From Patescibacteria group bacterium (GTDB taxonomy: Bacteria; Patescibacteriota; Patescibacteriia; Patescibacteriales; UBA12465): a stretch of DNA of 64,000 bases. The stretch is taken from the NCBI GenBank assembly GCA_041651355.1, contig JBAZJK010000001.1:613883-677882 (forward strand), in the 5' to 3' direction. The translations under genes were made by a program, and so were the position numbers. Below, one piece after another: positions 1 to 64,000 of the stretch. The notes under the pieces were generated by a model, which worked only from the letters and a program-made list of their open reading frames with translations, did not search any database and was not told the DNA's origin. Positions within the stretch are counted from its first letter, which is position 1. Each line of letters starts with the position of its first letter.

Positions 1-528
1 GCCGCTACAAAATCAGAAATCCTGATTAAAAATTGTTGGCCTAAACACATCACTAGCCTTTTAACTATTTTTGAAAAAATCGGAGTTAAATATGAAAAGG
101 GAGAAGATTGGCTAAAAATTCTAGCTAGTCAGGAGATAAAGCCTTATGATATCAAGACCCATGAATATCCAGGCTTCCCGACTGATTTGCAAGCGCCTTA
201 TGTAGTGCTGATGACGCAGGCTCAGGGCACTTCCTTGATCCAAGAAACTATTTATGACCGCCGCCTACTTTGGACGGACATGCTTTCCCAGATGGGAGCG
301 AACATCACGATGTGCGATCCGCACCGCATCGTGATTAACGGTCCAAGCCGTTTATACGGAAAGAAACTAATCAGCCCGGATATCCGAGCCGGGATCGCCC
401 TGGTAATTGCTGCTTTAATCGCTTCGGGAACGACCGAGATAGATAACATCTACCAGCTTGATCGGGGATATGAAAGATTAGATGAGCGCCTCCGCCAGCT
501 GGGAGCGGATATAAAAAGGGTGGAATAA
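1..528 (+). CDS. murA: UDP-N-acetylglucosamine 1-carboxyvinyltransferase MurA, C-terminal part (5' end outside window)
   Basis: Frame 1 is open from nt 1. The translation ...HEYPGFPTDLQAPYVVLMTQAQGTS...ISPDIRAGIALVIAALIASGTTEIDNIYQLDRGYERLDERL has the conserved MurA C-terminal domain pattern. Stop at 526-528. Confidence 0.9.
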   Translation, partial: AATKSEILIKNCWPKHITSLLTIFEKIGVKYEKGEDWLKILASQEIKPYDIKTHEYPGFPTDLQAPYVVLMTQAQGTSLIQETIYDRRLLWTDMLSQMGANITMCDPHRIVINGPSRLYGKKLISPDIRAGIALVIAALIASGTTEIDNIYQLDRGYERLDERLRQLGADIKRVE

Positions 529-530
529 TT

Positions 531-1862
531 ATGACTCACAAAACCCGCCGCTGGCTTTATCGCTTCTTCATCCTGCTATTTATCATCCTGACAAGCTATA
601 CTTCCCTCTACGCCACCGGCTACCAACTTAATCTCCGAGGTCCTTGGCGCTTAAAGCGCTTAATCGTCAAAACCGGGACCCTAGCTATCAATTCCCAACC
701 CAGCGGGGCTAGCATTTATATTAATGACAAAAAACAATCAGATTTCTCTTGGAAAAATTTCAATGGCAAAACCTTAGCTACGCCCGCTAAAATAAAAAGC
801 TTGGCTCCGGGAGAATATGAAATCCGCCTGGAGAAAGATGGCTACTGGCCCTGGGAAAAACGTTTGAATATAAATGCCGAACAAACGACCTACGCTGAAG
901 ACATTAATCTCTTCAAGAAAGATTCGATTCTAAATATCTTGGAATGTGGCTGCCAAGAAATAGATTTAAACCCGAACCAGCGCTACCTGCTCTTGAAACA
1001 AGGGAAAAAAATCATCGATCTCCGGAATAACCGGGATTTTAAATTAGATATCAAAGAAGAAATAACTAGTTACCAATGGTTAAAAGACAGCGATCGGGTA
1101 TTAATCAATAATCGCTTGTTCGACCTAAGCACTAATAGCTGGACGGATTACCAAGAAATTATCGGTCCGGAAATCAAGAACCTATTCTATGATGAAACCA
1201 GTAACCGTCTGTACTACCAATACAAAGATTCCTTGAATTACTTTGAAAATAACAAAAAAATCAGCCAGAACCTAATAGACAAAAAGGATTACTCAAGCTT
1301 TTATCTCAAGGATGACCGCCTATTCTTATTAAGAAAAAAAGGGCAAACCCAGGTACTAGAATCATACAACTTAAAAAGTCATGCCCTTAAAGAATTATCC
1401 TTACCCGCTGGTGGCAATTATAGCTTCCATCTCGGTGATTCCGCCTGGCTGGAAATATTCGAAGAGAAAAGCCGCTCCCTTTTCCTAGTCGATCCAGAAT
1501 TTTTCATGTTGCCGCGAGAAGGCTTGAAAAATTTCCGGGGCGGCCTGTGGCTACAAGCTGACAAACTACTCTATCACACTGATTTTGAAATATATCTCTT
1601 CGATCTAAAACAGAACACTAAGACCTTAATGGATCGGGTCGGATATCCGATCAAGGACCTCGTCTGGCAAGCCAAAAATAACTATCTGATTTATGCGACG
1701 AGCGAAAGCATCAACAGCCTAGACTTAAGCAACCATAACAGCACCCGGCTGTTGGCGGCAGAAAATATTTCCTCAATCTTCTTGGATAGTAAAAATAATA
1801 CTCTCTATTTCACGGCGACTATCAACCAGAAAAGCGGTCTATACAAGATGATTGTCCAATAA
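531..1862 (+). CDS. N-terminally membrane-anchored PEGA-domain protein with repeat-rich (beta-propeller-like) C-terminal region
   Basis: One TM helix (WLYRFFILLFIILTSY). PEGA-like segment GTLAINSQPSGASIYINDKK...GEYEIRLEKDGYWPWEKRLNI. The ATG lies 3 nt after the murA stop. Confidence 0.55.
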   Translation: MTHKTRRWLYRFFILLFIILTSYTSLYATGYQLNLRGPWRLKRLIVKTGTLAINSQPSGASIYINDKKQSDFSWKNFNGKTLATPAKIKSLAPGEYEIRLEKDGYWPWEKRLNINAEQTTYAEDINLFKKDSILNILECGCQEIDLNPNQRYLLLKQGKKIIDLRNNRDFKLDIKEEITSYQWLKDSDRVLINNRLFDLSTNSWTDYQEIIGPEIKNLFYDETSNRLYYQYKDSLNYFENNKKISQNLIDKKDYSSFYLKDDRLFLLRKKGQTQVLESYNLKSHALKELSLPAGGNYSFHLGDSAWLEIFEEKSRSLFLVDPEFFMLPREGLKNFRGGLWLQADKLLYHTDFEIYLFDLKQNTKTLMDRVGYPIKDLVWQAKNNYLIYATSESINSLDLSNHNSTRLLAAENISSIFLDSKNNTLYFTATINQKSGLYKMIVQ

Positions 1863-1880
1863 AAACCAAAACGATTACAA

Positions 1881-1904
1881 AAATACGCCCGATTGGGCGT
1901 ATTT
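1881..1904. terminator. Bidirectional intrinsic terminator between convergent genes
   Basis: Hairpin aaatacgccc-gatt-gggcgtattt, with an A-run upstream and a T-run downstream. Confidence 0.7.
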
Positions 1905-1923
1905 TTTATTGACTACTGCCATC

Positions 1924-2805
1924 TTATTTGAAATCTTTCTTATTCAAATCCCGGATGAGCTTTTTCAGATCGCGGCCGATTTCTTTATCTTTCAAACCCA
2001 GCTTGATTGAAGCCTTGAGATAATTAAATTTGTTGCCAGTGTCCAGCCACTCCCCCTCTATGTTCTTTCCATAGATTGGCCTTTTCCCTTCCAACATCAA
2101 ATCGAAAGCGTCGGCCAAGCGAATTTCGCCTGACTTGCCAGAATCCATCTTGGCTAAGACTTTGATTACTTCCGGAGTAATGACATAGATACCAACGGCG
2201 GCTAGATTAGACGGGGCCTTATCTACCGGCGGCTTTTCCACGAAGCGCCTGATTTCGTAAACGCCGCCACCCAGGTTCAAGCCGTCGATGACGCCGAACT
2301 TATCAACTTCTTTCTTGCCAACCGCTGATAGGCCGACAACCGAATCGCCATATTTTTCATAAACATCCAAAACCTGCTTAACCGGAGAAATTTTTGCGTC
2401 ATACAAGGTATCGCCGAACATGATCAAGACCGGTTCATCATCCCGCACTAAGTGGGCGGCGCATTTGATGGCGTGCCCATCCCCTAAGGGAATCGCTTGG
2501 CGGACATAGGAAAATTTAGCCAAGCTATCTATTTCTTTCACCTTCTCGAGCAGATCCAATTTGTTCTTCTCTACCAAAGTCTTTTCTAGCTCGAATGAAT
2601 AATCAAAGTGATCCTCAATCGCCCTTTTCCCCCGGCCGGTCACGAAAATTATTTCCTCGATACCGGCAGCCACGGCTTGTTCCACCAGATATTGTATAAC
2701 CGGCTTATCAACTACCGGCAGCATTTCTTTAGGCTGAGCCTTAGTGGCTGGCAAGAAACGGGTGCCGAAACCGGCGACGGGTAAAATTGCTTTTTTAATT
2801 TTCAT
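1924..2805 (-). CDS. galU: UTP--glucose-1-phosphate uridylyltransferase
   Basis: N-terminus KAILPVAGFGTRFLPATKAQPKEMLPVVDKPVIQY plus the VEKP motif, which is the typical GalU signature. Confidence 0.9.
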   Translation of the reverse strand: MKIKKAILPVAGFGTRFLPATKAQPKEMLPVVDKPVIQYLVEQAVAAGIEEIIFVTGRGKRAIEDHFDYSFELEKTLVEKNKLDLLEKVKEIDSLAKFSYVRQAIPLGDGHAIKCAAHLVRDDEPVLIMFGDTLYDAKISPVKQVLDVYEKYGDSVVGLSAVGKKEVDKFGVIDGLNLGGGVYEIRRFVEKPPVDKAPSNLAAVGIYVITPEVIKVLAKMDSGKSGEIRLADAFDLMLEGKRPIYGKNIEGEWLDTGNKFNYLKASIKLGLKDKEIGRDLKKLIRDLNKKDFK

Positions 2806-2817
2806 AAAAATAAATTA

Positions 2818-3588
2818 TTATATTTTGCTTTTAAGTCCCCATTTCAAAAAGTATTTCCACCAGGAAAGAATGTGGAGCCAGGCCAGACGACTCTTGAAGA
2901 TTGCCTGGTACCAAGGAAGCTCCGCACTAGCCCGTTGATGATCATGAACAACGACCGCTTCTGGGTTATAAATGACTTTCAAGCCGCGACTTCTCACTTG
3001 ACGGGCTAAATCAGTGTCTTCAAAATACATGAAATAACGTTCATCAAATCTCAGGTCTCTTTTAAACATCAGACAAGACCCCATCAACCAATCAACTTCG
3101 CTGATCAGATCGTGATTAAAATCAAGCATCATGAAAGAATCCCGGACCTGTCGAAAATAATCCCCCAAGAAAGTGCGGCGCAAGATCGGGATCCAAAAAC
3201 CTGGAAAACGGGAACAAGAATATTGCAAAGAGCCGTCGGGATATACTAGTTTCGGACCGACTAAGCCGACTTCAGGGTGTTGCTTGATATAATTATACAA
3301 TATTTTTAGAGAATCGGCTTTAACTAAAGTATCAGGATTCATGATGGCGACATATTCCCCTTGCGATTGGCTAATACCCAAGTTGTTTCCGCCACCCATA
3401 CCCAGGTTGCGGGGACTTTTGATGACTTTTGCTAGCGCCTCTAAATCTCCCAGGTCGTCTCCGGAATTATTTTCTACAACAATAATTTCGGATTGGATGC
3501 CTGAAAAATCAGCCGCCCGCAAAGAGGCTAACAAACGCCGCAATTTATCCTGGCTTTTATAGTTCACAATTACGATCGATAGGTCCAT
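2818..3588 (-). CDS. Family 2 glycosyltransferase
   Basis: LSIVIVNYKSQDKL...IIVVENNSGDD...NLGMGGGNNLG...FMYFEDTDL is a GT2 (GT-A fold) motif series. Confidence 0.8.
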   Translation of the reverse strand: MDLSIVIVNYKSQDKLRRLLASLRAADFSGIQSEIIVVENNSGDDLGDLEALAKVIKSPRNLGMGGGNNLGISQSQGEYVAIMNPDTLVKADSLKILYNYIKQHPEVGLVGPKLVYPDGSLQYSCSRFPGFWIPILRRTFLGDYFRQVRDSFMMLDFNHDLISEVDWLMGSCLMFKRDLRFDERYFMYFEDTDLARQVRSRGLKVIYNPEAVVVHDHQRASAELPWYQAIFKSRLAWLHILSWWKYFLKWGLKSKI

Positions 3589-3589
3589 A

Positions 3590-4672
3590 CTAGATGATTA
3601 GTTTAACTAAACGCCAATACAGGCCCAATATCGGGTTGGCTATATAGCGCAGCAAAGGATTATTAATTTCTTGAAAATTAATCTGGCCGACGAAATCTTT
3701 AGCTATTTCTTTAAAGGGTACTACCTGGAATGATCTTATGTTCCGCCTCTCTTGAAAAATCAAACGATAGGTTCCCGGCCTGAGATAATAACGGTAAGCC
3801 TTGCTTAAATCTGGAAACCAGCCGCCGACCAAAGCATAAAAGATCATGCCAAGATTCATCAAGAAAAGAGGCAAGGACAATAAGATGATTAAAGCCCAAG
3901 GATAAAAAGAAAGTACAAAAAGGCAGCGATTCCTTTCCATATAATAAACCATCTTGATACTGCGCTTGAATTCATACTTATGATAAATGCGGGCAAGAGG
4001 CGCTAATACAATCTTATAACCGGCTAATCTAGCTTTTAATCCTAATTCCAAATCATCATGGTACATGTAGTACTCTTCATTATAGCCCTTGATCTTAGCG
4101 ATCAATTCTTTCTTCATCATCAAAGCGCAGCCGCTGGCATAGCCCTTAATCTCTGGATAAGGAGCGGATTCCAAAAATTGCCTAAAAGCTTCTTCTCTCT
4201 GGCCATAGCCGCGGGTAAAGCCGAAGCCCAAAAAATGAACCAGGTTACCGATGCTATTTAAAAGCGAAGCGGACTTATCCTGATTTGCCTCATGGAGAAG
4301 AATCTTAGCCTGGACAATCCCTATCTGGGAATCGCTGCCCAAGGCGGTGGCCATCTCAAACAGGCAATCCGGATCCAACTCCGTATCCATGTTAAGGATT
4401 GTCACATAATCGCAAGCGTCAGCGAGCGCCATCTTAATGCCTAAATTATTGGCGGCAGCATAGTTGCCATCCGGCCGAGGAAAAATATTAATGTCAGGAT
4501 AATTTTTTTTCAAAAAAGCTAAAGATTCCGGGCTAGAGGCGTTATCAACGATATAAACCCGATAAGAAAAATTTCCAAGCCTCTGTTTTTGCAGGCTGGC
4601 AAAACAAGCCTCTAAATACTTAGCGGCGTAATCTTTATAATTTATCAGGATGACTCCGATTAACTTAGACAT
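3590..4672 (-). CDS. Family 2 glycosyltransferase with C-terminal membrane segment
   Basis: IGVILINYKD...VYIVDNASS...YYMYHDDLELG GT2 motifs, followed by hydrophobic helices (FYPWALIILLSLPLFLMNLGMIFYALVGGW). Confidence 0.75.
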   Translation of the reverse strand: MSKLIGVILINYKDYAAKYLEACFASLQKQRLGNFSYRVYIVDNASSPESLAFLKKNYPDINIFPRPDGNYAAANNLGIKMALADACDYVTILNMDTELDPDCLFEMATALGSDSQIGIVQAKILLHEANQDKSASLLNSIGNLVHFLGFGFTRGYGQREEAFRQFLESAPYPEIKGYASGCALMMKKELIAKIKGYNEEYYMYHDDLELGLKARLAGYKIVLAPLARIYHKYEFKRSIKMVYYMERNRCLFVLSFYPWALIILLSLPLFLMNLGMIFYALVGGWFPDLSKAYRYYLRPGTYRLIFQERRNIRSFQVVPFKEIAKDFVGQINFQEINNPLLRYIANPILGLYWRLVKLII

Positions 4673-4686
4673 GTAAAAAAGTAAAT

Positions 4687-5556
4687 TTATTTAGCTAGGA
4701 TCTTTTTGCCAACAGTGTATAGTTTGGCTAGAAAGCTTCCTAGAGGCCACAGACATGACAAGACCCGATATTGCCAAGCTGGCTCCCATTTCTGGAAATA
4801 GGCAAGCATAGAAGATTGAAAATATGATTGCGTCCGTCCAATCCCGATTTGCTTGAAGCTTTGCCCGACCAGATCAAGAGCGGTTGCCTCAGGATTATAC
4901 CAAACCTCGCCCCCTAATTTATAAACCTGGCGGCAAAAATCAACCTCTTCAAACCAGACAAAATATCTTTCATCTAATAAAGGTTTGTCTTGGCCGCTGA
5001 TTGCCTGATAAGCTAGACGATCGATTAAGAAAAAAGAACCGCGGATAGAAGCGACTTTAGACGCCTGAGAATAATCAAAATTTTTCTGCAGATATTTAGA
5101 CAAGAGGCCTGGAAATAAGTGGGGTAGCTTCAAAATCACTAAAGCTTGATCCCAAAAAGTGGGAAAATTTCGAACTTGAGGTAAAACCTTCCCCTCCCTA
5201 TCTAAGAGACGGGCGCCGGCTACCACTGCGGACTTTTTGTTAGCCATAAAATCCAGCATCTTCTCCAAAGTATCGGTTTGCAAGCGCATATCCGGATTGA
5301 GCAAGAGGATAAAGCGCCCCTGAGCTTGTCTGATAGCAATATTGTTGGCCTTAGCAAAACCGAGGTTGGAATCGTTAGCGATCAGTTTAACCCCTGGGAA
5401 AAACTCTTTAAGCATTTCCTGGCTGCCGTCCTCAGAAGCATTATCGACGACAAAAACCTCCCAAGAAAATTTAACTTGGGAAGCATATAAAGCTTTCAGG
5501 TTTTCCCGTAACTGCTCTTTAACATTCCAAGAGACGATGACGACTGATATATCCAT
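4687..5556 (-). CDS. Family 2 glycosyltransferase
   Basis: ISVVIVSWNVKEQL...VFVVDNASEDGS...NLGFAKANN...FVWFEEVDF GT2 motifs. Confidence 0.8.
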   Translation of the reverse strand: MDISVVIVSWNVKEQLRENLKALYASQVKFSWEVFVVDNASEDGSQEMLKEFFPGVKLIANDSNLGFAKANNIAIRQAQGRFILLLNPDMRLQTDTLEKMLDFMANKKSAVVAGARLLDREGKVLPQVRNFPTFWDQALVILKLPHLFPGLLSKYLQKNFDYSQASKVASIRGSFFLIDRLAYQAISGQDKPLLDERYFVWFEEVDFCRQVYKLGGEVWYNPEATALDLVGQSFKQIGIGRTQSYFQSSMLAYFQKWEPAWQYRVLSCLWPLGSFLAKLYTVGKKILAK

Positions 5557-5557
5557 A

Positions 5558-5824
5558 TTACTGTAAAATCTTAACCAGCTTCAAAGCTTCGCCGGCACCA
5601 GCCAAGATCTTAATGTTAGACTTATCAACCTCGAATTCTTCGGCTAGGAAGCGGATCAATTCCAGGTTGGCCCGCCCGCGTTGGGGTGGGGCGGCGATGG
5701 CTATTTTCAAGGTGTCATCTACCATAAGCTGCTGAACCCCGGAAAATGGAGCCCGCGGACTGACTTTTATCCTTAAATATAGCTCTTTTTTTGCAGAGAG
5801 CTGTTGTTTAAACTTTTCTAGCAT
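5558..5824 (-). CDS. DUF167 (YggU-like) small protein
   Basis: LRIKVSPRAP...LKIAIAAPPQRGRANLELIRFLAEEFEV...IKILAGAGEALKLVKI matches the DUF167/UPF0235 pattern. Confidence 0.7.
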   Translation of the reverse strand: MLEKFKQQLSAKKELYLRIKVSPRAPFSGVQQLMVDDTLKIAIAAPPQRGRANLELIRFLAEEFEVDKSNIKILAGAGEALKLVKILQ

Positions 5825-5972
5825 TTTATCGCTTTTTATGTCTATATCTTAGCATTTTCCGGCCAAAAATCAAGCAAAAACAACAAGATAAATGATTTTA
5901 GTCAATCTTTATTTTCTTTTAATAATATATTAAAATAAAGAAGCTTATCTAGGCTCTAAATATATAAAACAT

Positions 5973-6467
5973 ATGAGCGAAAACAACGGATATAAACGCC
6001 CATCTTGGGATGAATATTTCATCCAGATAATGAATATGGTTGGCAGCCGCGGTACCTGTGATCGGGGCCGTAGCGGCTGTGTCATCACCAAAGATAAACG
6101 ATTGATTGCCTCTGGTTACGTCGGCTCCCCGATCGGCTGCCCTCACTGCGATGAAGAAGGGCATGAAATGCATACTGTCATCCATGAAGACGGTCATGAA
6201 AGCCGACATTGTATCCGGACCGCCCACGCCGAACAGAATGCTATCTGTGAGGCCGCTCGTATGGGCATCTCCCTGGAAGGCGCCACTTTGTATTGCAAGA
6301 TGACTCCCTGCTATACCTGTGCCAAGATGATAATCAATGCCGGCATCAAGCGGGTCGTCGCTGAACAAGACTATCATGCCGGAAATCGCAGTAAAGAAAT
6401 ATTTAAAGAGGCTGGCGTTGTCTATGAACTGCTCAATAGCACCGTCACTAAATATGAAGACCAATAA
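5973..6467 (+). CDS. dCMP deaminase (ComEB/Dcd-type cytidine/deoxycytidylate deaminase)
   Basis: Zinc motifs HAEQNAI and PCYTCAKMIINAGIKRVV. N-terminus PSWDEYFIQIMNMVGSRGTC is typical of dCMP deaminases. Confidence 0.85.
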   Translation: MSENNGYKRPSWDEYFIQIMNMVGSRGTCDRGRSGCVITKDKRLIASGYVGSPIGCPHCDEEGHEMHTVIHEDGHESRHCIRTAHAEQNAICEAARMGISLEGATLYCKMTPCYTCAKMIINAGIKRVVAEQDYHAGNRSKEIFKEAGVVYELLNSTVTKYEDQ

Positions 6468-6478
6468 AAACTAAAACT

Positions 6479-7768
6479 ATGGCGAACATTTTCATTTACG
6501 ACGAATTCAATCCCGAAGATAGCGCGATGATGCAAGCGCTCTATTCCCGTAGCCCTAAAAGCGTAACCGAGCATGTCGAGAAAGTAAAAAGCAGTGGCTC
6601 AGGCAAATTCATGGAAACCTTCTACGTCGGCTATGGCCACGCCTCGATTGCCGATTGCGGTAGTACAACCATGTTCATCGAGGGCGTCAGCATGCTAGCT
6701 GATAAAGCTATCCAGGATTGGCAACTATACAGCGGCCAAGAAACCAGCACGCGTTATATAGATATGTCCAAACAAGCGATCATCGACCCTATCGCTAGCC
6801 CGGAATCAGCGGCCATTTTAAAAAACTGGATGGACTTTTATATCAGCAATCAAGAAAAAATACAAGCCTATTTACAAACTAAATATCCGAAAAAAGCTGA
6901 TGAAGATGAAGCGGTTTATCTAAAAGCTATCAAAGCCCGCGGCTTCGACATCATGCGCGGCTTCCTGCCAGCCGGGATTACTACCCAGCTTAGTTGGCAC
7001 ACGAATCTTCGCCAGGCCTGGGACAAGTTAGCCCTGCTCTTGCACCACCCCCTGGAAGAAGTCCGGACGATTGCTCAAGAAATCTATCGTCAGCTAAAAG
7101 AGAAATACCCGCACAGCTTCTCTCACCCTTATAACGAAGACCAGGAAAAATATCGGGAAAACATGATGGCCAAATATAATTACTATCACTCAACTAATGC
7201 GACTGATTTCGCTTTCTTGACCACGATTAAAAATGAAGAGATCAGCGACTACCAAGATGCCTTTGACTCCCGTCCGCCAAAAACCAGCCTGCCTAATTTC
7301 TTAAATGACCTTGGTACTTGCACTTTTAAATTCTTGCTTGACTTCGGCTCTTTCCGAGACATCCAAAGACATCGCAGCGGCATCTGCCGCATGCCCCTTC
7401 TTAGCACCGAGCTCGGTTTCAACCCCTGGTATTTAGAGCAATTACCTGAAAATTTAAAGCTAGAGGCAGAAAAACTAATTGCTACCCAAAAAGAAGCTAT
7501 CGCTAAATTGGACGCCAGTCCAGAAATCAAGCAATATTACATCGGCATGGGCTTCAACGTCTTCTGTCGTAATACCTACCCCCTGGCGGCAACAGCTTAT
7601 GTCGTCGAACTTAGGTCGGGCAAGGCTGTCCATCCGACCTTACGCCGCGTCGCGCATAAGATGGCGGCGGCGATTAGCAGCTCCCTGCCTAATTTCAAAT
7701 TGTACTGCGATTTAGATCTGGATGACTGGGACATCCGTCGCGGCCTAGCGGATATCGTTAAAAAATAA
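6479..7768 (+). CDS. thyX: ThyX-like FAD-dependent thymidylate synthase, double-length (apparent tandem ThyX fold)
   Basis: The N-half has a ThyX-like block FIEGVSMLADKAIQDWQLYSGQETSTRY (the S-x-RY part of the signature, but no RHR). The C-half has FRDIQRHRSG and ELRSGKAVHPTLRRVAHKM. It lies between dCMP deaminase and tmk-dut. Confidence 0.6.
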   Translation: MANIFIYDEFNPEDSAMMQALYSRSPKSVTEHVEKVKSSGSGKFMETFYVGYGHASIADCGSTTMFIEGVSMLADKAIQDWQLYSGQETSTRYIDMSKQAIIDPIASPESAAILKNWMDFYISNQEKIQAYLQTKYPKKADEDEAVYLKAIKARGFDIMRGFLPAGITTQLSWHTNLRQAWDKLALLLHHPLEEVRTIAQEIYRQLKEKYPHSFSHPYNEDQEKYRENMMAKYNYYHSTNATDFAFLTTIKNEEISDYQDAFDSRPPKTSLPNFLNDLGTCTFKFLLDFGSFRDIQRHRSGICRMPLLSTELGFNPWYLEQLPENLKLEAEKLIATQKEAIAKLDASPEIKQYYIGMGFNVFCRNTYPLAATAYVVELRSGKAVHPTLRRVAHKMAAAISSSLPNFKLYCDLDLDDWDIRRGLADIVKK

Positions 7769-7770
7769 TT

Positions 7771-8328
7771 ATGTCCAAAATCATCCTCGGCTTCGCCGGC
7801 CCTCTGGCTAGTGGTAAAGAAGTCGCTAAAAAATATTTAGAGACCGAACATCAGGCTAGCGTCCATCGCTTCTCTGCGATGCTTCGCGATATCTTAAACC
7901 GTCTCTACTTACCGATTAGCCGGGAGAACATGCAAAACTTATCTTTTGATTTACGCCAACGCTTCGGCGAAGACACCTTGGCCCGCGTCATCGCTGAAGA
8001 CGTAAAAAATGACCCCCATGGCATAATCGTCATCGACGGTGTCAGACGCCTGGATGATATCGCCAGCCTAAAAGATGTCCCCGGCTTCTCTCTGATCAGT
8101 ATCGATGCCGATCCTAAAATCCGCTACGAACGGATGAAATGCCGTAATGAAAATAAAGGCGATGCCGATAAAAGCTATGATGATTTTTTGGCGGACGGCC
8201 AACGTGAAGCTGAACTGCAGATACCCGAAGTGATGGCCACCGCTAAATTCCATATTGATAACAACGGCGACCTGCCAAATCTATACCAGCAGATAGAAAC
8301 GATATTGGACGCCTTAGGTAAACAATAA
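7771..8328 (+). CDS. P-loop nucleotide/nucleoside-monophosphate kinase-like protein (UPF0200 / dephospho-CoA-kinase-like)
   Basis: Walker A GPLASGKE; IVIDGVRRLDDI...LISIDADPKIRYERMKCR pattern. The start overlaps the thyX-like stop region. Confidence 0.5.
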   Translation: MSKIILGFAGPLASGKEVAKKYLETEHQASVHRFSAMLRDILNRLYLPISRENMQNLSFDLRQRFGEDTLARVIAEDVKNDPHGIIVIDGVRRLDDIASLKDVPGFSLISIDADPKIRYERMKCRNENKGDADKSYDDFLADGQREAELQIPEVMATAKFHIDNNGDLPNLYQQIETILDALGKQ

Positions 8329-8385
8329 ATTTATTTAATAAGGAGGAGCGCGATTTTAAAACGCTTCTTTTATTATCTTAAAAAT

Positions 8386-9684
8386 ATGATCACTCGCTCA
8401 GGGAAATTCATCGTCATTGACGGCACGGATGGCTCCGGCAAAACCACCCAACTCAACCTCTTGGCTACAAAACTGAAAGATGAAGGCTACGGCGTAGCCA
8501 TCGCTGATTTCCCTCAATACAATACCAAATCAGCTGGGATGGTCGAAGAATATTTATCTGGAAAATACGGCGGCGCCGGCGAGGTTGATCCCTATCAAGC
8601 CTCCATCTTCTACGCGGTCGACCGCTATGATGCTAGCTTTAAAATCAAAGAGTGGCTAAAGGAAGGAAAAATAGTCTTAGCTAACCGCTATGTCAGCTCC
8701 AACCTTGGGCACCAAGGTGGCAAATTTGACAACCCTTTAGAAAGGAAGATTTTCTTTAACTGGCTATATGATCTGGAATACCGCCTATTTTCCGTCCCTA
8801 AACCCGATTTATCCCTAATCCTTCACGTCGAAGCTGATATCGCCCAACAGCTAGCCGCTAAAAGACAGCGGGAAGACTGGACGGGAAAAACCAAAGACAT
8901 ACATGAGAACGATCTCAACCATCTCAAAAGAGCGGAACAGGTGTATCTAGAAATCGCTCGAACTTTCCCCGACTTTAAACTGATAAAATGTACGAACCAG
9001 GGAAAAATATTACCGCCAGAAGAAATAAACTATTTAATCTGGATATACATTAAGAGGATTATAAACATCGGAGAACCAGCCAAGACTAAAGGTTTGCAGG
9101 CAATTTCTGACATCATCACCAAGAACCACCGCCTAAGTGAAAAATTTCCTGAGTTGAGCGCTCAGTCCTATCGCGCTCCGGAAAACGAAGATATCAAAAT
9201 AAAAAAACTCAACGATTGGCTGAATCCTGCCTCAGAAACAGAAGCACCGATAGAGATAAGCCTAAAGGCTGAAGAAAAAACAGAAAAAACCGAGGTAAAA
9301 GCTCATAAGAGAAGTTGCAAAATTAGGGTGCAAAAAATACACCCCAGTGCCCAGCTTCCCAGCAAAGAGCATCATCGCAATGCTGGCTTCGACCTTTATT
9401 CGCATGATTATTATTCAATTCCTCCATATCAGCAGGCCCTGATTTCCACCGGCTTGAAGATAAAGATACCCCATGGCCATGTCGGCCTCATCTGGGATAA
9501 GAGTGGCCTGGCGAACTTCGGTTTCAAGGTCATGGGCGGCGTCATCGATGCTAACTACCGGGAAGAAATCCGAGTGATATTTAAAAACCTGAGTGAAGAT
9601 ATATATCATATCGTCCCTGGGCAGAAGATTGCCCAGCTCTTAGTCCAGCCGATTGCTGATCCGGAAATGAGTGAAGACCTATAA
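8386..9684 (+). CDS. tmk: Thymidylate kinase - dUTPase fusion protein
   Basis: N-terminus GKFIVIDGTDGSGKTTQ...ADFPQY...DRY (Tmk). There is a K/E-rich linker of about 90 aa. The C-terminus carries dUTPase motifs NAGFDLYS, KSGLA, GGVIDANYREEI and GQKIAQLLV. Confidence 0.85.
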   Translation: MITRSGKFIVIDGTDGSGKTTQLNLLATKLKDEGYGVAIADFPQYNTKSAGMVEEYLSGKYGGAGEVDPYQASIFYAVDRYDASFKIKEWLKEGKIVLANRYVSSNLGHQGGKFDNPLERKIFFNWLYDLEYRLFSVPKPDLSLILHVEADIAQQLAAKRQREDWTGKTKDIHENDLNHLKRAEQVYLEIARTFPDFKLIKCTNQGKILPPEEINYLIWIYIKRIINIGEPAKTKGLQAISDIITKNHRLSEKFPELSAQSYRAPENEDIKIKKLNDWLNPASETEAPIEISLKAEEKTEKTEVKAHKRSCKIRVQKIHPSAQLPSKEHHRNAGFDLYSHDYYSIPPYQQALISTGLKIKIPHGHVGLIWDKSGLANFGFKVMGGVIDANYREEIRVIFKNLSEDIYHIVPGQKIAQLLVQPIADPEMSEDL

Positions 9685-9750
9685 AAACTTTACTTTTCCG
9701 GCTAGATATAGGAAAATAAAGGGGTAAGCTAAAAAATAATCATAAAAATT

Positions 9751-10131
9751 ATGTGGCCATTTTCTCGAACCGCACCTGAAGCCGAAATGTATCCTTTCCC
9801 GAAAAACAATATTTTAAACACCGAGAACAAAGAACAAGACTTAAGCCAGGAAGAGCAAGAAATATACCAAGGATTAATCACCCGGCTAAAGACAAAAAAT
9901 CTGCCTGACGATCAACAGGAAATTAGCCCGGAAGATAAAGAAAAGATAGATATGGGCGGACATGCCATCACCTATCAAACAGATGGAATCAGCCTGGGAA
10001 TACCTAGTATCCACTTGGCTTATGCTTTTCATGAAATCGACCAAGCTTTCCCTGAAAAGCCCTGGCAATGGAAAAGAGATTTGGCTGGCAAATTAGCTAG
10101 CTTGCTAAAAACTAAACACCGACAAAACTAA
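9751..10131 (+). CDS. Hypothetical protein
   Basis: ORF only. Its stop overlaps the gatB ATG (TAATG), which suggests translational coupling. No motif recognised. Confidence 0.4.
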   Translation: MWPFSRTAPEAEMYPFPKNNILNTENKEQDLSQEEQEIYQGLITRLKTKNLPDDQQEISPEDKEKIDMGGHAITYQTDGISLGIPSIHLAYAFHEIDQAFPEKPWQWKRDLAGKLASLLKTKHRQN

Positions 10132-11648
10132 TGGACTATGATGTCATAATCGGCTTGGAGATACACGCCGAGTTAAAAACTAAATCAAAGATGTTCTGCG
10201 CCTGCGATAATGATTCGCTTGGCAAAGAAGCTAACTCTTGCGTCTGTCCGGTGTGCCTTGGACATCCCGGCACCTTACCCGTGCCTAACAAGGCGGCCAT
10301 CGAGTGGACGATCATGACTGGCTTGGCTTTGAATTGCCAAATTAACCGTATTTCTAAATTCGATAGGAAGAACTATTTCTACCCTGACCTACCTAAAGGC
10401 TATCAAATTTCCCAATATGATCTCCCCCTAGCCTATAACGGCTATTTAGAGATAGATGGCGATAAAATTGAAATTACCCGCATACACCTAGAAGAGGACA
10501 CTGGCAAATCAATGCATAATCGCGACCATACCCTATTAGACTTCAACCGGGCCGGTACGCCACTAATGGAACTGGTTACTGAACCAGTGATGAAAAATGC
10601 CGCCCAAGCAAAAAGCTTTTGCCAATCATATCAGCAAATATTGAGATATCTCGGAGTTGCTAACGCCAACATGGAAAAGGGCGAACTGCGCTGTGAAGCC
10701 AATGTCAGTCTGCAGAAACCTGGGGGATGGGAATACAGGGATGGACAAATTTTAGCAATCGGAAAAAACAAGCTTAACCCTAAAGTCGAAGTAAAGAATA
10801 TAAACTCTTTCCGCGCCCTCGAGAAGGCTATCAATTTTGAAATTGTCAGACAGTCGGAAGCTCTAAAAAACCACAAGATAATTATTGCTGAAACCAGGGG
10901 CTGGGATGATAACAAAAACATGACGGTCAGCCAGAGGATTAAAGAAACTTCAGCTGACTATCGCTATTTCCCTGAGCCAGATATCCCGCTTCTCAAGATT
11001 TCCGACACCGAAATAGAAAAATTACAAGCTGATCTACCAGAATTGCCCATCGCCAAGAAAAAACGTTTCCTTTCTGAATACGGACTTGATCCTAAGATGG
11101 TCGAGGTTCTGATAACGGATAAGAAAATAGCCGCCTGGACTGAAGAGGTAATTTCTGAACTCAAGGCCTGGACAGAGACTAGGGGGGATGATATCGCCGG
11201 ACAAGACAAGCGCTTAGCCCGTCTGGCCGCTAATTGGATTAGCGGAGAAATCCTAAAAATCCTGAACGCTCAAGAAGAAAGCGATATTAGGAAACTAAAA
11301 ATCACTCCGGAAGACATGGCTGAGTTGATTTGCCTAATCTATGAAGGTCGCATCAATTCTTCAACCGGCCAGAAGGTCTTATCCATAATGGCGGAAAGCG
11401 GACGCGACCCAGAAGAAATAGTTAAAGAACAAGGTCTAGAACAGAGTCATGACCAGGATGAGATAAAAAATGCCGCCACTAAAGTAATCGCCAATTATCC
11501 CGACCAGGTCAATGAATATCTAAAAGGTAAAACTAATATTATCCAATTCCTTATCGGCAAAGTAATGGCTGAGACCCAGGGTCGAGCCAATCCCCAAATT
11601 GCCAAAGAAGCTTTAGAACATTTTTTAAATAAACCACCAAAACTCTAA
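10131..11648 (+). CDS. gatB: Asp-tRNA(Asn)/Glu-tRNA(Gln) amidotransferase subunit B
   Basis: YDVIIGLEIHAELKTKSKMFCAC...CPVCLGHPGTLPV...YFYPDLPKGYQISQ, with a C-terminal GatB/YqeY domain. Confidence 0.95.
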   Translation: MDYDVIIGLEIHAELKTKSKMFCACDNDSLGKEANSCVCPVCLGHPGTLPVPNKAAIEWTIMTGLALNCQINRISKFDRKNYFYPDLPKGYQISQYDLPLAYNGYLEIDGDKIEITRIHLEEDTGKSMHNRDHTLLDFNRAGTPLMELVTEPVMKNAAQAKSFCQSYQQILRYLGVANANMEKGELRCEANVSLQKPGGWEYRDGQILAIGKNKLNPKVEVKNINSFRALEKAINFEIVRQSEALKNHKIIIAETRGWDDNKNMTVSQRIKETSADYRYFPEPDIPLLKISDTEIEKLQADLPELPIAKKKRFLSEYGLDPKMVEVLITDKKIAAWTEEVISELKAWTETRGDDIAGQDKRLARLAANWISGEILKILNAQEESDIRKLKITPEDMAELICLIYEGRINSSTGQKVLSIMAESGRDPEEIVKEQGLEQSHDQDEIKNAATKVIANYPDQVNEYLKGKTNIIQFLIGKVMAETQGRANPQIAKEALEHFLNKPPKL

Positions 11649-11651
11649 ACC

Positions 11652-11813
11652 ATGGACAGAAAAGCTGAAGACTATGTTGAATTTATGGCTGGCTCTAAGA
11701 GCAGTAACCCACTAAGAAAAACCGGTGAGCAAATACTGCCACCGGATACCGAAGAAACCAACCGGGATGACAAAGAAAATAACGATGAAATCCCCGGCGA
11801 AGAAGACCGCTAA
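11652..11813 (+). CDS. Possible small acidic protein (53 aa)
   Basis: ATG lies 4 nt after the gatB stop. Translation is MDRKAEDYVEFMAGSKSSNPLRKTGEQILPPDTEETNRDDKENNDEIPGEEDR. A terminator hairpin follows. It is below the ORF-track size cut-off and has no homology support. Confidence 0.25.
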   Translation: MDRKAEDYVEFMAGSKSSNPLRKTGEQILPPDTEETNRDDKENNDEIPGEEDR

Positions 11814-11820
11814 AGAAAAA

Positions 11821-11843
11821 AAGCTATTCACTGAGAATAGCTT
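11821..11843. terminator. Bidirectional intrinsic terminator (gatB / miaA convergent)
   Basis: Stem of about 9 bp, aagctattc-actga-gaatagctt, flanked by an A-run and a T-run. Confidence 0.7.
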
Positions 11844-11859
11844 CTTTTAAAGCTGGTCT

Positions 11860-12795
11860 TCACGCCCCCTTAATTATCTTCTCTGCCTGAGCGGCATCTT
11901 TAAACCATTTTATCTTTCTTCCTTGCCTTTCCCAACGTTTGAACCAAGTTAATTGCCTCTTAGCAAATTGACGGATGGCAATGTTAAGATCGACAAACAT
12001 CTTATCATAATCTATTTTCTTTTGCAGATAATGAGCAAGGAACTTATATTCTAGGCCAAAACTTTCAAGCCGCTGCCAAGAGACTCCTTGTTTATGTAAT
12101 TTCTTCACTTCCTCAATTAAGCCTTCTTTTTCTAAGCGCTCTTGCAAGCGCTTTTCTATCTTCTGGCGCAGTATTTCCCGGCCAGGATTTAAACCAATTA
12201 ATTCAAAGCTATAGCGGGATTCTTTCTTTTGATTGTTGACATGCCCTTGTTCCACAATTTCTAAGTAACGAGCCAAACGCCTGGTATTATGGCGATCGCT
12301 GTCATTTATCTTCTTGGCGAAAGCGGGATTTAGGCGATCAATTTCATTAAATAATTCTAAAGCGTTTAAACGTTCGCGCCTGGTCCTTTCCTTGTGATCT
12401 GAACCGAATGTCCCTAAATCATAATTATCTACAACGGCCTGGAGATATAGGCCGGAGCCGCCCACTAAAATCGGGAGCTTATTCTTTTGTAAAATCTTAT
12501 CAATCGCTTTAAAAGCTAATTTTTGAAACTTAGCTAAATCAAAACTCTGGTTAGGCTTAACAATATCGATTAGGTGATAGGGGATCTTTTTCTTGCCAAC
12601 TTTGTATTCCCCTAAATCCTTGCCCGTGCCAACATCCATGCCTTTATACACTTGCCGGCTATCAGCGCTTATAATCTCGCCATTAAATTTAGACGCTAGA
12701 GCCACGGCTAACTTGGTCTTGCCGCTAGCTGTCGGCCCAAGGATAACTAAAACTAAGGGATGAGGCTCGCTATTAGATTTTACTTCGGGTGACAT
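11860..12795 (-). CDS. miaA: tRNA dimethylallyltransferase
   Basis: VILGPTASGKTKLAVALA...IISADSRQVYKGMDVGTGK is the MiaA signature. Confidence 0.95.
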   Translation of the reverse strand: MSPEVKSNSEPHPLVLVILGPTASGKTKLAVALASKFNGEIISADSRQVYKGMDVGTGKDLGEYKVGKKKIPYHLIDIVKPNQSFDLAKFQKLAFKAIDKILQKNKLPILVGGSGLYLQAVVDNYDLGTFGSDHKERTRRERLNALELFNEIDRLNPAFAKKINDSDRHNTRRLARYLEIVEQGHVNNQKKESRYSFELIGLNPGREILRQKIEKRLQERLEKEGLIEEVKKLHKQGVSWQRLESFGLEYKFLAHYLQKKIDYDKMFVDLNIAIRQFAKRQLTWFKRWERQGRKIKWFKDAAQAEKIIKGA

Positions 12796-13065
12796 ATGTA
12801 ATTTGAAATTAAACGTTATTTATTATATAATTAAGTTAACTGGACTAAACTTAGCCAGCCGACGCTGTTCTTTTTTATTCACCAAACCAAATTCCACCCA
12901 ATGAAAAAGTTAATACAAAGCGACAATTAGCCGGTTGAAAAAAGGTGAGACGATTCGCTTCTTCAATTAAATCCTGAAGCTGTAATCTTAATTGAATGAG
13001 CGGTGTTTTAAGAAATGAAGAGGGGTTGCGTTAGAACTTACAAAAAGTTTTAACCAGCTCCTTTT

Positions 13066-14358
13066 TTATTTAACCACTTCCCCGGTTAAGCCGAAATCCC
13101 TGACCCCGGTAATCTTCGCTTTCACAAACTCGCCAATCTTCACCTTCTTATCAACTAGAGATACCGTCTTGGAACTTGAGCTAAGACCAAAATATTTACC
13201 CTTACGATTCTGACTCTCAACCAATATAACAATCTCTTTCCCTAAAAGTTTTTTATTATTTTCCAAGGCGCTCTTTTTTAAAACCTTTTCCAAAATCTCT
13301 TCTCGCTTTTTTTTCTCCTCAAGGCTGACATTATCCTTTAATTTAGCAGCCGCCGTCCCGAAACGCGGACTATAGCGGGCGATAAAGGCTTGGTCGAAAT
13401 TTAACTGCTTGAATAACTTAAGAGAGTTATTAAATTGCGCCTTTGTTTCTCCCGGAAACCCCACAATCACGTCAGTGCTAATGGCAATGCCCGGTTTAGC
13501 TTGCCTGATCTTAGCGACTAAGTCCACATACTGTTTGGCACTATATTTCCGGTTCATAGCTTTAAGGATCCGGTCATCGCCTGATTGGACGGCTAAATGC
13601 AAATGATGGCAAATCTTGTCACTTTGGCTCATAACCCTAATCAGCTTACCGCTCAAATCCTTGGGATGGCTAGAAGAGAATCTTAGCCAGAAATCACCAG
13701 GGATATCAGCTAAAGACCGCAACAAATCAGCAAAATCAAATTTCTTTTTAGCTCTTAGGGAGTGGTAGCTGTTAACATTCTGGGCAATCAAAGTGATCTC
13801 CTTGTAACCCTTCCTCACCAAGGCCTTAACTTCCTTGATAATATCTGCGGCGCCGCGATAGACTTCCCGGCCACGGGCATAAGGCACCACGCAATATGAA
13901 CAGAAATTATTACAACCATTACCGATAGGCACGAAAGCCTTAAAGTAGCTGGCATGTTTCGGCAAGATCGCTAGATATTTTTCGCCGCTCAATTCTCTCA
14001 AATCATCTAATTTTAATAAGCGTTCGCTATTTTTCAGGAGAGATAAAAGATGGGGCGTTTCATTTATCGGAAAAAACAGATCGACCTTCGCTTGTAAGCG
14101 CTTTTTCACATCTGCTCTCTTGCTTAAGCAGCCAGTAATCGCTATCTGGGCGCTAGGGTTGAATCTCTTGATCTGGTTAACCAGGCCATATGCCCGATCT
14201 TCAGCCGACTGCCTGACGCCGCAAGTATTAATGATTACAATATCGGCCAATTTAAAATCAGCGACCGCTTGATATTTTTTCTTTTCCAAATAAGCGGCCA
14301 GTCGCTCGCTGTCCGCCTTATTCATCTGACAACCAATCGTAATTATATTATATTTCAT
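13066..14358 (-). CDS. miaB: tRNA-2-methylthio-N6-dimethylallyladenosine synthase (radical SAM methylthiotransferase)
   Basis: N-terminal TIGCQMNKADSE (MTTase domain), radical SAM motif GCNNFCSYCVVPYARG, and a C-terminal TRAM-like domain. Confidence 0.9.
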   Translation of the reverse strand: MKYNIITIGCQMNKADSERLAAYLEKKKYQAVADFKLADIVIINTCGVRQSAEDRAYGLVNQIKRFNPSAQIAITGCLSKRADVKKRLQAKVDLFFPINETPHLLSLLKNSERLLKLDDLRELSGEKYLAILPKHASYFKAFVPIGNGCNNFCSYCVVPYARGREVYRGAADIIKEVKALVRKGYKEITLIAQNVNSYHSLRAKKKFDFADLLRSLADIPGDFWLRFSSSHPKDLSGKLIRVMSQSDKICHHLHLAVQSGDDRILKAMNRKYSAKQYVDLVAKIRQAKPGIAISTDVIVGFPGETKAQFNNSLKLFKQLNFDQAFIARYSPRFGTAAAKLKDNVSLEEKKKREEILEKVLKKSALENNKKLLGKEIVILVESQNRKGKYFGLSSSSKTVSLVDKKVKIGEFVKAKITGVRDFGLTGEVVK

Positions 14359-14359
14359 A

Positions 14360-16177
14360 TTAAGGACGTGTTTTAGGCGCCTCTATGGGCGCTACGAAAT
14401 TTAAACGATATAAAGAAAAATCCTGATCAATCTTCTTAACCAAGCTGATATTAAGATCGGCTTTGGGTAGCTTGCTGCTGTTTAGATAATCTAGATCCTT
14501 GGGCGGAAAAGAAAAATTATAGTAATAGACCGGCACTTTCCGAGCCAACTGTCCATAATAATAATTCATATTATCGTCGTTTAACAAGCCGACCAGAACC
14601 CGGCGCTCGGGAAACAAGAACTTGTCATGATACTGGGTGATAATAACGGCGCTCGGCTCGGTTAATTCGACGACTTTAGCGCTAGAAACCTTGGCACTAT
14701 AATTACTATCAGCCAAATAAAATAAGCCCTCTTCTGAACCAAAACTGACAAATAATAAAGAGCTAGTCATGATTGCTAAAACGCCGCAGGCTTGCAAGGC
14801 GTTGCTCCAAAAAATCGGCAGACGATACAAATGATAGCGCTCTGACTTTCCCGCTTCTAAAACCAGCTGACTGATACGGACGATGAATAGAGAGGCCAAA
14901 GGCAAGAAAAAGAGATAAATCGGCAACCAGTAGCGGGTATAGGAATTACCGATAGTGAAACTTTTAGGATCAGGATTATCATTGAACTGCCAACTACCGT
15001 AATAGAAAATCAGGATAACGCTTGTTAGGATCAGACTAAGGATGTAAACCAAATAACGGCGCTTGAAACGGACCAGACTGTCGCCGAATAAAAACATCGC
15101 ACCCCAAAAACCGGCTAAAAGCAGCCAGGGGAACATCAAGGCAAAATAATAATAGAACATCTTTAAGGACAAGCGCAAGTTAAAACCGAAATAAAAGACA
15201 TTATGGCTCAAAGAGTTAAAAAAACCACTAATGGCTCCGGCGCCCGATGATAAACTCCCGGTCACCAGGCTCTGGCCCGCCCGGGAAATATCAGCCAAAG
15301 ACTGATTCATGGCACCATAACCACCATAGACCGGTGAACCGTATAAGATTTGGTTATAATAGAAGCCGGGCAAGAGCGCTAGAGCCGTACCGACCAGAAA
15401 TATCAATGGTTTCAAAATGCCAGCACGCCTAATATTAAAAATCCAGATAATGAAAAGCAGGGGTCCAAGCCAAAGCAGTTCCGAGGCTCTGGTCAGGGCT
15501 GCTAGTCCGAAAAAAATCCCAGCCAAAAAAGACCAAAGCCAGCCCAAACTAATATTCTTGCTTAAGGAGAAACGCCAGAAAGAACGCTTTTCATAACAAT
15601 ATTTTTTTTCTAGAAAAAAGGATAAGAAGTAGAAAGAAATAATGACAAAAACGACAAACAGTACATTATGGAATAAGCTGCGCACACTATAATAGATATA
15701 CACCGGAAAACTAGCCAAGAGGAAGGCGGCAATCAAGCCGACCCTTTCCGAAAATAGACGCTTGATAAGCAGATAGAAAAAGAATATCCCAAAAGAAGCA
15801 AAGATCGGGGTTAAGAATGGAATTATCCAATCCCCCAGCCAAGCGCCCAGCTGGCCAAAAATCAGAATTATACCCAGGAAACTAACCGGCTTGAGCCAAG
15901 CTAAATCGCTCCGGAAGCTACGTGGATGGACTAAATCATAGGCCCGAAGATTTAAAGGCTCAAAAACCGACAACTGGCCGCTAGCACTAAAATTCTTAGC
16001 GAAAAAATAATTAGCAGTTTCGTCTGGAGAATTCCACTTAATCTGACCGGCACTTAGCTGTTGATAGTTATAATAAGAAGTCGCCAAACAAAAAAAGACG
16101 GCTACCACTAGGACGATGACGGTACTCCAAGAAAAATGATGGCCGAACTTAGATAATTTGTCTTTGAAACCGGGCAT
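14360..16177 (-). CDS. Polytopic membrane glycosyltransferase, GT-C (ArnT/PMT-like) fold
   Basis: At least 10 hydrophobic helices. The first-loop acidic motif WNSPDETANYFF resembles the DE motif of GT39/GT83 enzymes. It has a soluble C-terminal domain. Confidence 0.55.
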   Translation of the reverse strand: MPGFKDKLSKFGHHFSWSTVIVLVVAVFFCLATSYYNYQQLSAGQIKWNSPDETANYFFAKNFSASGQLSVFEPLNLRAYDLVHPRSFRSDLAWLKPVSFLGIILIFGQLGAWLGDWIIPFLTPIFASFGIFFFYLLIKRLFSERVGLIAAFLLASFPVYIYYSVRSLFHNVLFVVFVIISFYFLSFFLEKKYCYEKRSFWRFSLSKNISLGWLWSFLAGIFFGLAALTRASELLWLGPLLFIIWIFNIRRAGILKPLIFLVGTALALLPGFYYNQILYGSPVYGGYGAMNQSLADISRAGQSLVTGSLSSGAGAISGFFNSLSHNVFYFGFNLRLSLKMFYYYFALMFPWLLLAGFWGAMFLFGDSLVRFKRRYLVYILSLILTSVILIFYYGSWQFNDNPDPKSFTIGNSYTRYWLPIYLFFLPLASLFIVRISQLVLEAGKSERYHLYRLPIFWSNALQACGVLAIMTSSLLFVSFGSEEGLFYLADSNYSAKVSSAKVVELTEPSAVIITQYHDKFLFPERRVLVGLLNDDNMNYYYGQLARKVPVYYYNFSFPPKDLDYLNSSKLPKADLNISLVKKIDQDFSLYRLNFVAPIEAPKTRP

Positions 16178-16250
16178 AAAAATTAAGGCTTTTTTTCAGC
16201 TTTCTCGTCTTAAATTTAGCAAAAATTACCACTTTTAGCAAGAATTTGCT

Positions 16251-18215
16251 ATGATAATAAGAGCTTTTATGCCAAGAAAAAAAATCACAAATTTCCTTAA
16301 TTTAGAAAGTTTCGGCCTATTACTGAGCCTGATAGCTATTTTTGGAGCCGGCATTTATTACTTCTACGCCCTAAATCGCTTCGGCCTAGTAATCACACTA
16401 GCCTTGAGTGTGTCGGCTTGGCTTTTTATAATGAAACGGCTATTCAGGGACAAACCAGAAAAAACAAAGGAGGAGGATAAGCCAGAAAAAAATCTTCTAA
16501 ACCTGATATTACTAGCCACCTACACCCTTATCTATCTAGCCCTTTTTTATATCTTGTGGTCCAAACAAAGCGACCGCCCCTTGATTTCACCTTGGGAAAT
16601 AGTGCCGGGTTATTTTTGGCCACTCTTTATTCTGCTCAATCTAACGCTTATCTTCATCCTTAGCCGGAGATATATAAGGACCAACGTGAAATTGGTTTGC
16701 CTGACATTTCACTACCTAATCAATTTCTCCGTGGCTTTGCTAATCTATAAAATAAACTACGGCTTTGACCCTTTCATTCATCAAGCTACTTTGGAACTGA
16801 TTGCCAAAAACGGCAGCGTCGATCCGAAGCCGCTATACTATCTGGGGGAGTACAGCCTCATAATCAGCCTGCATAAAATCTTCGGTTTCTCCATCTACTG
16901 GCTTAATCGCCTCCTAGTGCCATTTATAGCCGCCATCTTCCTGCCCGCCGCCTTGTCTAAATTCCTCACGAGCTTCAAGGGTGATGCTAAATCTAATAAT
17001 ACAATTCTCTTGGCAATACTAGGATTACTAGCCCTACCATTTTCTATCTTCATTATTAGCACTCCCCAAAATCTAGCCTATATATTCTTAATCCTTAGCC
17101 TCTTAGCCTCTTTTGATCAGAAAAAAAATTTAACAGTAAGTACCATTTTTAGCTTAGCCGCCTGTGCTGTCCATCCTCTAGCCGGCCTGGCTGGTTTAGG
17201 CTGGCTAGCCTTTCTGGCTTTTGATAAATACCGAAACCTAGTGCCAAACAACAGGCGAAAACTTATTATCAGAATAATTTTCAGCCTTTTCTGCCTATCC
17301 TGGCCGATAGCTTTCTATGCGAGCACCGGTGGCGGCTTTAAATTAAACGCCTGGTCCGATATAATCAGCCAATTATGGCTGCCTAGTTCCTTCTTCCCTA
17401 ACCAGGAAAATATCTTCCTTAATTTTTCTTACTTCATCTATTTTAACTATCCGGGTTTGATTGCAATCTTAGTCGCACTCGGACTTTATAATTACTATAA
17501 AACGCGGCCAACAGATTCCCGTTTTGCCTATTTAAATTTAGCCTCGCTTGGGATCGCAATCGCTTGGGTTCTTAGCAATCTGTTATCTTTCAATAGCTTG
17601 ATAGATTATGAACAGAATAATTATGCACGGCGGCTCTTGGTCATCCTGGTCATTTTTCAACTGCCCTTCCTTCTCTGGCTAATAGAGTCCTTTATGACTA
17701 AAGTCCTTAAAGCCAAGCCATTGGAAAAAATCATCTGGTCGCTTCTTCTTGCCTTATTGCTCAGCGTCTCTCTGTATACTTCCTACCCCAGGCGGGATAA
17801 TTACCTTAATTCTCGGGGCTACGCTGTTAGCCGGGCCGATATCGAAGCCGTCAACTTCATAGATAAAAACAGCCAAGGGGATTATGTGGTCCTAGCTAAC
17901 CAGCAAACTAGCGCGGCGGCTTTGAAAGAACTGGGTTTCGATCATTATTATCCTAGTCCATCAGGCCCGATCTATTTCTACCCGATACCGACCGGCGGAC
18001 CTTTATACCAATTCTATCTTGATATGGTATACAAAAAACCCGACCGGGCCAGTGTGCTTAAAGCTATGGACTTAGTCGGGGTCGACGAAGCTTATTTTGT
18101 CATTAATAAATATTGGAAAGATAGTCGCCGGATCATCGAAAACGCCAAACTAGAGGCTGATAGTTTTGAATCGATAAATAAAGGAGAAATCTATGTTTTC
18201 CGCTATAAGCGCTAA
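16251..18215 (+). CDS. Large polytopic membrane protein (possible GT-C-like transferase)
   Basis: About 14 hydrophobic segments followed by a soluble tail of about 140 aa. It is divergent from the GT-C gene. The alternative ATG at 16269 (MPRKKI) may be the real start. Confidence 0.4.
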   Translation: MIIRAFMPRKKITNFLNLESFGLLLSLIAIFGAGIYYFYALNRFGLVITLALSVSAWLFIMKRLFRDKPEKTKEEDKPEKNLLNLILLATYTLIYLALFYILWSKQSDRPLISPWEIVPGYFWPLFILLNLTLIFILSRRYIRTNVKLVCLTFHYLINFSVALLIYKINYGFDPFIHQATLELIAKNGSVDPKPLYYLGEYSLIISLHKIFGFSIYWLNRLLVPFIAAIFLPAALSKFLTSFKGDAKSNNTILLAILGLLALPFSIFIISTPQNLAYIFLILSLLASFDQKKNLTVSTIFSLAACAVHPLAGLAGLGWLAFLAFDKYRNLVPNNRRKLIIRIIFSLFCLSWPIAFYASTGGGFKLNAWSDIISQLWLPSSFFPNQENIFLNFSYFIYFNYPGLIAILVALGLYNYYKTRPTDSRFAYLNLASLGIAIAWVLSNLLSFNSLIDYEQNNYARRLLVILVIFQLPFLLWLIESFMTKVLKAKPLEKIIWSLLLALLLSVSLYTSYPRRDNYLNSRGYAVSRADIEAVNFIDKNSQGDYVVLANQQTSAAALKELGFDHYYPSPSGPIYFYPIPTGGPLYQFYLDMVYKKPDRASVLKAMDLVGVDEAYFVINKYWKDSRRIIENAKLEADSFESINKGEIYVFRYKR

Positions 18216-20585
18216 TTACTGCGGACGGCTTTCTTGATAGTCGAAGACCGGACCGACCGACATAACCAGACGGCCATCCTGTTCGCTGACTAATAACATG
18301 AATTTGAGGCGGCTCAAATCTTCACGCATAGAACGCCTTTCCGCTAGATTAAAATTCAAAGTCAACTGCTTATTACCTAACTGCTCAGTCTTATAAGATT
18401 GGATAAAATTAAGGATAGTCTGTTTATCTTCCGGGCTCAAGCTGGTGGCACTGAGCTCTTTTTTTATAATCCCGCGCAAATCTTGGAGTTGGCTAAGCAG
18501 AACCCTGAGATTCAGATTAACGATATTGGCCTCTTCGCTCAGATTTAAAGCTTGAAACATTCCCTGAAGCATCTCGGCTTGAGCGATAAGTTCATCCAGT
18601 TGTCCTAGATTAGGTTCCACGTAAACATTATTCATGATTGAAGCTGAGGTCTTCAGGCCGCCGCTAGTCCCCGGCGATTGCAAGCTCAGTTTATCCAAAG
18701 GTAATTGTAGGTTGATCCAGGTAGCCACGGCGCCATTTAGGTAGCGGCTTTGCCAGAGCTGGGAAGCAGCCTGGGCAGGCGGATAACGGAAATTATTTTC
18801 CAATCCGGTTTTTAAATAAGCTAAAGTCGACCAATAGTTATTAGCATGCCAGATTTGCCCCTGATCTATCTTATCGCGCATGACCGCTATGTTAGCGTCA
18901 TAATTAGCATAACTGATATTATTCTGCCAATATTGATTACCGGCTAAAGGCGGATAAATCAAGGAGATGGCATCCAGAGCAATGCCATAGCAACGCTGGT
19001 AAGCATTGCCTTGGCGGCAAGCCGTAATCGCTCCGCGAGCATTACCGCCGATATAATCGCCGGCGGCAGGACGGGTCAAATTCTTAAAAATATAATCATT
19101 GGGCCAATAAAAATCAGCGATGATTTTTAAACCTAAGTCGGGTTTAGTATCAGCTTCATTACCATTAAAACCGCCGGCGATCTCTATAAAACTTCTATTT
19201 AGGAGATCCTGGCGCAATTTGTCTAGATTATCTTCGGCCTCATTATTACTAGCGGAAAATAAATCAACCGGATTGTAGTCAGCGCCAAAAAGAGCGACCA
19301 AGCGATCATGGTAGAGAACATAGCTAAAATCATCGCGCAAACCCTTAAAGAAAGACATGATCTTATAGATCCTGGCCCAACGCTGTTTTAACTGAGGATC
19401 GGCGGCAAAATCTTTGGCCAAGAAAGAGGCCGCGGTCAGATTAATCCGCCAATCGTCCTTATCCAATAGGCAGTCAGGGCAGACTTCGCTCTTATAATTC
19501 AAGGGCCAAACTGAATTAAGCCAACGCAGAGAGAGGTAGAAGTTATTAAGGCGGGCATTACTGCGATATTCGGCCGGGACGGCAAAGCTGGTATAGTTCT
19601 TAGGATAAGACATGACCGGCGACTTAGCCGCTTTTTCTTTTGCCTCCCTGATCAGGCCTAATTCCCGGCTGACATCGGCTTGCAGGTATGCCGGCAAGGG
19701 AAAATTAAAATATTCTACTTCGCGGGAATTAAACTTATCAACCAAAACTAAATCTTTATTGGAATTTATCTGGGCCGCCGTCGGTTTTAAGAGCTCTAAA
19801 GCAACGGCTAAATAAGCTAACTCTAAGCGCTCAGCTTCCAAGACTGGATCATTTGAACCATTCGCCTGAGCGGCGTGATCTTCGTAGCGCTTTTTAGCTA
19901 CCATATACAAATCTTTGTTTATATTCCAAAGATTCTCATAAAAGACATTCTCTTCTATATCCTTAAAGATCTGCTTCAGGTTGTTTTGATAATGATAGGT
20001 GATAAAATCATTCGTAACCAAGATCGGAACTTTTTGCTCAGCTAATTTTTTATACAAACCGTAGAAATCCTTAATATCTTTATCCCAAGGATTAGTAATG
20101 AACGCCAAACCGTCCTGGTTAAGATTAGCTAAGACTGGGTCTAGGTTAAACTGCCGAGAAACTTCGTAATAATTAGCGACCTCCGTCTTAGAATTTATCG
20201 GCAAACTATAAGCCGGCGGGTCGTAATTATAATCATCGGACGGAGCTTTATAAAAATCATTGAAGCTAAGATATTCAATCTTCACCTTCTCCTCGAAATT
20301 AGAACTCGAGCTGGTCGCAGCGTTATCTTCATTGGGCAGGCTGTTAGCTAGGCGTGGCAAATCACTGGCTAGTTCCGGGGCAGAGGGAGCGGGGTGACGC
20401 CAATTAAGATAAACTCCCTTCAGCCAATTAAAGCTAGGCCAAAGGACGCTTATAACTAAAAGCGGGATAGCCACAGCCAAAACTACCGGCTTCCAAGGGA
20501 ATGGCCGACGCGGTTTACGGCCCAGATTGCGATTCAAAACGGTCTTTTCATTAAGCTTGAATTCAGGCTTAACGGAATCGAACAT
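18216..20585 (-). CDS. Large N-terminally anchored extracytoplasmic protein of unknown function (possibly DUF3160-like)
   Basis: Single TM (WKPVVLAVAIPLLVISVLW) followed by about 720 aa with no catalytic motif I recognise. The family assignment is from memory only. Confidence 0.35.
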   Translation of the reverse strand: MFDSVKPEFKLNEKTVLNRNLGRKPRRPFPWKPVVLAVAIPLLVISVLWPSFNWLKGVYLNWRHPAPSAPELASDLPRLANSLPNEDNAATSSSSNFEEKVKIEYLSFNDFYKAPSDDYNYDPPAYSLPINSKTEVANYYEVSRQFNLDPVLANLNQDGLAFITNPWDKDIKDFYGLYKKLAEQKVPILVTNDFITYHYQNNLKQIFKDIEENVFYENLWNINKDLYMVAKKRYEDHAAQANGSNDPVLEAERLELAYLAVALELLKPTAAQINSNKDLVLVDKFNSREVEYFNFPLPAYLQADVSRELGLIREAKEKAAKSPVMSYPKNYTSFAVPAEYRSNARLNNFYLSLRWLNSVWPLNYKSEVCPDCLLDKDDWRINLTAASFLAKDFAADPQLKQRWARIYKIMSFFKGLRDDFSYVLYHDRLVALFGADYNPVDLFSASNNEAEDNLDKLRQDLLNRSFIEIAGGFNGNEADTKPDLGLKIIADFYWPNDYIFKNLTRPAAGDYIGGNARGAITACRQGNAYQRCYGIALDAISLIYPPLAGNQYWQNNISYANYDANIAVMRDKIDQGQIWHANNYWSTLAYLKTGLENNFRYPPAQAASQLWQSRYLNGAVATWINLQLPLDKLSLQSPGTSGGLKTSASIMNNVYVEPNLGQLDELIAQAEMLQGMFQALNLSEEANIVNLNLRVLLSQLQDLRGIIKKELSATSLSPEDKQTILNFIQSYKTEQLGNKQLTLNFNLAERRSMREDLSRLKFMLLVSEQDGRLVMSVGPVFDYQESRPQ

Positions 20586-20589
20586 ATAT

Positions 20590-21537
20590 TTATTTTAGAT
20601 ATTTCAATTTATTAGCGACATGTTCCTCGAAGCTACGGGAGAAGATGACCTGGCGACTATCACTTGGAGTCAGGAAATAATTATAATCGGAATCAATGGG
20701 ATAGACTGCCGCTTCTAGAGCTAAGAGCCCGGGGTTGCAAATCGGAGTAGGTGGCAAACCGGGGTATTTATAAGTGTTATAGGGGGTATTAACTTCTAAT
20801 TGGGCGCCGCTGTGCCGGCTATTCTTGTCGCCGAACCAATAAGACAGGGTGGCGTCAGACTGCAGGGCTTGGCCGATCTTTAGGCGATGCCAGAAAATGC
20901 CGGAGATTAGGCGCGCCTCGCGGTTCTCCTTGTCATTAGAATCAAAGGGCGCTTCTTTTTCTAAAATTGAAGCCATGATAACAACTTGATACAGGCTACG
21001 ACCCTGATTAGCGATTTCCTTCCTCATCTCCGGACTTAACTTTTTTCCGAAATTATCCAACATCTTGAATATCGCCTCTTCGGCCGTGGAGGAGGCGTGG
21101 ACACGATAAGTATCAGGAAAAAGAAAGCCCTCTAAACTATAATACTTCGGCTTATCTTTTAAAAAATCATAACGATCGGAATAATCCTTGGGCCAATCAG
21201 CTAATTTTTCCTGGCGATAATCATACTTAGGGGAGCCGGTTAAGCTTAGAAGCTCGTCGCTTGGCCACAAACCCTCACGTTCGAAATACTGGCTGATTTC
21301 ACGAATATTCCAACCCTCGAGAACCTTAATGGTCTTTTCCTCTTGATAAACAATTTTGTTTTCTAAGTCACGATGCGTAACTTTTTCAATCACCTTGCGC
21401 CATGAAACTGGTAATTTCTTCTCATTGGGGATGACAAAAGTATGATAAATCAACTTAAGATTAAACAGACAAACCACTATACCAGTCAAAAAAATAATCC
21501 AGCCGCTCAGGATGAGATAACGGGTCAACTTTTTCAT
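20590..21537 (-). CDS. mltG: Endolytic murein transglycosylase MltG (YceG family)
   Basis: N-terminal TM; ASILEKEA; FWHRLKIGQALQSDATLSY; NTYKYPGLPPTPICNPG. These are YceG motifs. Confidence 0.85.
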   Translation of the reverse strand: MKKLTRYLILSGWIIFLTGIVVCLFNLKLIYHTFVIPNEKKLPVSWRKVIEKVTHRDLENKIVYQEEKTIKVLEGWNIREISQYFEREGLWPSDELLSLTGSPKYDYRQEKLADWPKDYSDRYDFLKDKPKYYSLEGFLFPDTYRVHASSTAEEAIFKMLDNFGKKLSPEMRKEIANQGRSLYQVVIMASILEKEAPFDSNDKENREARLISGIFWHRLKIGQALQSDATLSYWFGDKNSRHSGAQLEVNTPYNTYKYPGLPPTPICNPGLLALEAAVYPIDSDYNYFLTPSDSRQVIFSRSFEEHVANKLKYLK

Positions 21538-21539
21538 AA

Positions 21540-22034
21540 CTACTTCTTCTTAGTTTTTAATTCTGCGGCTCGAGCAATCAAATGCGAGCTAGCTCTAATT
21601 TTCCGACCTAAACCATCGACCATCCTAATCCCTAATTTCTTGCAAACCTCGTATTCTGGCACATCATTAATATTGTGACGGTCACCGCCGTTAGCAAAAA
21701 TATCTGGCTTCAGCTTAGCTAGAGACTTAATAACCGTCTTGTCCTTATCGGTCGATAAAAATACTTGGTCGACATCACGCAAAGCTGCTACAATCGCCAA
21801 ACGATCCTTTTCCGGCATAAAAGGCACGCTACCCTTCAAGGCCACCTGCTTATCATTATTTACGATCGCCACTAATTTATCCCCCAACTTCTTAGCCTTA
21901 CTGATCATCTCTAGATGACCGACGTGTAGGGGATTAAAATAGCCAGAAACGGCTACTAAGACTGGCTTTTTAGAGCTAGCCGCTTTAGTTTTACAGCTCT
22001 TCCGAACTGGCGGACAACAACAATTATGAGACAT
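21540..22034 (-). CDS. Cytidylyltransferase-family nucleotidyltransferase (TagD / RfaE-domain-II-like)
   Basis: VAVSGYFNPLHVGHLEMI (the HxGH motif of the cytidylyltransferase superfamily), with a Cys-rich N-terminal tail. Confidence 0.7.
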   Translation of the reverse strand: MSHNCCCPPVRKSCKTKAASSKKPVLVAVSGYFNPLHVGHLEMISKAKKLGDKLVAIVNNDKQVALKGSVPFMPEKDRLAIVAALRDVDQVFLSTDKDKTVIKSLAKLKPDIFANGGDRHNINDVPEYEVCKKLGIRMVDGLGRKIRASSHLIARAAELKTKKK

Positions 22035-22106
22035 AATAAAAAATAAAAAAGTTTATCTTTAATAGTTATATTATAGCAGATAAATAAGGTGCTTCCAAAT
22101 AGTAAT

Positions 22107-23105
22107 TTAATCGGAATATAACCAATAAATATCTAATAAACGCTTTCTCAAATTAAAGGTCTGGCCACTACTTAAAAGCCCTAAATAAGAAGCTAAGTTC
22201 GCCGGCTCTGAACGACAAGACATCTTTCTTAACATCCGCCGCCTAGTCTTGGTTCTTAAAATATAGTAATCGGGAAAATATATATGCCCAAGAAAATCAA
22301 CACCACTAGCTAAAGTTTTTAGATGCAATTTGGTTGGATGGAGTTCTAGTTTCAATCTTTCTCGCAAAAAACCTTCTAACAAGGTCAGCTTGTCTGACAG
22401 ATAATCACAATTGTCAGATAATATGGCAAAATCATCGGCATAACGAAAATAATATTTTACCTTCAAATCATTTTTTACAAATTGATCAAATTCATTCAGG
22501 TAGATATTAACGAATAATTGTGAGGTAAGATTACCCAAGGGCAAACCTTTACCGGGCTGGCAAGAAAAACTCCTAATAATATTTTCTAAAAGGCTCATAA
22601 TCCTCTCATCATCAATATATCTCCTTAAAATGACTATCAAAATTTCTTGATCAATACTATCAAAAAATCTCTTGATATCCGCCTGCAAAACCCAGACTGT
22701 TCTAGTTTTATTTAAACTAACTTTTCCACTAGCGCGACGAAATGCCAGCCCGGCTCGATGCGTCCCCTTGCCTAGCTGACAGGAATAAGAATGGGCAATA
22801 AAAAGCTGACTAAAAAACGGGTAAAGTTGGCGACAAACGGCATGATGGACGAGACGATCACGGACGCTGGCTTTATGAATATGTCTTAATTTAGGATCGC
22901 TGACATAAAAATCTTGATATCCTCCGTGTTGATACGAACCATTGGCAAGCTCAACCTGAAGTTGTAAAATATTATCGCCCAGATGTAAGGAAAATTTTAT
23001 CACATCTTTTTTATTTTTCTTACCAATAATAAATTCGCGCCAAGCCGCTAACAAATTTTCGCCATTACTTATCTCTGAAAATTTAATTAATGATTTTTTA
23101 CTCAT
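22107..23105 (-). CDS. DGR-type reverse transcriptase
   Basis: RT motifs ADIKRFFDSIDQ, LPLGNLTSQLFVNIYLNEFD (DGR-type motif 4), YFRYADDFAILS (YxDD), GVDFLGH and SYSCQLGKGTH. The ATG at 23105 (MSKKSLIKF...ENLLAAWREF) aligns with the N-termini of known DGR RTs. The ORF track extends to a GTG at 23156. Confidence 0.9.
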   Translation of the reverse strand: MSKKSLIKFSEISNGENLLAAWREFIIGKKNKKDVIKFSLHLGDNILQLQVELANGSYQHGGYQDFYVSDPKLRHIHKASVRDRLVHHAVCRQLYPFFSQLFIAHSYSCQLGKGTHRAGLAFRRASGKVSLNKTRTVWVLQADIKRFFDSIDQEILIVILRRYIDDERIMSLLENIIRSFSCQPGKGLPLGNLTSQLFVNIYLNEFDQFVKNDLKVKYYFRYADDFAILSDNCDYLSDKLTLLEGFLRERLKLELHPTKLHLKTLASGVDFLGHIYFPDYYILRTKTRRRMLRKMSCRSEPANLASYLGLLSSGQTFNLRKRLLDIYWLYSD

Positions 23106-23112
23106 GTAAAAT

Positions 23113-23469
23113 ATGCTAATATTACCCCCCCCCGATAAAAATTTTTCAATTCTCACAAAATTAAATGGAGCCTATCTTTTTTGGCAAGTTTCTTTCTTGC
23201 AAATGTCACGTTTGCATCGTTATTCCTTAGGAATCAAGATAGACAATCTTTTTACTGAAACATTAAAATTAATTCTAGCGGCCAAATATTCTCACCGCGA
23301 CCAGAAACTAGAATTCATTAACCAAGCGATAATAGAGCTGGACACTTTAAAATTTTTCCTCCAAATTAGCTGGCAAAATAAATCCTTGGATGACAAGAAA
23401 TATCTGCAACTTAGTGCTTCCCTAGCCGAAGTTGGAAAGATTATAGGTGGTTGGAAAAAACTGTTTTAA
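23113..23469 (+). CDS. avd: Avd-like four-helix-bundle accessory protein (23S rRNA-IVS protein family)
   Basis: FWQ...LQMSRLHRYSLGIKIDNLFTETLKLILAA...LDTLKFFLQISW...LAEVGKIIGGWKKL is the pattern of four-helix-bundle proteins found next to DGR RTs. An in-frame TAA at 23107-23109 forbids an earlier start. Confidence 0.6.
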   Translation: MLILPPPDKNFSILTKLNGAYLFWQVSFLQMSRLHRYSLGIKIDNLFTETLKLILAAKYSHRDQKLEFINQAIIELDTLKFFLQISWQNKSLDDKKYLQLSASLAEVGKIIGGWKKLF

Positions 23470-23472
23470 AAA

Positions 23473-23491
23473 CCCGCTTCAAAGAAGCGGG
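23473..23491 (-). terminator. GC-rich hairpin 9 nt 3' of the TR (intrinsic terminator on the minus strand)
   Basis: cccgcttc-aaa-gaagcggg, an 8-bp stem. The minus-strand reading is followed by TTTTT. Confidence 0.6.
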
Positions 23492-23500
23492 AAAACAAAA

Positions 23501-23640
23501 TACTTGCAAACAGCCAGGAAACGGCAATTCTCATTCCAGTCATTGTCAAACCAGTTGAGATTGAGCTTACGCCTGTTGTCGTCGACATCCAGATAAGGCG
23601 CGTTGCGATTGCCATTGGCATTCTGCCAAATAGAACCCAG
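23501..23640 (-). repeat. DGR template repeat (TR), 140 bp, non-coding
   Basis: Aligns without gaps to 23986-24125 (offset +485). There are 8 mismatches, each at a T on the + strand, which is an A on the sense (minus) strand of the TR. Confidence 0.9.
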
Positions 23641-23895
23641 TAAAAAATCGTCTCCCGCCTTCCTGGCCACCACCCCTTCAATATTTCGTCGGGGTTGAAT
23701 ATAACTTGGGATTTTTAAATCCGCCAGCGGGAAACGCCAAGTATTTTATTTTTAAAAAATAATAACCGGCACGCTAACCAACCGTTTAATTGATTATTCT
23801 GACCAAAATATTATTTTAGAATTCGGCCGCTTACAGCCGTAACCGTAAGCTGATTCGCCTACTATCCAAAGTCATCTTAGCATATTTTTATCTAC

Positions 23896-23932
23896 AAAAA
23901 AACCGCTTCTTCAACTTGAGAAGCGGTTTTTT
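23896..23932. terminator. Intrinsic terminator downstream of the DGR target gene
   Basis: aaaaaaccgcttc-ttcaacttga-gaagcggtttttt, an 8-bp GC core flanked by A and T runs. Confidence 0.7.
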
Positions 23933-23984
23933 ACAAAGAGCTAAGAGACTGAGGGCGAGGGCTAAGAGTTAAAGCGCTAAGCGC

Positions 23985-24614
23985 TTACTTGCAAACAGCC
24001 AGGAAACGGCAACGCCCAACCCAGTCATTGTCAAACCAGTTGAGATTGAGCTCACGCCTGTTGTCGTCGACATCCAGAAAAGGCGCGTCGCGATTGCCAT
24101 TGGCATTCTGCCAAATAGAACCCAGGGCGATAATGGGAAATTTTCTCTGCAAGTCTGGGTATGATGCGCCCAGGGCGAGCAGTTCGACCAAGGTGGCAGG
24201 ACGATAGCCTTGTTTATCCATTTCTTCAATGGCTTTCTGACTACTGATACTGTGGCCGAAATGGAAAAGCTTGGCTTGGACCTGAAGGCTTTGCCCGGAT
24301 AGTTCTACTGGCAAGGGGAAATTTCTAGCATTAACGTCGCCGTTATTCCAGTCATAACGACCAGCGGCAATCATTTGCTCCAGAGTGAGAGAATAGTCAA
24401 TTTTGAGCAGGAACCCGGATTGTTCGGGTTTAGCCGAATTAACATCGATTTTGACCGGGTCTATCTGTCCGGTAACTACTGCGTACATCTTTTTAGCCAG
24501 CGCATTGTCGCGGCTGTTTATGATTTCCTGACAAAGTTCGTCAGTGAATCCGGCTTTTTTAAGAGCCAAGAAGAACTCATGCCCTTTTCCGAGAGCGGCA
24601 CACATTTCGTTCAT
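23985..24614 (-). CDS. DGR target (variable) protein, 209 aa, no signal peptide
   Basis: The C-terminus GSIWQNANGNRDAPFLDVDDNRRELNLNWFDNDWVGRCRFLAVCK is encoded by the VR. The upstream segment GYRPATLVELLAL resembles the conserved core that precedes the VR in C-type-lectin-fold DGR targets. Confidence 0.85.
   Translation of the reverse strand: MNEMCAALGKGHEFFLALKKAGFTDELCQEIINSRDNALAKKMYAVVTGQIDPVKIDVNSAKPEQSGFLLKIDYSLTLEQMIAAGRYDWNNGDVNARNFPLPVELSGQSLQVQAKLFHFGHSISSQKAIEEMDKQGYRPATLVELLALGASYPDLQRKFPIIALGSIWQNANGNRDAPFLDVDDNRRELNLNWFDNDWVGRCRFLAVCK
23986..24125 (-). repeat. DGR variable repeat (VR), the last 46 codons of the target gene
   Basis: 132/140 identity to the TR. Differences lie at 24013, 24014, 24016, 24019, 24020, 24053, 24079 and 24089, all opposite TR adenines. 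Confidence 0.9.
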
Positions 24615-24721
24615 GGTGTATAGATTTTAAAATAGCTATTACTCAACTACTAGGCCGTTGAGATTTGGCATTATTAATGAAGATATTAAAGCATTTTTTA
24701 TTAATTATGTCAATATTAAAC

Positions 24722-24747
24722 AAAAAGAGCCATCTCTGGCCCTTTTG
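24722..24747 (-). terminator. groEL intrinsic terminator
   Basis: Imperfect hairpin aaaagagcca-tctc-tggccctttt, followed by a T-run on the minus strand. Confidence 0.6.
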
Positions 24748-24768
24748 TTTATTATGTATTAGCTAAGA

Positions 24769-26451
<1,683 letters not shown>

Positions 26452-26457
26452 TTATTA

Positions 26458-26745
26458 TTATTCAATAATTGCGATAATATCAGTCTCGCTTAAGACTAGA
26501 TATTCTTCATCATCAACTTTAACTTCATCGGGAGAATATTTCTTAAAGATAACCTTGTCTCCGACTTTGACATTCATGGCTGCTAACTGGCCATTGTCTA
26601 AAATCCGTCCCGGGCCGACGGCGATTACCTCGCCTTTTTCCGGCTTAGCATCGCTGGAATCGGGCAAAACGATGCCGGACTTAGTCACATCTTCTTTTTT
26701 TAGAGCCTTAACGATGACGTTGTTGGCTAATGGTTTTAGGTTCAT
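26458..26745 (-). CDS. groES: Co-chaperonin GroES
   Basis: LKPLANNVIVK...SGIVLPDS...GEVIAVGPG is the GroES pattern, located directly upstream of groEL. Confidence 0.95.
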   Translation of the reverse strand: MNLKPLANNVIVKALKKEDVTKSGIVLPDSSDAKPEKGEVIAVGPGRILDNGQLAAMNVKVGDKVIFKKYSPDEVKVDDEEYLVLSETDIIAIIE

Positions 26746-26772
26746 ATTTTTATTTTTAATTAATAATTGCGC

Positions 26773-26799
26773 TTAGCAATCTAAAGCTAAGACTGCTAA
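26773..26799 (-). promoter_or_regulatory. CIRCE-like operator upstream of groES (2 deviations from consensus)
   Basis: TTAGCAATC-N9-GACTGCTAA compared with the consensus TTAGCACTC-N9-GAGTGCTAA. It lies between the predicted -10 and the groES start. Confidence 0.65.
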
Positions 26800-26809
26800 A
26801 CATTATAAT

Positions 26810-26838
26810 ATTCTATAGCTTCGGCGAACGGCTGTCAA
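26810..26838 (-). promoter_or_regulatory. Sigma-70-type promoter of groESL
   Basis: The minus strand reads TTGACA-N17-TAGAAT (-35 at 26833-26838, -10 at 26810-26815). Confidence 0.6.
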
Positions 26839-26843
26839 GATAT

Positions 26844-26874
26844 AAAAAAAGGGCCTGTTTTTGAGACAGTGCCC
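26844..26874 (-). terminator. Intrinsic terminator of the beta-barrel gene
   Basis: Stem gggcctgt / acag(t)gccc, followed on the minus strand by T7. Confidence 0.6.
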
Positions 26875-26903
26875 CTTTTTCAAGGATCGATATTTTTTCT
26901 TCT

Positions 26904-27746
26904 TTATAGGTGGATAAACAAGTATCCATTAATGCCACGGACTTCGTGGCAATAGGTCAGGACGAAAAGTCCGCCGCAATACTTATTCTTAAAGGACTTG
27001 ATTCCGCCCCATTCGCCTCTCACGAGGTCTTTCTTTACCAGATCATATCCAGTATCACTGACTACTGAGTAGCCATGTCCCAGATCAACCTGGAGAAAAT
27101 TGCTCACCAGATTGTCCTGGCGCCAGACAAAAACGTTAGAAACACGTCCGATGGTAGCAGTTAAGACCGTGCCCAGTTTCTTGTCGCCTTCATTATAGAA
27201 AGCGGAAGCAACGATCTTTTTGTATCCAATCTTGGCCTGGTATTCAGCCATTCCGTTTCTTTGGGCCACGCCGGCACCAATAGTCAGGTTATCATTAGCT
27301 TTATAGCTTGCCTTGGCACAAATTGCCATTCCGGGGATCTTGGACTCAGTCCAAGTCTCGAATTGACCACCAGCTGAAGTTGGCAGGGGACGCTGTTCGG
27401 TAACAAGGGTGCCCATATTCCCCAGGGAGATGGTGAGAGCCTTAGTCGGGTTGATAACCACGGAATACTGGTTCATGGCCCAGTCAGTCTTATTTGTCCT
27501 ATCGTAGACCGACATAGCCTTGATGGCAAAGAAAGAGGATGGGCGCCAGGTAGCCAGAGCGCCAACACGGAAGTTGGTGGTGTTAGTAGCAGACAAGCTA
27601 TCTACACTGAAAGAATTCCAACTGAGGGCTCCAGCATAGAGCTGGTTGATCGTAACCTCTTCGTCTACCTTGATATTTTCCATCTGGGCAAACAGGTTAG
27701 TAACGCTAATGAAAGCGAAAAGCGTGGCAACTGTGATTTTCTTCAT
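26904..27746 (-). CDS. Signal-peptide-bearing porin-like beta-barrel protein (putative)
   Basis: Signal peptide MKKITVATLFAFISVTNLFAQ. The remaining roughly 260 aa show an alternating polar/hydrophobic strand pattern rich in G, Y, W and N. It has its own terminator. Confidence 0.45.
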   Translation of the reverse strand: MKKITVATLFAFISVTNLFAQMENIKVDEEVTINQLYAGALSWNSFSVDSLSATNTTNFRVGALATWRPSSFFAIKAMSVYDRTNKTDWAMNQYSVVINPTKALTISLGNMGTLVTEQRPLPTSAGGQFETWTESKIPGMAICAKASYKANDNLTIGAGVAQRNGMAEYQAKIGYKKIVASAFYNEGDKKLGTVLTATIGRVSNVFVWRQDNLVSNFLQVDLGHGYSVVSDTGYDLVKKDLVRGEWGGIKSFKNKYCGGLFVLTYCHEVRGINGYLFIHL

Positions 27747-27905
27747 GTTCTGGGTTTTTGTGTTTTATTGATTTATTTTTATCTAATTTTCAAAGAATAG
27801 TACTATTATATCACACTTACACGCTTTTGTCAATATACAGGAAAAGTTATTTTTGTAGTACAATAAATAGGCTAAAAACAGAAAAAATTTAAACATTATA
27901 ATCAT

Positions 27906-28235
27906 ATGACTTTTAGAGAATACCAAGAGAACAGCCAAAAAACAGCCATCTACCCTAATAAAGGCAATAATTTTATCTACCCTACCCTGGGGCTATCCGG
28001 AGAAGCGGGCGAAGTAGCTGAGAAAGTAAAAAAAATAATCAGAGATAAAAATGGAGTGGTGGAAGAAATTGATAAAGAGGAAATAAAGAAAGAACTCGGG
28101 GATGTTTTGTGGTATGTTGCTCAAATTGCTTCTGAACTTAATCTCGACCTAGATTTGGTGGCTCAAACCAATCTTGATAAATTAATGTCCCGCTTAGAAA
28201 GGAATGTGATTGGCGGCAGCGGCGATAATAGATAA
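27906..28235 (+). CDS. MazG-like nucleoside triphosphate pyrophosphohydrolase
   Basis: FREYQ...GLSGEAGEVAEKVKK...ELGDVLWYVAQIA is the MazG EExxE/D motif arrangement. Confidence 0.8.
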   Translation: MTFREYQENSQKTAIYPNKGNNFIYPTLGLSGEAGEVAEKVKKIIRDKNGVVEEIDKEEIKKELGDVLWYVAQIASELNLDLDLVAQTNLDKLMSRLERNVIGGSGDNR

Positions 28236-28239
28236 GTAT

Positions 28240-29007
28240 ATGACTTACATCCAAAGCTTGGTTTTAGGAATAATTGAGGGCTTAACTGAATTCTTACCCA
28301 TATCTTCTACGGCACACCTCATGCTCGCCGGTGATTTCTTAAAAATCCCTAGTACAGAATTCCTTAAGAGCTTTAACATCTTCATCCAACTAGGCGCTAT
28401 CCTGGCCGTAGTCATCCTTTATTTTAAAAGAATCATCAGTAATTGGCCTTTAGTAAAAAAGATAGCCGTGGCTTTTATCCCGACTGCCATCATCGGTTTC
28501 GCTTTATACAAGGTAGTGAAAATCTATCTTCTGGGAAATAACTATATCGCCGCCACCGCCCTTTTGCTTGGCGGAGTTGTTTTAATCTGGTTCGAAAAAA
28601 AATTCTACACCAAAGACAAAGCACTAAGCTCTGACATCAGCTACAAACAAGCCTTTATCATCGGCTGTTGCCAGGCTTTGGCCATCATTCCCGGCGTCTC
28701 TCGAGCTGGCGCCACCATCGTTGGCGGCTTGGCGCAGAAGATCGAGAGGAAAACAATGGTAGAGTTCTCTTTTATGCTAGCCATCCCCACTATGGCCGCC
28801 GCGGTCGGTTTAGATTTAATAAAAAGCGCTTGGAATTTTTCTCGTCCGGAAATATCCCTGCTAGGCCTAGGCTTTACGGCAGCTTTTATCACCGCTATCC
28901 TCGGGGTAAAATTCTTCATTAAGTTTATCCAAAAAAATAATTTCATCTCCTTCGGCTGGTACCGAATAATCCTCAGCTTGATAGTTTTTGCCTGGTTAAT
29001 GCTGTAA
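28240..29007 (+). CDS. uppP: Undecaprenyl-diphosphate phosphatase
   Basis: GIIEGLTEFLPISSTAHL and PGVSRAGATI are BacA/UppP motifs. The ATG at 28240 avoids the overlap with mazG that the track ORF start at 28210 would create. Confidence 0.9.
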   Translation: MTYIQSLVLGIIEGLTEFLPISSTAHLMLAGDFLKIPSTEFLKSFNIFIQLGAILAVVILYFKRIISNWPLVKKIAVAFIPTAIIGFALYKVVKIYLLGNNYIAATALLLGGVVLIWFEKKFYTKDKALSSDISYKQAFIIGCCQALAIIPGVSRAGATIVGGLAQKIERKTMVEFSFMLAIPTMAAAVGLDLIKSAWNFSRPEISLLGLGFTAAFITAILGVKFFIKFIQKNNFISFGWYRIILSLIVFAWLML

Positions 29008-29025
29008 TAAGATATTTCCTATTTT

Positions 29026-29049
29026 AAAAACCCCTTTTTGAGGGGTTTT
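29026..29049. terminator. Bidirectional intrinsic terminator
   Basis: aaacccct-ttttg-aggggttt, with flanking A and T runs, between convergent genes. Confidence 0.7.
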
Positions 29050-29075
29050 ATAGTATCAAGAAAAAGACTCCTAGG

Positions 29076-29897
29076 CTAATTATTTTCTGGATCTCCGGGC
29101 CTAACGAAACCTTTAACTTGGACGCGGTCACCGAATTTCTGCACTGCTTCGCGTGCTAGCTTTTCCCATTCCGCTAAATCAGCATAATCATTGGCGGCGA
29201 CAAAGATATAAAAAGGATGAGCCTGGTCAAAACGAGAACCAAAGCCATGGTCACCCAAAGCGATTCCGCTTAAAGTTTCCAATTCTGCCTTCATATATTC
29301 CGGACTGAACCCTAAACCGGCGCCAGTCGAAACAAAATGAGGCACCATGCCTTTTAAACTAGAAGAATCAAAACGTCCGCTTTGATCAAGAATTATGGCT
29401 CGCTCGTTATGGTTTTCGCTGGCCATCTCTTCCCGATTTAAAAATTCATACTCAGCCCCTAACTCTTCAGCTAACCTCTGCGCACAATAGACGCCGTAAT
29501 CATCAGGACTACCTATGGTCGACGGGATCTCTTCCGGAGACAGGCTTCTCAGTTCGGAAAATTTCTTCGCCGCAGCACCACAATCAGCATGAGCGGTCAC
29601 TTTTTTTATCTTGCCTTTATAAAGAGCGATGAATTTAGCCCTCTCTTCTTTCGGCAACAAGAGTCCTGAGCCCGCGATTCCGATCTTGCGTCCATCAAGC
29701 ACCCGGCCGTCAGAACAGTCGATGGTATCTAGAGCTTCAGCGAAACTTTCAGAGAATCCCGGCAAGGATTCTAAAATTTTCTGGAGTTCTTCGCCCGCAG
29801 ACAAGCGTTTAATGATTTCATTCTGGCTAGTTTCCGCCCAGCTGCGTTCAATCGAAACGCTGTCATGTTCGATCTGTTTGTCAATTCTCTGTTCCAT
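29076..29897 (-). CDS. Hypothetical cytoplasmic protein with beta-carbonic-anhydrase-like Cys/Asp/Arg...His/Cys motif pair
   Basis: IDCSDGRV (C61-x-D-x-R) and TAHADCGAA (H103-x-x-C106). No other family features recognised. Confidence 0.35.
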   Translation of the reverse strand: MEQRIDKQIEHDSVSIERSWAETSQNEIIKRLSAGEELQKILESLPGFSESFAEALDTIDCSDGRVLDGRKIGIAGSGLLLPKEERAKFIALYKGKIKKVTAHADCGAAAKKFSELRSLSPEEIPSTIGSPDDYGVYCAQRLAEELGAEYEFLNREEMASENHNERAIILDQSGRFDSSSLKGMVPHFVSTGAGLGFSPEYMKAELETLSGIALGDHGFGSRFDQAHPFYIFVAANDYADLAEWEKLAREAVQKFGDRVQVKGFVRPGDPENN

Positions 29898-29938
29898 AGT
29901 CTTGTTTTTATTTTTTACTGGCTAAATATTAATTTAAT

Positions 29939-30376
29939 TTATTTAGAACTAGGTCGTAATTTTCGCCATTTATTCAGAGCTCTCTCTCGAGCTAATTCTT
30001 TTTCAATCCGAGCGGATAAATCGGTAAACTCGACATCTTCTTTGAATTTAGCGTTTTTCTTATTATCCTCGGCTTGCTGTCGGGCCAAGTTGATTCTTTC
30101 TTCATCTAAATCCTCGGCTCTCTCGGCGGTATCGGCTAAAATAACGATTTTATCTTTTAAGACTTCAATAAATCCTCCGGAAACCGACATGATCTCAATC
30201 GCCCCATCTTCTTTCTTTACCTCTAAGACCCCCGGCTTTAAGATGGAAACCAAGGGAATATGATCCGGCAAAATCGTTATCTCTCCGCTAGCCGTCGGAA
30301 CGGTAGCTTGAAGGATGGCTTCCTTTAAAACCACTTTTTCCGGGGTCACGATTTCAAATCTTATAGTCTTAGACAT
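29939..30376 (-). CDS. atpC: ATP synthase F1 epsilon subunit
   Basis: MSKTIRFEIVTPEKVV...ILPDHIPLVS is the epsilon pattern. The ATG at 30376 lies just after the atpD stop. The track ORF start at 30415 would overlap atpD. Confidence 0.85.
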   Translation of the reverse strand: MSKTIRFEIVTPEKVVLKEAILQATVPTASGEITILPDHIPLVSILKPGVLEVKKEDGAIEIMSVSGGFIEVLKDKIVILADTAERAEDLDEERINLARQQAEDNKKNAKFKEDVEFTDLSARIEKELARERALNKWRKLRPSSK

Positions 30377-30383
30377 AGGAGCT

Positions 30384-32329
<1,946 letters not shown>

Positions 32330-32331
32330 AT

Positions 32332-33282
32332 TTATTCCGCCAAAGCATTCGCCCCGGCTGAAATTTCGGCAATCTCATTAGTAATACCGGCCTGACGGGC
32401 CTTATTATAGAACAGGGTTAGCTCTTTAGACATATCTTCGGCTGCTTCAGTCGCTTGGTGCATGGCGCTCATCCGAGCGCTATGTTCCGAAGCATTAGCT
32501 TCTAAAAAAGCCTGATACAGCTGGACTTCAATCAAGCGCGGAATCATCTTATCTAAAACCTCTCGAGGCCCGGGTTCAAAAGTATACTCATATGAATAAT
32601 CTCCACCGCTTAGATGCTTCTTGTTTTTAGCGGCAATCATTTCTGGACTGGCCCCGACATTTGATTCTGAACTGACGATGCCTAAATATTGCTCAGTCTT
32701 TTCCGTTTCAATCGGCAATAACTGCTTGACACGAGCCACTTGCTTGGCCGGATTGATAAAATCAGTGTAGGCAACAAGAATCTTATCATATTTTTTATGA
32801 GCGTAATCGCTTAAAACCATTTTGACAATTGGATAGATCTCACTGGCATCTTTCAATAGTTCACTTTTTTCAAATTCAGCCGCGACCGTAAAATTCTGAG
32901 CATAAACCGCCTGACCGCGCTTGCCGGCTAAAATGAAATCCGTGGGGATAGGATGTTTAGTAATTGACTCTTTAGCTTTGTTGATCACCGCTGCGTTGTA
33001 ACCGCCGCATAAGCCGCGATTAGCCGTAATCAGGATGATCGCTACTTTATTAATATTCTTTCTGGGCTTTAACAAAGGATGGATTGATTCATTGCGGCTC
33101 TTAGCGATGTTGGCCAAATTCAAAACCGTCTCCCAGCTTAAATTAGCATAAGTACGAGTCTTTAAAACAGCCTCGATAGCTTTACGCATCTTAGCAGCAG
33201 CAACCATTTCCATGGCTTTGGTAATCTTCTTGGTATTGCCAATGGATTTAAGGCGGCGGGAAATTTCCTTGGTTTTAGCCAT
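32332..33282 (-). CDS. atpG: ATP synthase F1 gamma subunit
   Basis: EISRRLKSIGNTKKITKAMEMVAAAKMRKA...ELTLFYNKARQAGITNEI is the gamma signature. Confidence 0.95.
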   Translation of the reverse strand: MAKTKEISRRLKSIGNTKKITKAMEMVAAAKMRKAIEAVLKTRTYANLSWETVLNLANIAKSRNESIHPLLKPRKNINKVAIILITANRGLCGGYNAAVINKAKESITKHPIPTDFILAGKRGQAVYAQNFTVAAEFEKSELLKDASEIYPIVKMVLSDYAHKKYDKILVAYTDFINPAKQVARVKQLLPIETEKTEQYLGIVSSESNVGASPEMIAAKNKKHLSGGDYSYEYTFEPGPREVLDKMIPRLIEVQLYQAFLEANASEHSARMSAMHQATEAAEDMSKELTLFYNKARQAGITNEIAEISAGANALAE

Positions 33283-33291
33283 AGTAAAAAA

Positions 33292-34812
33292 TTAAAGCAA
33301 ATAATCAAGCGTGGCCTTGTAATCTTCGACCAAAGATTTAATCTTATCTTCAATCTCTTGGTCCAACTCTTTCTTTTGATTAATCAATTTCAAAACTCCA
33401 TCATTCAAATCAGCAAATTGATATAAGCCGGCTTCGAATTCTCTCACCTTGTCTACCGGGACATTATCCATCAAGCCGTTAATCAGGGAATAATAGATAA
33501 TAACCTGCTTAGCCACTTCCAAGGGTTGATACTGGTCCTGTTTGAATATTTCATACAAACGCTTGCCTCTCTCTAATTTTTTCTTGGTATCTTCATCCAA
33601 ATCGGAACCAAATTGAGCGAAGGCAGCGAGCTCGCGATATTGAGCCGCCTCTAAACGCATCTTGCCGGCCACCTTTTTCATGGCTTTGATCTGGGCGCTG
33701 GAGCCGACACGAGAAACGGATAAACCAGCATTTACGGCCGGACGGTTGCCTTGATAGAAAAGATCGCCTTCCAAGAAAATCTGACCATCGGTAATAGAAA
33801 TAACATTGGTTGGAATATAAGCAGAGACGTCGCCAGCCTGGGTCTCAATAATTGGTAGAGCGGTAATCGAACCGCCGCCGTAATCCTTATTCAATTTACA
33901 AGCGCGTTCTAATAAACGGGAATGGAGATAGAAAACATCACCCGGGTAGGCCTCACGGCCTGGAGGGCGGCGGAGCAACAGAGATATTTCGCGATAGGCC
34001 ACGGCGTGCTTGGATAAATCATCATAAATGATTAAAACATCTTCACCTTTATCTAAGAAATATTCAGCCATCGCGCAACCAGCATAAGGGGCGATATATA
34101 ATAAGGAGGCGGAATTAGAAGCGCCGGCTAAAACGATGGTCGTATACTCCATCGCTCCGGTCTCAGTCAGTTTAGAAACGATGTTAGCTATTTTTGATTC
34201 CTTCTGACCGATGGCGACATAAATACATTTCATATTCTGCCCTTTCTGATTGATAATCGTATCGATGGCAATGGCTGTCTTGCCTAATTGGCGATCACCG
34301 ATAATGAGTTCGCGCTGACCGCGACCGATTGGAATCATGGCGTCAATCGATTTGATGCCGGTTTGCACCGGCTCTTTAACTGAGGCGCGGGTAATAACAC
34401 CGGGGGCAATTTTTTCTACCGGATAAAACTTATCAGTATCGACTTTGCCCTTGCCATCTAAAGGCTCGCCTAAAGGATTTAAAACCCGGCCAATAACCGC
34501 CTCGCCTACCGGTACTTCCAAGATCCTTTTAGTACAAAGTACTTCATCGCCTTCTTTAATAAGGGAATATTCACCCAAAATAATAGCTCCGACTAAATTT
34601 TCTTCTAAGTTAAGAGCAACCCCAGTTACCTCTCTCTCGGCGGTTTTAAAGATCAGAATTTCACTCATCATTGCCTCGGACAAACCAGAAATTAAAGCGA
34701 TGCCGTCAGAGATCTTCAAAACTCTTCCGACACTTTTTTCTTTAATATCAGCCTTAAAATCTGCTATCTGAGATTTTATCTGCTCGACAATGAAATCTTT
34801 TGTACTTGACAT
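33292..34812 (-). CDS. atpA: ATP synthase F1 alpha subunit
   Basis: [15 protein letters not shown] Walker A, plus [20 protein letters not shown]. Confidence 0.97.
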
Positions 34813-34888
34813 ATTATTTTAATTATTTTAATATTTGATTTTAATATCGATCCTTAAAAAACTTATCTCTCACCCTAATTCTATCAAC

Positions 34889-35110
34889 ATGAAAAATTCT
34901 AACATCTTTTTGATTTTGGCCGTCAGCTTCCTTGCCTTTGCTGTCGTGATAGGCATATTCGTAGGTAATCCCTATTCGAATGATCAAATCGCTAAAACGT
35001 TAAACTTCTCTTTAATAAAGGGTTTTATCATAATAGCGATGTTTATGGTTTCGCTAACTCTTCTCATCATTAGTGTTATTGAATCAAAAAAAGAAGAAGA
35101 GAAAGAATAA
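34889..35110 (+). CDS. Small two-TM membrane protein, antisense to the atp operon between atpA and atpH
   Basis: MKNSNIFLILAVSFLAFAVVIGIF...GFIIIAMFMVSLTLLIISVI followed by a KKEEEKE tail. Its own terminator follows. The track ORF starts at a TTG at 34835. Confidence 0.4.
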   Translation: MKNSNIFLILAVSFLAFAVVIGIFVGNPYSNDQIAKTLNFSLIKGFIIIAMFMVSLTLLIISVIESKKEEEKE

Positions 35111-35142
35111 AAGAAAAAGGAAATGCCTCCCCGCGCCATTCC

Positions 35143-35167
35143 AACCCTCTTCCCCGAGGGTTTTTTA
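35143..35167 (+). terminator. Intrinsic terminator of the small + strand gene
   Basis: aaccctc-ttcccc-gagggtt followed by TTTTT. It has no T-run when read on the minus strand. Confidence 0.6.
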
Positions 35168-35174
35168 TAAGAAC

Positions 35175-35576
35175 TTATTTTTCCATCCTGACTTTCAAAT
35201 TCTCTAAATTGCTTCTCAGGCTGCCATCGATAATCTTGCCTTCATACCTTAAGATAAAGCCGCCCAAAATCTTCTTATCTACCTTTTCTTCCAGCACTAT
35301 CTTCTCAGAACCGGTCTTATCTTTTAAATAATCCATAACCATTTTCTTCGCTTCTCGTCCTAAATCCCGAGCGCTGGTAATTTCCGCTTTTAGCTCGCCT
35401 TCAGCCTGCTCCCATATTCTGGTTAATTCCTTGATAATTTCTCCAGCTTTGTTCAAATCCCGATTCTTAGACAAAAGCTGGACAAAATTAGAAATCGTTT
35501 CCTTGTTAGCGGCTGCGTTCTTCCCGGCAACTAATTCATATAACGCGGCCGCATACTGCTTGGAGCTGGTTTTCAT
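35175..35576 (-). CDS. atpH: ATP synthase F1 delta subunit (OSCP), short form
   Basis: SKQYAAALYELV at the N-terminus and GGFILRYEGKIIDGSLRSNLENL at the C-terminus. Position is between atpF and atpA. Confidence 0.8.
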   Translation of the reverse strand: MKTSSKQYAAALYELVAGKNAAANKETISNFVQLLSKNRDLNKAGEIIKELTRIWEQAEGELKAEITSARDLGREAKKMVMDYLKDKTGSEKIVLEEKVDKKILGGFILRYEGKIIDGSLRSNLENLKVRMEK

Positions 35577-35577
35577 A

Positions 35578-36066
35578 TTATTTTACTAATTTTTTAATCA
35601 GGTCAGCATCTTTGGGGCTGTCCATCTTCTCGTTCAATAGTTTTTCTACGGTCATAACCACTAAGTCGGCCACTTCTTTTTTAATCTCTTTCAAGGTTTC
35701 CGCCTTCTCGTTTAAAATCTTAGCCTTTTCAGTATTAATAATCTGTCCAATTTCTTCTTTGGCTTTAACAATCATCTCATTCTTCTTTTCTTCCCCTCTC
35801 TTACCGGCCTCTTCGATGATAATGCCTGATTGTTTTTTGGCTTCATGGATGATTTCTTTCTGCTTGTCATCAGCTTCTTTCAATTTACGTTCAATCTCCT
35901 TGGCATCACTTAAACTCTTCTCAATCTTGGCGCTTCGTTCTCCCATCATCTTAATGATCGGCTTAAAAGCGAAAAAATATAAGACAGCAAAAACGATCCC
36001 AAAGTTAAGGGTTTGGGCGAGTAATAATTTAATATCGACGTGAAAGGTGGAAATTAATGATTCCAT
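35578..36066 (-). CDS. atpF: ATP synthase Fo subunit b
   Basis: N-terminal TM (LNFGIVFAVLYFFAFKPI) followed by a long charged helix. Operon position supports the call. Confidence 0.85.
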   Translation of the reverse strand: MESLISTFHVDIKLLLAQTLNFGIVFAVLYFFAFKPIIKMMGERSAKIEKSLSDAKEIERKLKEADDKQKEIIHEAKKQSGIIIEEAGKRGEEKKNEMIVKAKEEIGQIINTEKAKILNEKAETLKEIKKEVADLVVMTVEKLLNEKMDSPKDADLIKKLVK

Positions 36067-36123
36067 ATGTTTGCTTAAATAATAAACTAACCTCCGCCCC
36101 CTAAGGGGCGTCTCGTTAAACTA

Positions 36124-36369
<246 letters not shown>

Positions 36370-36397
36370 TTACGTTCCAGCCGACTCTTTAATTTAA

Positions 36398-37258
36398 TTA
36401 ATGTTCTTCTTTTGTCGAATTAATAGTTAAATATGTCAAAATCAACATCATAAAGATAAGGGCCTGAATCAAGCCGACAATGACTTCTAAAAACATAAAA
36501 GGAATCGGGATGCCCCAGGCGAGAATCGCGGCCATCGAAGCTAATAGTACTTCGCCGGCAAAAATATTACCGAATAAACGGAAGGAAAGGCTAGCCACCT
36601 TAGCTAATTCGCCGATGATTTCAATTAAACCGACAAAAGCCTTAATCGGATTAACTAGCAGGACAGTCGGATCTTTTAATACTTTCTTGGGTATCTCTAA
36701 AAAAGCTTTGATATTGATAAATTTATTCAAATAATACCACCAGCCAGTAGCGATAACGCCGATGATATGACTGGCAACAACGCCGATGATAGCTAAAGCT
36801 AAAGTGGTATTTAAATCGGCTGTCCCGCCTCGAAAATAAGGGATAAAGGTTTCGTGGCCGTTCTCTAGAACTACTTGGCCAATAGAGCCGATACCAGGTA
36901 ATATCCCTAACCAATTATTCAAAAGGATAAAAAAGAAAAAAGTTAGGGCCAGAGGGGCAAACATTAATGATTTCTTGCGGGAATTAGTCACCCCGTCAAA
37001 CATATTTAAAAAACCTTCAAAAATTATTTCTAAACCGTTCTGCAAACCTCGGGGCACTAGCCTGATTTTTCTCCTTACTAAAATACCAAAGATGATGACG
37101 ACTAATAAAACTAACCAGGAGTTAAGCAAAGAATTGGTAATGGGGAAATTACCGACATGAGCAATCGGCTCAGCGTATAAAGTATGCTCATGACCAGTCT
37201 CGCTGGTCGTTTCCTGGTTGATATTAGTATTCTCGTTTTGTTCAGAAACTGAGGACAT
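36398..37258 (-). CDS. atpB: ATP synthase Fo subunit a
   Basis: Polytopic protein. LSFRLFGNIFAGEVLL contains the conserved Arg of subunit a. Confidence 0.9.
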   Translation of the reverse strand: MSSVSEQNENTNINQETTSETGHEHTLYAEPIAHVGNFPITNSLLNSWLVLLVVIIFGILVRRKIRLVPRGLQNGLEIIFEGFLNMFDGVTNSRKKSLMFAPLALTFFFFILLNNWLGILPGIGSIGQVVLENGHETFIPYFRGGTADLNTTLALAIIGVVASHIIGVIATGWWYYLNKFINIKAFLEIPKKVLKDPTVLLVNPIKAFVGLIEIIGELAKVASLSFRLFGNIFAGEVLLASMAAILAWGIPIPFMFLEVIVGLIQALIFMMLILTYLTINSTKEEH

Positions 37259-37260
37259 AG

Positions 37261-37563
37261 TTAATTTTGTTCTTTATAATTATCATCTGATGTTTTTTCT
37301 GCCCGCTGGTCCAGTTTGCTTTTATATTCTTCATCGATCTTCTTAAATTCCTTAAGGGCCTTGGTAATCAAACCGTACATTGAGACCAAGAAACAAAAAC
37401 CCAGCACGCTTAAAAATAGCCAGGGTTCGGTCCCGTATCTTCGGTCAAGCCATCTCCCTAAAAAAGTGCCGATTAAAACGGGAAAGGCTATCCAATAGGA
37501 TAGGTTGATAAAAATCTTAAGGGCGTGAGACCAATCGTTCTTAGGATTATTGCTAGCAGGCAT
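37261..37563 (-). CDS. AtpZ/AtpI-like small membrane protein at the head of the atp operon
   Basis: Two TM helices with FLGRWLDRRYGTEPW between them (the pattern of the putative F0F1-ATPase subunit family). Confidence 0.6.
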   Translation of the reverse strand: MPASNNPKNDWSHALKIFINLSYWIAFPVLIGTFLGRWLDRRYGTEPWLFLSVLGFCFLVSMYGLITKALKEFKKIDEEYKSKLDQRAEKTSDDNYKEQN

Positions 37564-37671
37564 AAATTCCTATCAAAATAAAAAAGGCGCGTTTGTCCTT
37601 GTTTATTTTTACCAAAATATTGAAATAAACCCTACCTTTTTTATATCGCAAACACGGAAATAAGTCAATGA

Positions 37672-38535
37672 TTACAGCCTAAAAAGCGCCCTAGCGTTAG
37701 CGAAGGTCTTATCAGCCACCCTCTCTATCGGCAAACCCTTAATGTCAGCGATCCTTTTAGCCACATATTGGACAAAAAGTGGCTCATTTCTCTTTCCCCG
37801 GAAAGGCTCGGGCGTCATATACGGGGCATCAGTTTCGATCATTATCCTATCCAAAGGGGTTTTCCTGATTAAATCATCCCATTGCTGGCTAAAAGTTACC
37901 AAGCCGGTAAAGGATATCATTAGGCCTAGGTTGAAGTACTTCCAGGCTAAATCTTCATCTCCAGAGAAGCAATGAATCACTCCCCAAGGGCGGTCGCTGG
38001 GCAGAGACCTGCTATATTCTTTTTTAAAATCTGTCAAGATAGCTAAAAGATCGTCATGAGCCTGACGGCAATGGATGATTACTGGCAAATCGAGGTTCTG
38101 AGCCAATAATAATTGCTGGACAAACACCTGCTGTTGTTTATGCTTGATGGCCGGCAAATCGCCGCTAGGATCCAAGTGATAATAATCTAATCCTATCTCC
38201 CCAATAGCCACGGCTTTTTCAAATTTCGCCAATTTCTCATAATTATCATAATTAAACTCTTCGGCCCGAGCGATAAAATTATATTCCCCCTCACCGTTCT
38301 CGTCATCATTTTCCACCCTCATATCCTCTAAATGGATAGGGTGCAGGCCGACGGCCGCATAGACCCCCCGCTGATACTTATTAGCATAACTCAAAGCTCG
38401 GTTAGAAGTCTTATACTCGGAACCGACCAAGATCATCCAAGTATTATTATCCAAAGCGCGATGGATCACTTCATCAGCGTCATCTTTAAAAGCGGCGAAA
38501 TTCAAATGGCAATGGGTATCGATTAACATAAGCAA
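37672..38535 (-). CDS. tatD: TatD-family metal-dependent hydrolase/DNase
   Basis: LIDTHCHLNF...GEIGLDY...VIIHCR...ETDAPYMTP are TatD motifs. Confidence 0.9.
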   Translation of the reverse strand: MLMLIDTHCHLNFAAFKDDADEVIHRALDNNTWMILVGSEYKTSNRALSYANKYQRGVYAAVGLHPIHLEDMRVENDDENGEGEYNFIARAEEFNYDNYEKLAKFEKAVAIGEIGLDYYHLDPSGDLPAIKHKQQQVFVQQLLLAQNLDLPVIIHCRQAHDDLLAILTDFKKEYSRSLPSDRPWGVIHCFSGDEDLAWKYFNLGLMISFTGLVTFSQQWDDLIRKTPLDRIMIETDAPYMTPEPFRGKRNEPLFVQYVAKRIADIKGLPIERVADKTFANARALFRL

Positions 38536-38606
38536 AAAATATTCTTCTTAAAAAACAATCTAATTTTAACATATAGAACCCACCCGTCAACCAGGGAAAA
38601 ATAAAA

Positions 38607-38627
38607 TCCGCTTTAGGAAAAAGCGGA
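38607..38627 (-). terminator. dnaJ intrinsic terminator
   Basis: tccgcttt-aggaa-aaagcgga. The minus-strand reading is followed by TTTTATTTTT. Confidence 0.7.
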
Positions 38628-38644
38628 ATTTAATATCAATAAAA

Positions 38645-39718
38645 TTATAGACCTAACTCTAACAAAGTCTGCTTCTGCTTCTTGCTCAGATTGGTCGGGG
38701 TTTTTATCAAGACACGGACATAATGGTCACCTTGACCACGGCCGTGCAATTTGATTACCCCTTTATCTTTAAGCTTAAAAACTGTTCCTGACTGCGTTCC
38801 TTCGGGAATCTTTAGTTTCAGGGGACCATGGATAGTTTCCACTTCAAGCTTATCACCTAAGGCTGCCTGGACGAAGCTGATCTTTTCTTCCGTTTTAATG
38901 TCATAGCCTTCCCTTATAAATTTCTTGTGCGCAGACACTTGGATCTTTAAATAAAGGTCGCCGGCCGGAGCGCCTTTCGGTCCGGCTTCTCCCTGACCGC
39001 TGAGACGGATAGATTCGCCACTATTAATCCCAGCCGGAATCTTGACCTTGATCTTAACCGTATCCTTCACTTGGCCGCTACCATGGCACCTAGAGCATTT
39101 CTGACTAGGGATCTTGCCCTCGCCTTGGCAATTAGAACAAAGCGCCTGCGTTTGGATATTACCCAAGATCGTACGCTGAACCTTGCTAACCCGACCGTGG
39201 CCATGGCAGACGGGGCAGGACTCAATCTTTGTCCCTGGCTCCGCTCCTTGCCCCTGGCAATGGCGACAGGTAATAACCTTGGGAAAATTCAATTCTTTTT
39301 CTAATCCAAAAGCGGCCTCTAAGAAATCCAAATTTAGAGCCATTTCTAAATCGCGACCGCGAGCAGGACGACGAGCCGACTGACGGCCACCAAAACCGAA
39401 CATATCACCAAAACCACCAAACATTTCACCTAAATCTTCAAAATCAAAGTTAACTCCGCCCTGAAAACCTTCAAATCCAGAAAAGCCGCCCATGCCACCG
39501 GCTTGGCCATATTGAAAATTAGAGCCGAACTGGTCATATTGCTTTCTTTTGTCGGGATTACCTAAGACTTGATAAGCCTCATTATACTCCTTGAATTTTT
39601 CGGCGCTGCCGCCTTTATCCGGATGGTGTTCGTGAGCCTTCTTGCGAAAGGCCTGCTTAATCTCATCCTGACTGGCATTCTTGTCCACTCCTAATATATT
39701 GTAATAGTCCTTAGACAT
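38645..39718 (-). CDS. dnaJ: Chaperone DnaJ
   Basis: J-domain with the HPD motif (HEHHPDKGG), a G/F region, and four CxxCxGxG zinc motifs. Confidence 0.97.
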
Positions 39719-39735
39719 ATTTCATGCGTCCAATA

Positions 39736-39761
39736 AATTACCCCTCAAAAGAGGGGTAATT
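39736..39761 (-). promoter_or_regulatory. Stem-loop between dnaK and dnaJ (attenuator or mRNA-processing hairpin)
   Basis: 11-bp stem aattacccctc-aaaa-gaggggtaatt. The downstream U-run is only weak. Confidence 0.45.
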
Positions 39762-39777
39762 AAAAAATAAGTAATTA

Positions 39778-41679
39778 TTATTTCTGTTCCTCGACTTCGC
39801 CCTCGACGACGTCATCCTTCTTATCGTTATTATCGTTAGCCGTTTCCGCGTTACTGGTAGTACCAGCTGGATTAGCACCAGGCTGTTGATACATAGCCGC
39901 GCCAATCCGCTGTGCAACCGTATTCAAATCTTCCATATGCTTTTTCATCTCATCATATTGCTCGCTATCTTTGATTTTCTTTAAAGCCTCAACCTTCTCT
40001 TCTAATTCCTTCTTATCTTCGGGCTTCATTTTGTCGCCAGACTCCTTGAGCATTTTTTCCATAGTGAAAACAACGGCATCAGCTTGGTTTTTAATCTCGA
40101 TGTTTTCCTTTTTCTTCTTGTCTTCTTCGGCATGAAGCTCGGCTTCCTTCTTCATTCTCTCAACTTCTTCCTTCGATAAACCGGAAGAAGCGGTAATGGT
40201 TATTTTCTGCTGCTTGTTAGTCGCTTTATCGGTGGCGGAAACATTCAGGATGCCGTTAGCATCGATATCGAACACAACCTCTACTTGGGGCACCCCGCGA
40301 GGCGCGGCCGGAATTCCGTCTAAGATAAAGCGGCCGAGGGTCTTATTATCGTGAGCTAAAGGACGCTCTCCTTGGACGATATGGATCTCTACGCTAGTCT
40401 GACTATCGGCTGCCGTCGAAAAAACTTGGGATTTAGAGGTAGGAATGGTCGTGTTGCGCTCAATCAAAGGGGTGGCTACTCCACCCAAGGTTTCAATGCC
40501 TAAAGTCAAAGGAGTAACATCAAGCAATAAGACATCCTTAACATCCCCTTGGAGAACGCCAGCCTGTACAGCGGCGCCTAAGGCGACTACTTCATCCGGG
40601 TTAACGCTTAGATTCGGTTCTTTACCGAAGAATTCCTTAACCTTCTGCTGGACTAGTGGCATACGAGTCATGCCTCCGACCATAATAATCTCATTGATTT
40701 CATTCATCTTAAAACCGGAATCAGCCAAAGCTTTCTTACAGGGCTCAATCGTTGCCGCCACTAAATCACCAACCAGCTCTTCCAATTTCGCCCGGCTGAT
40801 TTTAAGCACTAGATGCTTCGGGCCGTTTTGATCGGTCGTAATAAAAGGCTGATTGATTTCGGTTTCCAGGGTAGTTGATAATTCGATCTTGGCCTTTTCC
40901 GCTGACTCCTTAATCCTTTGTAAAGCCAGGGTATCGTTGGATAGGTCTATGCCCTGATCTTTTTTAAATTCCGCGATTATCCAGTTAATCAAACGCTGAT
41001 CGAAATCTTCGCCGCCTAAATGAGTATCACCATTAGTGGCCTTGACTTCAACCGTATCGCTAGAAATATCTAAAACCGAGACATCAAAAGTACCGCCGCC
41101 TAAATCATAGACGACTATCTTCTGGCCCTGTTTCTTGTCAAAACCATAAGCTAAAGCGGCTGCCGTCGGTTCATTAATTATCCTTTTAACTTCCAAACCG
41201 GCAATCTGACCGGCATCTTTGGTGGCCTGCCTTTGTGAATCGTTGAAATAGGCGGGGACGGTAATGATTGCCTCGCTTATCTTTTCTCCTAACTTAGCTT
41301 CAGCGTCAGCCTTGAGCTTGGCTAAGACCATAGCAGAAATTTCCTGGGGAGTGTATTCTTTTTCATTCATTAAAACCTTAACGCCTTCACCAGCTTGTAC
41401 GATCTTATAAGGAGCGGTCTTGGTGTCGCGTTGGACCTCTTCATCATTAAAATGACGGCCAATTAGACGCTTAATCGCATACACGGTATTACTCGGATTG
41501 ATTACGGCTTGGCGTTTTGCATTCTGGCCGACCAAGCGTTCGCCGGTTTTAGAGATAGCCACGACTGAAGGCGTAGTCCGGTTACCCTCAACATTCTCGA
41601 TGATCTTAGGAGCACCGCCTTCCATGATAGCCATGGCAGAATTAGTGGTACCTAAATCGATTCCTAAAATTTTTCCCAT
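39778..41679 (-). CDS. dnaK: Chaperone DnaK (Hsp70)
   Basis: [17 protein letters not shown] and VGGMTRMP are Hsp70 signatures. Confidence 0.98.
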
Positions 41680-41759
41680 ATTATTTATCTTAAATTAAAT
41701 TATTAAATACTTTTGATTTCACGGCGCCCGGCCTAAAGCTGGCGCCGGACAAATCAAAA

Positions 41760-42188
41760 TTATTTCTTGCTCTGGATCTTAATCGTCTTGGCTTTAGCTT
41801 CGATCATTTTTGGGATGCTAACCTTCAAGACGCCATCCTCATTAACGGCTGTAGCCTTATCACCATCAACCTTAGTGGGCAGAGAGATGGAACGGAAGAA
41901 TGACCCGCGCCTGATTTCCTTGCGATAATAGTTCTTATCATCAATCTCGCTCTTTTTCTCGCTCTCGCCCTTGATCGTCAAGACATTATTCTCAATGGAA
42001 ACGTCGACTTTCTCTGGATCGATGCCACCCAACTGGGCTTCAACGACCAAGTTATCCTTATCTTCATAAACATCCAGGGCAGGAGTAAAGCCGAATTGGC
42101 TACCCCGAACGCTCGGCAACATGGATTCCATTTCTTTATCCATGTCGTCAAACTCTTGGAAAAAAGGTGTCCATTTTATAAGTGACAT
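41760..42188 (-). CDS. Hsp20/alpha-crystallin small heat-shock protein
   Basis: PALDVYEDKDNLVVEAQLGGIDPEKVDVSIENNVLTIKGE...GSFFRSISLP...GVLKVSIPK is an alpha-crystallin domain. Confidence 0.9.
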   Translation of the reverse strand: MSLIKWTPFFQEFDDMDKEMESMLPSVRGSQFGFTPALDVYEDKDNLVVEAQLGGIDPEKVDVSIENNVLTIKGESEKKSEIDDKNYYRKEIRRGSFFRSISLPTKVDGDKATAVNEDGVLKVSIPKMIEAKAKTIKIQSKK

Positions 42189-42248
42189 AGATTTTTTACT
42201 TCGCTTTTAAAACTGTGGTCAGTAGATAAAAGCGAATCATATAATTAA

Positions 42249-42869
42249 TTATTCAACTACTACTTTAGCGGGCCTGATAACCTTGCCGTGCAAGGTATAG
42301 CCGCTGGATAATTCTTGCTTGACTAAATCGCCAGCGCCCTCCATCGCTTCCATCTGGCTATGATCGAATTTTTCTCCGACCGTCTTTATTTCCTCAACGC
42401 CGTAAGCCGCTAAAACTTCCTTGAACTGCTTGGCAACATGACGGACGCCTTCTAGCCAGGGGTTTTCGGACTCTTTAACGTTCGAACCGGCCAAAGACAT
42501 TTTAAGATGATCATAGACTGGCAAGATATCTTGTAAAAAATTATCTAGAGCGTATTTAACGAATTCTTGCTTTTCTTTGGCGGTTTGCTTGGTTAAATTG
42601 TGGTAATCAGCCAAAGCACGCTTATATTTATTCTCCCAAGAATCCTTAACATCATCTTCTCCTAAAAATTCAAAACGATCCTTTAGTTCGCCCTCGATTT
42701 CCACCTGCTCTAAAAATTCTGCCTGTGGCCTGACCCAAATTTTACTTTCATCCTTCAAGTCTTGATAGACGACTAAGCGGCTCTGGTCTTCAGAATCCTG
42801 AGCCAAATTTAGAACTTGATATTCATTACCTTTATAATGGCGATAGCGGCCGATTTTTACCTCTGTCAT
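42249..42869 (-). CDS. grpE: DUF1653-GrpE fusion (nucleotide exchange factor)
   Basis: The N-terminal 70 aa, GRYRHYKGNEYQVL...LVVYQDL...IWVRPQAEFLE, is a DUF1653 pattern. The C-terminal part, DNFLQDILPVYDHLKMSL...GVEEI...GEKFDHSQMEAM...GYTLHGKVIRPAKVVV, is the GrpE core. Confidence 0.8.
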   Translation of the reverse strand: MTEVKIGRYRHYKGNEYQVLNLAQDSEDQSRLVVYQDLKDESKIWVRPQAEFLEQVEIEGELKDRFEFLGEDDVKDSWENKYKRALADYHNLTKQTAKEKQEFVKYALDNFLQDILPVYDHLKMSLAGSNVKESENPWLEGVRHVAKQFKEVLAAYGVEEIKTVGEKFDHSQMEAMEGAGDLVKQELSSGYTLHGKVIRPAKVVVE

Positions 42870-42877
42870 AAAATTGA

Positions 42878-43561
42878 TTAAGCAAACTTATTTTTTATAA
42901 ACTCCACGAGGGCAAGATTGCGAGCGTAGTCCATTCTCATCGGGCCTAAAATACCAAATAGCCCGCTTTGCTTATTGCTCTTATATTTAACCAACACCGT
43001 GCTTAAGAAAGCTCCGAAAGGATTCTTTGAGCCGATCAAAACCTGTTTGCCGTTTTCAAAGTCTTCAAACACGTCCCCGATAATCTCCTCTAAACGGTCG
43101 ATTATTTCTGAAACATCACATACCATATCCAAGCGCGTAAATTCCGGCTGGGAAAAAAGATTAGATAAGCCAGTGTAATAAAGATCGTTCTTATGGAAAG
43201 CCCAGAAGACCGCGCCGTTGGAAAGATCAGCTATCAACTTAGCGGTTTGACGGAAACTGGCTTCATTATTACTAAAAGAACTTTCCAAGGCTTTACGTTC
43301 TGCTTCCTTCAAGTCTTTTTTCTTGCGGCTAGAGGTTAATTCCAACTCATAAGCGGCTTCGGTCGGAACGCGACCAGCGGAGGTATGGGGTTGGAAAATA
43401 TAGCCCTCGTCCTCAAGTTCCATCAGCTCGTTCCGGACGGTGGCCGGAGAGATATCTAACTTATATTTTTCCACCAAGACGCCAGAAGATACGGGTTGGG
43501 CCGTCTTGATATATTCTTTCACGAGAGTTTGTAGAATTATTTTTTTCCTATCGGAAATCAT
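42878..43561 (-). CDS. hrcA: Heat-inducible transcription repressor HrcA (short, 227 aa)
   Basis: RKKIILQTLVKEYIKTAQPVSSGVLVEKY...SPATVRNELMELEDEGYIFQPHTSAGRVPT is the HrcA winged-helix N-terminus. A perfect CIRCE lies upstream. Confidence 0.85.
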   Translation of the reverse strand: MISDRKKIILQTLVKEYIKTAQPVSSGVLVEKYKLDISPATVRNELMELEDEGYIFQPHTSAGRVPTEAAYELELTSSRKKKDLKEAERKALESSFSNNEASFRQTAKLIADLSNGAVFWAFHKNDLYYTGLSNLFSQPEFTRLDMVCDVSEIIDRLEEIIGDVFEDFENGKQVLIGSKNPFGAFLSTVLVKYKSNKQSGLFGILGPMRMDYARNLALVEFIKNKFA

Positions 43562-43589
43562 AATTTTATGGCTAATTATAGACTTGCTT

Positions 43590-43619
43590 ATTATATAAAA
43601 AAATTAGCACTCATGTCAA
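43590..43619 (-). promoter_or_regulatory. Sigma-70-type promoter of the hrcA operon, with -35 inside the CIRCE spacer
   Basis: The minus strand reads TTGACA (43614-43619), N18, TATAAT (43590-43595). Confidence 0.5.
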
Positions 43620-43630
43620 GAGAGTGCTAA
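43604..43630 (-). promoter_or_regulatory. CIRCE operator (perfect consensus)
   Basis: TTAGCACTC-ATGTCAAGA-GAGTGCTAA, 43 nt upstream of the hrcA ATG. Confidence 0.95.
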
Positions 43631-43651
43631 ATAAGAAAGTTAAGCCCTTAA

Positions 43652-44143
43652 TTATAGGCCTAATTCGGCCTTTAATTTCAAATTTTCCTCCCATTGGGCC
43701 TGGCTTAGCAAGTTGTGAGCCAGGAAGTCTTCTTGGCGACGATAGATGAAAGAGTAGAAGCGCCAAGGATAATGATTGATTATAACATCAGAGAAAAGAT
43801 GTACGGTCATAGCCGCCGCCAAAACCAAAATAAAGACCCTGATCTTATGTTTGGCCTTTAGTAAGAGAGCAACCAAAAATAAAGCAGCGACTAATTCCCA
43901 GGCGTGAAAGATCAGATAAATGGTATCGCTTTTCAAGAATTGCCAACCCGACAGAAAACGGGACAAGCTGAAATGAAAACCGAAAACGAAAAAATATTCG
44001 AACACATGGTCGAGGTCAATCAAAAAACCTCCCAGAAAACCGGCTAATAGACCAATTTTTACCAGCTTAAAATACTTCCCTAAAAGATAGCCGCTAATTA
44101 AAGCCAAGGAAAAATGAATAAAAAGATGCAAGCTTAAAGGCAT
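43652..44143 (-). CDS. Small polytopic membrane protein, YdjM/DUF457-like putative metal-dependent hydrolase
   Basis: 4-5 TM helices, with an LIDLDH motif and conserved His residues at helix ends. Confidence 0.35.
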   Translation of the reverse strand: MPLSLHLFIHFSLALISGYLLGKYFKLVKIGLLAGFLGGFLIDLDHVFEYFFVFGFHFSLSRFLSGWQFLKSDTIYLIFHAWELVAALFLVALLLKAKHKIRVFILVLAAAMTVHLFSDVIINHYPWRFYSFIYRRQEDFLAHNLLSQAQWEENLKLKAELGL

Positions 44144-44162
44144 AAAAAATAAATTACTTTTG

Positions 44163-46247
44163 TTAGTTTGGCGCAGCCCCCGCCTTTATCTTCTTATTAT
44201 AGAAATACCAATCCAAGACTTCGCGGGCGATCGGAACCGCGATCGTACTCCCCTCGAGCCCTTCTTCAACTAAAACTGTAATGACTATTTCCGGTTTTTC
44301 ATAAGGTGCAAACCCGGTAAACCAAGCGTGCGGGGCGCCGGTGCTCGACCATTGGGCTGTCCCTGTCTTGCCGGCCGCGCTAACCGGCAGAATGCCTAAA
44401 CTACGGGCACTGCCGGAAGTAACCGTCTGACGCAAGCCTTCGCGAACTATCTTTAAATTTTCCGAACTTATGAAATCCCGACGCAATATCTCGGGCTTAA
44501 TTTCTCTCTGCAAGGAATTATCCTCATTCAGAACCCCTTTGACCAGGTGTGGCTTATACAAGGTGCCATTATTGGCGACAGCTGCCGTAAAATTGGCCAC
44601 TTGGAGCGGAGTGACCAAGACATCGCCTTGGCCGATGGCGAAATGATAGGTATCACCGATATACCAAGGTTCATCTTTCAACTCTTTCTTCCAAGCGGCA
44701 GTGGGCACGAAACCGCTAGCTTCACCCGGAAGGTCAATACCAGTCTTGCTACCCAAGCCGAACCAGCGCGAATACTTTACTAAACGTTCAAGCCCTAAAC
44801 CAGAGAAATCATTATAGCCGCCACCGATATAATAGAAAAAAGTGTTGACTGATTCGGCCAAAGCCTTACGGACATTAGTTAAACCGTGACCGCCAGCTTT
44901 CCAATCAGGAAAAAACCACTGCCCGATTCTGAGCCCGCCGTTACTGACGAAGCTAGTGTTTTCATCGATGACTTTTTCTTGCAAGGCGGCGGCGGCGATC
45001 ACTAATTTAATGGTCGAGCCCGAAGGAAACTCGCCACTGATCGCCCGGTTATACAAGGGACGATCGGGATCATTTAAAAATTTCTGATATTCTTCTTGGT
45101 TAATACCTCGGGAAAATATATTATTATCATAGGCTGGCCAGCTGACTAAAGCTAAGACCTCTCCATTGTTGGGATCCAGGGCGATGACTGAGGCTTTTTT
45201 CAAACCAGCTTTCTTGAGATAAGCGTCTAATACGTTTTCTATTTTTTTCTGCAAGTCCAAGTCAACTGATAAGAGAAGATTAACTCCGTCTTGAGCGGCT
45301 GTTTCATTGATAACCTTCTTCTCTTTGCCTAAAGCGTCGACTTCGATATTCTTTTGCCCTGGCTTACCCTTCAATTCTTTTTCCCAGCTATACTCTAGGC
45401 CAGATTTACCCGTATAATCAATCAAGGAATAATCTGCACCGAGGCTTTCCAGTTCTTGCTGGTTAATCTTGCCCGTATATCCCAGGACATGGGATAAGCT
45501 GCGCGGGCCAGATTGACTAAGATCGATCTCCCCTACCCCTAAATATTGGCGACGGATTTTGCTAGATAAAAATACGCCTGGCAGGCTATCTATTTCTAGG
45601 GCCAAGCTGATTGCCTTGTCATACTCAATATTGTCTGCGATAAAAAGCGGTTGATACGATTTCATCGAACCGAGACGTATTTCTGACAAGGATTCCTTTA
45701 TCTGATAAAAAGATGGGCTATCGGAAATAAGGGTTAAATTATTTCCAGGACCGCCAATATTATTTGCTGACTCCTGAGAACCTTGATCTAAAATCTTGGC
45801 CACCCGGCGGATGACTTCATCCCGATCTAATTCGTTGCGCGGCAAATCAATCGGTTTTAAATATAAGACGAAATTGGCTTGATTGCGCACCAGAGGCTTC
45901 ATTTCACGGTCATAAATAATGCCGCGCCTCGGCTCTAGACTTTCTATGCGTAAACGATTACCCTCCGCTAAAAGGTAATAGTAATCATTCTTGATAATCT
46001 GTAACCAAGCCGCCCGAGCTAATAATAAGCCTAAAAGCAATATTCCAGCGGCAACAACCAGGCGCAAGACTGATAAATTAAAAGTTAAACCTAAAACCGG
46101 CTTGGATTTACCTCGGGAAGAAAAAAAGGAATGTTCTGTCCAGGTAGTATGATAATATGAATCTTTAAGTTGCCCAAAACTAAACTTACCTTCGCTAATG
46201 ACAAAGGGCCCCTTGTTATTATTCTGATATAGACGCTGCTTAGCCAT
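44163..46247 (-). CDS. Penicillin-binding protein 2 / class B transpeptidase
   Basis: TM anchor, a dimerisation domain, and the motifs SGSTIKL (SxxK), SVN (SxN) and KTGTA (KTG). Start taken at the ATG at 46247 (MAKQRLYQ). The track ORF extends to 46292. Confidence 0.9.
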   Translation of the reverse strand: MAKQRLYQNNNKGPFVISEGKFSFGQLKDSYYHTTWTEHSFFSSRGKSKPVLGLTFNLSVLRLVVAAGILLLGLLLARAAWLQIIKNDYYYLLAEGNRLRIESLEPRRGIIYDREMKPLVRNQANFVLYLKPIDLPRNELDRDEVIRRVAKILDQGSQESANNIGGPGNNLTLISDSPSFYQIKESLSEIRLGSMKSYQPLFIADNIEYDKAISLALEIDSLPGVFLSSKIRRQYLGVGEIDLSQSGPRSLSHVLGYTGKINQQELESLGADYSLIDYTGKSGLEYSWEKELKGKPGQKNIEVDALGKEKKVINETAAQDGVNLLLSVDLDLQKKIENVLDAYLKKAGLKKASVIALDPNNGEVLALVSWPAYDNNIFSRGINQEEYQKFLNDPDRPLYNRAISGEFPSGSTIKLVIAAAALQEKVIDENTSFVSNGGLRIGQWFFPDWKAGGHGLTNVRKALAESVNTFFYYIGGGYNDFSGLGLERLVKYSRWFGLGSKTGIDLPGEASGFVPTAAWKKELKDEPWYIGDTYHFAIGQGDVLVTPLQVANFTAAVANNGTLYKPHLVKGVLNEDNSLQREIKPEILRRDFISSENLKIVREGLRQTVTSGSARSLGILPVSAAGKTGTAQWSSTGAPHAWFTGFAPYEKPEIVITVLVEEGLEGSTIAVPIAREVLDWYFYNKKIKAGAAPN

Positions 46248-46363
46248 ATAAAGCCTTTTAATAATATTAACTTGATTTACAGGTAAAAGCAAACCGCTTG
46301 AATTTGCTAGTCAGAAAAAATTAGGCTAAAATTTTAATGTTTTTGCCTAAACTATTTCAAGCT

Positions 46364-47032
46364 ATGAAAATCCTCCTAATAGAAGATGACCCGGAAATCA
46401 GCCAGCTATTAAAGGCCAGCCTTAGGGCGGCTAATTTTACCGTAGAAATAGCCAGTGATGGCGAACGAGGATCGTTCCTAGCTAGGGTGAATAAATATAA
46501 ATTGATTATTCTTGATTACAACCTGCCAAAAATGGACGGCTTGGCTGTTTGTCGAGAAATACGTAACGAAGATAGAGAGACACCGATAATTATGTTGTCC
46601 GTCCGCTCAGAGATTAAAGATAAGCTAGACTTATTCCAAGCTGGCGTAGACGACTACCTGTCTAAACCCTTCTCTTTTTCCGAACTCCTAGCTCGCATCC
46701 AGGCAATCTTAAGAAGGCCAAGAAAAAGACAAGATGAAATGATCCGGGTGCAAGATATAGAACTGAACCTAGACACGAATATCGTCAAACAGGGCGGCAA
46801 AGAAATTTATCTAGGTAATAAAGAATTTGCCCTACTGCGCTACCTATTAGAACGGCCCAGTCAGCTTATTTCTCGGGAAATGATCAGAGAAGAAGTTTGG
46901 GGTGATAATTGCGATCCTTTCTCAAATACCATCGAAACCCACATTCTGAAACTCCGGCGAAAACTGGACAGGGGCCACAGACTCATCACCACTATCCCTG
47001 GACGAGGCTATCGATTGAATAGTGACATTTAA
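46364..47032 (+). CDS. OmpR-family two-component response regulator
   Basis: MKILLIEDD...LDYNLPKMDG...LSKPF receiver domain, with a C-terminal winged helix (IETHILKLRRKL...TIPGRGYRL). Confidence 0.9.
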   Translation: MKILLIEDDPEISQLLKASLRAANFTVEIASDGERGSFLARVNKYKLIILDYNLPKMDGLAVCREIRNEDRETPIIMLSVRSEIKDKLDLFQAGVDDYLSKPFSFSELLARIQAILRRPRKRQDEMIRVQDIELNLDTNIVKQGGKEIYLGNKEFALLRYLLERPSQLISREMIREEVWGDNCDPFSNTIETHILKLRRKLDRGHRLITTIPGRGYRLNSDI

Positions 47033-47033
47033 G

Positions 47034-47056
47034 AACCGCCCTGTCTTTTGGCGGTT
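47034..47056 (+). terminator. Intrinsic terminator after the response regulator
   Basis: aaccgcc-ctgtctttt-ggcggtt followed by TTTT. Confidence 0.7.
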
Positions 47057-47304
47057 TTTTGATTTTAAAAATAATTTAAATATAATTTAAGCGGCCGATA
47101 GTATAATAGAATAGTTAAGCGCCCAAAAAAAATTTGCTAACTAAAGGTCGAAGCAAATAAAACCAGACGCTTATCCTAATTTAATAAATTATGACCGCTA
47201 TTATCCAAAAAATCCTCAATTCGCCGCGGACTCGTTCCCTGACAGCCATCAGCGCTTTGATCGCCGCCACCTTTAGCGCCGGCACGCCCTGGCGGGATTA
47301 GGAC

Positions 47305-47337
47305 ATCCAAGCTTCCGAGCTAGCCGGAAGCTTGGAT
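47305..47337. promoter_or_regulatory. Perfect 13-bp inverted repeat ending 8 nt upstream of the kinase start codon
   Basis: ATCCAAGCTTCCG-agctagc-CGGAAGCTTGGAT. No T-run follows, so it is not a canonical terminator. Confidence 0.4.
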
Positions 47338-47345
47338 AGAACCCT

Positions 47346-48743
47346 ATGTTCCTAACAATGAACAATCTTAAAAGATTCCTGGATGCTATAATCCAAGCGA
47401 AAAGCGATAACGAAAACCAAAGACGGCAAACCCTGATTTTAAATATCCTTTTATTGAGCTCAATCATCCTCCTTATCGGCATCAACTTCATCCGCATCCT
47501 TGATATCATCCAATCAGGCAGCGATCGTGGCTTGCCCCTAGGAGTCACTATTGCAATCCTCTTATTTTTTATCGGGCTTCTATACCTATCAAATCTTGGT
47601 CGCGCGCGTCTGGCCACCTATCTATTTATTAGCGCTTACTGCCTGCCAACTTTTTATTTTGCCTACCGTTGGGGGACGGACTTGCCGGCCGTATTATTAT
47701 TGTCGGTTCTAGTCATTATTATGTCCGGCGTCTTGGTCAGCGCCAAATTCGCCTGGATAAGCACCGGGGCGATATCCATAATATTATTCACCTTAACCAA
47801 TCTACAACTCAAAGGCCTGATTCTAGTTAACTCTTATTGGCGATCTGAAAAACATGAAAAAGAGGATATGATTGCTTATATTATTATCTTTGGAGTAATC
47901 GCCGCGGTCGCCTGGCTTTATGCCAGAGAGATTGAAAAATCCTTAAAAAGAGCACGCTCATCCGAACATGATTTAAGGATGGAAAGAGATTCCTTAGAAA
48001 TTAAGGTTCAGGAAAGAACCAAACAAATCAGGGAATTAGAGATGGAAAAGATTACCCAACTTTACCGTCTAGCCGAATTCGGGAGACTCTCTTCTGGAAT
48101 CTTCCATGATCTGATTAACCCCCTAACGGCCGTAAGCCTAAGTTTGGAGAAAATTAAAAATGATCCCGAGTTTCAAGTAACCAATAACCATCTGGAACAA
48201 GCTTTCCGAGCCACCAGCCGAATGGAAAATTTCATCCAAAGCTTAAAAAAACAAATATTAGGAACCAAGAGTAAAAGATATTTCTTGGTGACTACTGAAA
48301 TCAAAGAAACTTTGCAGATACTAAACCATAAGCTGACTAAAGCCCAGATATCTTTGGATCTTGTTGCTCCCGATGAAATCCAATTATATGGAGACCCTCT
48401 TAAATTTAGTCAAATTATTGCTAATCTTATATCTAACGCCGCTGAAGCTTGCCTAGCGACTAATGATAAAAGCCGAAACAAAATTAAATTGATATCTTCA
48501 GAAAAAGAAGGATGGATAAAGATAGAGATTTCTGATAATGGCACCGGCATCAAACCAGAACATAAGGAGGAAATCTGGAAAGCCTTCTTTTCCACTAAAC
48601 AAGGTGACGATTGCGGCTTGGGGATTGGCTTAGCTTCAGTAAAAAATATCATTGAAAAAGACTTTTCGGGAAAAATAGATTTTACATCCAGTCCTCAAGG
48701 GACCAGATTTATCCTAGAGTTCCCTCGCCTATCTAAAGCCTAA
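47346..48743 (+). CDS. Membrane sensor histidine kinase
   Basis: About 6 N-terminal TM helices, the H-box SSGIFHDLINPLT, the N-box LISNAAEA, and G-boxes DNGTGI and GLGIGLA. Confidence 0.9.
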   Translation: MFLTMNNLKRFLDAIIQAKSDNENQRRQTLILNILLLSSIILLIGINFIRILDIIQSGSDRGLPLGVTIAILLFFIGLLYLSNLGRARLATYLFISAYCLPTFYFAYRWGTDLPAVLLLSVLVIIMSGVLVSAKFAWISTGAISIILFTLTNLQLKGLILVNSYWRSEKHEKEDMIAYIIIFGVIAAVAWLYAREIEKSLKRARSSEHDLRMERDSLEIKVQERTKQIRELEMEKITQLYRLAEFGRLSSGIFHDLINPLTAVSLSLEKIKNDPEFQVTNNHLEQAFRATSRMENFIQSLKKQILGTKSKRYFLVTTEIKETLQILNHKLTKAQISLDLVAPDEIQLYGDPLKFSQIIANLISNAAEACLATNDKSRNKIKLISSEKEGWIKIEISDNGTGIKPEHKEEIWKAFFSTKQGDDCGLGIGLASVKNIIEKDFSGKIDFTSSPQGTRFILEFPRLSKA

Positions 48744-48747
48744 CCCT

Positions 48748-50037
48748 ATGAAAACAAAAAATCAGAGACGGCCCGAAAAACCGGCCCTTATTTTTAGTTT
48801 GGAATCGCTTTTAAATAATCTGGGACGGCAAATAAGAACTAAAAGAGAAATTAAACCAGAACAGTGGCCCTTAATCCTAAAAGTTTTAACTGACAACGAA
48901 GTCTCACCCGGCGGCCCATATTATAATATAAACAAAGAAATCGACCCGGTCTTAAACCTTAGAATTTTTAACTTTCTAAAAAGCCAAGGAATAATCTTGC
49001 CAAAATTAGAAAAATTTCTTAACCAGGATCCACGGAAAAAAAATTCAAAAAAAATCATCCCAGCAGAAAAATTAAGCCCGGATGAATCTAAAATTTATCG
49101 TACAATCCATCGCCAAATCAGCCGTGACCTGAAAATCTGGCCTCAAATAATAAAAGCCAGGGGCCGGCAAGAATGGCTAGAGCTAGGCAGAAGTAATCAA
49201 GCTAGAGAAATTATCCTCCTGCCCCTCTGGTTTATTAAATCTTTGGGTATAGATTTAAACCAAAGATGTTGCGATCTAGCAGAAAACTTAGGCCGAGCCA
49301 ATTTTTATCTCTGGCTTGCTTATAATATATACGATGACATTTTAGATGAAGGGATTGATGCTTCTTTGCTGCCTATTGCTAATCTGGCCTTCAGGAATTT
49401 TGTGGCCATACTGCAAGGACAAAAACTTAGTCCTGCTTGGGATAATTTCTTTCACAAACTAATCAACGAACTAGAAGCCCAAAACTACCAAGAGTACCAC
49501 TTTTCTAAACAATACTTTAAACAGCCGATAACCCTTCAAAAAAAATTGAACTTCGAAAAATTAAGCTCCGGCTTATACAAAAAATCTATTGCCCACGCCG
49601 CTGGCCCCCTGGCAATACTATCATTCCTTAAGGTTTCTCCTGGAACCAAAGAATTTAGAATAATCTTTTCTTTCTTTAAAAACTATCTCAACGCCCGGCA
49701 ACTTGATGATGATGTCCACGACTGGGAGTCTGATCTAAAGAGAAAAAAGGCCACCCCGACTCTGATATTTCTAACACAAAAAGCGGCTAACCAAGCCAAG
49801 AATGATTTGGACCACAAACATCTTAGAAAGATAATGTTTGAAATTGCTCTGCCCACCATAAATATCCAACTAGCTAAATTCATAAAAGTAGCCGACCAAA
49901 ATCTAAAAAATTCCACACTGATAAAACAAAGAGCTTATTTAAAGCGCCTGATCGAACCATTGTCTGAAAATATGGCTCGGACGGAAAGCTTGAGGTCCGA
50001 CTTGCTGAAATTCAAAAATGCTTACCAAGGATTTTAG
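48748..50037 (+). CDS. Hypothetical protein with polyprenyl-synthase-like DDxxD motif pair
   Basis: YNIYDDILDEG (aa 196-200, nt 49333-49347) and ARQLDDDVHDWESDLKRKKATPTLI (aa 320-325, nt 49705-49722), spaced 124 aa apart. A KKSIAHAAGP segment lies between them. This resembles the FARM/SARM arrangement. Confidence 0.35.
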   Translation: MKTKNQRRPEKPALIFSLESLLNNLGRQIRTKREIKPEQWPLILKVLTDNEVSPGGPYYNINKEIDPVLNLRIFNFLKSQGIILPKLEKFLNQDPRKKNSKKIIPAEKLSPDESKIYRTIHRQISRDLKIWPQIIKARGRQEWLELGRSNQAREIILLPLWFIKSLGIDLNQRCCDLAENLGRANFYLWLAYNIYDDILDEGIDASLLPIANLAFRNFVAILQGQKLSPAWDNFFHKLINELEAQNYQEYHFSKQYFKQPITLQKKLNFEKLSSGLYKKSIAHAAGPLAILSFLKVSPGTKEFRIIFSFFKNYLNARQLDDDVHDWESDLKRKKATPTLIFLTQKAANQAKNDLDHKHLRKIMFEIALPTINIQLAKFIKVADQNLKNSTLIKQRAYLKRLIEPLSENMARTESLRSDLLKFKNAYQGF

Positions 50038-50069
50038 CGTTAGCGCCTTAAATCTGCTATAATTTAATC

Positions 50070-52610
50070 ATGGAAAAAATTTTTAAACTCCAAGATATCA
50101 AAGATAAGAAACCAGTCGAACTTTTTAATTTGCTAAAAAGCCGTCCGGAGGGTTTAAGCGAAAACGAAGCCAAAAAACGCTTAGAACTATACGGAAGCAA
50201 CGACCTTAAAAAAAGACAAGAGATAAACCCGATAGTCAAGTTCGTTACCTACTTCAAAGACCCCATGATCATTATCCTTACCTTGGCTGCAATCATTTCG
50301 GCCGCTACTGGATCGAGCCGGAGCGCGATGGTAATAGGCGCGATGATTCTAATGAGCGTATTGCTAAATTTCTATCAAGAGCATAAATCAAACCGGGCTG
50401 CCGCTAAGATCGCTGCCCGGCTTAATATCTTCACCACCGCCCTCAGGCAAGGAAAAAAAAGCAAGATAGCAGCCCACACCGTAGTACCAGGAGACATCAT
50501 TCTGCTTTCAGCCGGAGATATCGTGCCGTCTGATGGCATTATTCTTGAAGCCGATGATTTTTTTCTGAATGAATCCGTCCTGACCGGAGAAAGCCTACCA
50601 GTAGAAAAAAGCGCTGATCAAAGTCACAACCTAGTCTTTTCGGGGACGAATGTTGTTTCTGGCTTCAGCAAGATGTTAACGATAAAAACTGGAGAACAGA
50701 CTGAATTCGGCAGCATCGCAAAAAATCTAGATAAAAAAGAGGAAGCTAACGCCTTCGAACTAGGTATTAAGAAATTCGGTTTCTTGATCATTCGGACTAT
50801 AGCGATAATCGTCGCGATTATCTTTCTACTGAACGCCATCCTTAAGAAAGATGTCGTCGAATCATTAATCTTCTCAATTGCCGTCGCCGTCGGGGTGATG
50901 CCGGAACTCCTGCCGATGATTATTAGCGTTACCATGAGCCGAGGTTCAATCAGGATGTCTAAACGCGGCGTATTGGTCAAGAAATTAAATTCTATCCCGG
51001 ACTTCGGCTCCATGGATATATTGTGCACCGATAAGACCGGCACCTTGACCCAGGATAAAATCACCGTCATTAAACACGTCGACCCCTTTGGCAAAGATTC
51101 GAGATCCGTCTTCGAAAATGCTTATATTAATGGTTATTTTGAAACTGGAATCAAAAGCCTTTTAGACCAAGCCATCCTTGACCATGACCAGATAGAAACG
51201 TCGTCGCTAAAAAAAATCGAAGAAATACCGTATGACTTCAACCGCAAGCGCTCGTCTATCATCTGTGCCGAAGGCAACAACTTAAAGATGATTAGTAAGG
51301 GGGCGCCGGAAGAAATATTTAAGATTTGCAGCTATTATCAAGAAAAAGAGGCTATCAGATCATTAGATGAAAGCGCTTTAAAAAAAGTTAAAGCCACCTA
51401 TGACGATCTGAGTCGTGAAGGATTACGTGTTCTAGCCGTGGCGTCCAAAGAAATCAAGGAACAGAAAAAAGTTTATCGCGTCGACGAAGAGACGGGTCTT
51501 ATCCTCCTTGGTTTCATGGCTTTCTATGATCCGCCTAAACTGAGCGCCAAGGAAACTCTTAAACTGATGAAGACTTACGGCGTAGAGATAAAGATCCTGA
51601 CCGGCGATGCTCCCTTGGTCACGCAAAAAATATGTTCAGAACTTAATCTACAGGTCAAACAAGTAATCAGCGGTGACGAAATAGATCTTAATAAATTAAG
51701 CGATGATGAATTATTCCATAAAGCCAGGCCAGCCACTATCTGCGCCCGGCTTTCTCCTAGCCAAAAGGAACGAATAATCAGCGTCCTGAGGAAAAATAAT
51801 CTAGTCGTCGGCTATTTGGGTGATGGTATTAACGACGCCCCAGCCCTAAAAAGCGCTGATGTCGGCATCTCTGTCGACAATGCCGTCGACGTCGCCAAAG
51901 AAAGCGCCGATATTATCTTAATGAAAAAGGGCTTACAGGAACTTATGGACGGAGTTATTGAGGGCCGCAAGACTTTCGGCAATACCATGAAATATCTCAT
52001 GATGGGTCTAAGCTCTAATTTTGGCAATATGTTCTCCATGATTGGCGCCACTATTTTTCTGCCATTTTTCCCCATGACTGCCGGACAAATTCTGTTTAAT
52101 AACTTCCTCTACGATGTCTCCCAACTATCCATCCCTTCGGACAGGGTTGATCAAGAATATCTGATCAAGCCGAAACATTGGGATATCCGCTTTATCAAAA
52201 GATACATGATCGTATTCGGCCCGATTAGTTCCCTGTTTGATTTTCTAACCTTCTTTCTCCTGTATAAAATATTTGCCTTGAGCGGCGGCGCCTTCCAGGC
52301 CGGTTGGTTCATAGAGTCGCTGGCCACCCAGACCCTGGTCATATATATTATCCGCACCAAGAAGATTCCTTTCTTGCAATCAGCCCCGAGCTGGGCTTTG
52401 GTTAGCACTACTTTAGCAGCGGTAGGCACCGGCTTGTTATTCGTCATGACTAATCTGAAACACATCCTAGGCTTTGACTCCTTAAGCACTCAAATCCTCT
52501 TGGTCTTAGGATTACTAGTAATATGCTACCTACTGATGGTAGAGATAACTAAAAGAATCTTCTATCATTACACCGAAGCCAAAATTCCTTCTATTTCTCA
52601 CCTTAATTGA
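50070..52610 (+). CDS. P-type cation-transporting ATPase, MgtA-like
   Basis: DKTGTLT phosphorylation site, TGES, TGDAPL and GDGINDAPALK motifs, 10 TM helices, and a size and N-terminus (LSENEAKKRLELYGSN) typical of Mg2+-type P-ATPases. Confidence 0.85.
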   Translation: MEKIFKLQDIKDKKPVELFNLLKSRPEGLSENEAKKRLELYGSNDLKKRQEINPIVKFVTYFKDPMIIILTLAAIISAATGSSRSAMVIGAMILMSVLLNFYQEHKSNRAAAKIAARLNIFTTALRQGKKSKIAAHTVVPGDIILLSAGDIVPSDGIILEADDFFLNESVLTGESLPVEKSADQSHNLVFSGTNVVSGFSKMLTIKTGEQTEFGSIAKNLDKKEEANAFELGIKKFGFLIIRTIAIIVAIIFLLNAILKKDVVESLIFSIAVAVGVMPELLPMIISVTMSRGSIRMSKRGVLVKKLNSIPDFGSMDILCTDKTGTLTQDKITVIKHVDPFGKDSRSVFENAYINGYFETGIKSLLDQAILDHDQIETSSLKKIEEIPYDFNRKRSSIICAEGNNLKMISKGAPEEIFKICSYYQEKEAIRSLDESALKKVKATYDDLSREGLRVLAVASKEIKEQKKVYRVDEETGLILLGFMAFYDPPKLSAKETLKLMKTYGVEIKILTGDAPLVTQKICSELNLQVKQVISGDEIDLNKLSDDELFHKARPATICARLSPSQKERIISVLRKNNLVVGYLGDGINDAPALKSADVGISVDNAVDVAKESADIILMKKGLQELMDGVIEGRKTFGNTMKYLMMGLSSNFGNMFSMIGATIFLPFFPMTAGQILFNNFLYDVSQLSIPSDRVDQEYLIKPKHWDIRFIKRYMIVFGPISSLFDFLTFFLLYKIFALSGGAFQAGWFIESLATQTLVIYIIRTKKIPFLQSAPSWALVSTTLAAVGTGLLFVMTNLKHILGFDSLSTQILLVLGLLVICYLLMVEITKRIFYHYTEAKIPSISHLN

Positions 52611-52687
52611 CAGAAATTAATAATTTTGATAAAAAGAATAAACAAGTATTTTAATACTAGGCCGGTGGACCCGGTCTATTATATTTT

Positions 52688-54475
52688 ATGGAAATCAGAA
52701 ATATTGCCATTATCGCTCACGTCGATCATGGAAAAACTACAATCACCGATGCTCTCTTGCGCCAGAATGGCGCCGCCGATGATAGCGTCAGCATGGACAG
52801 CAACTCGCTTGAGCAAGAACGAGGCATTACTATCTACTCTAAAAATGCCAGTCTTTTTTATAAAGACACTAAAATAAATTTAGTCGATACTCCTGGTCAT
52901 GCTGATTTCAGCTCTGAAGTCGAACGCATCTTACGCTCAATCGACTGCGTTCTCTTGGTTGTCGACGCTCAAGAAGGTCCGATGCCCCAAACCAAGTTCG
53001 TACTTAAAAAATCACTCGAACTAGGCCTCAAGCCCTTAGTAGCAATAAATAAAATTGATAAGCCAGCCGCCCGACCCAAAGCCGTAGAAGAAATGATTTA
53101 TGAGCTTTTCTTGGATTTAGGAGCCAACGACGAGCAACTAAAATTCAAGACCGTCTATACCATCGGCCGCGAAGGCAAGGCCGGCTTACAGCTAGACCAG
53201 CTGGCCAACAACCTTAATCCAGTCTTAGATTTAATATTAGAGAACGTTGCTCCGGCAGCGACAGCGAGCATGCAAGAGGAACAGTTAGCTGCCCAGCCTT
53301 TCAACCTGGCTTATGATAATTTCTTGGGACGATGCGCTATCGCCAGGATATACAGCGGCAGTCTGAAAGCCGGGCAAAATGTCTATACTATTAAAATAAA
53401 CGGCGAGACTCACGCTGGAAAAATTACTAAACTCTTCACCTTCAACGGCCTTAAACGTCAGGAAACGAACGAAGCTGGAGCAGGTGATATCGTCCTTCTC
53501 GCCGGCTTGCCGGATATTGATATCGGAGAGACAATCACGGATAACCCCGACCTCGAGGCCCTACCAGCTATCAACATCGACGAGCCGACAATCTGTCTCA
53601 GCTTCTTAGTCAATAATTCCCCTTTCGCTGGCCGGGAAGGAAAATTCGTAACTAATCGTCAACTCAAAGAACGCTTAGAAAAAGAGCTGGAGGTTAACGT
53701 CGGACTCAAGATAGATTTTTCGGACCCTAGCTTCTATAGGGTTTATGGACGAGGCGAACTCCATATCGCCGTTCTATTAGAAAATATGCGCCGCGAAGGC
53801 TATGAAATCCAGGTCTCCCAACCTCAAGTAATTATCAAAGAAAAAGACGGAGGCAAACAGGAACCTTTTGAAGAGGTTCTGATTGATATTCCTGACGCTT
53901 ACACCGGTGCCATCATTGAGAGTATTTCTAAGCGTCGAGGACGTATGCTTGATATGAAAAGCCATAACGGCCAAACTCGTTTAATCTTTAAGATGCCTAC
54001 CCGAGGGCTATTGGGCTACCGCAATGATTTTATCATTGCCACTCGTGGTGAAGGCATACTATGTTCTCATTTTACCGGTTTTGATGATTATGTCGGCGAT
54101 ATCGAAAAAAGTGAACTAGGCGCCATGATTTCGATGATAAGCGGTAAAGCCCTAGCCTATTCCCTTTGGAATCTACAGGAAAGAGGCGTACTTTATATTA
54201 AGCCCAACACTGAAGTCTATGAAGGCATGATCATCGGTAACGTTGCTAAAGGCAATGACATGACCGTCAATCCTATCAAAGGTAAACAACTAACCAATGT
54301 CCGCGCCTCTGGCACCGATGAAGCTATTATTCTGACCCCTCCTTGGGATCTCAGCTTGGAGAGGGGTTTAAGTATCATGAATAAGGATGAATATTTAGAA
54401 ATTACGCCCCAGAATATCAGGCTTAGGAAACAAATCCTTAAAGAGGTGGACCGCAACCGAGCTAATAGAAAATAA
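52688..54475 (+). CDS. typA: Translational GTPase TypA/BipA
   Basis: IRNIAIIAHVDHGKTTITDALL, DTPGHADF and NKID GTPase motifs, with the BipA-specific C-terminal domain. Confidence 0.95.
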   Translation: MEIRNIAIIAHVDHGKTTITDALLRQNGAADDSVSMDSNSLEQERGITIYSKNASLFYKDTKINLVDTPGHADFSSEVERILRSIDCVLLVVDAQEGPMPQTKFVLKKSLELGLKPLVAINKIDKPAARPKAVEEMIYELFLDLGANDEQLKFKTVYTIGREGKAGLQLDQLANNLNPVLDLILENVAPAATASMQEEQLAAQPFNLAYDNFLGRCAIARIYSGSLKAGQNVYTIKINGETHAGKITKLFTFNGLKRQETNEAGAGDIVLLAGLPDIDIGETITDNPDLEALPAINIDEPTICLSFLVNNSPFAGREGKFVTNRQLKERLEKELEVNVGLKIDFSDPSFYRVYGRGELHIAVLLENMRREGYEIQVSQPQVIIKEKDGGKQEPFEEVLIDIPDAYTGAIIESISKRRGRMLDMKSHNGQTRLIFKMPTRGLLGYRNDFIIATRGEGILCSHFTGFDDYVGDIEKSELGAMISMISGKALAYSLWNLQERGVLYIKPNTEVYEGMIIGNVAKGNDMTVNPIKGKQLTNVRASGTDEAIILTPPWDLSLERGLSIMNKDEYLEITPQNIRLRKQILKEVDRNRANRK

Positions 54476-54490
54476 TTGAGATAAACAAAA

Positions 54491-54509
54491 ACAGGCCCAA
54501 GAGGCCTGT
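54491..54509 (+). terminator. typA intrinsic terminator
   Basis: acaggcc-caaga-ggcctgt followed by TTTTC. Confidence 0.65.
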
Positions 54510-54520
54510 TTTCAATTCCG

Positions 54521-54591
54521 CTGCGGGACCTGGATTCGAACCAGGATAAGCAGCTTCAAAGGCTGCCGTCCTACCTTTAGACGATCCCGCA
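54521..54591 (-). tRNA. tRNA-Gln (anticodon UUG)
   Basis: Hand-folded cloverleaf: U1-A72 acceptor (TGCGGGA/TCCCGCA), U8, D stem GTCT/GGAC, anticodon stem GCAGC/GCTGC with loop CTTTGAA, T arm CCTGG-TTCGAAT-CCAGG, discriminator G. No CCA is encoded. Confidence 0.9.
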
Positions 54592-54614
54592 AATAACAGC
54601 TAGATGTTATAAAA

Positions 54615-54648
54615 AATATCCGTAAAAGTCAACTGAAAATCGGATATT
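54615..54648 (-). terminator. Probable ftsEX terminator hairpin
   Basis: aatatccg-N18-cggatatt. The minus-strand reading is followed by a T-run. The loop is large. Confidence 0.4.
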
Positions 54649-54670
54649 GATTATGGCTTATGTTTATAAG

Positions 54671-55579
54671 CTAGATCCTAGCGTATTTTCTAACCGCAAA
54701 CAAACTGGCGGCTACGTTAATAAACAAAATCACTAAGAATTGCCAACCGAAAATAGGAAAGAATTTATCCAAGAAATAAGCGAGAATGTTAATATTATAA
54801 CCAGCAAAAAAAGCTTCCAAATAAGGCTGTAGCAAACTCAAAAAGGGATAAAAGACGATAATTATCAAAAGCAAGCTGACTATAGTATAAACTAACGCGG
54901 AGGCTAGATAGGGCAAATAGATGAAATAATTTGAAGCGCCGACTAAACGCATGATTTCAATCTCCTGGCGATGAGTATAAATAGCCACTCTGACGGTATT
55001 ATAGACAACCAGTAAGCTGGTCAAGAAAAATATAGAAATGAGCAAGAAACCAACCTCTTCAACCCGTTTGGTAATTCGATTGATCTTCTCTAATATCAAG
55101 GAGTTGTCAGAAAAATCTCGAGATTCAATTACTTCGCTATTAATCCTTTTCAGGCTTTCTATCAAAGCTTCGGTTTGGCTAACATCTTCAGGAGTGATCG
55201 TCAGGCTGGGTGACAGAGGATTTTGCCCTAACTCCCTGAGAGCGGCGATAACCTCCTGCTTGTCTTGATTCTGGGCGCGGAACTTTTCTAGAGCCTTATC
55301 TCTAGAGACATACAAAACGTTCTTAACGTTAGGCAAAGAGGCGACCTGATCCTTGACCGCGGCAATCTCGCTTTCGGTAGCCTCTGACTTAAAGTATAAA
55401 CTGATATCCATTCGAGATTTGACCGCCCCGATTGCATTCTGACTAATAAGTTGGACGGTAATCAAAAGGTTGATGGATAACAGTGCTAAAAACAGAATCG
55501 TGACCGTAACGGCTGATAGCCAGACATTGCGAATTATATCTTGCAAGCTAAATTTTAAAACACGCCAAAAGAATAACAT
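54671..55579 (-). CDS. ftsX: Cell-division ABC transporter permease FtsX
   Basis: TM1, a large extracytoplasmic loop, then three C-terminal TM helices. It is located downstream of ftsE. Confidence 0.85.
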   Translation of the reverse strand: MLFFWRVLKFSLQDIIRNVWLSAVTVTILFLALLSINLLITVQLISQNAIGAVKSRMDISLYFKSEATESEIAAVKDQVASLPNVKNVLYVSRDKALEKFRAQNQDKQEVIAALRELGQNPLSPSLTITPEDVSQTEALIESLKRINSEVIESRDFSDNSLILEKINRITKRVEEVGFLLISIFFLTSLLVVYNTVRVAIYTHRQEIEIMRLVGASNYFIYLPYLASALVYTIVSLLLIIIVFYPFLSLLQPYLEAFFAGYNINILAYFLDKFFPIFGWQFLVILFINVAASLFAVRKYARI

Positions 55580-55587
55580 AATTTTCT

Positions 55588-56268
55588 TTACAATAAATAT
55601 TTGCCCTGGGCTTGATCGCTAATGATCACGCCCTTTTCCATGGTAATCACACGACGATGTAAACGATTAACAATATCTTTATTATGAGTCACAAGAATAA
55701 CGGTAGTGCCAAACTTGTTGATACGCAACAAAAGATTAATGATTTCTTCAGCATTGATAGCATCTAAATTGCCAGTCGGCTCATCAGCTAATAGTATCTT
55801 GGGCTGATGAACTAAAGCGCGGGCAATCACGGCTCTTTGCTGCTCGCCGCCGGAAACTTCACGAGGATAACGGTTGGCCTTATCTTCTAGACCGACAATT
55901 TTTAGGACGCTTGGTACGATCTTTTTAATCTTGCTCACCGGACTTCCGCAAACCTCCAGAGCAAAAGCGACATTCTCTTGCAAGGTTTTCTTAGGTAAAA
56001 GTTTAAAATCTTGAAAAATAACTCCGATTTGGCGACGCAAGAACGGCACTTCCCGCTTACTTATTTTGGTAATATCCCAATCACCAATAACTACTTGCCC
56101 CGAATCGATTCTTTCCTCGCCAATCAAGACTTTCACTAAAGTCGTCTTGCCCGCGCCCGACTGCCCGACAATCGAAACAAACTCGCCGGGACTGATATGC
56201 AAACTCAGGCCGTCTAAAACTTTAGAACGTCCGGCATAAGCCTTGGAAGCGTTAGAAATCTTAATCAT
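55588..56268 (-). CDS. ftsE: Cell-division ABC transporter ATP-binding protein FtsE
   Basis: GQSGAGKTT Walker A, LSGGEQQR-like signature (VSGGEQQRAVIARAL), ILLADEPTGNLD Walker B. Confidence 0.93.
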   Translation of the reverse strand: MIKISNASKAYAGRSKVLDGLSLHISPGEFVSIVGQSGAGKTTLVKVLIGEERIDSGQVVIGDWDITKISKREVPFLRRQIGVIFQDFKLLPKKTLQENVAFALEVCGSPVSKIKKIVPSVLKIVGLEDKANRYPREVSGGEQQRAVIARALVHQPKILLADEPTGNLDAINAEEIINLLLRINKFGTTVILVTHNKDIVNRLHRRVITMEKGVIISDQAQGKYLL

Positions 56269-56272
56269 AAAC

Positions 56273-57748
56273 TTACTTATTTAAAATCCGACTACCAAAA
56301 TTGATTAGCTGTTCATTATCGGCAAAGCTTTTTTGGCTACTAGTAGCCTTGAAATTCACGACAATCAAATTCCCCTTGGGCGTAGCCACTCTGGTCATCA
56401 AACAATAGCCGGCTTCATCCAGGTAACCGGTCTTAGAACCCAAGAACTTATACTTGCTAAGATCTAACAAGCGGTTAGTATTAGTTAAGGAATGCTTCTT
56501 TTTGGTATTCCTAGTACTGAACTGATATTTCCAGGTCGTACTGATCTTTTGCAAGGTGGCATTCTTAAAAGCTTCTTTAGTAATTATAGCATAATCCAGG
56601 GGTGAACTCATATTTTGCGGGGCTAAACCAGTCGGTTCAATAAATATCGTGTGATTAGCGCCAATCTTTTTAACCCAATCGTTCATCCTCTTAATAAATT
56701 CATCCCTCTTTAGACCGCTAACTCTCACCAAGGTCTCGACCGCGTTATTGGCTGACCCGATTAAGGCCGCATATAGGAAATCATTGATCGAAGCCGTTTC
56801 TCCATCTTTTAATTTCAAGAGAGCTGCTTCCCCGGGTTTGCAATACTTATAATTCATCTGTTCATCTTGTTTCTTATAAGCGACGACTTTCTTTAAATCG
56901 GGTTTAGTATCTAAGAAGATCTTCATGGCTGCTATCTTGGTCAAACTAGCCAAAGGCATGACCTGATCTTGATTCTTACCCCAAAGCAATTGGCCATCCG
57001 CCTCTTTGATGATGGCGGCAGCCACAGAGTAAATCTGGGGCTCGCTACTCAAGCTTGGCTTAATAAAATCATCTTCATACAAAGAGAAGCTTAAAGGCTC
57101 TATCCTGACAGAAATCAAACCCTCTTTAGTATCAGCAATTTTCTTGAAAGCTTCTTTATCCAAATCTACTACCCGGTCCGGGTGTTTTAAGCGATCGGGG
57201 CCGTAATCATTAATCGTGACGTCAACGAACTTGTTATTCTTATTATTATAGACCCTGATAACTGAGCCTTTCTTAAAATCAGGCGAGGCCGCAAAATTGC
57301 CTCCCTTATATTTATACCAACTAGCCGTGCCGCTGGTTAGGATCTGGGGCCGGGCAAAAACCGCGATCTTGCCTGATGGATAAGCGAATTGGGCTCGGAC
57401 TTTGCTTTCACTAGGATAATCGATTGTATTAAGCGGTCGCCAAATATCTCCGTCCAAAAAATACATCTTCTTATAGCTGTTATTCTTGGGATAAGACATC
57501 TCTAGATATAAAGGAGAGCTGCTCGCGTTTATAACTGGGCTGGAGGAGGCGTTCAAGCTAAAATCATAAATAGGTCCTAGTTTTTCTAAATACCAAGGCC
57601 AAGAAGAGCTAGCTATCGACTCGCTCACTATCCAATCACTAGGCATCGTTCCCGGCAATTCCGGCCGTAAAGCCGCTGCCTGAACCTGAGAAGTAGTAAA
57701 TAAAAAGATTAATAATAAAGCAAGGCTGTTTTTCAGGATATGTTTCAT
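56273..57748 (-). CDS. Secreted RlpA-like (DPBB) domain fused to D-alanyl-D-alanine carboxypeptidase (PBP5/S11 type)
   Basis: Signal peptide MKHILKNSLALLLIFLFTTSQVQA. DPBB block GTASWYKYKG...VIRVYNNKNNKFVDVTINDYGP. Carboxypeptidase motifs ASLTK (SxxK), GSANN (SxN) and SKTGYL (KTG). The start is trimmed to 57748 because the track ORF runs through two tRNA genes. Confidence 0.8.
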   Translation of the reverse strand: MKHILKNSLALLLIFLFTTSQVQAAALRPELPGTMPSDWIVSESIASSSWPWYLEKLGPIYDFSLNASSSPVINASSSPLYLEMSYPKNNSYKKMYFLDGDIWRPLNTIDYPSESKVRAQFAYPSGKIAVFARPQILTSGTASWYKYKGGNFAASPDFKKGSVIRVYNNKNNKFVDVTINDYGPDRLKHPDRVVDLDKEAFKKIADTKEGLISVRIEPLSFSLYEDDFIKPSLSSEPQIYSVAAAIIKEADGQLLWGKNQDQVMPLASLTKIAAMKIFLDTKPDLKKVVAYKKQDEQMNYKYCKPGEAALLKLKDGETASINDFLYAALIGSANNAVETLVRVSGLKRDEFIKRMNDWVKKIGANHTIFIEPTGLAPQNMSSPLDYAIITKEAFKNATLQKISTTWKYQFSTRNTKKKHSLTNTNRLLDLSKYKFLGSKTGYLDEAGYCLMTRVATPKGNLIVVNFKATSSQKSFADNEQLINFGSRILNK

Positions 57749-57798
57749 AAATTGACTTAAAATTTCAATTACGTTTATAATGGATAACAGGCAAGCAG

Positions 57799-57870
57799 GC
57801 GGGTGTCGTATAATGGTTATTATGTCAGCTTCCCAAGCTGAAGACGGCGGTTCGATTCCGCTCACCCGCT
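57799..57870 (+). tRNA. tRNA-Gly (anticodon CCC)
   Basis: Acceptor GCGGGTG/CACCCGC, anticodon stem TCAGC/GCTGA with loop TTCCCAA, T arm GGCGG-TTCGATT-CCGCT, discriminator T. Confidence 0.9.
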
Positions 57871-57883
57871 CTAAAAAATAAAG

Positions 57884-57956
57884 GCCGAGATAGCTCAGCT
57901 GGTAGAGCAACGCATTCGTAACGCGTAGGTCGTGGGTTCGACTCCCATTCTCGGCT
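57884..57956 (+). tRNA. tRNA-Thr (anticodon CGU)
   Basis: Acceptor GCCGAGA/TCTCGGC, D arm GCTC-AGCTGGTA-GAGC, anticodon loop TTCGTAA, T arm GTGGG-TTCGACT-CCCAT. Confidence 0.9.
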
Positions 57957-57962
57957 CAAACA

Positions 57963-58391
57963 TTATCTCTGCGTTTGAAAAAAATAACGCCACCATTTCG
58001 ACCAATTACTACGAGTCGTCGCTGTTGTCGTCGTCGCTCCGCCATCATTTATAGCCTCGCTTTGGACAACCACGACTTTTTCTCCTGGCTTTTTCAGGCC
58101 CAAATTAAGACGAGCCTGCTCTTCCAAGGATTCGTTGGATTCTAAATAATCCAACATCGCGCTCAAATCTTTATTCTTACTCTCAAAGTCAGCGATTTCC
58201 TGCTGGATATCCTTAATTTCATTAGCTACCGCCCTTTGCTTGGCATAATTTTTCAGCAAAGGGACTAATATTATAAGCAAAAAAATCAAACCAATAAAAA
58301 AAACTAGGAGCTGGCTGGTCCAAAAATATGACAGGCGGCGACGCGGCAAGCCTTTGTTCTTGCCGATAAAGCTGGGCTTTGGATTATTCAT
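57963..58391 (-). CDS. FtsB/DivIC-like septum formation initiator
   Basis: N-terminal TM followed by the coiled coil EIKDIQQEIADFESKNKDLSAMLDYL...LEEQARLNLGLKKPGEKVVVV. Start taken at the ATG at 58391; the track ORF starts at a TTG at 58409. Confidence 0.7.
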   Translation of the reverse strand: MNNPKPSFIGKNKGLPRRRLSYFWTSQLLVFFIGLIFLLIILVPLLKNYAKQRAVANEIKDIQQEIADFESKNKDLSAMLDYLESNESLEEQARLNLGLKKPGEKVVVVQSEAINDGGATTTTATTRSNWSKWWRYFFQTQR

Positions 58392-58450
58392 GATAATTAT
58401 CTTAAACAACTTATATATTATAATATAAAATCAAGAAATTGGCCAAAATA

Positions 58451-58474
58451 AAAATGACCCAGAAGGTCATTTTT
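58451..58474 (-). terminator. Intrinsic terminator of the GT2 synthase gene
   Basis: aaaatgacc-cagaa-ggtcatttt, followed by a T-run on the minus strand. Confidence 0.65.
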
Positions 58475-58488
58475 GTTTTATCCTTGAT

Positions 58489-60108
58489 TTAATTACTAAT
58501 TTTACCTGATTCGTCTACCCGGGCCTTCGGAGTGACGAAAAACCCCATATATTTGCCACGCAAGAGCCTAACTTGGGCGTCAAGGCAAGGAATCGCGCCA
58601 AAAAGTATGATCGTTACCGGGACAAAAACCCATTCGATGACCATAAAGACATTCTTAATAGCTTTATAGCGGCGCGGCCGAGGCGGCAACAAGAGGGCCG
58701 AAATCAGGGCTGATAAAATCATACCCACCATGGCTAAATTCATCAAATTACGGCTAACCACCGGTAAATTAATAGATAGGACAGTGGCGTTAAAACGATC
58801 CCCTCCTAAAAGCATAGGTAACCAGCCGACGACCGCTATAATCAAGGCGCTCGTGGCCCAAGAATGGAAACCGTAAATTTGAATCAATATATGCTTCATC
58901 AGTTTCCGGTGATCAAGCTGGCGCCAGCGCTTAGTAGTATTAAATATCAAATAAGGGATATTTTCCGCCCCCCAAGCCCAACGGCGCTGCTGCTTATATA
59001 AATTAGACGCCGTCTGCCATAAGGTCTGATCCAGGGTAACATCCATCGAGACTGTATGATACAAAGGTTCGACCCGATAGTTGCCATTATAGTAAAGCAA
59101 ACATTCCCAAAAAATACGGGAATCCTCACTAACCATGTTAGTCGACCAAAAACCTATATCAAGCAAAGCCTTGAAAGTCATGGAGTGGGAAGAATAAGTC
59201 ACGAGCTTTTCCTCCCTGATCTGCATCATCATCTGCCAGAAGGTATTAGAGGAAGCAGCTAGACGCGAAAAGAAGGGTGCTTCCCAAATATTATTATGAT
59301 AAACCGGAATTGGCTGATAAGAAGCCCGATAAGGTTCAGACACGCTGAGAAACTTATAAGCCAAGGCGTAAAAATATCCCGGACTGACAACCGTATCGAT
59401 GTCAAAAACACTGACCAGGATGTTATCATAAGGCAACTGCTCGGGATCAATGATTTTAGCTTTAGCTTCTTTCATCGCCCAGGCCTGATTGGCGCCCTTG
59501 CCTTTAAGCTCGCCCGGAATGTCACCAGGATGGAAAGTAATTAAAAAATATTTAAAACGAGAAGAAAATTCTTGTTCAATAATCTTAGCCTTCTCTCGGG
59601 CAGAAACGCCAGCCCGATCCTCCATCGCTAAAACTACCAACATCCTTTCCCTGGGCCAAGAATCATTCTCAATCGCCCGCAAACAGGTTCGCAGTATTTC
59701 TAAGCTTTCCTGATAAGTCGGCAGGATAATTACCTGCCACAAATCTGAATGTTTCAAGCCTTGTTTGGCCAAACAATCCGCCGGCAAATCTTTTTGAGGA
59801 TCGAGTGCAATCTGTTTTTCATCTAATAGGCGGCACTGTTCGCGCCAATTTACCCGCTTACCTTTCTTTAATTTAAAGAAGGAGGTGAGAAGATAAATAG
59901 CTAGATATAAAACTAATAAAAGCCAATAAACGTCAAAGGCGATTAAGAAATAAGCGACCCAGACTGGCTTAAAATAAGAAAAAATGATCAAAATTAAAAG
60001 CGTACCTAAGGATAAGAATCCAGGCAATATTTCTAATATTCGATAAAATTTCCGGTCTCTACCGGATAATTCCGTCGCTTTTCCAACTTTCAGGTAGTCC
60101 ATAGACAA
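58489..60108 (-). CDS. Membrane-embedded processive family-2 glycosyltransferase (cellulose/chitin-synthase-like)
   Basis: TM helices at both ends. DID (DxD), VSEDSR (TED-like) and QQRRW (QxxRW) motifs. An ATG at 60102 is an alternative to the TTG at 60108. Confidence 0.7.
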   Translation of the reverse strand: MSMDYLKVGKATELSGRDRKFYRILEILPGFLSLGTLLILIIFSYFKPVWVAYFLIAFDVYWLLLVLYLAIYLLTSFFKLKKGKRVNWREQCRLLDEKQIALDPQKDLPADCLAKQGLKHSDLWQVIILPTYQESLEILRTCLRAIENDSWPRERMLVVLAMEDRAGVSAREKAKIIEQEFSSRFKYFLITFHPGDIPGELKGKGANQAWAMKEAKAKIIDPEQLPYDNILVSVFDIDTVVSPGYFYALAYKFLSVSEPYRASYQPIPVYHNNIWEAPFFSRLAASSNTFWQMMMQIREEKLVTYSSHSMTFKALLDIGFWSTNMVSEDSRIFWECLLYYNGNYRVEPLYHTVSMDVTLDQTLWQTASNLYKQQRRWAWGAENIPYLIFNTTKRWRQLDHRKLMKHILIQIYGFHSWATSALIIAVVGWLPMLLGGDRFNATVLSINLPVVSRNLMNLAMVGMILSALISALLLPPRPRRYKAIKNVFMVIEWVFVPVTIILFGAIPCLDAQVRLLRGKYMGFFVTPKARVDESGKISN

Positions 60109-60109
60109 A

Positions 60110-60688
60110 CTATAAATTTAAGACTCCCTTACTTTTTAACGCAAAAAGGCAACGAGCGCAAGCACTGACGTCGACGTCAGCATCATGAGCTTCGGCAAAA
60201 TTTTCGCCGAACAATTTAAAATGCAACTCTGAAAGATTGGGCCATTTATATGAACCGCGCCCATTCGGCAAAGCACAAAAATTGGCGCTAGCTTTCATGG
60301 TGCAAATCTTCTTGGCTTCCTCCACTACATCCTTTATGCTGTGCCGCCAAAATTCGGCACCGATAATTTTTTCATCAAAGCTGATGTTGTGGCCGACTAA
60401 AAATTCCGCCCGCCTGACTTGAAGAGCAAATTTTTCTAAGACCTGACGCAGATCTTCACCGAGCCTCAAGGCCTGTTCATGGCTGATCCGGTGGATACGC
60501 GTCGCCTCTTCCGGTATAACAAAACCGTCTGGACGGATAATATGGTTATGCTTCTCCCATAAATTTCCATCAGCATCATAAACCTGCCAAGCCAGTTGCA
60601 CGAGTCGCGGCCAATTATCAGAATCACTGACCGGTGCTTGGTAATTCTTCGGTAAGCCGGTAGTTTCCGTATCAAACACTAAATACAT
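60110..60688 (-). CDS. DEDDh 3'-5' exonuclease (DnaQ/epsilon-like)
   Basis: YLVFDTETTGLP (Exo I), LVGHNISFDEKI (Exo II), AHDADVDV (Exo III with His). Confidence 0.85.
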   Translation of the reverse strand: MYLVFDTETTGLPKNYQAPVSDSDNWPRLVQLAWQVYDADGNLWEKHNHIIRPDGFVIPEEATRIHRISHEQALRLGEDLRQVLEKFALQVRRAEFLVGHNISFDEKIIGAEFWRHSIKDVVEEAKKICTMKASANFCALPNGRGSYKWPNLSELHFKLFGENFAEAHDADVDVSACARCLFALKSKGVLNL

Positions 60689-60704
60689 AAGCTGATAATA
60701 ATAA

Positions 60705-60722
60705 TTCCGCGCGAGCGCGGAA
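60705..60722 (-). terminator. Hairpin downstream of the ATPase gene
   Basis: ttccgcg-cgag-cgcggaa. The downstream U-richness is moderate. Confidence 0.4.
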
Positions 60723-60747
60723 ATTAAAAAATAAGATTATTAGGATC

Positions 60748-62559
60748 TTAGTCCTTAAAAACCACTTCCTCCCCTTCACTAAAATCTTGACCACTTAATC
60801 TAGGCGCTGGAGTAACTACGCTTGGCTTAGATTGTGGTCGCGAAGTCTTTTCCGGCCGACCCCTAAAATCCAGGGGTTGGATATTCTTCAAATCTTGCAA
60901 AGACAGGCTAGGGGCATTATTTTCTAAAGATAGTTTAGCTAATTCAGCCTGTTTGGCAAGCTGCCTGGCTTCTAGCTCTTGTTTCTTATCTTGCTTTTTC
61001 TTACTCAAACAATCCTTGCAGAAGATTGGCCTGATTCCATCCGGCACGAAAGAAACTTCGGTAATCACGCCACAAGCTGAGCACTCAGCTTTAATACCAC
61101 CCTGACCCTTAGTTCCGACAGTCTTGGCGCTTCCCCTGTCTTGACTAACGACTTTCGGCGCAGTTACCGGCGTCGCGCTTAATGATTCTAATTGTTTCGG
61201 AGATAAAGTAGCCGGACTCTTCCTCAGCTGGAAATTATCTTCATTAGGATTAATATTTTTTACCACTGTCATGTTTTCTTCATAGCTCTCATGCCAGTTC
61301 ATAATCTTCTCTTCCACCGCTTCCCGTTCGGAAGCATACTTCTCTCGAGAATAATGAATGACTTTCTCGGTGTTTCCCGTCTTTTCTTCCCTAGTTAAGG
61401 GCGGTAAACCGCGAGCAGAAAAAGGGTTGGAAGAAATGCCGTCGATCATCAGCTTCAAATACATCTCGTATTTAGGCAAATTAACCAAGTCTTCTTCGGT
61501 AAAAGTCGGAGTAAACTCCTTGACCAATTCTTCGGCATCAGTCGCTCCCACTCGGAAGACGACCATCGTGCCGACATTACCAAAAACAGCCGGTCGCACC
61601 TTATCGCTGAGCTGTTCGATATACTGATGGGCCAAGATCAAATTCAAACGGTATTTACGGGCTTCTGATAAGATATTAGCAAAGCTATCGGTCGAAAAAT
61701 TCTGAAATTCATCAATATAAAGATAGAAGTCGCGCCGATCCTTCTCGGGCACATCCACCCGGCTCATGGCCGCTAACTGAATCTTGGTAATCATCATCGC
61801 TCCCAAAAGAGCCGAATTATCTTCGCCAATCCTGCCCTTGCTTAAATTCATGATTAAGATCTTTCCGTGATCCATGATATCACGGATATCAATGGCTGAC
61901 TTGACTTGGCCGATAATATTTCTCATCAAAGAGCTGGACAAGAATTGGCCGACTTTATTCTGGATAGGAGAAACAGCTTCCGCCGCAAACTTATCCGCAT
62001 AGGAAGCAAATTCTTTCTCCCAGAAAGATTTGACTACTGGGTCCTTAATGTTAGCTACGACGCGTTTTCGATAGTTCTTATCGGATAACATTCTGACTAC
62101 CCCTAAAAGAGTAGAACCGGGAAAATCTAAAATCGCCAAAATAGCATTACGCAAGATATATTCTAGACGTGGCCCCCAAGAATCAGCCCAAAGTTTTTGA
62201 AAGACTCCGATCAAGCCAGAAGCCACTAGATGGCGCAAATGGGCATCAACTTGTTCGACTACGTTAAAGGCAATCGGGTAATTTATATCTGAAGGATTAA
62301 AATAGACTACCTCGTGAATCCGATTGCTTGGAATATACTCGATAATCTTTTCTGCTAGATCGCCATGAGGATCTACAACCGCCACGCCGTGTCCGGCCCG
62401 GATATCATCCACGATCATATTCTCTAGAATGGTTGATTTACCCATACCAGTTTTCCCAATCAAATACATATGCCGACGTCGATCGTCAGTTTTGATGCCG
62501 AATTTCTTAAATTCGTTACGAAAGGTTGTCTGCGCAAAAAAAGCTATTTCTTGAGGCAT
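60748..62559 (-). CDS. VirD4/TraD-like (type IV coupling protein family) P-loop ATPase with C-terminal zinc ribbon
   Basis: Walker A IGKTGMGKST, Walker B FYLYIDEFQNF, AHQY motif. C-terminal CSACG...VSFVPDGIRPIFCKDC (CxxC-N20-CxxC), followed by a K/E-rich and P/S-rich tail. Confidence 0.7.
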   Translation of the reverse strand: MPQEIAFFAQTTFRNEFKKFGIKTDDRRRHMYLIGKTGMGKSTILENMIVDDIRAGHGVAVVDPHGDLAEKIIEYIPSNRIHEVVYFNPSDINYPIAFNVVEQVDAHLRHLVASGLIGVFQKLWADSWGPRLEYILRNAILAILDFPGSTLLGVVRMLSDKNYRKRVVANIKDPVVKSFWEKEFASYADKFAAEAVSPIQNKVGQFLSSSLMRNIIGQVKSAIDIRDIMDHGKILIMNLSKGRIGEDNSALLGAMMITKIQLAAMSRVDVPEKDRRDFYLYIDEFQNFSTDSFANILSEARKYRLNLILAHQYIEQLSDKVRPAVFGNVGTMVVFRVGATDAEELVKEFTPTFTEEDLVNLPKYEMYLKLMIDGISSNPFSARGLPPLTREEKTGNTEKVIHYSREKYASEREAVEEKIMNWHESYEENMTVVKNINPNEDNFQLRKSPATLSPKQLESLSATPVTAPKVVSQDRGSAKTVGTKGQGGIKAECSACGVITEVSFVPDGIRPIFCKDCLSKKKQDKKQELEARQLAKQAELAKLSLENNAPSLSLQDLKNIQPLDFRGRPEKTSRPQSKPSVVTPAPRLSGQDFSEGEEVVFKD

Positions 62560-62563
62560 AACG

Positions 62564-62854
62564 CTATCTTAATAAATTATCAGGATTCTCATTAGCATTA
62601 AGGCTGGTGGTGCCGCTATCTAAGCCATAAGCAGCTAGGAGATCTCTAAAAAGGGGCGGTAAATATAATAAGCCCCAGACGATCGGGATGACGATCAAAA
62701 ACACCTTGACCCAGCCGATAATCTTTTGCCAACGGACATAGGTCTTAACATAGCGAGACAATTCCAAAATTTCTTGACTCACCGCCAAGTTTTTTTCTAA
62801 TAGAATTCTCATGTCTTCTGACTCAGTAGAGAGACGAGATTTCACATCTGCCAT
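62564..62854 (-). CDS. Small membrane protein (hypothetical)
   Basis: One central TM region (IIGWVKVFLIVIPIVWGLLYLPPLF). The ATG at 62854 avoids the 19-nt overlap with nrdG that the track start at 62878 would create. Confidence 0.4.
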   Translation of the reverse strand: MADVKSRLSTESEDMRILLEKNLAVSQEILELSRYVKTYVRWQKIIGWVKVFLIVIPIVWGLLYLPPLFRDLLAAYGLDSGTTSLNANENPDNLLR

Positions 62855-62859
62855 AGATT

Positions 62860-63558
62860 TTAGTTTCTTAGTTCGCAAAGTTCGACAAACGCCTGGCCTG
62901 CTTTAGCCATCGCCCGCATTTCCTGGGCAGAAAAAGGACGAGCCGACTCATAATCCGGATTAACTAAATCCGTATCTGACTTAAAAGATTGTAAATACCA
63001 CTTGCTAGCACCTTTAATCAGCTGTCCCATCGCAGGGATATCGCTAGCTTCAATCAGCCCCGGAACCAAGGTTGTACGGAACTCATAGGGCAAACCGCTA
63101 GCCATTATTATTTTAACACTTTTTTTTATATTATTACAGTTAACTGCTACGCCAACGCTAGCAGAATATTTTTCTAAAGGAGCCTTTAGGTCCATAGCAA
63201 TATAATCGAGCAGCCCATCCTTGATCAATCTCTCTAAAACCTCGGGATTAGTGCCGTTAGAATCAAGCTTCACTAAATAACCCAGATCCTTTACCGTCTT
63301 GATAAACTCGGGTAAATCAGGATGCAAAGTCGGTTCTCCGCCAGTGATGACCACCCCCTCTAACTTGCCTTGGCGGCTTTTTAAAAAAAGAAAAAGGTCT
63401 GACTCTTCAAGAGCCGGACCTTTTTCCTTATTAGGTAAGACAAGCTGGGGATTATAGCAAAAGTGACAGCGAAAATTACAACCTTGGGTGAAGATAATCG
63501 CGGCTAAATGCTCGGGGTAATCTAATAAGCTCAATTTTTCTAAACCGCCGATTATCAT
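62860..63558 (-). CDS. nrdG: Anaerobic ribonucleoside-triphosphate reductase activating protein (radical SAM)
   Basis: SLLDYPEHLAAIIFTQGCNFRCHFCYNP (CxxxCxxC) and VVITGGEPTL. It is adjacent to nrdD. Confidence 0.9.
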   Translation of the reverse strand: MIIGGLEKLSLLDYPEHLAAIIFTQGCNFRCHFCYNPQLVLPNKEKGPALEESDLFLFLKSRQGKLEGVVITGGEPTLHPDLPEFIKTVKDLGYLVKLDSNGTNPEVLERLIKDGLLDYIAMDLKAPLEKYSASVGVAVNCNNIKKSVKIIMASGLPYEFRTTLVPGLIEASDIPAMGQLIKGASKWYLQSFKSDTDLVNPDYESARPFSAQEMRAMAKAGQAFVELCELRN

Positions 63559-63594
63559 ATATTTAAAAAGCTAAAAACTTACCTGGACAGTCCT

Positions 63595-63783
63595 CTATTT
63601 TTCACAAACCTTAAAAGTCTTCCGATCCTTATACTCGGCCGCTTTGCCTTTGTTGTAATTCTGAACCGGGGTTAACCAACCGACGACACGGCTGTAAACA
63701 ATGCATTCTTGACGTTGAGTTTGCACAGGGCTCATATTTTTTAATTTTGCCTGGGATGAATGCTTCAAGGATTCCGTTCTCAA
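63595..63783 (-). CDS. nrdD: NrdD C-terminal glycyl-radical domain, separated from the body of nrdD
   Basis: ECIVYSRVVGWLTPVQNYNKGKAAEYKDRKTF matches the RxxGY...WNxGKxxExxDR glycyl-radical motif of class III RNR. The first possible starts are a TTG at 63783 or an ATG at 63735. Confidence 0.7.
   Translation of the reverse strand: MRTESLKHSSQAKLKNMSPVQTQRQECIVYSRVVGWLTPVQNYNKGKAAEYKDRKTFKVCEK
63760..63775. repeat. Direct repeat copy A flanking the nrdD insertion
   Basis: + strand atgcttcaagGAttcc. The 10-bp core at 63760-63769 is identical to 63870-63879, and the extended 16-mer matches at 14/16. Confidence 0.8.
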
Positions 63784-63842
63784 ACCATTAACCCAAACTT
63801 TTATTTTATTTATAATTTTTATATTAATTCAATGATAGCAAG

Positions 63843-64000
63843 CTAGGCTTCTACTCTGACCACCTCTTCATGCTTCAAGTCTTCCTGATAACCGATTTCT
63901 TCATCGCATTTAGGGCAATACTTATGTTCACCCGATAAATAGCCGTGTTTAGGACAAATTGAGAAAGTCGGAGTAATGGTGAAATAAGGCAAACGGTAAT
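63843..64000 (-). CDS. nrdD: Anaerobic ribonucleoside-triphosphate reductase NrdD, 3' end of the main body (continues beyond the window; ends at a premature TAG)
   Basis: The minus-strand frame from 63998 reads YRLPYFTITPTFSICPKHGYLSGEHKYCPKCDEEIGYQEDLKHEEVVRVEA*, which is the NrdD Zn-ribbon region. The stop is at 63843-63845, before the glycyl-radical motif. Confidence 0.8.
   Translation of the reverse strand, partial: YRLPYFTITPTFSICPKHGYLSGEHKYCPKCDEEIGYQEDLKHEEVVRVEA
63870..63885. repeat. Direct repeat copy B flanking the nrdD insertion
   Basis: + strand atgcttcaagTCttcc, 110 bp from copy A. Confidence 0.8.

Follow-up and report, generated by a model that had tools for sequence, protein, structure and literature searches.

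Many bacteria, pathogens among them, depend on flavin-dependent thymidylate synthase (ThyX) as their sole thymidylate synthase, and the enzyme serves as a drug target. How it works and where it binds substrate and reductant are still debated, in part because the homotetramer has four identical sites. Leduc et al. reportedly mixed differently inactivated ThyX subunits and regained activity in the engineered heteromers. Chlamydia trachomatis CT632, with about 529 aa, is roughly double the length of a canonical ThyX, and it is said to have been established biochemically as a flavin-dependent thymidylate synthase by Griffin et al. in J Biol Chem in 2005. Canonical ThyX forms four active sites from four identical subunits, three of which build each site (PMC3498832, PMC11940539). 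In the PBCV-1 enzyme, monomer A contributes Gln75 and Arg182 (Arg174 in Thermotoga maritima) and monomer B contributes Ser88 and Gln89 (PMC3498832); a canonical site draws the Glu86-Ser88-Arg90-Tyr91 loop from one subunit, the Gln75 helix and Arg174 from a second and His53 from a third. Roles have been assigned to the four loop residues (PMC8316439, PMC11940539), to His53, which stacks on flavin/folate (PMC11940539), to Arg78 and Arg80, which bind dUMP, Arg78 also stabilizing the reduced flavin FADH- (PMC3498832, PMC11940539, PMC8316439), and to Arg174, which activates dUMP (PMC8316439). According to a table in PMC5954106, ThyA is rare or absent in the genomes of Acidobacteria and Chloroflexi, which depend on ThyX. 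A domain-duplicated ThyX of Chloroflexi is mentioned as uncharacterized by Valas and Bourne in 2009 (PMC3224940), and this passing mention is the only one of a duplicated ThyX that we found in the full-text literature.

Here, we describe a long, two-domain ThyX from Patescibacteria, located in a 64-kb window (the whole stretch of DNA that was analyzed). An ATG-start open reading frame at 6479..7768 of the forward strand, on which all features below also lie, is complete and uninterrupted and encodes 429 aa plus a stop codon. This verifies the double-length ORF claimed in an earlier note on this DNA, and all sequence strings quoted there are present. More than 4,448 homologues of equal length were scored, and 514 representatives are found at E<1e-30 in a 50%-identity library. 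Thousands of full-length proteins share the design; they come from several phyla of bacteria and from large phages, with members in Patescibacteria, in Acidobacteria-type bacteria and in the Vibrio phages vB_VmeM-Yong and BONAISHI, Tunturiibacter phage Tunturi_5 and the Microcystis phages Ma-LMM01 and Mvi-JY20. Because of these thousands of homologues, and because 135 diverse members show little or no variation at the motif residues, the double-length frame is not a chance occurrence. Conservation was assessed in these 135 CPR-type (Patescibacteria) members, in 120 Acidobacteria-type members (∼520 aa, ∼28% identity) and in three phage homologues.

Pfam Thy1 (PF02511) matches residues 18–212 (E 1.3e-18; 67.9 bits, cut-off 24.8), within an N-domain that we assign to residues 1–215 (6479..7123) and that aligns with canonical ThyX in hhalign at E 1.9e-6. 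The C-half alone returned no significant family match in the Pfam scan. Taken at its word, the refuting outcome named in the earlier note, a single ThyX domain, is what Pfam gives for this protein. This reflects a sensitivity limit and not absence, since the C-half has diverged beyond the reach of the Pfam profile: scanned alone, 18 of 40 C-halves of orthologues match Thy1 (best E 4.5e-8). A separate set of ten sequences, nine of them C-halves and the tenth a full-length phage protein, was scanned singly; three C-halves score above the 24.8-bit cut-off (33.5, 25.5 and 25.0 bits; profile positions 51–191), and the full-length Tunturiibacter phage homologue contains two Thy1 stretches. When the C-domain profile is compared with a canonical ThyX profile, hhalign aligns 174 collinear columns (E 0.0018, probability 15%), placing RHR on RHR and R379 on R174. 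A canonical profile is needed for this: hhalign of the C-half profile with the single T. maritima sequence (verified to be identical to 1KQ4) was unsuccessful, hmmsearch of the profile against PDB sequences returned no ThyX match, and phmmer searches of C-halves with T. maritima ThyX as query gave marginal matches only, in the expected register.

A full-length AlphaFold2 (AF2) model (pLDDT 83, pTM 0.84) repeats an identical order of strands and helices in both halves, and the predicted models have the ThyX fold, an α/β core with a helical domain. Foldseek with the full-length model returned only ThyX chains (best PDB matches E 8e-6, TM normalized to target ∼0.55). Modeled in isolation, the C-half is of mediocre quality (pLDDT 67), and its 50 best PDB matches are all ThyX, with weak scores (E 0.01–0.13, TM 0.3–0.45). 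Together, the Thy1 matches of orthologues, the profile-profile register and the predicted fold identify the C-half as a diverged ThyX domain and reveal, at the level of profiles and models, two ThyX-homologous domains in one polypeptide.

With close homologues only (Neff 1.6), hhalign of the N- and C-half profiles aligns just the last helix (E 0.044); with diverse members the match reaches E 0.0057–0.003 with its first part out of register, and is therefore too weak to prove the internal tandem duplication proposed in the earlier note over a fusion of already diverged paralogues. The duplicated late helix described there is present (HHPLEEVRTIAQEI in the N-half, VHPTLRRVAHKM in the C-half), but its pairing of NLRQAW with ELRSGK joins different alignment positions: N176/R178 of the N-half correspond to N163/R165 of T. 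maritima ThyX and L378/R379 of the C-half to L173/R174, for which the N-half counterpart is L187.

Mapping of the active-site residues reveals that the N-domain combines the ThyX fold with the active-site loop and the His53 equivalent, and has lost RHR and Arg174. His54 (6638..6640), the T. maritima His53 equivalent, is a histidine in 132 of 135 CPR-type and 120 of 120 Acidobacteria-type sequences. The segment FIEGVSMLADKAI (residues 66–78) directly precedes QDW (residues 79–81; 6713..6721), which replaces the canonical Arg78-His79-Arg80; none of the 135 + 120 relatives has RHR in the N-domain. It is followed by the loop GQETSTRY (residues 86–93; 6734..6757), in which E88 (Glu86; 131/135), S90 (Ser88; 135/135), R92 (Arg90; 135/135) and Y93 (Tyr91; 129/135) are present in 120/120 of the second clade. 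By alignment to ThyX, the DIMR motif (6947..6958) carries D157 (135/135) at the Glu144 position and R160 (127/135), the Arg147 equivalent. A linker (residues 216–243; 7124..7207) that varies in length and sequence, with one predicted helix (residues 220–233 in the AF2 model) and large insertions in phage and Acidobacteria-type homologues, connects the N-domain to the C-domain.

The C-domain (residues 244–429; 7208..7765), assigned from fold and profile evidence and the residue map, is a strongly diverged ThyX fold that retains RHR, Arg74 and Arg174 and has lost the Ser88/Arg90/Tyr91 loop, His53 and Arg147. Its RDIQRHR motif (7355..7375) provides R293 (Arg74) and R297-H298-R299 (Arg78-His79-Arg80), in register with the canonical RHR; R293, R297 and R299 are found in 135/135 and H298 in 120/135 sequences, and all four in 120/120 of the second clade. 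FRDIQRHRSG spans residues 292–301, and, as previously noted for this half, no SxRY follows downstream. In ELRSGKAVHPTLR (residues 377–389; 7607..7645), the alignment register equates R379 with Arg174; R379 and H385 are present in 135/135 and 120/120 sequences, and H385 and R389 are invariant across the family. The C-terminal tail DDWDIRRGLADI (7721..7756), which has no counterpart in canonical ThyX, contains a near-invariant R421-G422 pair (R421 in 134/135 and 120/120).

The same division is found in the 135 Patescibacteria, the 120 Acidobacteria-type and the three phage proteins: equivalents of His53, Glu86, Ser88, Arg90, Tyr91 and Arg147 are retained in the N-domain, and those of Arg74, Arg78, His79, Arg80 and Arg174 in the C-domain. 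Most of these residues are 100% conserved, and the lost positions are restored in none of the aligned relatives. When both domains are counted, the entire dUMP/flavin set (His53, Arg74, Arg78, Arg80, Glu86, Ser88, Arg90, Tyr91, Arg147, Arg174) is present, with 94–100% conservation. A contiguous RHRxxSxxxxSxR(Y) occurs in neither domain (QDW....ETSTRY in the N-domain, RHR without S.RY in the C-domain), so the ThyX motif exists, family-wide, only as the sum of the two, and each domain alone would be catalytically incomplete. The protein scores 32.5 bits with the TIGR02170 thyX equivalog model (cut-off 87.9) and lies outside the canonical single-domain equivalog. The proposal of the earlier note that two ThyX-like halves with complementary active-site residues form a covalent pseudo-dimer is supported by these data, and the complementarity extends to the whole family.

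Detection of the N-half alone by Pfam in the query, and the far greater divergence of the C-half (hhalign E 0.0018 versus 1.9e-6), would also fit an enzyme in which ThyX catalysis is confined to the N-domain and the C-domain is a degenerate structural or regulatory appendage for solubility, oligomerization or partner binding that contributes no catalytic residues; extra non-catalytic C-terminal domains are known in ThyX, for example in the Thermus Thy1 structure 6j61. Yet Arg74, Arg78, His79, Arg80 and Arg174 are missing from the N-domain in all 255 aligned relatives and are invariant at the homologous positions of the C-domain. As Arg78, Arg80 and Arg174 are needed for dUMP and flavin, an enzyme relying on the N-domain only would lack essential groups, and we regard this arrangement as improbable. 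The C-domain contains in addition many invariant residues without a canonical counterpart (D288, D294, P306, W317-Y318, Q352-Y353, Y374, E377, H385, R389 and the R421-G422 tail), and therefore may do more than donate five residues.

The gene neighborhood points to dTTP synthesis. A ComEB-like dCMP deaminase, a dUMP supplier, is encoded 11 nt upstream (5973..6467; Pfam dCMP_cyt_deam_1 E 7e-23, TIGR02571 122 bits). A 185-aa P-loop kinase-like protein follows 2 nt downstream (7771..8328; Pfam AAA_18, PRK08356 79 bits), and then a thymidylate kinase–dUTPase (Tmk–dUTPase) fusion, which would both consume dTMP and supply dUMP (8386..9684; Pfam Thymidylate_kin E 5.7e-25, dUTPase E 1.3e-24; also NCBIfam). 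The four genes are spaced by 2–57 nt, and most of the 80 related loci compared have them in this order: the deaminase is found upstream in 67 (75 of the 80 have >700 nt of upstream flank), the P-loop gene downstream in 60, Tmk in 59 and dUTPase in 46 (67 of the 80 have >2 kb of downstream flank). Independently of these loci, the homologue in the Tunturiibacter phage has dCMP deaminase and dUTPase as flanking genes. A tblastn search of the 64-kb window with T. maritima ThyX and an E. coli ThyA sequence returned nothing significant; the pairwise similarity of the long ThyX to T. maritima ThyX is itself below tblastn detection, and as the window comprises only 64 kb, a missing second synthase there says nothing on the genome. 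The gene most likely encodes the thymidylate synthase within an operon for dTTP synthesis in Patescibacteria.

In nucleoside-antibiotic biosynthesis and in phage hypermodification, ThyX-like enzymes act on UMP or dCMP. A ThyX-fold flavoenzyme with a different reaction, such as methylation or hydroxymethylation of UMP or dCMP, would be in line with the score below the TIGR02170 cut-off, with the many family-specific invariant residues, Asp294 in place of Gln75 among them, and with the occurrence of long ThyX in jumbo phages, where DNA modification is frequent. The composite site, however, has kept all residues for which hydrogen bonding to dUMP or its activation has been reported, the gene lies between dUMP producers (dCMP deaminase, dUTPase) and a dTMP consumer (Tmk) in CPR genomes and, likewise, in an unrelated phage, and long ThyX is apparently the only thymidylate synthase of whole phyla. 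We found no support for the possibility, raised in the earlier note, that the family has already been characterized with a different activity, and consider another reaction quite improbable. An artefactual double length, by assembly chimera or by frameshift fusion of two adjacent thyX paralogues, has nothing beyond the unusual length in its favor and can be dismissed with near certainty, since the frame is uninterrupted and thousands of independent homologues from many assemblies, complete phage genomes included, have equal length and domain order.

We thus favor, as the probable reading, a long flavin-dependent thymidylate synthase (dUMP to dTMP) in which two ThyX-fold domains per chain act as an obligate hetero-pair; gene context and the ThyX-only phyla indirectly support such an activity. 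The way in which the residues are divided between the N- and C-domain appears to match published assignments of active-site residues to the subunits of tetrameric ThyX, if Arg74 and Arg78-His79-Arg80 come from the Gln75-donating subunit, as their shared helix with Gln75 suggests. Each domain would then keep one subunit role, the N-domain contributing the loop (E88, S90, R92, Y93), R160 (Arg147) and H54 (His53), and the C-domain R293, R297-H298-R299 and R379. As the donors of the loop and of His53 must be different subunits and both residues reside in the N-domain only, at least two chains would have to associate. From the residue split and the literature, the simplest assembly would be a homodimer of fusions built like the ThyX tetramer, in which two of the active sites would be complete and composite, probably with two FAD in all, and the other two degenerate. 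It is conceivable, if rather unlikely, that the degenerate sites, with their invariant C-domain residues, have been repurposed as a reductant (NAD(P)H or other), folate or allosteric nucleotide site. This would allow separated half-reactions or built-in regulation, impossible for a homotetrameric ThyX.

If the proposed architecture is correct, long ThyX provides a ready-made system to assign residues to subunit roles and to test half-of-sites behavior. It would illustrate in textbook fashion how, after a duplication, the copies lose complementary functions within an oligomeric enzyme. Behind a very large proportion of the annotations as “FAD-dependent thymidylate synthase” there would be a distinct architecture outside the equivalog model, in Patescibacteria, Acidobacteria-type soil bacteria, large phages and probably Chloroflexi.

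Comparison with canonical homotetrameric ThyX/FDTS (T. maritima TM0449, PDB 1KQ4/1O26; M. tuberculosis 2AF6; PBCV-1 2CFA) reveals a fold that matches both halves, an equal set of flavin- and dUMP-contacting residues once both domains are combined, and an identical metabolic context; the long enzyme differs in having two non-identical domains per chain and, by prediction, two complete sites per tetramer-like particle in place of four. The phage proteins are full-length two-domain homologues (23–32% identity, 78–98% coverage) with an identical complementary split, and two BFVD models superimpose on the whole query model with TM 0.84 and 0.69; they differ in length (461–518 aa) and in their larger linkers and insertions. 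Several are annotated merely as hypothetical protein, and none is characterized as far as records show. Compared with the engineered heteromers, long ThyX likewise completes one site with residues that would belong to different subunits, but those heteromers are a laboratory construct of identical-fold subunits carrying point mutations; the long enzyme resembles a natural counterpart of that experiment in which the partners are joined covalently. Should CT632 share the split architecture, the activity of the long class would already be proven. No description of a split ThyX motif was found in the full-text literature covered, a scope outside which Leduc 2004, Ulmer 2008, Koehn 2012, Mathews 2003 and Griffin 2005 fall. 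The ThyX of Acidobacteria is of the long type, and the duplicated Chloroflexi enzyme, judged by its description, very probably has the same architecture. That report (PMC3224940) does not say which domain carries which catalytic residues, and the family described here is far broader, comprising Patescibacteria, Acidobacteria-type bacteria and large phages. A duplicated ThyX has thus been known since 2009, and what is new here is the complementary split of its active-site residues throughout the family.

The open reading frame at 6479-7768 (+) runs uninterrupted from an ATG start and encodes a protein of 429 amino acids, in a window with a G+C content of 42.6%. Every sequence string that the earlier note had quoted was found in its place, all on the + strand: QDW (aa 79-81) and GQETSTRY (aa 86-93) in the N-domain (aa 1-215), and RDIQRHR (aa 293-299) and ELRSGKAVHPTLR (aa 377-389) in the C-domain (aa 244-429). 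We scored more than 4,448 homologues of this long ThyX in a 90%-clustered collection. Nearly all of the best 120 are 429-430 aa long, and the named ones among them are 'FAD-dependent thymidylate synthase' proteins from Patescibacteria, Falkowbacteria or Saccharimonadales. In a 50%-clustered library, scanned exhaustively with HMMER, 514 representatives pass E<1e-30, nearly all of them 420-500 aa long, and a species-level genome collection holds at least 590 loci, the best 80 of which all belong to Candidate Phyla Radiation (CPR) genomes. The protein is real and conserved, and its relatives place the window in a Patescibacteria genome near Falkowbacteria. Many third-party 'binchicken' or 'SRP..._co' MAGs (loci L002, L011, L023, L026, L040 and others) are labelled 'uncultured Gammaproteobacteria' or 'Bdellovibrionales'; these labels look wrong, because the loci are 63-74% identical to the Patescibacteria operon and share its gene order.

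Long ThyX lies in a tightly packed + strand block, 3' of an AT-rich divergent intergenic region. A dCMP deaminase (5973-6467, +) is located 11 nt upstream and a P-loop kinase-like protein of 185 aa (7771-8328, +) 2 nt downstream; the dTTP block further contains a thymidylate kinase-dUTPase fusion of 432 aa (8386-9684, +). The deaminase and the dUTPase both produce dUMP, while Tmk uses dTMP as its substrate. Among 80 related CPR loci (flanks exceed 700 nt upstream in 75 and 2 kb downstream in 67), we find the deaminase in 67, the P-loop protein in 60, Tmk in 59 and dUTPase in 46, a recurrence that is partly shared ancestry since these loci share 62-75% identity with the query. Independent support for the context comes from Tunturiibacter phage Tunturi_5, where a dCMP deaminase precedes long ThyX and a dUTPase is nearby.

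The fusion protein consists of a thymidylate kinase (aa 5-205) and a dUTPase (aa 308-429) joined by a linker of ~100 aa without a family match, and fusion or adjacency of the two recurs in related CPR loci. The 185-aa P-loop protein matches best to PRK08356, a 'hypothetical protein' (79 bits, under the cut-off), and to the kinase-like portion of NF041025, an anti-phage dCTP deaminase model; it may act as a dNMP kinase in the same pathway as long ThyX. Between tmk-dut and gatB, a 126-aa ORF (9751-10131, +) with no Pfam or NCBIfam match overlaps the gatB start codon by 1 nt. The gene run at 1924-5556 (-), divergent from the dTTP operon, contains by eye one nucleotidyltransferase-like and three family-2 glycosyltransferase-like genes. 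In Tunturi_5 the order is dUTPase, helicase, dCMP deaminase and long ThyX (436-4524 of phage locus L082). The nearest cellular relatives of its ThyX are the ~520-aa proteins of Terriglobales/Acidobacteriia. As this is the lineage of the host, the phage probably acquired the gene from there.

Pfam Thy1 matches the query at aa 18-212 only (67.9 bits), and against the thyX equivalog TIGR02170 it reaches 32.5 bits, below the cut-off of 87.9. In a phmmer search against PDB sequences, weak ThyX matches are confined to aa 49-215; the C-half alone matches no Pfam family, and a profile from 40 diverse C-halves has no ThyX among its matches to PDB sequences. Five independent lines show that this silence is a sensitivity problem. 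First, 18 of 40 orthologous C-halves match Thy1 when scanned singly, and no other family recurs. In a scan of 9 C-halves and 1 full-length phage protein, three C-halves lie above the gathering score (at 33.5, 25.5 and 25.0 bits), and the long matches place the C-half on profile positions 51-191 and hence its RHR on that of the profile. Second, the 518-aa Tunturi_5 homologue contains two Thy1 stretches (107 bits). Third, a profile built on the C-domains of 249 long ThyX aligns by hhalign with a canonical profile from 118 Thermotogota ThyX over 174 collinear columns (E 0.0018; the N-domain gives 1.9e-6), with DFGSFRDIQRHR on PIFVARQWFRHR, QY..PMG on AR.VLPL and ELRS on NLRA. Fourth, the full-length AlphaFold2 model (pLDDT 83.3, pTM 0.84) runs through the same strand/helix order twice. 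Fifth, Foldseek retrieves only ThyX chains from the PDB with the whole model (best E 8e-6), and 50/50 best PDB matches of the separately predicted C-half, itself a mediocre model (pLDDT 67, TM 0.3-0.45), are ThyX chains (E 0.01-0.13). No solved structure in the PDB spans both halves (best query-normalised TM-score 0.34). Of the expected pair of Thy1 matches, the query itself shows only that of the N-half; the second is seen in orthologous C-halves and in the phage protein, and the view of the second half as a ThyX domain is upheld by profile alignment, model and fold search. N- and C-domain profiles align with each other at only E 0.003 (hhalign); the two halves may have arisen by internal duplication, as previously proposed, or by fusion of diverged paralogues.

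We mapped the FAD- and dUMP-contacting residues of T. maritima ThyX (sequence confirmed identical to PDB 1KQ4) onto 135 diverse family members. The N-domain keeps His53 (H54, 132/135), Glu86 (E88, 131/135), Ser88 (S90, 135/135), Arg90 (R92, 135/135), Tyr91 (Y93, 129/135) and Arg147 (R160, 127/135), which in the C-domain are lost to Pro272, a hydrophobic residue (M305), a hydrophobic residue, Thr/Ser, variable residues and Gln352, respectively; Arg165 is R178 in the N-domain (113/135) and not mapped in the C-domain. The C-domain keeps Arg74 (R293), Arg78 (R297), Arg80 (R299) and Arg174 (R379), each in 135/135, and His79 (H298, 120/135), which in the N-domain are lost to Ala/Asp, Gln/Glu, variable residues, Leu187 and Asp, respectively. 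In a second clade of ~520 aa (~28% identity to the query; Terriglobales/Acidobacteriia wherever members bear names) every kept residue is present in 120/120, and the pattern is also found in Vibrio, Tunturiibacter and Microcystis phage homologues. Because it is kept across all these groups, the complementary split, noted earlier for this one gene and borne out family-wide, is an ancient feature that defines a very large family, and no quirk of this gene. A chemistry different from that of thymidylate synthase is possible but disfavoured, as all dUMP-contacting residues are kept and the dTTP-pathway gene context speaks against it. That the C-terminal half is an inert appendage is contradicted: exactly the five residues missing from the N-domain are invariant (His79 nearly so) in the C-domain. 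Full-length homologues number in the thousands, are independent of one another and occur in complete phage genomes too, which excludes an artefact of assembly or frameshift.

Two monomers build the uracil pocket of PBCV-1 ThyX: B contributes Ser88/Gln89, and A contributes Gln75 and Arg182 (T. maritima Arg174) (PMC3498832). His53 of canonical ThyX, supplied by 'monomer-3', hydrogen-bonds the loop residue Tyr91 (PMC11940539). dUMP is hydrogen-bonded by Arg78, Arg80, Ser88 and Arg90 (PMC3498832); Arg78 stabilises the reduced flavin as well (PMC11940539), Arg174 activates dUMP, and Ser88, Arg90 and Tyr91 aid methylene transfer (PMC8316439). The division of residues in long ThyX appears to follow these subunit boundaries, where we infer that Arg74/78/80 group with Gln75 of the same helix. 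The N-domain would be the donor of both the loop and His53, and the C-domain that of the helix and Arg174. Because the loop and His53 donors are different canonical subunits and both residues occur only in N-domains, one chain would be unable to complete a site. The smallest working particle would be a tetramer-like homodimer (N1-C1 / N2-C2), in which two sites are complete and two degenerate. C-domain residues 296-314, comprising His298-Arg299 and the following loop, correspond to the lost active-site loop; the full-length prediction models them confidently (pLDDT 78-97), but without the N-half their pLDDT falls to 36-42, a hint that the two domains may pack intimately.

Full-length two-domain ThyX with the same split are encoded by large phages, among them Vibrio phage vB_VmeM-Yong MS32 (2938-4323 of locus L081) and Microcystis phage Mvi-JY20 (1917-3335 of L083), both annotated only as 'hypothetical protein'. 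Against the whole query model, BFVD model A0A6B7EUB9 reaches a TM of 0.84. Leu188 of the query (7040-7042) adjoins the position aligned with canonical Arg174 and is Arg in 99 of 121 aligned sequences (query and 120 closest relatives); as this position varies across the wider family, it is probably not catalytic. The C-terminal tail DDWDIRRGLADI (aa 415-426, 7721-7756), modelled with low confidence and without counterpart in canonical ThyX, contains an Arg421-Gly422 pair that hardly varies in either long-ThyX clade; the tail may extend into one of the sites, active or degenerate.

A published COG census lists ThyX in 6/6 Acidobacteria and 9/9 Chloroflexi genomes of its sample, and ThyA in none and two, respectively (PMC5954106). 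Since the Acidobacteria-type ThyX of our analysis is the long form and Chloroflexi ThyX is reported as domain-duplicated (PMC3224940), the long form is predicted to be capable of thymidylate synthesis in some phyla at least. The two-halves interpretation is supported overall, and fused complementary ThyX domains that act as a thymidylate synthase in a two-site homodimer are, as a whole, the probable best explanation; we hold the two complementary domains and the thymidylate synthase assignment with greater confidence, and a homodimer with exactly two sites with less. For the gene itself we predict an ordinary housekeeping role as the thymidylate synthase of a dTTP operon in Patescibacteria, in agreement with its existing annotation.

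In a full-text literature search, neither the complementary residue split nor what it means for the number of sites was found described; the sole trace found is a remark on domain-duplicated ThyX by Valas and Bourne (2009) (PMC3224940). Long ThyX is predicted to work like the canonical enzyme and is a member of the Pfam Thy1 superfamily, but it falls below the TIGR02170 cut-off and lacks the contiguous RHR...S.RY motif. Its architecture represents a distinct, widespread and essentially undescribed ThyX variant of two domains, whose reciprocal catalytic losses imply a pseudo-tetramer with half the active sites. Leduc et al. (2004) reportedly restored activity by mixing differently inactivated ThyX subunits. 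The ThyX of Chlamydia trachomatis, ~529 aa long, was reportedly characterised enzymatically by Griffin in 2005; if it shares the split architecture, this class already has a proven activity, and what is new is the structural interpretation and how broad the family is.

Follow-up and report, generated by a model that had tools for sequence, protein, structure and literature searches.

CPR bacteria hold a large share of known DGRs, and DGR regulation in cellular, non-phage hosts is largely obscure; the key paper on the DGRs of CPR/Patescibacteria is that of Paul et al. (2017, Nat Microbiol 2:17045). The systems closest to the locus described here are the CPR DGRs of architecture B3, TR-(avd)-RT, which make up 90% of CPR DGRs according to Wu et al. 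(2018, NAR 46:11, PMC5758913). They match our locus in host group and in the order of target gene with variable repeat (VR), template repeat (TR), inverted avd, and reverse transcriptase (RT) gene, with no difference in architecture. A second point of comparison is the DGR of Bordetella phage BPP-1 (mtd-avd-TR-brt), whose bRT-Avd-RNA particle has been described (Handa et al. 2018, PMC6182149; Handa et al. 2024, bioRxiv 10.1101/2023.10.23.563531). Our locus resembles it in RT family, in having a bAvd-family protein, in adenine-specific TR/VR differences, and in a stem-loop directly after TR. In BPP-1, however, avd has the orientation of the other components and is found upstream, whereas here it is inverted. 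The primer in BPP-1 comes from structured RNA on the 3′ side of TR (a spacer of ~140 nt, Rfam RT-10), whereas here ~226 nt of structure precede TR on its 5′ side and only a hairpin and U-run follow it. Structured RNAs likewise lie beside RT genes in the Rfam motifs RT-16 (RF03019), RT-7, and RT-10 (Weinberg et al. 2017, PMC5737381), whose authors speculated that more RT motifs belong to DGRs; the element reported here is longer than RT-16 and, unlike RT-10, is 5′ of TR. Finally, the simple-sequence repeat (SSR) contingency loci of Neisseria, Haemophilus, Campylobacter, and Mycoplasma (PMC11868660, PMC3315296) undergo slipped-strand phase variation and share with our locus a homopolymer or dinucleotide repeat in early codons, length polymorphism among sequences that are otherwise identical, and an in-frame fraction of about one third, but those loci control surface or restriction-modification genes, whereas here the gene encodes a component of a targeted hypermutation machine in uncultured Patescibacteria, with reversible switching proposed from sequence comparison.

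The window, by which we mean the whole 64-kb stretch of Patescibacteria DNA that was analysed, contains an ordinary CPR-type DGR (Table 1). TR, reverse-strand avd, and RT follow one another in the order by which B3 is defined, and the layout, being already catalogued, adds nothing by itself. The first-pass annotation had placed every element correctly in coordinates, order, and orientation, including the two head-to-head ATGs, and its view of the 118-aa ORF as Avd-like agrees with the HMM match that it had named as a check. Its description of the layout as non-canonical does not survive comparison with ~160 related loci, since avd is inverted, divergent from RT, and adjoins it in 148/149 of them. 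In many of these relatives the two genes have directly abutting start codons (CATATG) or start codons that share bases (CATG). The geometry around TR is kept as well: the distance from VR to TR is mostly 320–360 nt in relatives and 345 nt in the window, and the position of the TR end relative to the avd stop codon ranges from −21 to +110 nt, with most values at about 6 to 40 nt. The spacer of about 255 nt that had been noted between the target terminator and TR is right in length (259 nt), but it is not inert, as it holds a predicted promoter and a structured RNA domain. We consider it likely that the locus is an intact B3 DGR built of separately transcribed modules, in which slippage of a repeat in avd switches the supply of Avd and with it mutagenesis of the target. 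The modules would be a target gene that carries VR at the 3′ end and is followed by a terminator of its own, a TR RNA of ~400 nt transcribed autonomously, avd on the opposite strand, and RT divergent from avd; RT, Avd, and TR RNA would together form the mutagenic ribonucleoprotein.

Table 1. Features of the DGR locus, in window coordinates
Feature	Position	Strand	Basis and remarks
DGR reverse transcriptase, 332 aa	22107–23105	−	ATG 23105, stop 22107; Pfam RVT_1 E = 1.2e-20
Gap between divergent start codons (gtaaaat, 7 nt)	23106–23112		Read from sequence
avd, 118 aa	23113–23469	+	Pfam bAvd PF22296, 47.1 bits (cut-off 40), E = 3.8e-12; convergent with TR RNA; in frame (ON)
Simple-sequence repeat C9 (G9 on RT strand)	23125–23133	+	avd codons 5–7 (PPP); 19 nt upstream of RT ATG
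GC-rich hairpin and U5	23468–23491	−	Stem from 23491 to 23473, 8 bp, 6 GC, then TTTTT; 9 nt after TR, touches avd stop codon
Template repeat (TR), 140 nt, 35 adenines	23501–23640	−	Repeat comparison with VR
Structured 5′ domain of TR RNA, ~226 nt, at least 6 helices	23641–23866	−	Covariation; adjoins TR
Predicted extended −10 promoter of TR RNA (TGCTAAGAT)	23874–23882	−	Conserved motif; predicted start 23866
Terminator-like hairpin and T-run after target gene (A-run before)	23896–23932	−	Read from sequence
DGR target gene, 209 aa	23985–24614	−	ORF; VR at 3′ end, ending within stop codon
Variable repeat (VR), 140 nt	23986–24125	−	94.3% identical to TR

By its sequence, the RT is a member of the DGR clade. 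Its translation includes YADD and LGNLTSQ, the latter fitting GxxxSQ, the DGR RT signature. A search of PDB sequences ranks the 328-aa RT in entries 8ub7–8ube first (E = 1.5e-45), 30 orders of magnitude ahead of the group II intron and retron RTs (7e-16 for group II intron RTs). At least 7832 homologues are found at E ≤ 1e-60, and the RT is 53–63% identical to thousands of Patescibacteria RTs; a metagenome scan for nearer kin found none above 59% RT identity. The Avd protein has no match among PDB sequences, and the target protein has none in Pfam or among PDB sequences, while the C-terminal part of the target resembles targets of related loci. TR and VR differ at eight positions. All eight are TR adenines, for which the chance expectation is about 0.25^8 = 1.5e-5, and all fall on the first or second base of a codon in the target ORF; the same TR-adenine bias is present in 111 related loci. 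The VR is the only one within the window. TR and VR share an identical last 27 nt, which bears on the distinction of IMH (at the VR end) from IMH* (at the TR end); identical TR/VR ends are known, and recognition must then reach further downstream, according to Wu et al. 2018 (PMC5758913).

Several lines of comparative evidence point to a TR RNA with ends of its own, as the first-pass annotation had proposed in suggesting a separate short TR transcript that stops at the hairpin. At the 5′ end, TGnTAnnnT occurs in 33/42 relatives (background 2.6%) and TAnnnT in 41/42, always 6–7 nt before the conserved 5′ end of the RNA, and a hairpin with T-run equivalent to that following the target gene lies upstream of this promoter in aligned relatives. 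The domain that follows contains 48 covarying pairs overall, 28 in its 5′ half (24 with compensatory changes) and 20 in its 3′ half (18 with compensatory changes); pairing in the 3′ half reaches 95.9%, versus 75% for shuffled and 32–54% for slid alignments, and the last helix of the domain, of 12 bp, stops a few nucleotides short of TR. A covariance model, R1, matches the window at 23640–23766 on the minus strand with 85.5 bits, ending at the start of TR; it gives at most one match per related locus, 133 in relatives in addition to the one in the window, all but one of them on the RT strand. Rfam RT-16 aligns across its whole length with the 3′ half of the domain in the window, at a sub-threshold 33.4 bits (gathering threshold 50), and has no match in 33 relatives. 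Of these, 17 were searched at Rfam gathering thresholds and yielded only rRNA, RNase P, and tRNAs with no RT motif, and 16 were searched at E ≤ 1 and yielded one weak RT-7 match. One further pairing, which would bring the 5′ domain to the priming site, was tried and rejected: the conserved loop of P3 (GAGAGUAUUCAA) could form an 11-bp duplex with sequence just 3′ of TR in the window (−8.5 kcal/mol), yet across 58 loci the mean is −5.84 when loop and partner come from one locus and −5.59 ± 0.13 when they are non-cognate. Loops of variant sequence have no advantage either.

At the 3′ end, a hairpin and U-run lie 3–16 nt past TR in at least 72/96 relatives, with a U-run of 4–5 directly after the stem. 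The hairpin often embeds the avd stop codon or encodes the C-terminal tail of Avd, and it is kept whether coding or not. It is probably the intrinsic terminator of the TR RNA, judging from this pattern, and possibly also an Avd-binding stem-loop; with hairpin and U-run conserved after TR, the TR RNA appears to be transcribed separately, as a unit of ~400 nt. The predicted RNA would start at 23866 with the ~226-nt multi-helix domain, continue through the 140-nt TR, and terminate efficiently at the GC hairpin and U-run. A U-run would be needless if the hairpin served solely to bind protein, which tells against a rather unlikely alternative in which TR is not separate and read-through via antisense avd gives one TR-spacer-RT RNA carrying the elements for priming and RT binding. 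That arrangement would resemble Bordetella, where the 3′ side of TR holds both the essential RNA structure and the priming adenosine, and it gains from the Avd-binding stem-loops that Handa et al. predicted just downstream of TR in 207/278 DGRs, CPR included, as well as from an RT that lies on the same strand as TR and for which no separate promoter could be recognised. It would, however, bring the transcript into collision with avd transcription along the entire gene, and RNAalifold found no conserved pairs in the 150 nt after TR (antisense avd), where MAFFT failed to align the variable-loop hairpin, as against the 48 pairs of the 5′ domain. On the preferred reading of an autonomous TR RNA, the structured RNA needed by RT and Avd would sit 5′ of the template in the CPR clade, and the 5′ domain would presumably be what binds RT-Avd; no counterpart of the Bordetella priming adenosine was located for an RNA that ends at the hairpin.

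We regard as very unlikely the regulatory scheme first put forward for this locus, a novel layout with head-to-head avd and RT genes mutually regulated by antisense transcription. The starts are 7 nt apart, so that 5′ regions or promoters must overlap, and each gene's promoter should therefore lie within the coding sequence of the other; this much holds as a logical result of the gap, but a search around the two start codons yielded no promoter motif that is conserved. A sigma-70-like TTGGCA-17-TAAAAT does occur inside RT on the plus strand (22942–22970), yet promoter-like matches are at chance level (9 found versus 7.3 expected), and the layout itself is the known B3. Antisense control of RT, as had been suggested, is likewise unsupported: the gene that the TR transcript opposes is avd rather than RT, and even this overlap would be curtailed by the conserved terminator. 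Assembly of RT, Avd, and TR RNA in trans had also been seen as a departure from the Bordetella paradigm. Components of the Bordetella DGR complement in trans too, so the contrast falls away. Separately, TATAAT at 23445–23440 on the RT strand, with TTAAAA as −35, was considered as a promoter and set aside as unconserved, relatives having GAGCAT.

The feature proposed to regulate the locus is the C9 tract near the start of avd, the sole SSR in the 64-kb window. An SSR occupies the same avd site in 145/155 relatives, as poly-G of 7–17 nt or as GT, GA, or CT repeats, and in 587 kb of related loci there are 72 SSRs at the avd site and 3 elsewhere. Contigs whose RT genes are 100% identical nevertheless vary in repeat length in 4/4 informative groups, which carry (TG)9 four times and (TG)10 three times; G8 three times and G9 once; G9 twice and G10 five times; and (TC)15, 17, 19, and 22. 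Three further near-identical pairs are also unequal in repeat length. One group, that of RT protein P0008 (10 places), was left out as uninformative: its called RT ORF extends across the repeat, and an exact-protein look-up can therefore return one length only. A full-length avd ORF starting at CATATG is present in one allele per group only, and called avd lengths vary by allele accordingly (123 vs 110 aa; 126 vs 112/95 aa; 142 vs 84/40 aa). Among 129 non-redundant SSR-bearing loci, an ATG is in frame in 38, only a GTG or TTG in 9, and no upstream start codon in the remaining 82; a 1:2 ON:OFF ratio is equally expected from a non-functional upstream ATG. We infer from these alleles that the repeat probably switches DGR hypermutation on and off. 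It would gain and lose units by slipped-strand mispairing, so that the avd start codon alternates between being in frame and out of frame. Within a population this would act as a heritable, reversible switch on the supply of Avd and, through it, on adenine mutagenesis of the target; the avd copy in the window would be in the ON phase. The window's own lineage comprises two contigs only, both C9, and polymorphism is therefore shown in relatives only.

Phase control of avd translation is favoured by the position of the repeat, always inside the avd frame just past the start codon, which is the classical site of translational phase variation. The same position is 13–22 nt upstream of most RT start codons, and the repeat might instead act mainly on RT, lying between −35 and −10 or in the RT leader so that its length tunes transcription or translation, perhaps with both genes affected. 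Poly-G/poly-C tracts tune Neisseria promoters in this way, and the window itself reads, on the RT strand, TTGAAA, 19 nt including G9, TAATAT, 13 nt, and ATG. TAnnnT falls within 10 nt after the G-run in 29/117 loci against a background of 6.8%, TA comes right after the run in 34/117, and groups P0034 and P0097 have TATTAT or TAGAAT directly after the run, 7–10 nt before the RT ATG. We nevertheless hold an effect mainly on RT to be improbable: loci aligned on the repeat give no conserved −35/−10 logo on either side, ~75% are without a hexamer, and the dinucleotide repeats, at 16–44 nt, exceed the length that a promoter spacer could have.

Least probable in our judgement, and highly so, is that there is no switch at all and that the repeat reflects either neutral mutation at a hotspot or an error of assembly, with out-of-frame avd genes decaying. 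Homopolymers and dinucleotide repeats are prone to sequencing error, and some of the MAGs derive from error-prone long reads, but differences such as those among (TC)15, 17, 19, and 22 exceed stutter. The ON:OFF ratio does equal chance, and the repeat is missing in 10/155 loci; unselected repeats decay, however, yet some repeat is kept at the same codons in all the other loci although their RTs are only ~55% identical, and comparable repeats are almost absent elsewhere, both in related loci and in the rest of the window. Decay is also contradicted by avd sequence downstream of the repeat, which is intact and conserved in out-of-frame loci. A translational switch in avd remains our preferred account of these data.

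More tentatively, and falling a little short of what we would call probable, the slippery repeat may gate DGR hypermutation across Patescibacteria, such that only part of a population diversifies its target protein at a given moment, with the DGR RNA permuted relative to that of Bordetella. With a structured domain 5′ of TR and only a terminator hairpin 3′ of it, the position of the primer and the stop of the cDNA would therefore differ from those of Bordetella. If true, a conserved slippage switch in avd would be a concrete regulatory mechanism for bet-hedging between diversifying and stable subpopulations, would explain the truncated or frameshifted look of many annotated CPR avd genes, and should make repeat phase correlate with VR heterogeneity in metagenomes already available. 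In the autonomous TR RNA and its structured 5′ domain, structural biologists would have a naturally permuted version of the Bordetella ribonucleoprotein, and engineers a compact, separately expressible template RNA. No earlier description of an SSR in a DGR avd or of the 5′ RNA domain was found in the literature searched, partly by title and abstract, so a prior report is possible; the avd repeat, promoter, 5′ RNA domain, and terminator go unmentioned in the consulted part of Wu et al. 2018 (PMC5758913).

The proposed switch may be incomplete at some loci. An ATG, GTG, or TTG lies no more than 12 codons past the SSR in 82/127 loci, and TTG is enriched at the conserved Leu after the SSR (35/102 versus 14% usage); an Avd that is only a little shorter may therefore be produced in any phase at some loci. 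The C9 tract lies within the coordinates covered by the first-pass annotation, though it is absent from it.

All the elements described in the first-pass annotation of this diversity-generating retroelement (DGR) are present in the sequence, namely the reverse transcriptase (RT) gene, avd, the gap between their start codons, the template and variable repeats (TR and VR) and the hairpins (see table), and the bAvd match above the curated cut-off confirms the avd-like identity of the 118-aa ORF. The eight TR/VR mismatches all lie at TR adenines and at position 1 or 2 of target codons; with adenine at 35 of the 140 TR positions, random placement would put all eight at A with a probability of ∼1.5e-5. 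The window contains a single VR.

Features of the DGR cassette and its predicted TR RNA
Feature	Position	Strand	Detail
RT	ATG 23105 to stop 22107	-	Pfam RVT_1, E=1.2e-20
RT/avd start-codon gap	23106-23112		7 nt
avd, 118 aa	23113-23469	+	Pfam bAvd PF22296, 47.1 bits (curated cut-off 40)
Repeat, C9	23125-23133	+	avd codons 5-7 (CCC CCC CCC); G9 on RT strand
Post-TR hairpin	23491->23473	TR strand	8 bp, GC-rich, then TTTTT
TR, 140 nt	23640->23501	-	
5'-domain covariance-model match	23640-23766	-	85.5 bits
Predicted extended -10	23882->23874	-	TGCTAAGAT; predicted TR RNA start 23866
Terminator-like hairpin	about 23932->23896		hairpin + T-run, after target gene
VR, 140 nt	24125->23986	-	
Target ORF, 209 aa	23985-24614	-	

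The layout itself, which that annotation took to be non-canonical, is already known. Scanning one genome per species with the RT protein gave at least 80 loci and a metagenome scan 80 further loci; of the 149 loci with a detected Avd homologue, 148 have avd directly upstream of the RT and inverted relative to it, and the inversion is conserved across related DGRs. Wu et al. 2018 (PMC5758913) gave the TR-(avd)-RT arrangement the name B3 and reported it for 90% of CPR DGRs. With a named layout and relatives that share it, the window cassette is an ordinary member of a catalogued class. A TR/VR pair could be recognised in 111 loci, and over these the cassette geometry is strikingly constant: most have 320-360 nt from VR end to TR start (the window has 345), and the offset from TR end to avd stop is between -21 and +110 nt and usually about 6-40 nt. 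The listed species-scan matches have 53-60% RT identity and are nearly all labelled Patescibacteria/CPR; RT homologues with E<=1e-60 number >7800. The closest solved relative is a 328-aa reverse transcriptase (entries 8ub7-8ube, E=1.5e-45), which we take to be the Bordetella phage bRT; the E-values of group II intron and retron RTs are higher by ∼30 orders of magnitude. The cassette neighbours (21540-22034 and 24769-26745, both minus strand) are ordinary housekeeping genes with no adjacent mobile-element or phage genes: a CTP_transf_like and a YceG gene (Pfam labels) downstream of the RT, and upstream of the target 555-aa and 95-aa ORFs whose translations resemble, by eye, GroEL and GroES.

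The first codons of avd hold a simple sequence repeat, C9, which reads as G9 on the RT strand and lies 19 nt upstream of the RT start codon. No other homopolymer or dinucleotide repeat in the 64-kb window passes our thresholds (G/C >=7, A/T >=10, dinucleotide >=6 units), and a repeat occupies the same site in 145 of 155 related loci; across 587 kb of these loci, 72 repeats fall at the avd site versus 3 elsewhere. On the RT strand the motif is usually a poly-G run (7-17 nt), replaced in more than a dozen loci by (GT)n, (GA)n or (CT)n repeats of 14-44 nt. This interchangeability of motifs suggests that conservation acts on proneness to slippage, not on a peptide or RNA sequence. Ten loci lack the repeat (L021, L029, where the run is interrupted GGTGGGGGG, L074, L077, L094, L110, L121, L153, L155 and L158); six of them are in frame with an ATG, and these repeat-less loci may be locked variants.

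The avd start codon is predicted to precede the repeat: the conserved N-terminal region of Avd (e.g. ..LPI(L/I)QK..) begins a few codons past it, the window has no ATG, GTG or TTG from the repeat to codon 31, and an ATG near the RT start, often as CATATG, recurs among relatives. Of the 129 non-redundant loci that carry a repeat, avd is in frame with an ATG upstream in 38 and with no more than a GTG or TTG in 9; the other 82 have no upstream start codon. We compared alleles between contigs that come from different samples and share an RT gene at 100% identity over about 1 kb, restricted to RT protein groups whose RT ORF call does not cover the repeat. Repeat length was polymorphic in all four such groups: P0103 has (TG)9 in four contigs and (TG)10 in three, P0034 G8 in three and G9 in one, P0097 G9 in two and G10 in five, and P0113 (TC)15, 17, 19 and 22. 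One allele per group yields a full-length avd ORF beginning beside the RT start in P0034 (123 aa), P0097 (126 aa) and P0113 (142 aa), the remaining alleles giving truncated avd calls; all P0103 contigs have a called avd product of 109 aa. Repeat length also differs in three more pairs with 99.7-99.8% identical flanks. Judged by sequence, the repeat qualifies as a contingency locus, with avd in frame (ON) both in the window copy and in the only other contig of its lineage.

The proposed switch may be high/low rather than on/off in some elements. An ATG, GTG or TTG occurs within 12 codons past the repeat in 82 of 127 loci, and the conserved Leu of LP(I/V)(L/I)QK is TTG in 35 of 102 loci, versus 14% TTG among avd Leu codons elsewhere. 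This TTG may be a secondary start that bypasses the repeat, so that some elements may produce a somewhat shorter Avd in all phases. The RT, too, might be affected by the repeat: on the RT strand of the window, G9 lies between TTGAAA and TAATAT at 19-nt spacing (23119-23151), with TAATAT 13 nt before the RT ATG, an arrangement that resembles the phase-variable promoters of Neisseria. In roughly one locus in four the run is followed by a -10-like hexamer, yet no general promoter motif surrounds the repeat across relatives. The RT frame is itself open upstream of its ATG through G9 to GTG 23156 (23106-23156, minus strand), giving a 349-aa ORF call, and public RT gene calls in some relatives likewise cover the repeat (e.g. 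group P0008, 349 aa); under such calls, repeat length would also alter the annotated RT N-terminus.

What had been called a spacer upstream of the TR is, from alignment and motif evidence, a predicted promoter plus structured RNA. In an alignment of 63 loci, the 125 nt immediately preceding the TR contain three helices: two hairpins, one with the conserved loop GAGAGUAUUCAA, and a closing helix of 12 bp that stops a few nt short of the TR. Compensatory changes occur in 18 of the 20 pairs, and 95.9% of cells are paired, versus 75% when shuffled and 32-54% with partner columns slid; a further 130 nt upstream adds 28 pairs, 24 with compensatory changes. A covariance model of the 3' half matches at most once per related locus (133 in total), on the RT strand in all but one case, and its matches end at the TR start. 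The conserved RNA 5' end is G(A/G)UAGUAGG, with an extended -10 (TGnTAnnnT) 6-7 nt upstream in 33 of 42 loci and TAnnnT there in 41 of 42 (background 2.6%). Rfam RT-16 scores below threshold on the window's 5'-domain stretch (33.4 versus 50 bits), and Rfam scans of relatives gave nothing convincing. RT-1 to RT-19 are motifs near RT genes; in phage BPP-1, RT-10 was assigned to the interval from TR to brt, and others were speculated to belong to DGRs (Weinberg et al. 2017, PMC5737381). The window's P3 loop, in the 5' domain (GACGAAAUAUUGAA), and TR 3' junction (UAUUUUGUU) could form an 11-bp duplex (-8.5 kcal/mol; 23686-23699 with 23497-23509, minus strand); this pairing has no covariation support across loci.

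At the other end, a strict rule (a GC-rich hairpin with >=5 T among the first seven bases past its stem) finds a hairpin and T-run 3-16 nt past the TR in at least 72 of 96 non-redundant loci; several others visibly have one too. In the window it starts 9 nt past the TR, is non-coding and abuts the avd stop codon; in many relatives it holds that stop codon or encodes the Avd C-terminal tail, so that one sequence has a dual use. Being kept whether coding or non-coding, the hairpin is conserved at the nucleic-acid level. (In loci L012, L015, L044 and many others the element often falls within avd and adds a tail after the conserved GGW motif, KQNSPAKAGEK being one example.) Unlike in the 5' domain, RNAalifold found no conserved pair in the adjoining 150 nt downstream, antisense of avd. 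Together with the predicted promoter, this supports the earlier proposal that the TR RNA is its own transcription unit, though not a short one: its predicted ends, 23866 and about 23468, would make it ∼400 nt. The hairpin may, as well as or instead of terminating transcription, be an Avd-binding stem-loop; such stem-loops are predicted immediately 3' of the TR for 207 of 278 DGRs, among them CPR ones (Handa et al. 2024, bioRxiv 10.1101/2023.10.23.563531). The RNA 3' of the TR in the Bordetella particle begins with such a stem-loop, wraps bRT-Avd and gives the priming adenosine (same study); if the TR RNA ends at the hairpin, the priming site must lie elsewhere, and the P3-loop pairing described above, the one specific candidate considered, was not supported.

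Our search of the accessible literature turned up no account of the avd repeat, Rfam coverage of the 5' RNA domain is weak, and the analysis of Handa et al. (bioRxiv 10.1101/2023.10.23.563531) covers no more than 40 nt before and 100 nt after the TR. The proposed conserved slippage switch and the putatively permuted DGR RNA appear to be newly noticed features of an ordinary B3 DGR, a view of moderate confidence because Paul et al. 2017, the principal paper on CPR DGRs, lies outside the literature covered. A few related loci are arranged differently: L047, L128 and L153 have the VR downstream of the RT on the opposite strand, and in L092 (1530-1608, minus strand) the 5' RNA domain is so placed, cut by the contig end. 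A Doudnabacteria contig, CAWIZL010000002.1, carries three cassettes of the standard type (L004, L032 and L037) within about 60 kb (82-146 kb); their repeats are G10, G10 and G12.

Follow-up and report, generated by a model that had tools for sequence, protein, structure and literature searches.

The window analysed here is a 64-kb stretch of DNA from a genome labelled 'Patescibacteria group bacterium' by NCBI (window G+C content 42.6%). It contains a complete diversity-generating retroelement (DGR), in which the reverse transcriptase (RT) and avd genes stand head-to-head with their ATG codons 7 nt apart. The features that make up the element, with positions counted from the first nucleotide of the window, are:

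22107..23105, minus strand: DGR reverse transcriptase, 332 aa, also 332 aa according to the gene caller; PF00078 (RVT_1), E 1.3e-20
23113..23469, plus strand: avd (accessory variability determinant), 118 aa; Pfam PF22296 (bAvd), 47.1 bits against a cut-off of 40
23473..23491, minus strand: terminator-like hairpin CCCGCTTCTTTGAAGCGGG followed by TTTTT (T5), directly 3' of the template repeat and abutting the avd stop codon
23501..23640, minus strand: template repeat (TR), 140 nt, 94% identical to the variable repeat
23986..24125, minus strand: variable repeat (VR), at the C-terminus of the target ORF
23985-24614, minus strand: target ORF, 209 aa, carrying the VR

The RT has both motifs of the form [I/L/V]GxxxSQ and YxDD by which DGRs are recognized (LGNLTSQ at residue 190 and YADD at residue 222), and the TR/VR relationship is adenine-specific, all 8 mismatches in the 140-nt pair falling at TR adenines. 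An AlphaFold2 model of the window Avd is a four-helix bundle (pLDDT 89.4) with helices at residues 11-30, 33-59, 62-88 and 94-116 and with residues 1-7 disordered, and the protein has a weak profile match to the Avd entries 4DWL and 8UB7. An [I/L]GxxxSQ RT, a four-helix Avd, adenine-specific TR and VR copies and a VR at the target C-terminus are shared with the DGRs for which the element of Bordetella phage BPP-1 is the prototype. The reversed avd of the window is taken to be architecture B3, which makes up 90% of the CPR set of Wu et al. (2018; PMC5758913), and the element fits DGR clade 2, which is restricted to Patescibacteria (Roux et al., 2021; PMC8144416).

The terminator-like hairpin is placed where the 3' ends of the TR and avd converge. 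Because the hairpin and its T5 directly follow the TR, the TR RNA probably stops short of the avd/RT junction, which suggests that it is a separate short transcript. The segment immediately 5' of the TR (minus strand, 23642-23769) matches the Rfam RT-16 RNA (RF03019) along the whole model, but below threshold (33.4 bits, gathering score 50, E 0.014). It may form a structured leader for the template RNA of the DGR; in 20 related loci no match to RT-16 RNA was found at the gathering score.

The feature under study is a simple-sequence repeat of nine cytosines, read off the window sequence at 23125-23133 of the plus strand (CCCCCCCCC), which makes up codons 5 to 7 of avd (Pro-Pro-Pro). Both the placement of the tract and the choice of ATG 23113-23115 as the avd start had been proposed in an earlier sequence-only reading of this DNA, and both agree with the coordinates checked here, including the in-frame TAA at 23107-23109 that lies just before the ATG. 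That reading had also remarked that it saw no comparable G/C homopolymer in the window, and the count confirms this: besides the C9 there are just two C6 runs and one G6 run, with no other G/C run longer than 6 nt in the 64 kb. Under a first-order Markov model, approximately 0.3 G/C runs of at least 9 nt would be expected in total across the window, and approximately 19 of at least 6 nt, compared with 4 observed. G/C runs are therefore depleted in the window and the C9 stands out beyond what the simple Markov model implies. The strongest evidence against a chance origin of the tract is the comparison with related loci given below.

Read on the minus strand, the tract becomes a G9, and 19 nt separate its end from the RT ATG downstream at 23105. 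The sequence-only reading had assigned this G9 either to the RT leader or to an N-terminal extension of the RT beginning at GTG 23156, and only the first assignment stands. RT homologues are mostly 331-336 aa long and start at a methionine equivalent to ATG 23105, which is most likely the start of the window RT as well. The candidate start at GTG 23156, which would add 17 codons containing the tract, was rejected because homologues begin at the equivalent of ATG 23105; in addition, the 'extended' RT calls resemble one another only as the reverse complement of conserved avd codons, and the extension is closed by tract changes other than multiples of three.

The tract is in a position to change the avd frame. 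Simulated tract lengths of C6, C9 and C12 give a full-length Avd, while C7, C10 and C13 lead to a stop after 7 to 9 codons (8 for C10) and C8 and C11 to a stop after 16 or 17 codons (16 for C8), in agreement with the earlier claim that gain or loss of one C would frameshift avd. The window avd is in frame, the ON state. In the AlphaFold2 model the tract falls in a floppy leader that can probably tolerate one proline more or less. Two properties expected of a contingency locus are found here, namely a G/C repeat of at least 7-8 nt inside the 5' coding region (C9, codons 5-7) and a one-unit change that toggles avd between intact and truncated forms, the latter by simulation in the window and by gene calls in its relatives.

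The avd repeat in related loci

A scan of a genome collection with the window RT returned 80 loci with RTs 53-60% identical to it, from many Patescibacteria lineages, among them Saccharibacteria, Paceibacteria, Doudnabacteria, Kerfeldbacteria, Microgenomates and Levyibacteriota. A divergent avd homologue adjoins the RT in 75 of the 80 loci, and these 75 relatives together with the window form the clade set of 76 loci considered here. The sequence-only reading had counted absence of the tract from orthologous DGRs, along with no length variation in deep reads, against its idea; the tract proved to be widespread: a simple-sequence repeat occurs at the same avd site, between the upstream ATG and Avd helix 1, in 73 of the 76 loci, the remaining three comprising two repeat-free loci with an ordinary N-terminus and one that is masked with N. 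In 65 of the 73 repeat loci the repeat is a run of 6 to 17 cytosines (C9 in 22 loci, C10 in 21, C8 and C11 in 8 each, C7 and C12 in 2 each, and C6 and C17 in one each), and in the other 8 it is (CA)n, (CT/TC)n or (GA)n. In all 65 of these loci the cytosines are on the avd strand. This is a point against the switch proposed below, being a hint of common descent or of an extra constraint, for example from the Avd prolines or from the G run in the RT leader.

Runs of G or C are concentrated at this one site, with approximately 65 of the approximately 71 runs of at least 7 nt in approximately 478 kb of related loci lying at the avd/RT junction. Among the G runs elsewhere are a G10 at L051 273-282 and a G9 at L046 1171-1179; these are not at avd genes, one being beside a transposase-like ORF and the other after a GC-rich hairpin. 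In a rough, unbootstrapped neighbour-joining tree of the RTs, the loci with dinucleotide repeats fall in at least five separate positions among the poly-C loci. Since different repeat types share one orthologous site, selection would seem to act on repetitiveness (mutability) and not on a particular sequence, which argues that the selected property is the repeat character of the site.

As a control set we used 80 Avd relatives from IMG/VR. The repeat is present in 3 of the 4 IMG/VR loci with an RT at least 50% identical to that of the window (C8, C11 and (GA)19), but no 5' repeat in avd was found in the 11 divergent IMG/VR loci with RTs 41-49% identical or in the approximately 63 co-directional avd-RT loci of phage type, making 0 of 74 for the more distant Avd loci of IMG/VR overall. 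The absence of a repeat at the avd start from the co-directional loci sets canonical DGRs apart from the present element. By this comparison of sequences, the putative switch is a conserved feature of a Patescibacteria DGR subclade with divergent avd and RT genes, and not a peculiarity of one genome.

Length changes, reading frame and DGR activity

Queries with the window Avd, RT and flanks found two assemblies of the window organism, a MAG and one Logan contig, both with C9, although the two may share the same reads. Its closest avd relatives are the L082 family, which have C9 in the ON state in 10 contigs, and L092, which has C9 yet is OFF, C10 being needed there for the frame. The RT of L092 (1348-2352) is split by an in-frame stop (…KVS*NHTK…) and its avd is out of frame too, which may reflect decay of the element or else a problem of assembly or recoding.

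Differences of one repeat unit (C9/C10, C8/C9 and (CA)9/(CA)10) were found between contigs whose RT proteins are 100% identical, and the repeat change is often the sole indel in 2.5-4.4 kb and flips avd between full-length and truncated forms. In the P0149 family, with identical RT protein and identical flanks, L115 and L118 have C9 and an avd called as 126 aa, beginning MPLNSTPPRQILPVMQK..., whereas L116, L117, L119, L120 and L121 have C10 and an avd called as 112 or 95 aa; over 4357 bp L115 and L117 differ by one mismatch and the tract indel. In the P0086 family, C8 is found in L122, L124 and L125 (avd 123 aa) and C9 in L123 (110 aa), and L122 and L123 are identical over 2559 bp bar the tract indel. 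The P0155 family has (CA)9 in four contigs and (CA)10 in two, with L109 and L112 differing over 4305 bp by one mismatch and a 2-nt indel. A metagenome pattern scan further yielded all three of C8 (L101, OFF), C9 (L094, ON) and C10 (L104, OFF) in the same flanks, 98.6-99.6% identical; L094 and L101 are 98.6% identical over 3 kb, and L094 and L104 differ outside the TR/VR copy by 2 substitutions and an indel. The heterogeneity in tract length (C8, C9, C10) anticipated by the sequence-only reading is thus seen among relatives of the window that are near-identical to one another, as well as among identical-RT contigs. At 471-770 of L104, a short contig, a VR-like copy and VR-side flank occur where the TR is expected beside avd, probably an assembly join through the TR/VR repeat.

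ON and OFF states were called from consensus assemblies with a simple start-codon rule. The upstream ATG is in frame with the Avd domain in 19 of the 73 repeat loci, the window among these; in the other 54 it is in another frame (52 loci) or absent (2 loci), and allowing possible GTG or TTG starts would lift the ON count to approximately 23 at most. A split of 19 ON to 54 fits one third in frame (p = 0.21) and rejects the 95% in frame that an ordinary gene would be expected to show (p = 3e-54). Beyond the repeat, every one of the 54 OFF loci has an avd frame open for 112-130 codons, compared with 111-132 in ON loci, and Avd similarity scores are alike in the two groups (Mann-Whitney p = 0.53). 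These open frames and equal scores indicate that the OFF loci are not decaying pseudogenes.

The state of the repeat can be set beside the variation in the VR in a few families. Across the L082-L090 contigs (C9, ON), which are approximately 99.5-100% identical outside the VR, the TR (2899-3038 in L082) is identical in all contigs and the VR (3401-3540 in L082) differs between samples at 20-23 TR-adenine sites, giving at least 3 VR haplotypes; between L088 and L082 the 20 VR differences are the total mismatches over the aligned 3657 bp. On these alignments L082-L090 are a clear case of apparently ongoing DGR diversification. In the OFF pair L095/L096, whose members share 99.945% identity over 7254 bp, neither the TR nor the VR differs. 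In the P0149 family, both ON and OFF contigs have diverged VRs. The relationship between ON/OFF state and VR divergence therefore agrees with a switch only anecdotally, in one ON family and one OFF pair.

A proposed switch on avd and competing readings

In our view the C9 tract is likely to act as a slipped-strand contingency switch on avd and thereby to gate the activity of the DGR. The reversible frameshift switch suggested from the window sequence finds support in its relatives, both in their conserved repeat and in their one-unit differences between ON and OFF alleles. In the proposed mechanism, slipped-strand mispairing during replication would add or remove a C in the avd leader. With C9 (or C6 or C12), ATG 23113 would read into the four-helix-bundle domain and Avd would be made, and in its presence the DGR would be able to rewrite the target gene's VR. 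In a C8 or C10 allele, an early stop would leave the cell without functional Avd and diversification would halt, to resume when a further slip restored the frame. DGR reverse transcriptases need the accessory protein Avd for cDNA synthesis, and in the Bordetella DGR Avd is reportedly required for both cDNA synthesis and homing; by analogy, loss of Avd would be expected to shut down a DGR of the window type. We infer that the changes in length stem from slips in replication, at rates that are high and reversible, and also that switching is adaptive. With somewhat less assurance, we favour extending this to a clade-wide 'mutator of the mutator', in which the avd-leader repeat would stochastically turn hypermutation on and off in subpopulations, permitting a burst of diversification after which a useful variant is locked in.

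The competing explanation that survives best, although we regard it as unlikely, is recoding, in which every allele starts at the upstream ATG, slippage of RNA polymerase or +1/-1 frameshifting by the ribosome along the C run gives some in-frame Avd, and the tract serves as a dimmer holding Avd at a low level instead of an ON/OFF switch. CCC-C proline codons are frameshift-prone slippery sites (tRNA-Pro, m1G37, EF-P), most loci are out of frame and yet have an intact avd domain, as if 'OFF' alleles need some Avd, and such recoding could operate alongside switching at the DNA level. However, programmed frameshifting has one fixed direction and a slippery motif, whereas the OFF loci require +1 and +2 corrections about equally frequently, the three frames are roughly equal, and dinucleotide repeats substitute for the C run. 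These (CA)n, (CT)n and (GA)n replacements are classical DNA-slippage repeats which, to our knowledge, are not ribosomal or transcriptional slippery sites, and length differences are seen directly in the DNA of near-identical strains.

We give rather less credence to an untranslated tract, that is, to Avd starting downstream (at TTG, GTG or a non-canonical codon) with the repeat as a 5'-UTR or promoter element tuning the transcription of RT, avd or both. A random distribution of frames, with approximately one third of loci in frame, would also be expected if the tract were untranslated, and in 47 of the 73 loci a TTG or GTG follows the repeat by no more than 12 codons, so that some relatives could make a short Avd isoform whatever the tract length. 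The window also has a promoter-like TTGAAA-N19-TAATAT, its spacer spanning the G9, 13 nt upstream of the RT ATG. Against this, 26 of the 73 loci have no such start within 12 codons. An avd start beyond the tract, which would have told against the sequence-only reading, is not available in the window, where the avd frame is free of ATG, GTG and TTG from the tract as far as codon 29; because helix 1 comprises residues 11-30, a start from codon 29 onwards would remove it. Moreover, in nearly all OFF loci an upstream ATG reads into the tract without a stop, though in a different frame, and the residues between tract and helix 1 are kept through synonymous changes: across the NFSILQKL codons, the eight that follow the tract, differences among the window, L082 and L092 are almost all synonymous, a pattern indicating that the codons directly after the tract are translated. 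As a sigma-70 promoter spacer for the RT the tract was rejected as a general explanation, since a -35-like TTG at a workable spacing (15-21 nt) is present in only 6 of 67 loci and scanning the window for promoters gives a background-level count (4 found, 3.0 expected). On the RT strand of L002-L081, a TA directly 3' of the G run was observed in 24 of 67 loci, and TAnnnT, a point in favour of a promoter element, in 19 of 67. The TA corresponds on the avd strand to a Thr codon (ACC) preceding the prolines, and may reflect either a -10-like element or a coding constraint.

A role for the G run on the RT strand, as RT ribosome-binding site, part of the template RNA or structural element of RNA or DNA with the avd overlap incidental, is very improbable. 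The orientation is uniform, with G on the RT strand in every one of the 65 loci, and the spacing to the RT ATG is fairly constant, mostly 13-22 nt, but the length of the tract spans 6 to 17 and (TG)n, (AG)n or (TC)n replace the G run in several lineages. Shine-Dalgarno-like motifs were found upstream of 0 of 41 large ORFs (at least 200 aa) in the window, where leaders are AT-rich and translation initiation appears to be Shine-Dalgarno-independent, and for this reason the G9 was rejected as a ribosome-binding site. A place within the TR RNA is unlikely given the terminator-like hairpin, which would end that transcript approximately 340 nt before the tract, and an Rfam scan found no known RNA family at the tract.

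Finally, that the tract is ordinary coding sequence for a conserved Pro-Pro-Pro and the out-of-frame cases are pseudogenes or errors of sequencing or assembly is scarcely credible: full-length homologues do share PP or PPP before helix 1, some platforms are prone to homopolymer errors and a few of the MAGs are long-read assemblies, but the lengths recur in independent assemblies (with identical flanks, C10 in 5 contigs and C9 in 2; C9 in the 10 contigs of the L082 family), dinucleotide repeats free of homopolymer error vary at the same site, full-length avd frames stay open in OFF loci, and 54 of 73 loci out of frame far exceeds error rates.

Known systems and consequences

Slipped-strand phase variation at poly-G/C tracts is known from Campylobacter jejuni, Neisseria, Haemophilus and Helicobacter, from Type III methyltransferases (phasevarions) and from the pili of Bifidobacterium breve. 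The avd repeat shares with these SSR contingency loci a run of G or C, at least 7-8 nt long and close to the 5' end of an ORF, with one-unit frame toggling, a length that varies, among the relatives, between close strains, the coexistence of ON and OFF alleles with a maintained downstream ORF, and a depletion of G/C tracts otherwise, here in the 64-kb window. It differs from them in its host, which is an uncultivated member of the Patescibacteria (CPR) and not a host-adapted pathogen, in the conservation of one orthologous site across many class-level CPR lineages, and in what would be controlled, a hypermutation accessory factor instead of a surface or restriction-modification gene, such that one mutational switch would gate another.

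Poly-C/G phase variation in promoter spacers is known from Bordetella fim2/fim3 and Neisseria porA/opc, and repeats in divergent promoters from Haemophilus hifA/hifB. The present repeat likewise lies between two divergent genes and could in principle affect both. Unlike in the promoter-spacer systems, it is inside the coding leader of avd, and a spacer promoter can be drawn for the window (19 nt) but for 6 of 67 loci overall. In published open-access full text we found no mention of a repeat, homopolymer or phase variation at the avd or RT gene of any DGR. The best-supported reading is a DGR clade with what appears to be a built-in, conserved SSR phase switch; the mechanism itself would be that of a classical SSR contingency locus.

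We know of no general control mechanism for DGRs, and continuous mutagenic homing would erase adaptive VR variants. If the proposed switch is real, the avd repeat would provide simple, heritable and reversible control of a DGR, and would bring the logic of contingency loci into the candidate phyla radiation, far from the pathogens in which it was defined. It would also explain the OFF state in most assemblies (approximately 70%) and many of the inactive-looking DGRs of metagenomes. Tract length modulo 3 would then serve, from sequence alone, as a readout of DGR state; thousands of metagenomes already in existence could be scored for it and the scores correlated with VR diversity. Annotation would be affected as well, in that the avd of such DGRs would often be called truncated or missed, and the 'Avd-less' or 'inactive' CPR DGRs of surveys may be phase-OFF alleles.

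Two further observations concern genes near these elements. In the (CA)n family L109-L114, a gene with a RecO_N domain follows the DGR RT 10 nt downstream and on its strand (for example L109 3512-4147), and in L101 a group I intron (Rfam RF00028, 77 bits; 4408-4652, minus strand) is located in a tRNA gene cluster a few kb from the DGR.

What the first reader, a model, noticed from the sequence alone, without database searches (positions are those of the whole stretch)
23985..24614. DGR target is a small protein with no signal peptide or membrane anchor
The 209-aa target begins MNEMCAALGKGHEFFLALKKAGFTDELCQEII. This is not hydrophobic and has no lipobox or TM segment, so the diversified ligand-binding surface is predicted to be cytoplasmic unless it is exported by a non-classical route. 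The VR (WQNANGNRDAPFLDVDDNRRELNLNWFDNDWVGRCRFLAVCK) ends exactly at the stop codon. It is preceded by GYRPATLVELLAL, reminiscent of the conserved core of C-type-lectin-fold variable proteins. An intracellular hypervariable binder in a putative episymbiont-type genome is functionally unexplained. Possibilities include sensing, defence or host-factor binding.
Basis: inference. Interest (0 to 1): 0.55.

Follow-up and report, generated by a model that had tools for sequence, protein, structure and literature searches.

The report
Signal-less hypervariable lectin-fold protein, Patescibacteria
This is the target gene of a complete diversity-generating retroelement in a Patescibacteria (CPR) genome: a small protein with no export signal and a predicted lectin-like, hypervariable C-terminal domain, belonging to an already catalogued class of CPR targets whose cellular location and role are still unknown.

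Summary
ORF 23985..24614(-) encodes 209 aa. An in-frame TAA lies 5 codons upstream of the ATG, and no segment is hydrophobic enough for a signal peptide or membrane anchor.

- **DGR cassette:** The last 46 codons are a DGR variable repeat (23986-24125). It differs from the template repeat (23501-23640) at 8 positions, all template adenines. An Avd gene on the opposite strand and an intact reverse transcriptase complete the cassette.
- **Fold:** AlphaFold2 (pLDDT 92-96) predicts an N-terminal three-helix module, a disordered linker and a compact C-terminal domain. The top 50 PDB Foldseek matches are all C-type lectin-like domains, but the similarity is modest (TM about 0.5, E 3e-3 or weaker). 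No Pfam, NCBIfam, PHROG, PADLOC or PDB sequence match exists.
- **Family:** It is very large (8,509 50%-identity clusters) and almost entirely Patescibacteria. It is already catalogued as the "UVR2" class of CPR DGR targets.
- **Export signals:** Roux et al. 2021 already reported that CPR targets typically lack membrane or export signals, and left open whether they are truly non-membrane-bound. About 5% of family members have signal peptides, lipoboxes or membrane anchors. None of 24 DGR-adjacent copies does, but this difference is not significant.
- **Neighbours:** No secretion genes recur next to family members.

Verdict: a normal member of a known class. The cytoplasmic location is inferred, not shown.

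The parts
23985..24614 (-). DGR target gene (variable protein), 209 aa plus stop
   Evidence: ORF listing. An identical protein is in NCBI (P0001). 147 close homologues and 8,509 representative clusters. Homologous to UVR2-class reference DGR targets.
24459..24614 (-). N-terminal three-helix module (residues 1-52), not hydrophobic
   Evidence: AF2 helices at 2-20, 25-32 and 35-48, pLDDT 83-93. KD scan. Homologous N-modules occur in many family members.
24423..24458 (-). Predicted disordered linker (residues 53-64)
   Evidence: pLDDT below 50 for residues 53-64. This region varies in length in the family alignment.
23988..24422 (-). Conserved C-terminal domain (residues 65-209), predicted C-type-lectin-like fold
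   Evidence: pLDDT about 98 in the full model and 96.2 (pTM 0.91) in the domain-only model. All top 50 PDB hits are CTLDs. BFVD hits are viral CTLDs.
23986..24125 (-). Variable repeat (VR): codons 164-209 plus TA of the stop codon
   Evidence: 140-nt direct repeat, 94% identical to TR, with 8 of 8 mismatches at TR adenines.
23972..23986 (-). Short GC-rich palindrome AAGCGC-tta-GCGCTT directly after the VR (possible target-site hairpin)
   Evidence: Read from the sequence and DNA fold. Its role is inferred by analogy with the inverted repeat downstream of IMH in characterised DGRs (Wu et al. 2018).
23895..23928 (-). Terminator-like hairpin plus T-run after the target gene
   Evidence: AACCGCTTCT...AGAAGCGGTT TTTTTT.
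24685..24713 (-). Possible own promoter of the target gene (TTGACA-17 nt-TTTAAT, with TGC before the -10)
   Evidence: Read from the sequence. The consensus scan did not list it because the -10 lacks A at position 2. This is a weak inference. The groEL terminator-like hairpin lies just upstream at 24746..24723.
23501..23640 (-). Template repeat (TR): 35 adenines, 10 AAY codons
23468..23491 (-). GC-rich hairpin plus T-run 10 nt downstream of the TR
   Evidence: Terminator-like site. An equivalent hairpin follows the TR in 15 of 16 related loci examined.
23113..23469 (+). Avd accessory gene, on the strand opposite to target, TR and RT
   Evidence: Pfam bAvd 3.8e-12, NCBIfam DivGenRetAVD 3.9e-15, PHROG 'Avd protein of DGR' 3.8e-14. 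Same inverted position in 23 related loci.
22107..23105 (-). DGR reverse transcriptase (ATG at 23105; the mechanical ORF extends to a GTG at 23156, overlapping Avd)
   Evidence: RVT_1 1.3e-20, PHROG 1423 3.2e-93. LGNLTSQ and YADD motifs are visible in the translation.

Best explanation
The gene is the variable-protein gene of a complete, apparently functional Patescibacteria-type diversity-generating retroelement. The order is target, TR, inverted Avd, RT.

The protein has three parts: a small N-terminal three-helix module, a flexible linker, and a compact C-type-lectin-like domain. The last 46 residues of that domain are copied from the TR.

Error-prone reverse transcription of TR RNA, with misincorporation opposite adenines, followed by cDNA replacement of the VR (mutagenic retrohoming), can rewrite 22 codons, about 1e20 protein variants. 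Most of these codons sit at alternating positions along the two C-terminal beta-strands and their loops, which would form one variable binding face. The rest of the domain and the N-module stay constant.

The protein has no Sec, Tat, lipoprotein or membrane-anchor signal, and the start codon cannot be moved upstream. I therefore take it to be a soluble, most likely cytoplasmic, hypervariable binder. The constant parts would couple ligand recognition to a cellular partner.

Shown here: the DGR anatomy, the adenine-specific differences, the absence of signals, and family membership. Predicted: the fold. Inferred: the location and the binding role.
For: - **Cassette:** RT, Avd and the TR/VR pair are identified, and 8 of 8 mismatches lie at TR adenines.
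- **Coding capacity:** TR has 35 adenines, 10 AAY codons and 22 recodable codons, about 1e19.9 variants.
- **Conservation:** 23-24 of 80 Patescibacteria genome loci carry the same cassette order. Their VR/TR mismatches are adenine-specific, for example 24/24, 23/23 and 20/20. Remote copies in the same MAGs also match the TR with an adenine bias.
- **Fold:** AF2 pLDDT is 91.8 for the full protein and 96.2 (pTM 0.91) for the domain. All top 50 PDB hits are C-type lectin-like domains.
- **No export signal:** The maximum KD(19) is 0.76 and a TAA lies 5 codons upstream of the ATG. Other proteins in the same window do have ordinary signal peptides or membrane anchors, so the organism uses standard signals.
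- **Family pattern:** Classical signals are rare in the family, about 12 of 258, and absent from all 24 DGR-adjacent copies.
- **Neighbours:** None recur apart from RT and Avd, and none are secretion genes.
- **Precedent:** Cytoplasmic DGR targets are described by Dore et al. 2024 (PMC10907252).
Against: - Lack of a signal is negative evidence only. No dedicated predictor (SignalP, DeepTMHMM) and no experiment was available.
- A few family members do carry signal peptides, a lipobox or a membrane anchor. One has a J domain and a membrane segment ahead of the lectin-like domains. The domain can therefore work outside the cell.
- In some homologues the first N-terminal helix is hydrophobic, with KD(19) of 1.7-2.4. 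A membrane association of the N-module is not excluded.
- The 0/24 versus 3/58 contrast between DGR-adjacent and other copies is not significant.
- The fold match is modest: TM at most 0.51 and no Foldseek E at or below 1e-3.
- Ongoing diversification in this genome was not shown. Only 8 of 35 adenines differ, and no population variants were found.
- No ligand or partner is known.
Confidence: 0.6

Rival explanations
1. The protein is displayed on or released from the cell by a route that needs no classical signal. For example, the N-terminal helical module could dock it onto a pilus, a type IV secretion apparatus or another exported partner. There its variable face would mediate attachment to host cells, which is the role usually proposed for CPR DGR targets.
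For: - CPR bacteria are thought to depend on hosts, and attachment is the published hypothesis for their DGR targets (cited in Dore et al. 2024; Roux et al. 2021).
- Some family members are clearly exported or anchored, with a signal peptide, lipobox or membrane segment.
- Most characterised cellular DGR targets are surface proteins (PMC8867640).
- Helix 1 of some N-modules is hydrophobic.
Against: - No export signal in this protein or in any of 24 DGR-adjacent homologues.
- No secretion, pilus or other recurrent neighbour genes in 80 loci.
- Where the family is exported it uses ordinary Sec signals, so a second, cryptic route is an extra assumption.
- The lipobox-bearing paralogue in a DGR-carrying MAG (L056) does not match that MAG's TR.
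Confidence: 0.28
2. The cassette belongs to a prophage or other mobile element, and the protein is a virion receptor-binding protein. Such proteins assemble in the cytoplasm and so need no signal peptide, as with Mtd of Bordetella phage BPP-1.
For: - DGRs were first found in phages, and phage targets lack signal peptides (established knowledge).
- The RT matches a PHROG family.
- The RT-Avd segment has lower GC than its flanks, 0.33-0.37 against about 0.43.
- One homologue lies on a true phage contig (L088).
Against: - The flanks are housekeeping genes: groES-groEL, cytidylyltransferase, YceG, UppP. The same is true in other loci, which carry aminoacyl-tRNA synthetases, ribosomal proteins and RecO.
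- The target has no PHROG match.
- Only 1 relative was found in 2.9 million viral contigs, against 111 in genome contigs. That phage copy sits next to a methyltransferase and terminase, not tail genes, and has no RT nearby.
Confidence: 0.04
3. The element is a relic. The cassette no longer diversifies the gene, and the protein acts as a fixed-sequence protein of unknown role.
For: - Only 8 of 35 TR adenines differ in the VR, fewer than the 16-28 differences common in related loci.
- No alternative VR alleles were found by an exact-word scan of metagenome contigs.
- About 70% of family members in genomes have no RT within 6 kb.
Against: - The RT ORF is intact, with YADD and LGNLTSQ motifs, and Avd is intact.
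- TR and VR are in perfect register, with no indels and no non-adenine changes. Decay would add non-adenine differences.
- The hairpins after the VR and the TR are preserved.
Confidence: 0.08

Closest known systems
UVR2-class DGR target proteins of CPR bacteria (class defined by Wu et al. 2018, PMC5758913; sequences in Roux et al. 2021 Supplementary Data 8)
   Same: Homologous over nearly the full length, including the N-terminal module: 35% and 42% identity, E 3e-44 and 2e-53. Same size of about 200 aa. The VR lies at the extreme C-terminus and ends ...CRF(L/A)AV(R/C)K. Same host group.
   Different: Nothing essential. This copy carries one of several N-module sequence subtypes. For the class, Wu et al. 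could not tell whether the VR lies in a lectin, Ig or other fold and found no functional match. The lectin-like fold prediction here adds to that.
C-type-lectin-fold DGR variable proteins with solved structures (Mtd of phage BPP-1, TvpA of Treponema denticola, archaeal-virus AvpA)
   Same: The VR occupies the C-terminal roughly 45 residues of a lectin-type fold. It is templated by an AAY-rich TR and diversified at adenines (established knowledge of the family).
   Different: No detectable sequence similarity. There is no FGE-sulfatase or DUF1566 Pfam match in any of 118 members. These structures did not appear among the top 50 Foldseek PDB hits, which were animal CTLDs. Mtd is a trimeric phage tail-fibre protein. 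[quoted passage not shown] This protein has no export signal.
Predicted cytoplasmic DGR-diversified 'antigen sensors' of multicellular bacteria (Dore et al. 2024, PMC10907252)
   Same: A lectin-fold VR on proteins predicted to be cytoplasmic. This is a precedent for intracellular DGR targets.
   Different: Those targets carry, or sit next to, STAND/NACHT or MoxR-type NTPases and effector domains, and belong to RT clade 5. Here there is only a roughly 50-aa helical module and no PADLOC hit. The neighbours are housekeeping genes, and CPR RTs mostly form a separate clade 2.
Animal and viral C-type lectin-like domains (BDCA-2, mincle, NKR-P1, rhodocetin, poxvirus and herpesvirus CTLDs)
   Same: Best structural matches: probability up to 1.0, about 120 aligned columns, TM 0.44-0.51.
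   Different: Identity is 5-14%. Only one Cys is conserved in the family consensus, so no conserved disulfide is possible. An extra N-terminal strand-helix extension (residues 65-108) is present. The relation is fold-level only.

Membership tests
Diversity-generating retroelement (system) | A reverse transcriptase of the DGR type next to the repeat pair | tested here: met
   RVT_1 1.3e-20 and PHROG 1423 3.2e-93. The LGNLTSQ and YADD motifs are visible in the translation. That the SQ motif marks DGR RTs is from established knowledge.
Diversity-generating retroelement (system) | A TR/VR pair whose differences are confined to template adenines | tested here: met
   140-nt repeat with 8 of 8 mismatches at TR adenines, chance about 1.5e-5.
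Diversity-generating retroelement (system) | The VR lies at the 3' end of a protein-coding target gene, and TR adenines fall mostly in codon positions 1-2 (AAY codons) | tested here: met
   The VR covers codons 164-209 and runs into the stop codon. There are 10 AAY codons and 22 recodable codons.
Diversity-generating retroelement (system) | Accessory variability determinant (Avd) | tested here: met
   bAvd 3.8e-12 (below Pfam's cut-off margin but above 40 bits), NCBIfam DivGenRetAVD 3.9e-15 (56 bits, below the curated 80), PHROG Avd 3.8e-14. It lies on the opposite strand, as in 23 related loci.
Diversity-generating retroelement (system) | Ongoing mutagenic retrohoming (VR heterogeneity in populations, or experimental activity) | tested here: inconclusive
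   An exact 30-mer scan of metagenome contigs found no further copies. No reads were available.
UVR2 class of CPR DGR targets | An alignable VR and target sequence shared with the reference UVR2 targets | tested here: met
   BLASTP E 3e-44 and 2e-53 against two UVR2-labelled reference targets, over residues 13-209.
C-type-lectin-fold variable proteins | The VR is embedded in a C-type lectin-like fold | tested here: met
   In two AF2 models (pLDDT 91.8 and 96.2), all top 50 PDB Foldseek hits are CTLDs, with probability up to 1.0 and TM 0.44-0.51. No E at or below 1e-3 was reached. This rests on prediction, not a solved structure.
C-type-lectin-fold variable proteins | Sequence membership in FGE-sulfatase (PF03781) or DUF1566-type lectin families | tested here: not met
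   No such Pfam hit for the protein or for any of 118 family members at E up to 1. No PDB sequence hit with a single sequence or with the profile.
Surface-displayed cellular DGR targets (TvpA and LdtA type) | An N-terminal signal peptide, lipobox or membrane anchor | tested here: not met
   Maximum KD(19) is 0.76, there is no lipobox, and a stop lies 5 codons upstream of the start. Tested with a hydropathy heuristic and by eye, not with SignalP or TMHMM.
DGR-diversified conflict-system sensors (STAND or MoxR-associated) | A fused or adjacent NTPase or effector domain | tested here: not met
   No Pfam or PADLOC domain in the target. The neighbours are groEL/ES, cytidylyltransferase, YceG, DUF3160, MazG and BacA. 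No neighbour recurs across 80 loci.
Phage receptor-binding DGR targets (Mtd type) | Location among phage structural genes | tested here: not met
   Housekeeping flanks. No PHROG hit for the target. One relative in 2.9 M viral contigs.

The most novel reading that the evidence does not exclude
The UVR2 family (thousands of clusters, in nearly every Patescibacteria lineage sampled here) is a truly cytoplasmic, DGR-diversified recognition module: a minimal 'intracellular antibody' with no fused effector. Its variable lectin-like face would capture changing intracellular ligands, such as phage proteins or molecules taken up from the host cell. Its constant face or N-terminal helical module would report to a cellular partner. 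On this reading, CPR bacteria aim targeted hypermutation inward rather than at the cell surface.
Probability: 0.25. Interest if true: 0.7.

Novelty: new member of a known kind. Interest (0 to 1): 0.3.

Why it matters
DGRs are unusually common in CPR bacteria, yet nobody knows what their targets bind or where they act. This locus is a clean example with a complete cassette, a single target and an unambiguous start codon. It belongs to the largest-looking class of such targets.

Two small additions come out of this work:
- The class is predicted with high confidence to be a compact lectin-like domain behind a helical module. This supports the guess by Roux et al. that unassigned CPR VR domains are new lectin-fold variants.
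- Classical export signals do occur in the family, but rarely, and not in the DGR-adjacent copies sampled.

Neither point settles the location question. The finding is a useful, well-defined test case rather than a discovery.

Tried and rejected
- **Sequence libraries:** Pfam, NCBIfam, PHROGs, PADLOC and PDB sequence searches found nothing credible for the target, either as a single sequence or as a 118-member profile. The weak OspC3 and keratin hits (E 0.3-0.7) are chance.
- **Upstream start or alternative code:** Rejected. The upstream stop is TAA.
- **Type IV pilin-like leader in the N-terminus:** Rejected on reading. There is no G-F/M-x-x-x-E motif, helix 1 is amphipathic here, and AF2 packs it into a three-helix bundle.
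- **Locus scan with the 118-sequence alignment:** A 13-sequence alignment worked.
- **Population variants of the VR:** An exact 30-mer scan of metagenome contigs found none.
- **Link between export signals and lack of DGR adjacency:** The counts lean that way (0/24 against 3/58 clear cases) but are not significant. I make no claim.
- **Conserved partner or secretion genes:** None found. The third-largest neighbour cluster is an antisense ORF inside the target gene.
- **Paul et al. 2017 (PMC5436926):** This primary CPR DGR survey is not held in the library. Its content is cited only through papers that quote it.
- **Further targets or paralogues in the 64-kb window:** None.
- **N-terminal module search:** I ran no further search on the N-module alone, because family members would fill the result list.

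Full report
**Observation**

- Translating upstream in frame meets a TAA 5 codons before the ATG and further stops beyond it. The N-terminus cannot be extended. The stop would also be read under the alternative code used by some CPR lineages.
- The most hydrophobic 19-residue window in the protein averages 0.76 on the Kyte-Doolittle scale. There is no lipobox.
- Other proteins in the same window start with ordinary signal peptides or membrane anchors, for example MKKITVATLFAFISVTNLFAQ at 26904..27746 and the YceG and DUF3160 proteins. The organism therefore uses standard signals, and this protein has none.

**The retroelement**

- A 140-nt direct repeat links 23986-24125 (VR) to 23501-23640 (TR), with no gaps.
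- All 8 differences lie at TR adenines. TR is 25% A, so this has a chance of about 1.5e-5.
- The VR covers codons 164-209 and the first two bases of the stop codon.
- TR has 35 adenines and 10 AAY codons. 22 codons can be recoded, giving about 1e20 protein variants. Many sit at alternating positions (170/172/174/176, 179/181/183, 186/188/190/192). On the predicted beta-strands these would point to one face.
- Downstream lie an Avd gene on the opposite strand (23113..23469) and an intact reverse transcriptase (22107..23105; RVT_1 1.3e-20, PHROG 1423 3.2e-93; LGNLTSQ and YADD motifs).
- The cassette sits between groES-groEL on one side and cytidylyltransferase, YceG and DUF3160 genes on the other.
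- The 64-kb window holds no second target.

**The protein**

No Pfam, NCBIfam, PHROG or PADLOC family matches it, and no PDB sequence does, either singly or as a 118-member profile.

AlphaFold2 with that alignment gives a confident model (pLDDT 91.8):
- helices at 2-20, 25-32 and 35-48;
- a disordered linker at 53-64;
- a compact domain at 65-209 with pLDDT about 98.

A domain-only model reached pLDDT 96.2 and pTM 0.91. Against the PDB, the top 50 Foldseek matches of both models are all C-type lectin-like domains, including BDCA-2, mincle, rhodocetin, NKR-P1 and CLEC5A. Probability is up to 1.0 over about 120 aligned columns, with TM 0.44-0.51, but E-values are only 3e-3 to 8e-2. Viral CTLDs lead the BFVD search.

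I read this as good but not conclusive support for a lectin-like fold. The solved DGR variable proteins did not appear among the listed hits, and the similarity is at fold level only.

**The family**

- A word-indexed search found 147 relatives, with one exact match in a 'Patescibacteria group bacterium' MAG on an 881,714-bp contig.
- A full profile search of 1.84 billion representatives found 8,509 clusters at E <= 1e-3 and 2,044 at E <= 1e-30. Most are 180-215 aa, and some carry two or three tandem domains.
- A scan of one genome per species returned 111 relatives. The 80 kept are almost all labelled Patescibacteria lineages: Falkowbacteria, Komeilibacteria, Saccharibacteria, Paceibacterota, Nealsonbacteria, Uhrbacteria and others. 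Some third-party assemblies are labelled 'uncultured Gammaproteobacteria' or 'Bdellovibrionales'. Their gene content looks the same, and I did not verify those labels.
- In 23-24 of the 80 loci the order target(+), TR(+), Avd(-), RT(+) recurs. The VR/TR differences there are adenine-specific, for example 24/24, 23/23, 21/21 and 20/20.
- Some copies on other contigs of DGR-carrying MAGs also match the TR with an adenine bias (15/17, 25/33, 8/8). Others do not (6/21, or no match).
- Apart from RT and Avd, no neighbour recurs. The flanks are aminoacyl-tRNA synthetases, ribosomal proteins, NYN and the like, with no secretion or pilus genes.
- Only one relative was found in 2.9 million viral contigs. 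It lies on a true phage contig beside a methyltransferase and terminase, without an RT.

**Export signals in the family**

- Of 258 retrieved members, about a dozen have textbook signal peptides, a lipobox or a membrane anchor, for example MKKLVAGLALLLVLFGVFPSLGAAAQ.
- One has a J domain and a membrane segment ahead of two lectin-like domains.
- In the unbiased genome set, clear signals occur in 3 of 58 copies not adjacent to an RT and in 0 of 24 adjacent ones. This is not significant.
- The lipobox-bearing paralogue L056 shares a MAG with DGR locus L027 but does not match its TR.
- N-termini fall into several helical subtypes. In one subtype (MAKKDVSAIVSGMGLAMSIVTALV...GGxDEDIHRL), helix 1 reaches hydropathy values that a simple predictor might call a membrane segment. 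The homologous helix in the window protein and in other subtypes carries charged residues. I therefore take it to be a core helix of a small bundle, without proof.

**What is already known**

- The protein is a full-length homologue of reference DGR targets labelled UVR2 (E 3e-44 and 2e-53).
- Wu et al. 2018 defined UVR1-6 as CPR VR classes whose fold could not be assigned. They found no functional match for UVR2 genes.
- Roux et al. 2021 state that targets of CPR clade-2 DGRs typically have no recognisable transmembrane or other domain. They add that it remains to be established whether these are truly non-membrane-bound, and they guess that the unassigned VR domains are new lectin-fold variants.
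- Dore et al. 2024 describe predicted cytoplasmic DGR targets in multicellular bacteria. Those are tied to NTPase conflict systems and a different RT clade.

**Mechanism and rivals**

- **Main explanation (0.6):** Mutagenic retrohoming rewrites one face of a lectin-like domain on a soluble, probably cytoplasmic protein. The constant N-module or the conserved YDW/FP surface would contact a cellular partner.
- **Non-classical display for host attachment (0.28):** This remains the main rival.
- **Relic element (0.08):** Unlikely, because the RT and Avd are intact and the TR/VR pair shows no non-adenine changes.
- **Phage receptor-binding role (0.04):** Unlikely, because the flanks are housekeeping genes and relatives are almost absent from viral contigs.

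**Verdict**

The locus is a regular member of a known class of CPR DGR targets. The new content is a confident lectin-like fold prediction for the UVR2 class and a family-wide picture of N-termini. Interest is modest.

Noticed in passing
window 23113-23469 (+), and loci L002, L008, L010, L014, L016, L019, L027 and others: The Avd gene lies on the strand opposite to the target, TR and RT, squeezed between the TR and the RT start. The same inverted position recurs in 23 related Patescibacteria loci, so RT transcription from upstream would run antisense through Avd.
   Followed up: partly
window 23468-23491 (-), and the equivalent position in 15 of 16 related loci: A GC-rich hairpin followed by a T-run lies 10-20 nt downstream of the TR (CCCGCTTCtttGAAGCGGG TTTTT). 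It is conserved in position but not in sequence across the clade. It may end a short, separate TR RNA or be a structural part of the DGR RNA.
   Followed up: partly
window 23972-23986 (-) and 23895-23928 (-): A short palindrome AAGCGC-tta-GCGCTT starts inside the stop codon, right at the VR end. A stronger terminator-like hairpin follows about 55 nt downstream, and its stem (CCGCTTC...GAAGCGG) resembles the one after the TR.
   Followed up: no
window 22107-23156 (-): The mechanical ORF for the RT starts at a GTG (23156) that overlaps the Avd start. An ATG at 23105 (MSKKSLIKF...) is the more plausible start, leaving the two divergent start codons only about 8 nt apart.
   Followed up: no
window 26904-27746 (-): A 280-aa ORF with a clear Sec-type signal peptide (MKKITVATLFAFISVTNLFAQ) has no match in Pfam or NCBIfam. 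It lies just upstream of groES.
   Followed up: no
window 22000-23400 compared with its flanks: The RT-Avd segment has lower GC (0.33-0.37) than the flanks (about 0.43) and the target gene (0.46-0.49). This hints that the enzymatic half of the cassette has a different history.
   Followed up: no
L088 6028-6504 (IMG/VR contig IMGVR_UViG_3300029959_000621): The only viral relative is a 158-aa copy without the N-terminal module. It sits on a phage contig between small early-type genes, a DNA methyltransferase and the terminase, with no RT within 6 kb.
   Followed up: partly
proteins P0002, P0121-P0134, P0199, P0258; loci L011, L022, L038, L080: The family also occurs in other arrangements: two or three tandem domains in one protein; tandem paralogous genes (three in L022); two targets served by one TR (L038, L080); one copy fused behind a DnaJ domain and a membrane segment; and one copy fused to DUF1064.
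   Followed up: partly
loci L010, L012, L013, L017-L021, L028 and others: Many third-party MAG assemblies carrying this Patescibacteria-type cassette are titled 'uncultured Gammaproteobacteria' or 'Bdellovibrionales'. The labels look unreliable but were not checked.
   Followed up: no
window 16251-18215 (+): A 654-aa ORF has no Pfam or NCBIfam match. It lies next to a PMT_2-type glycosyltransferase and a DUF3160 protein.
   Followed up: no
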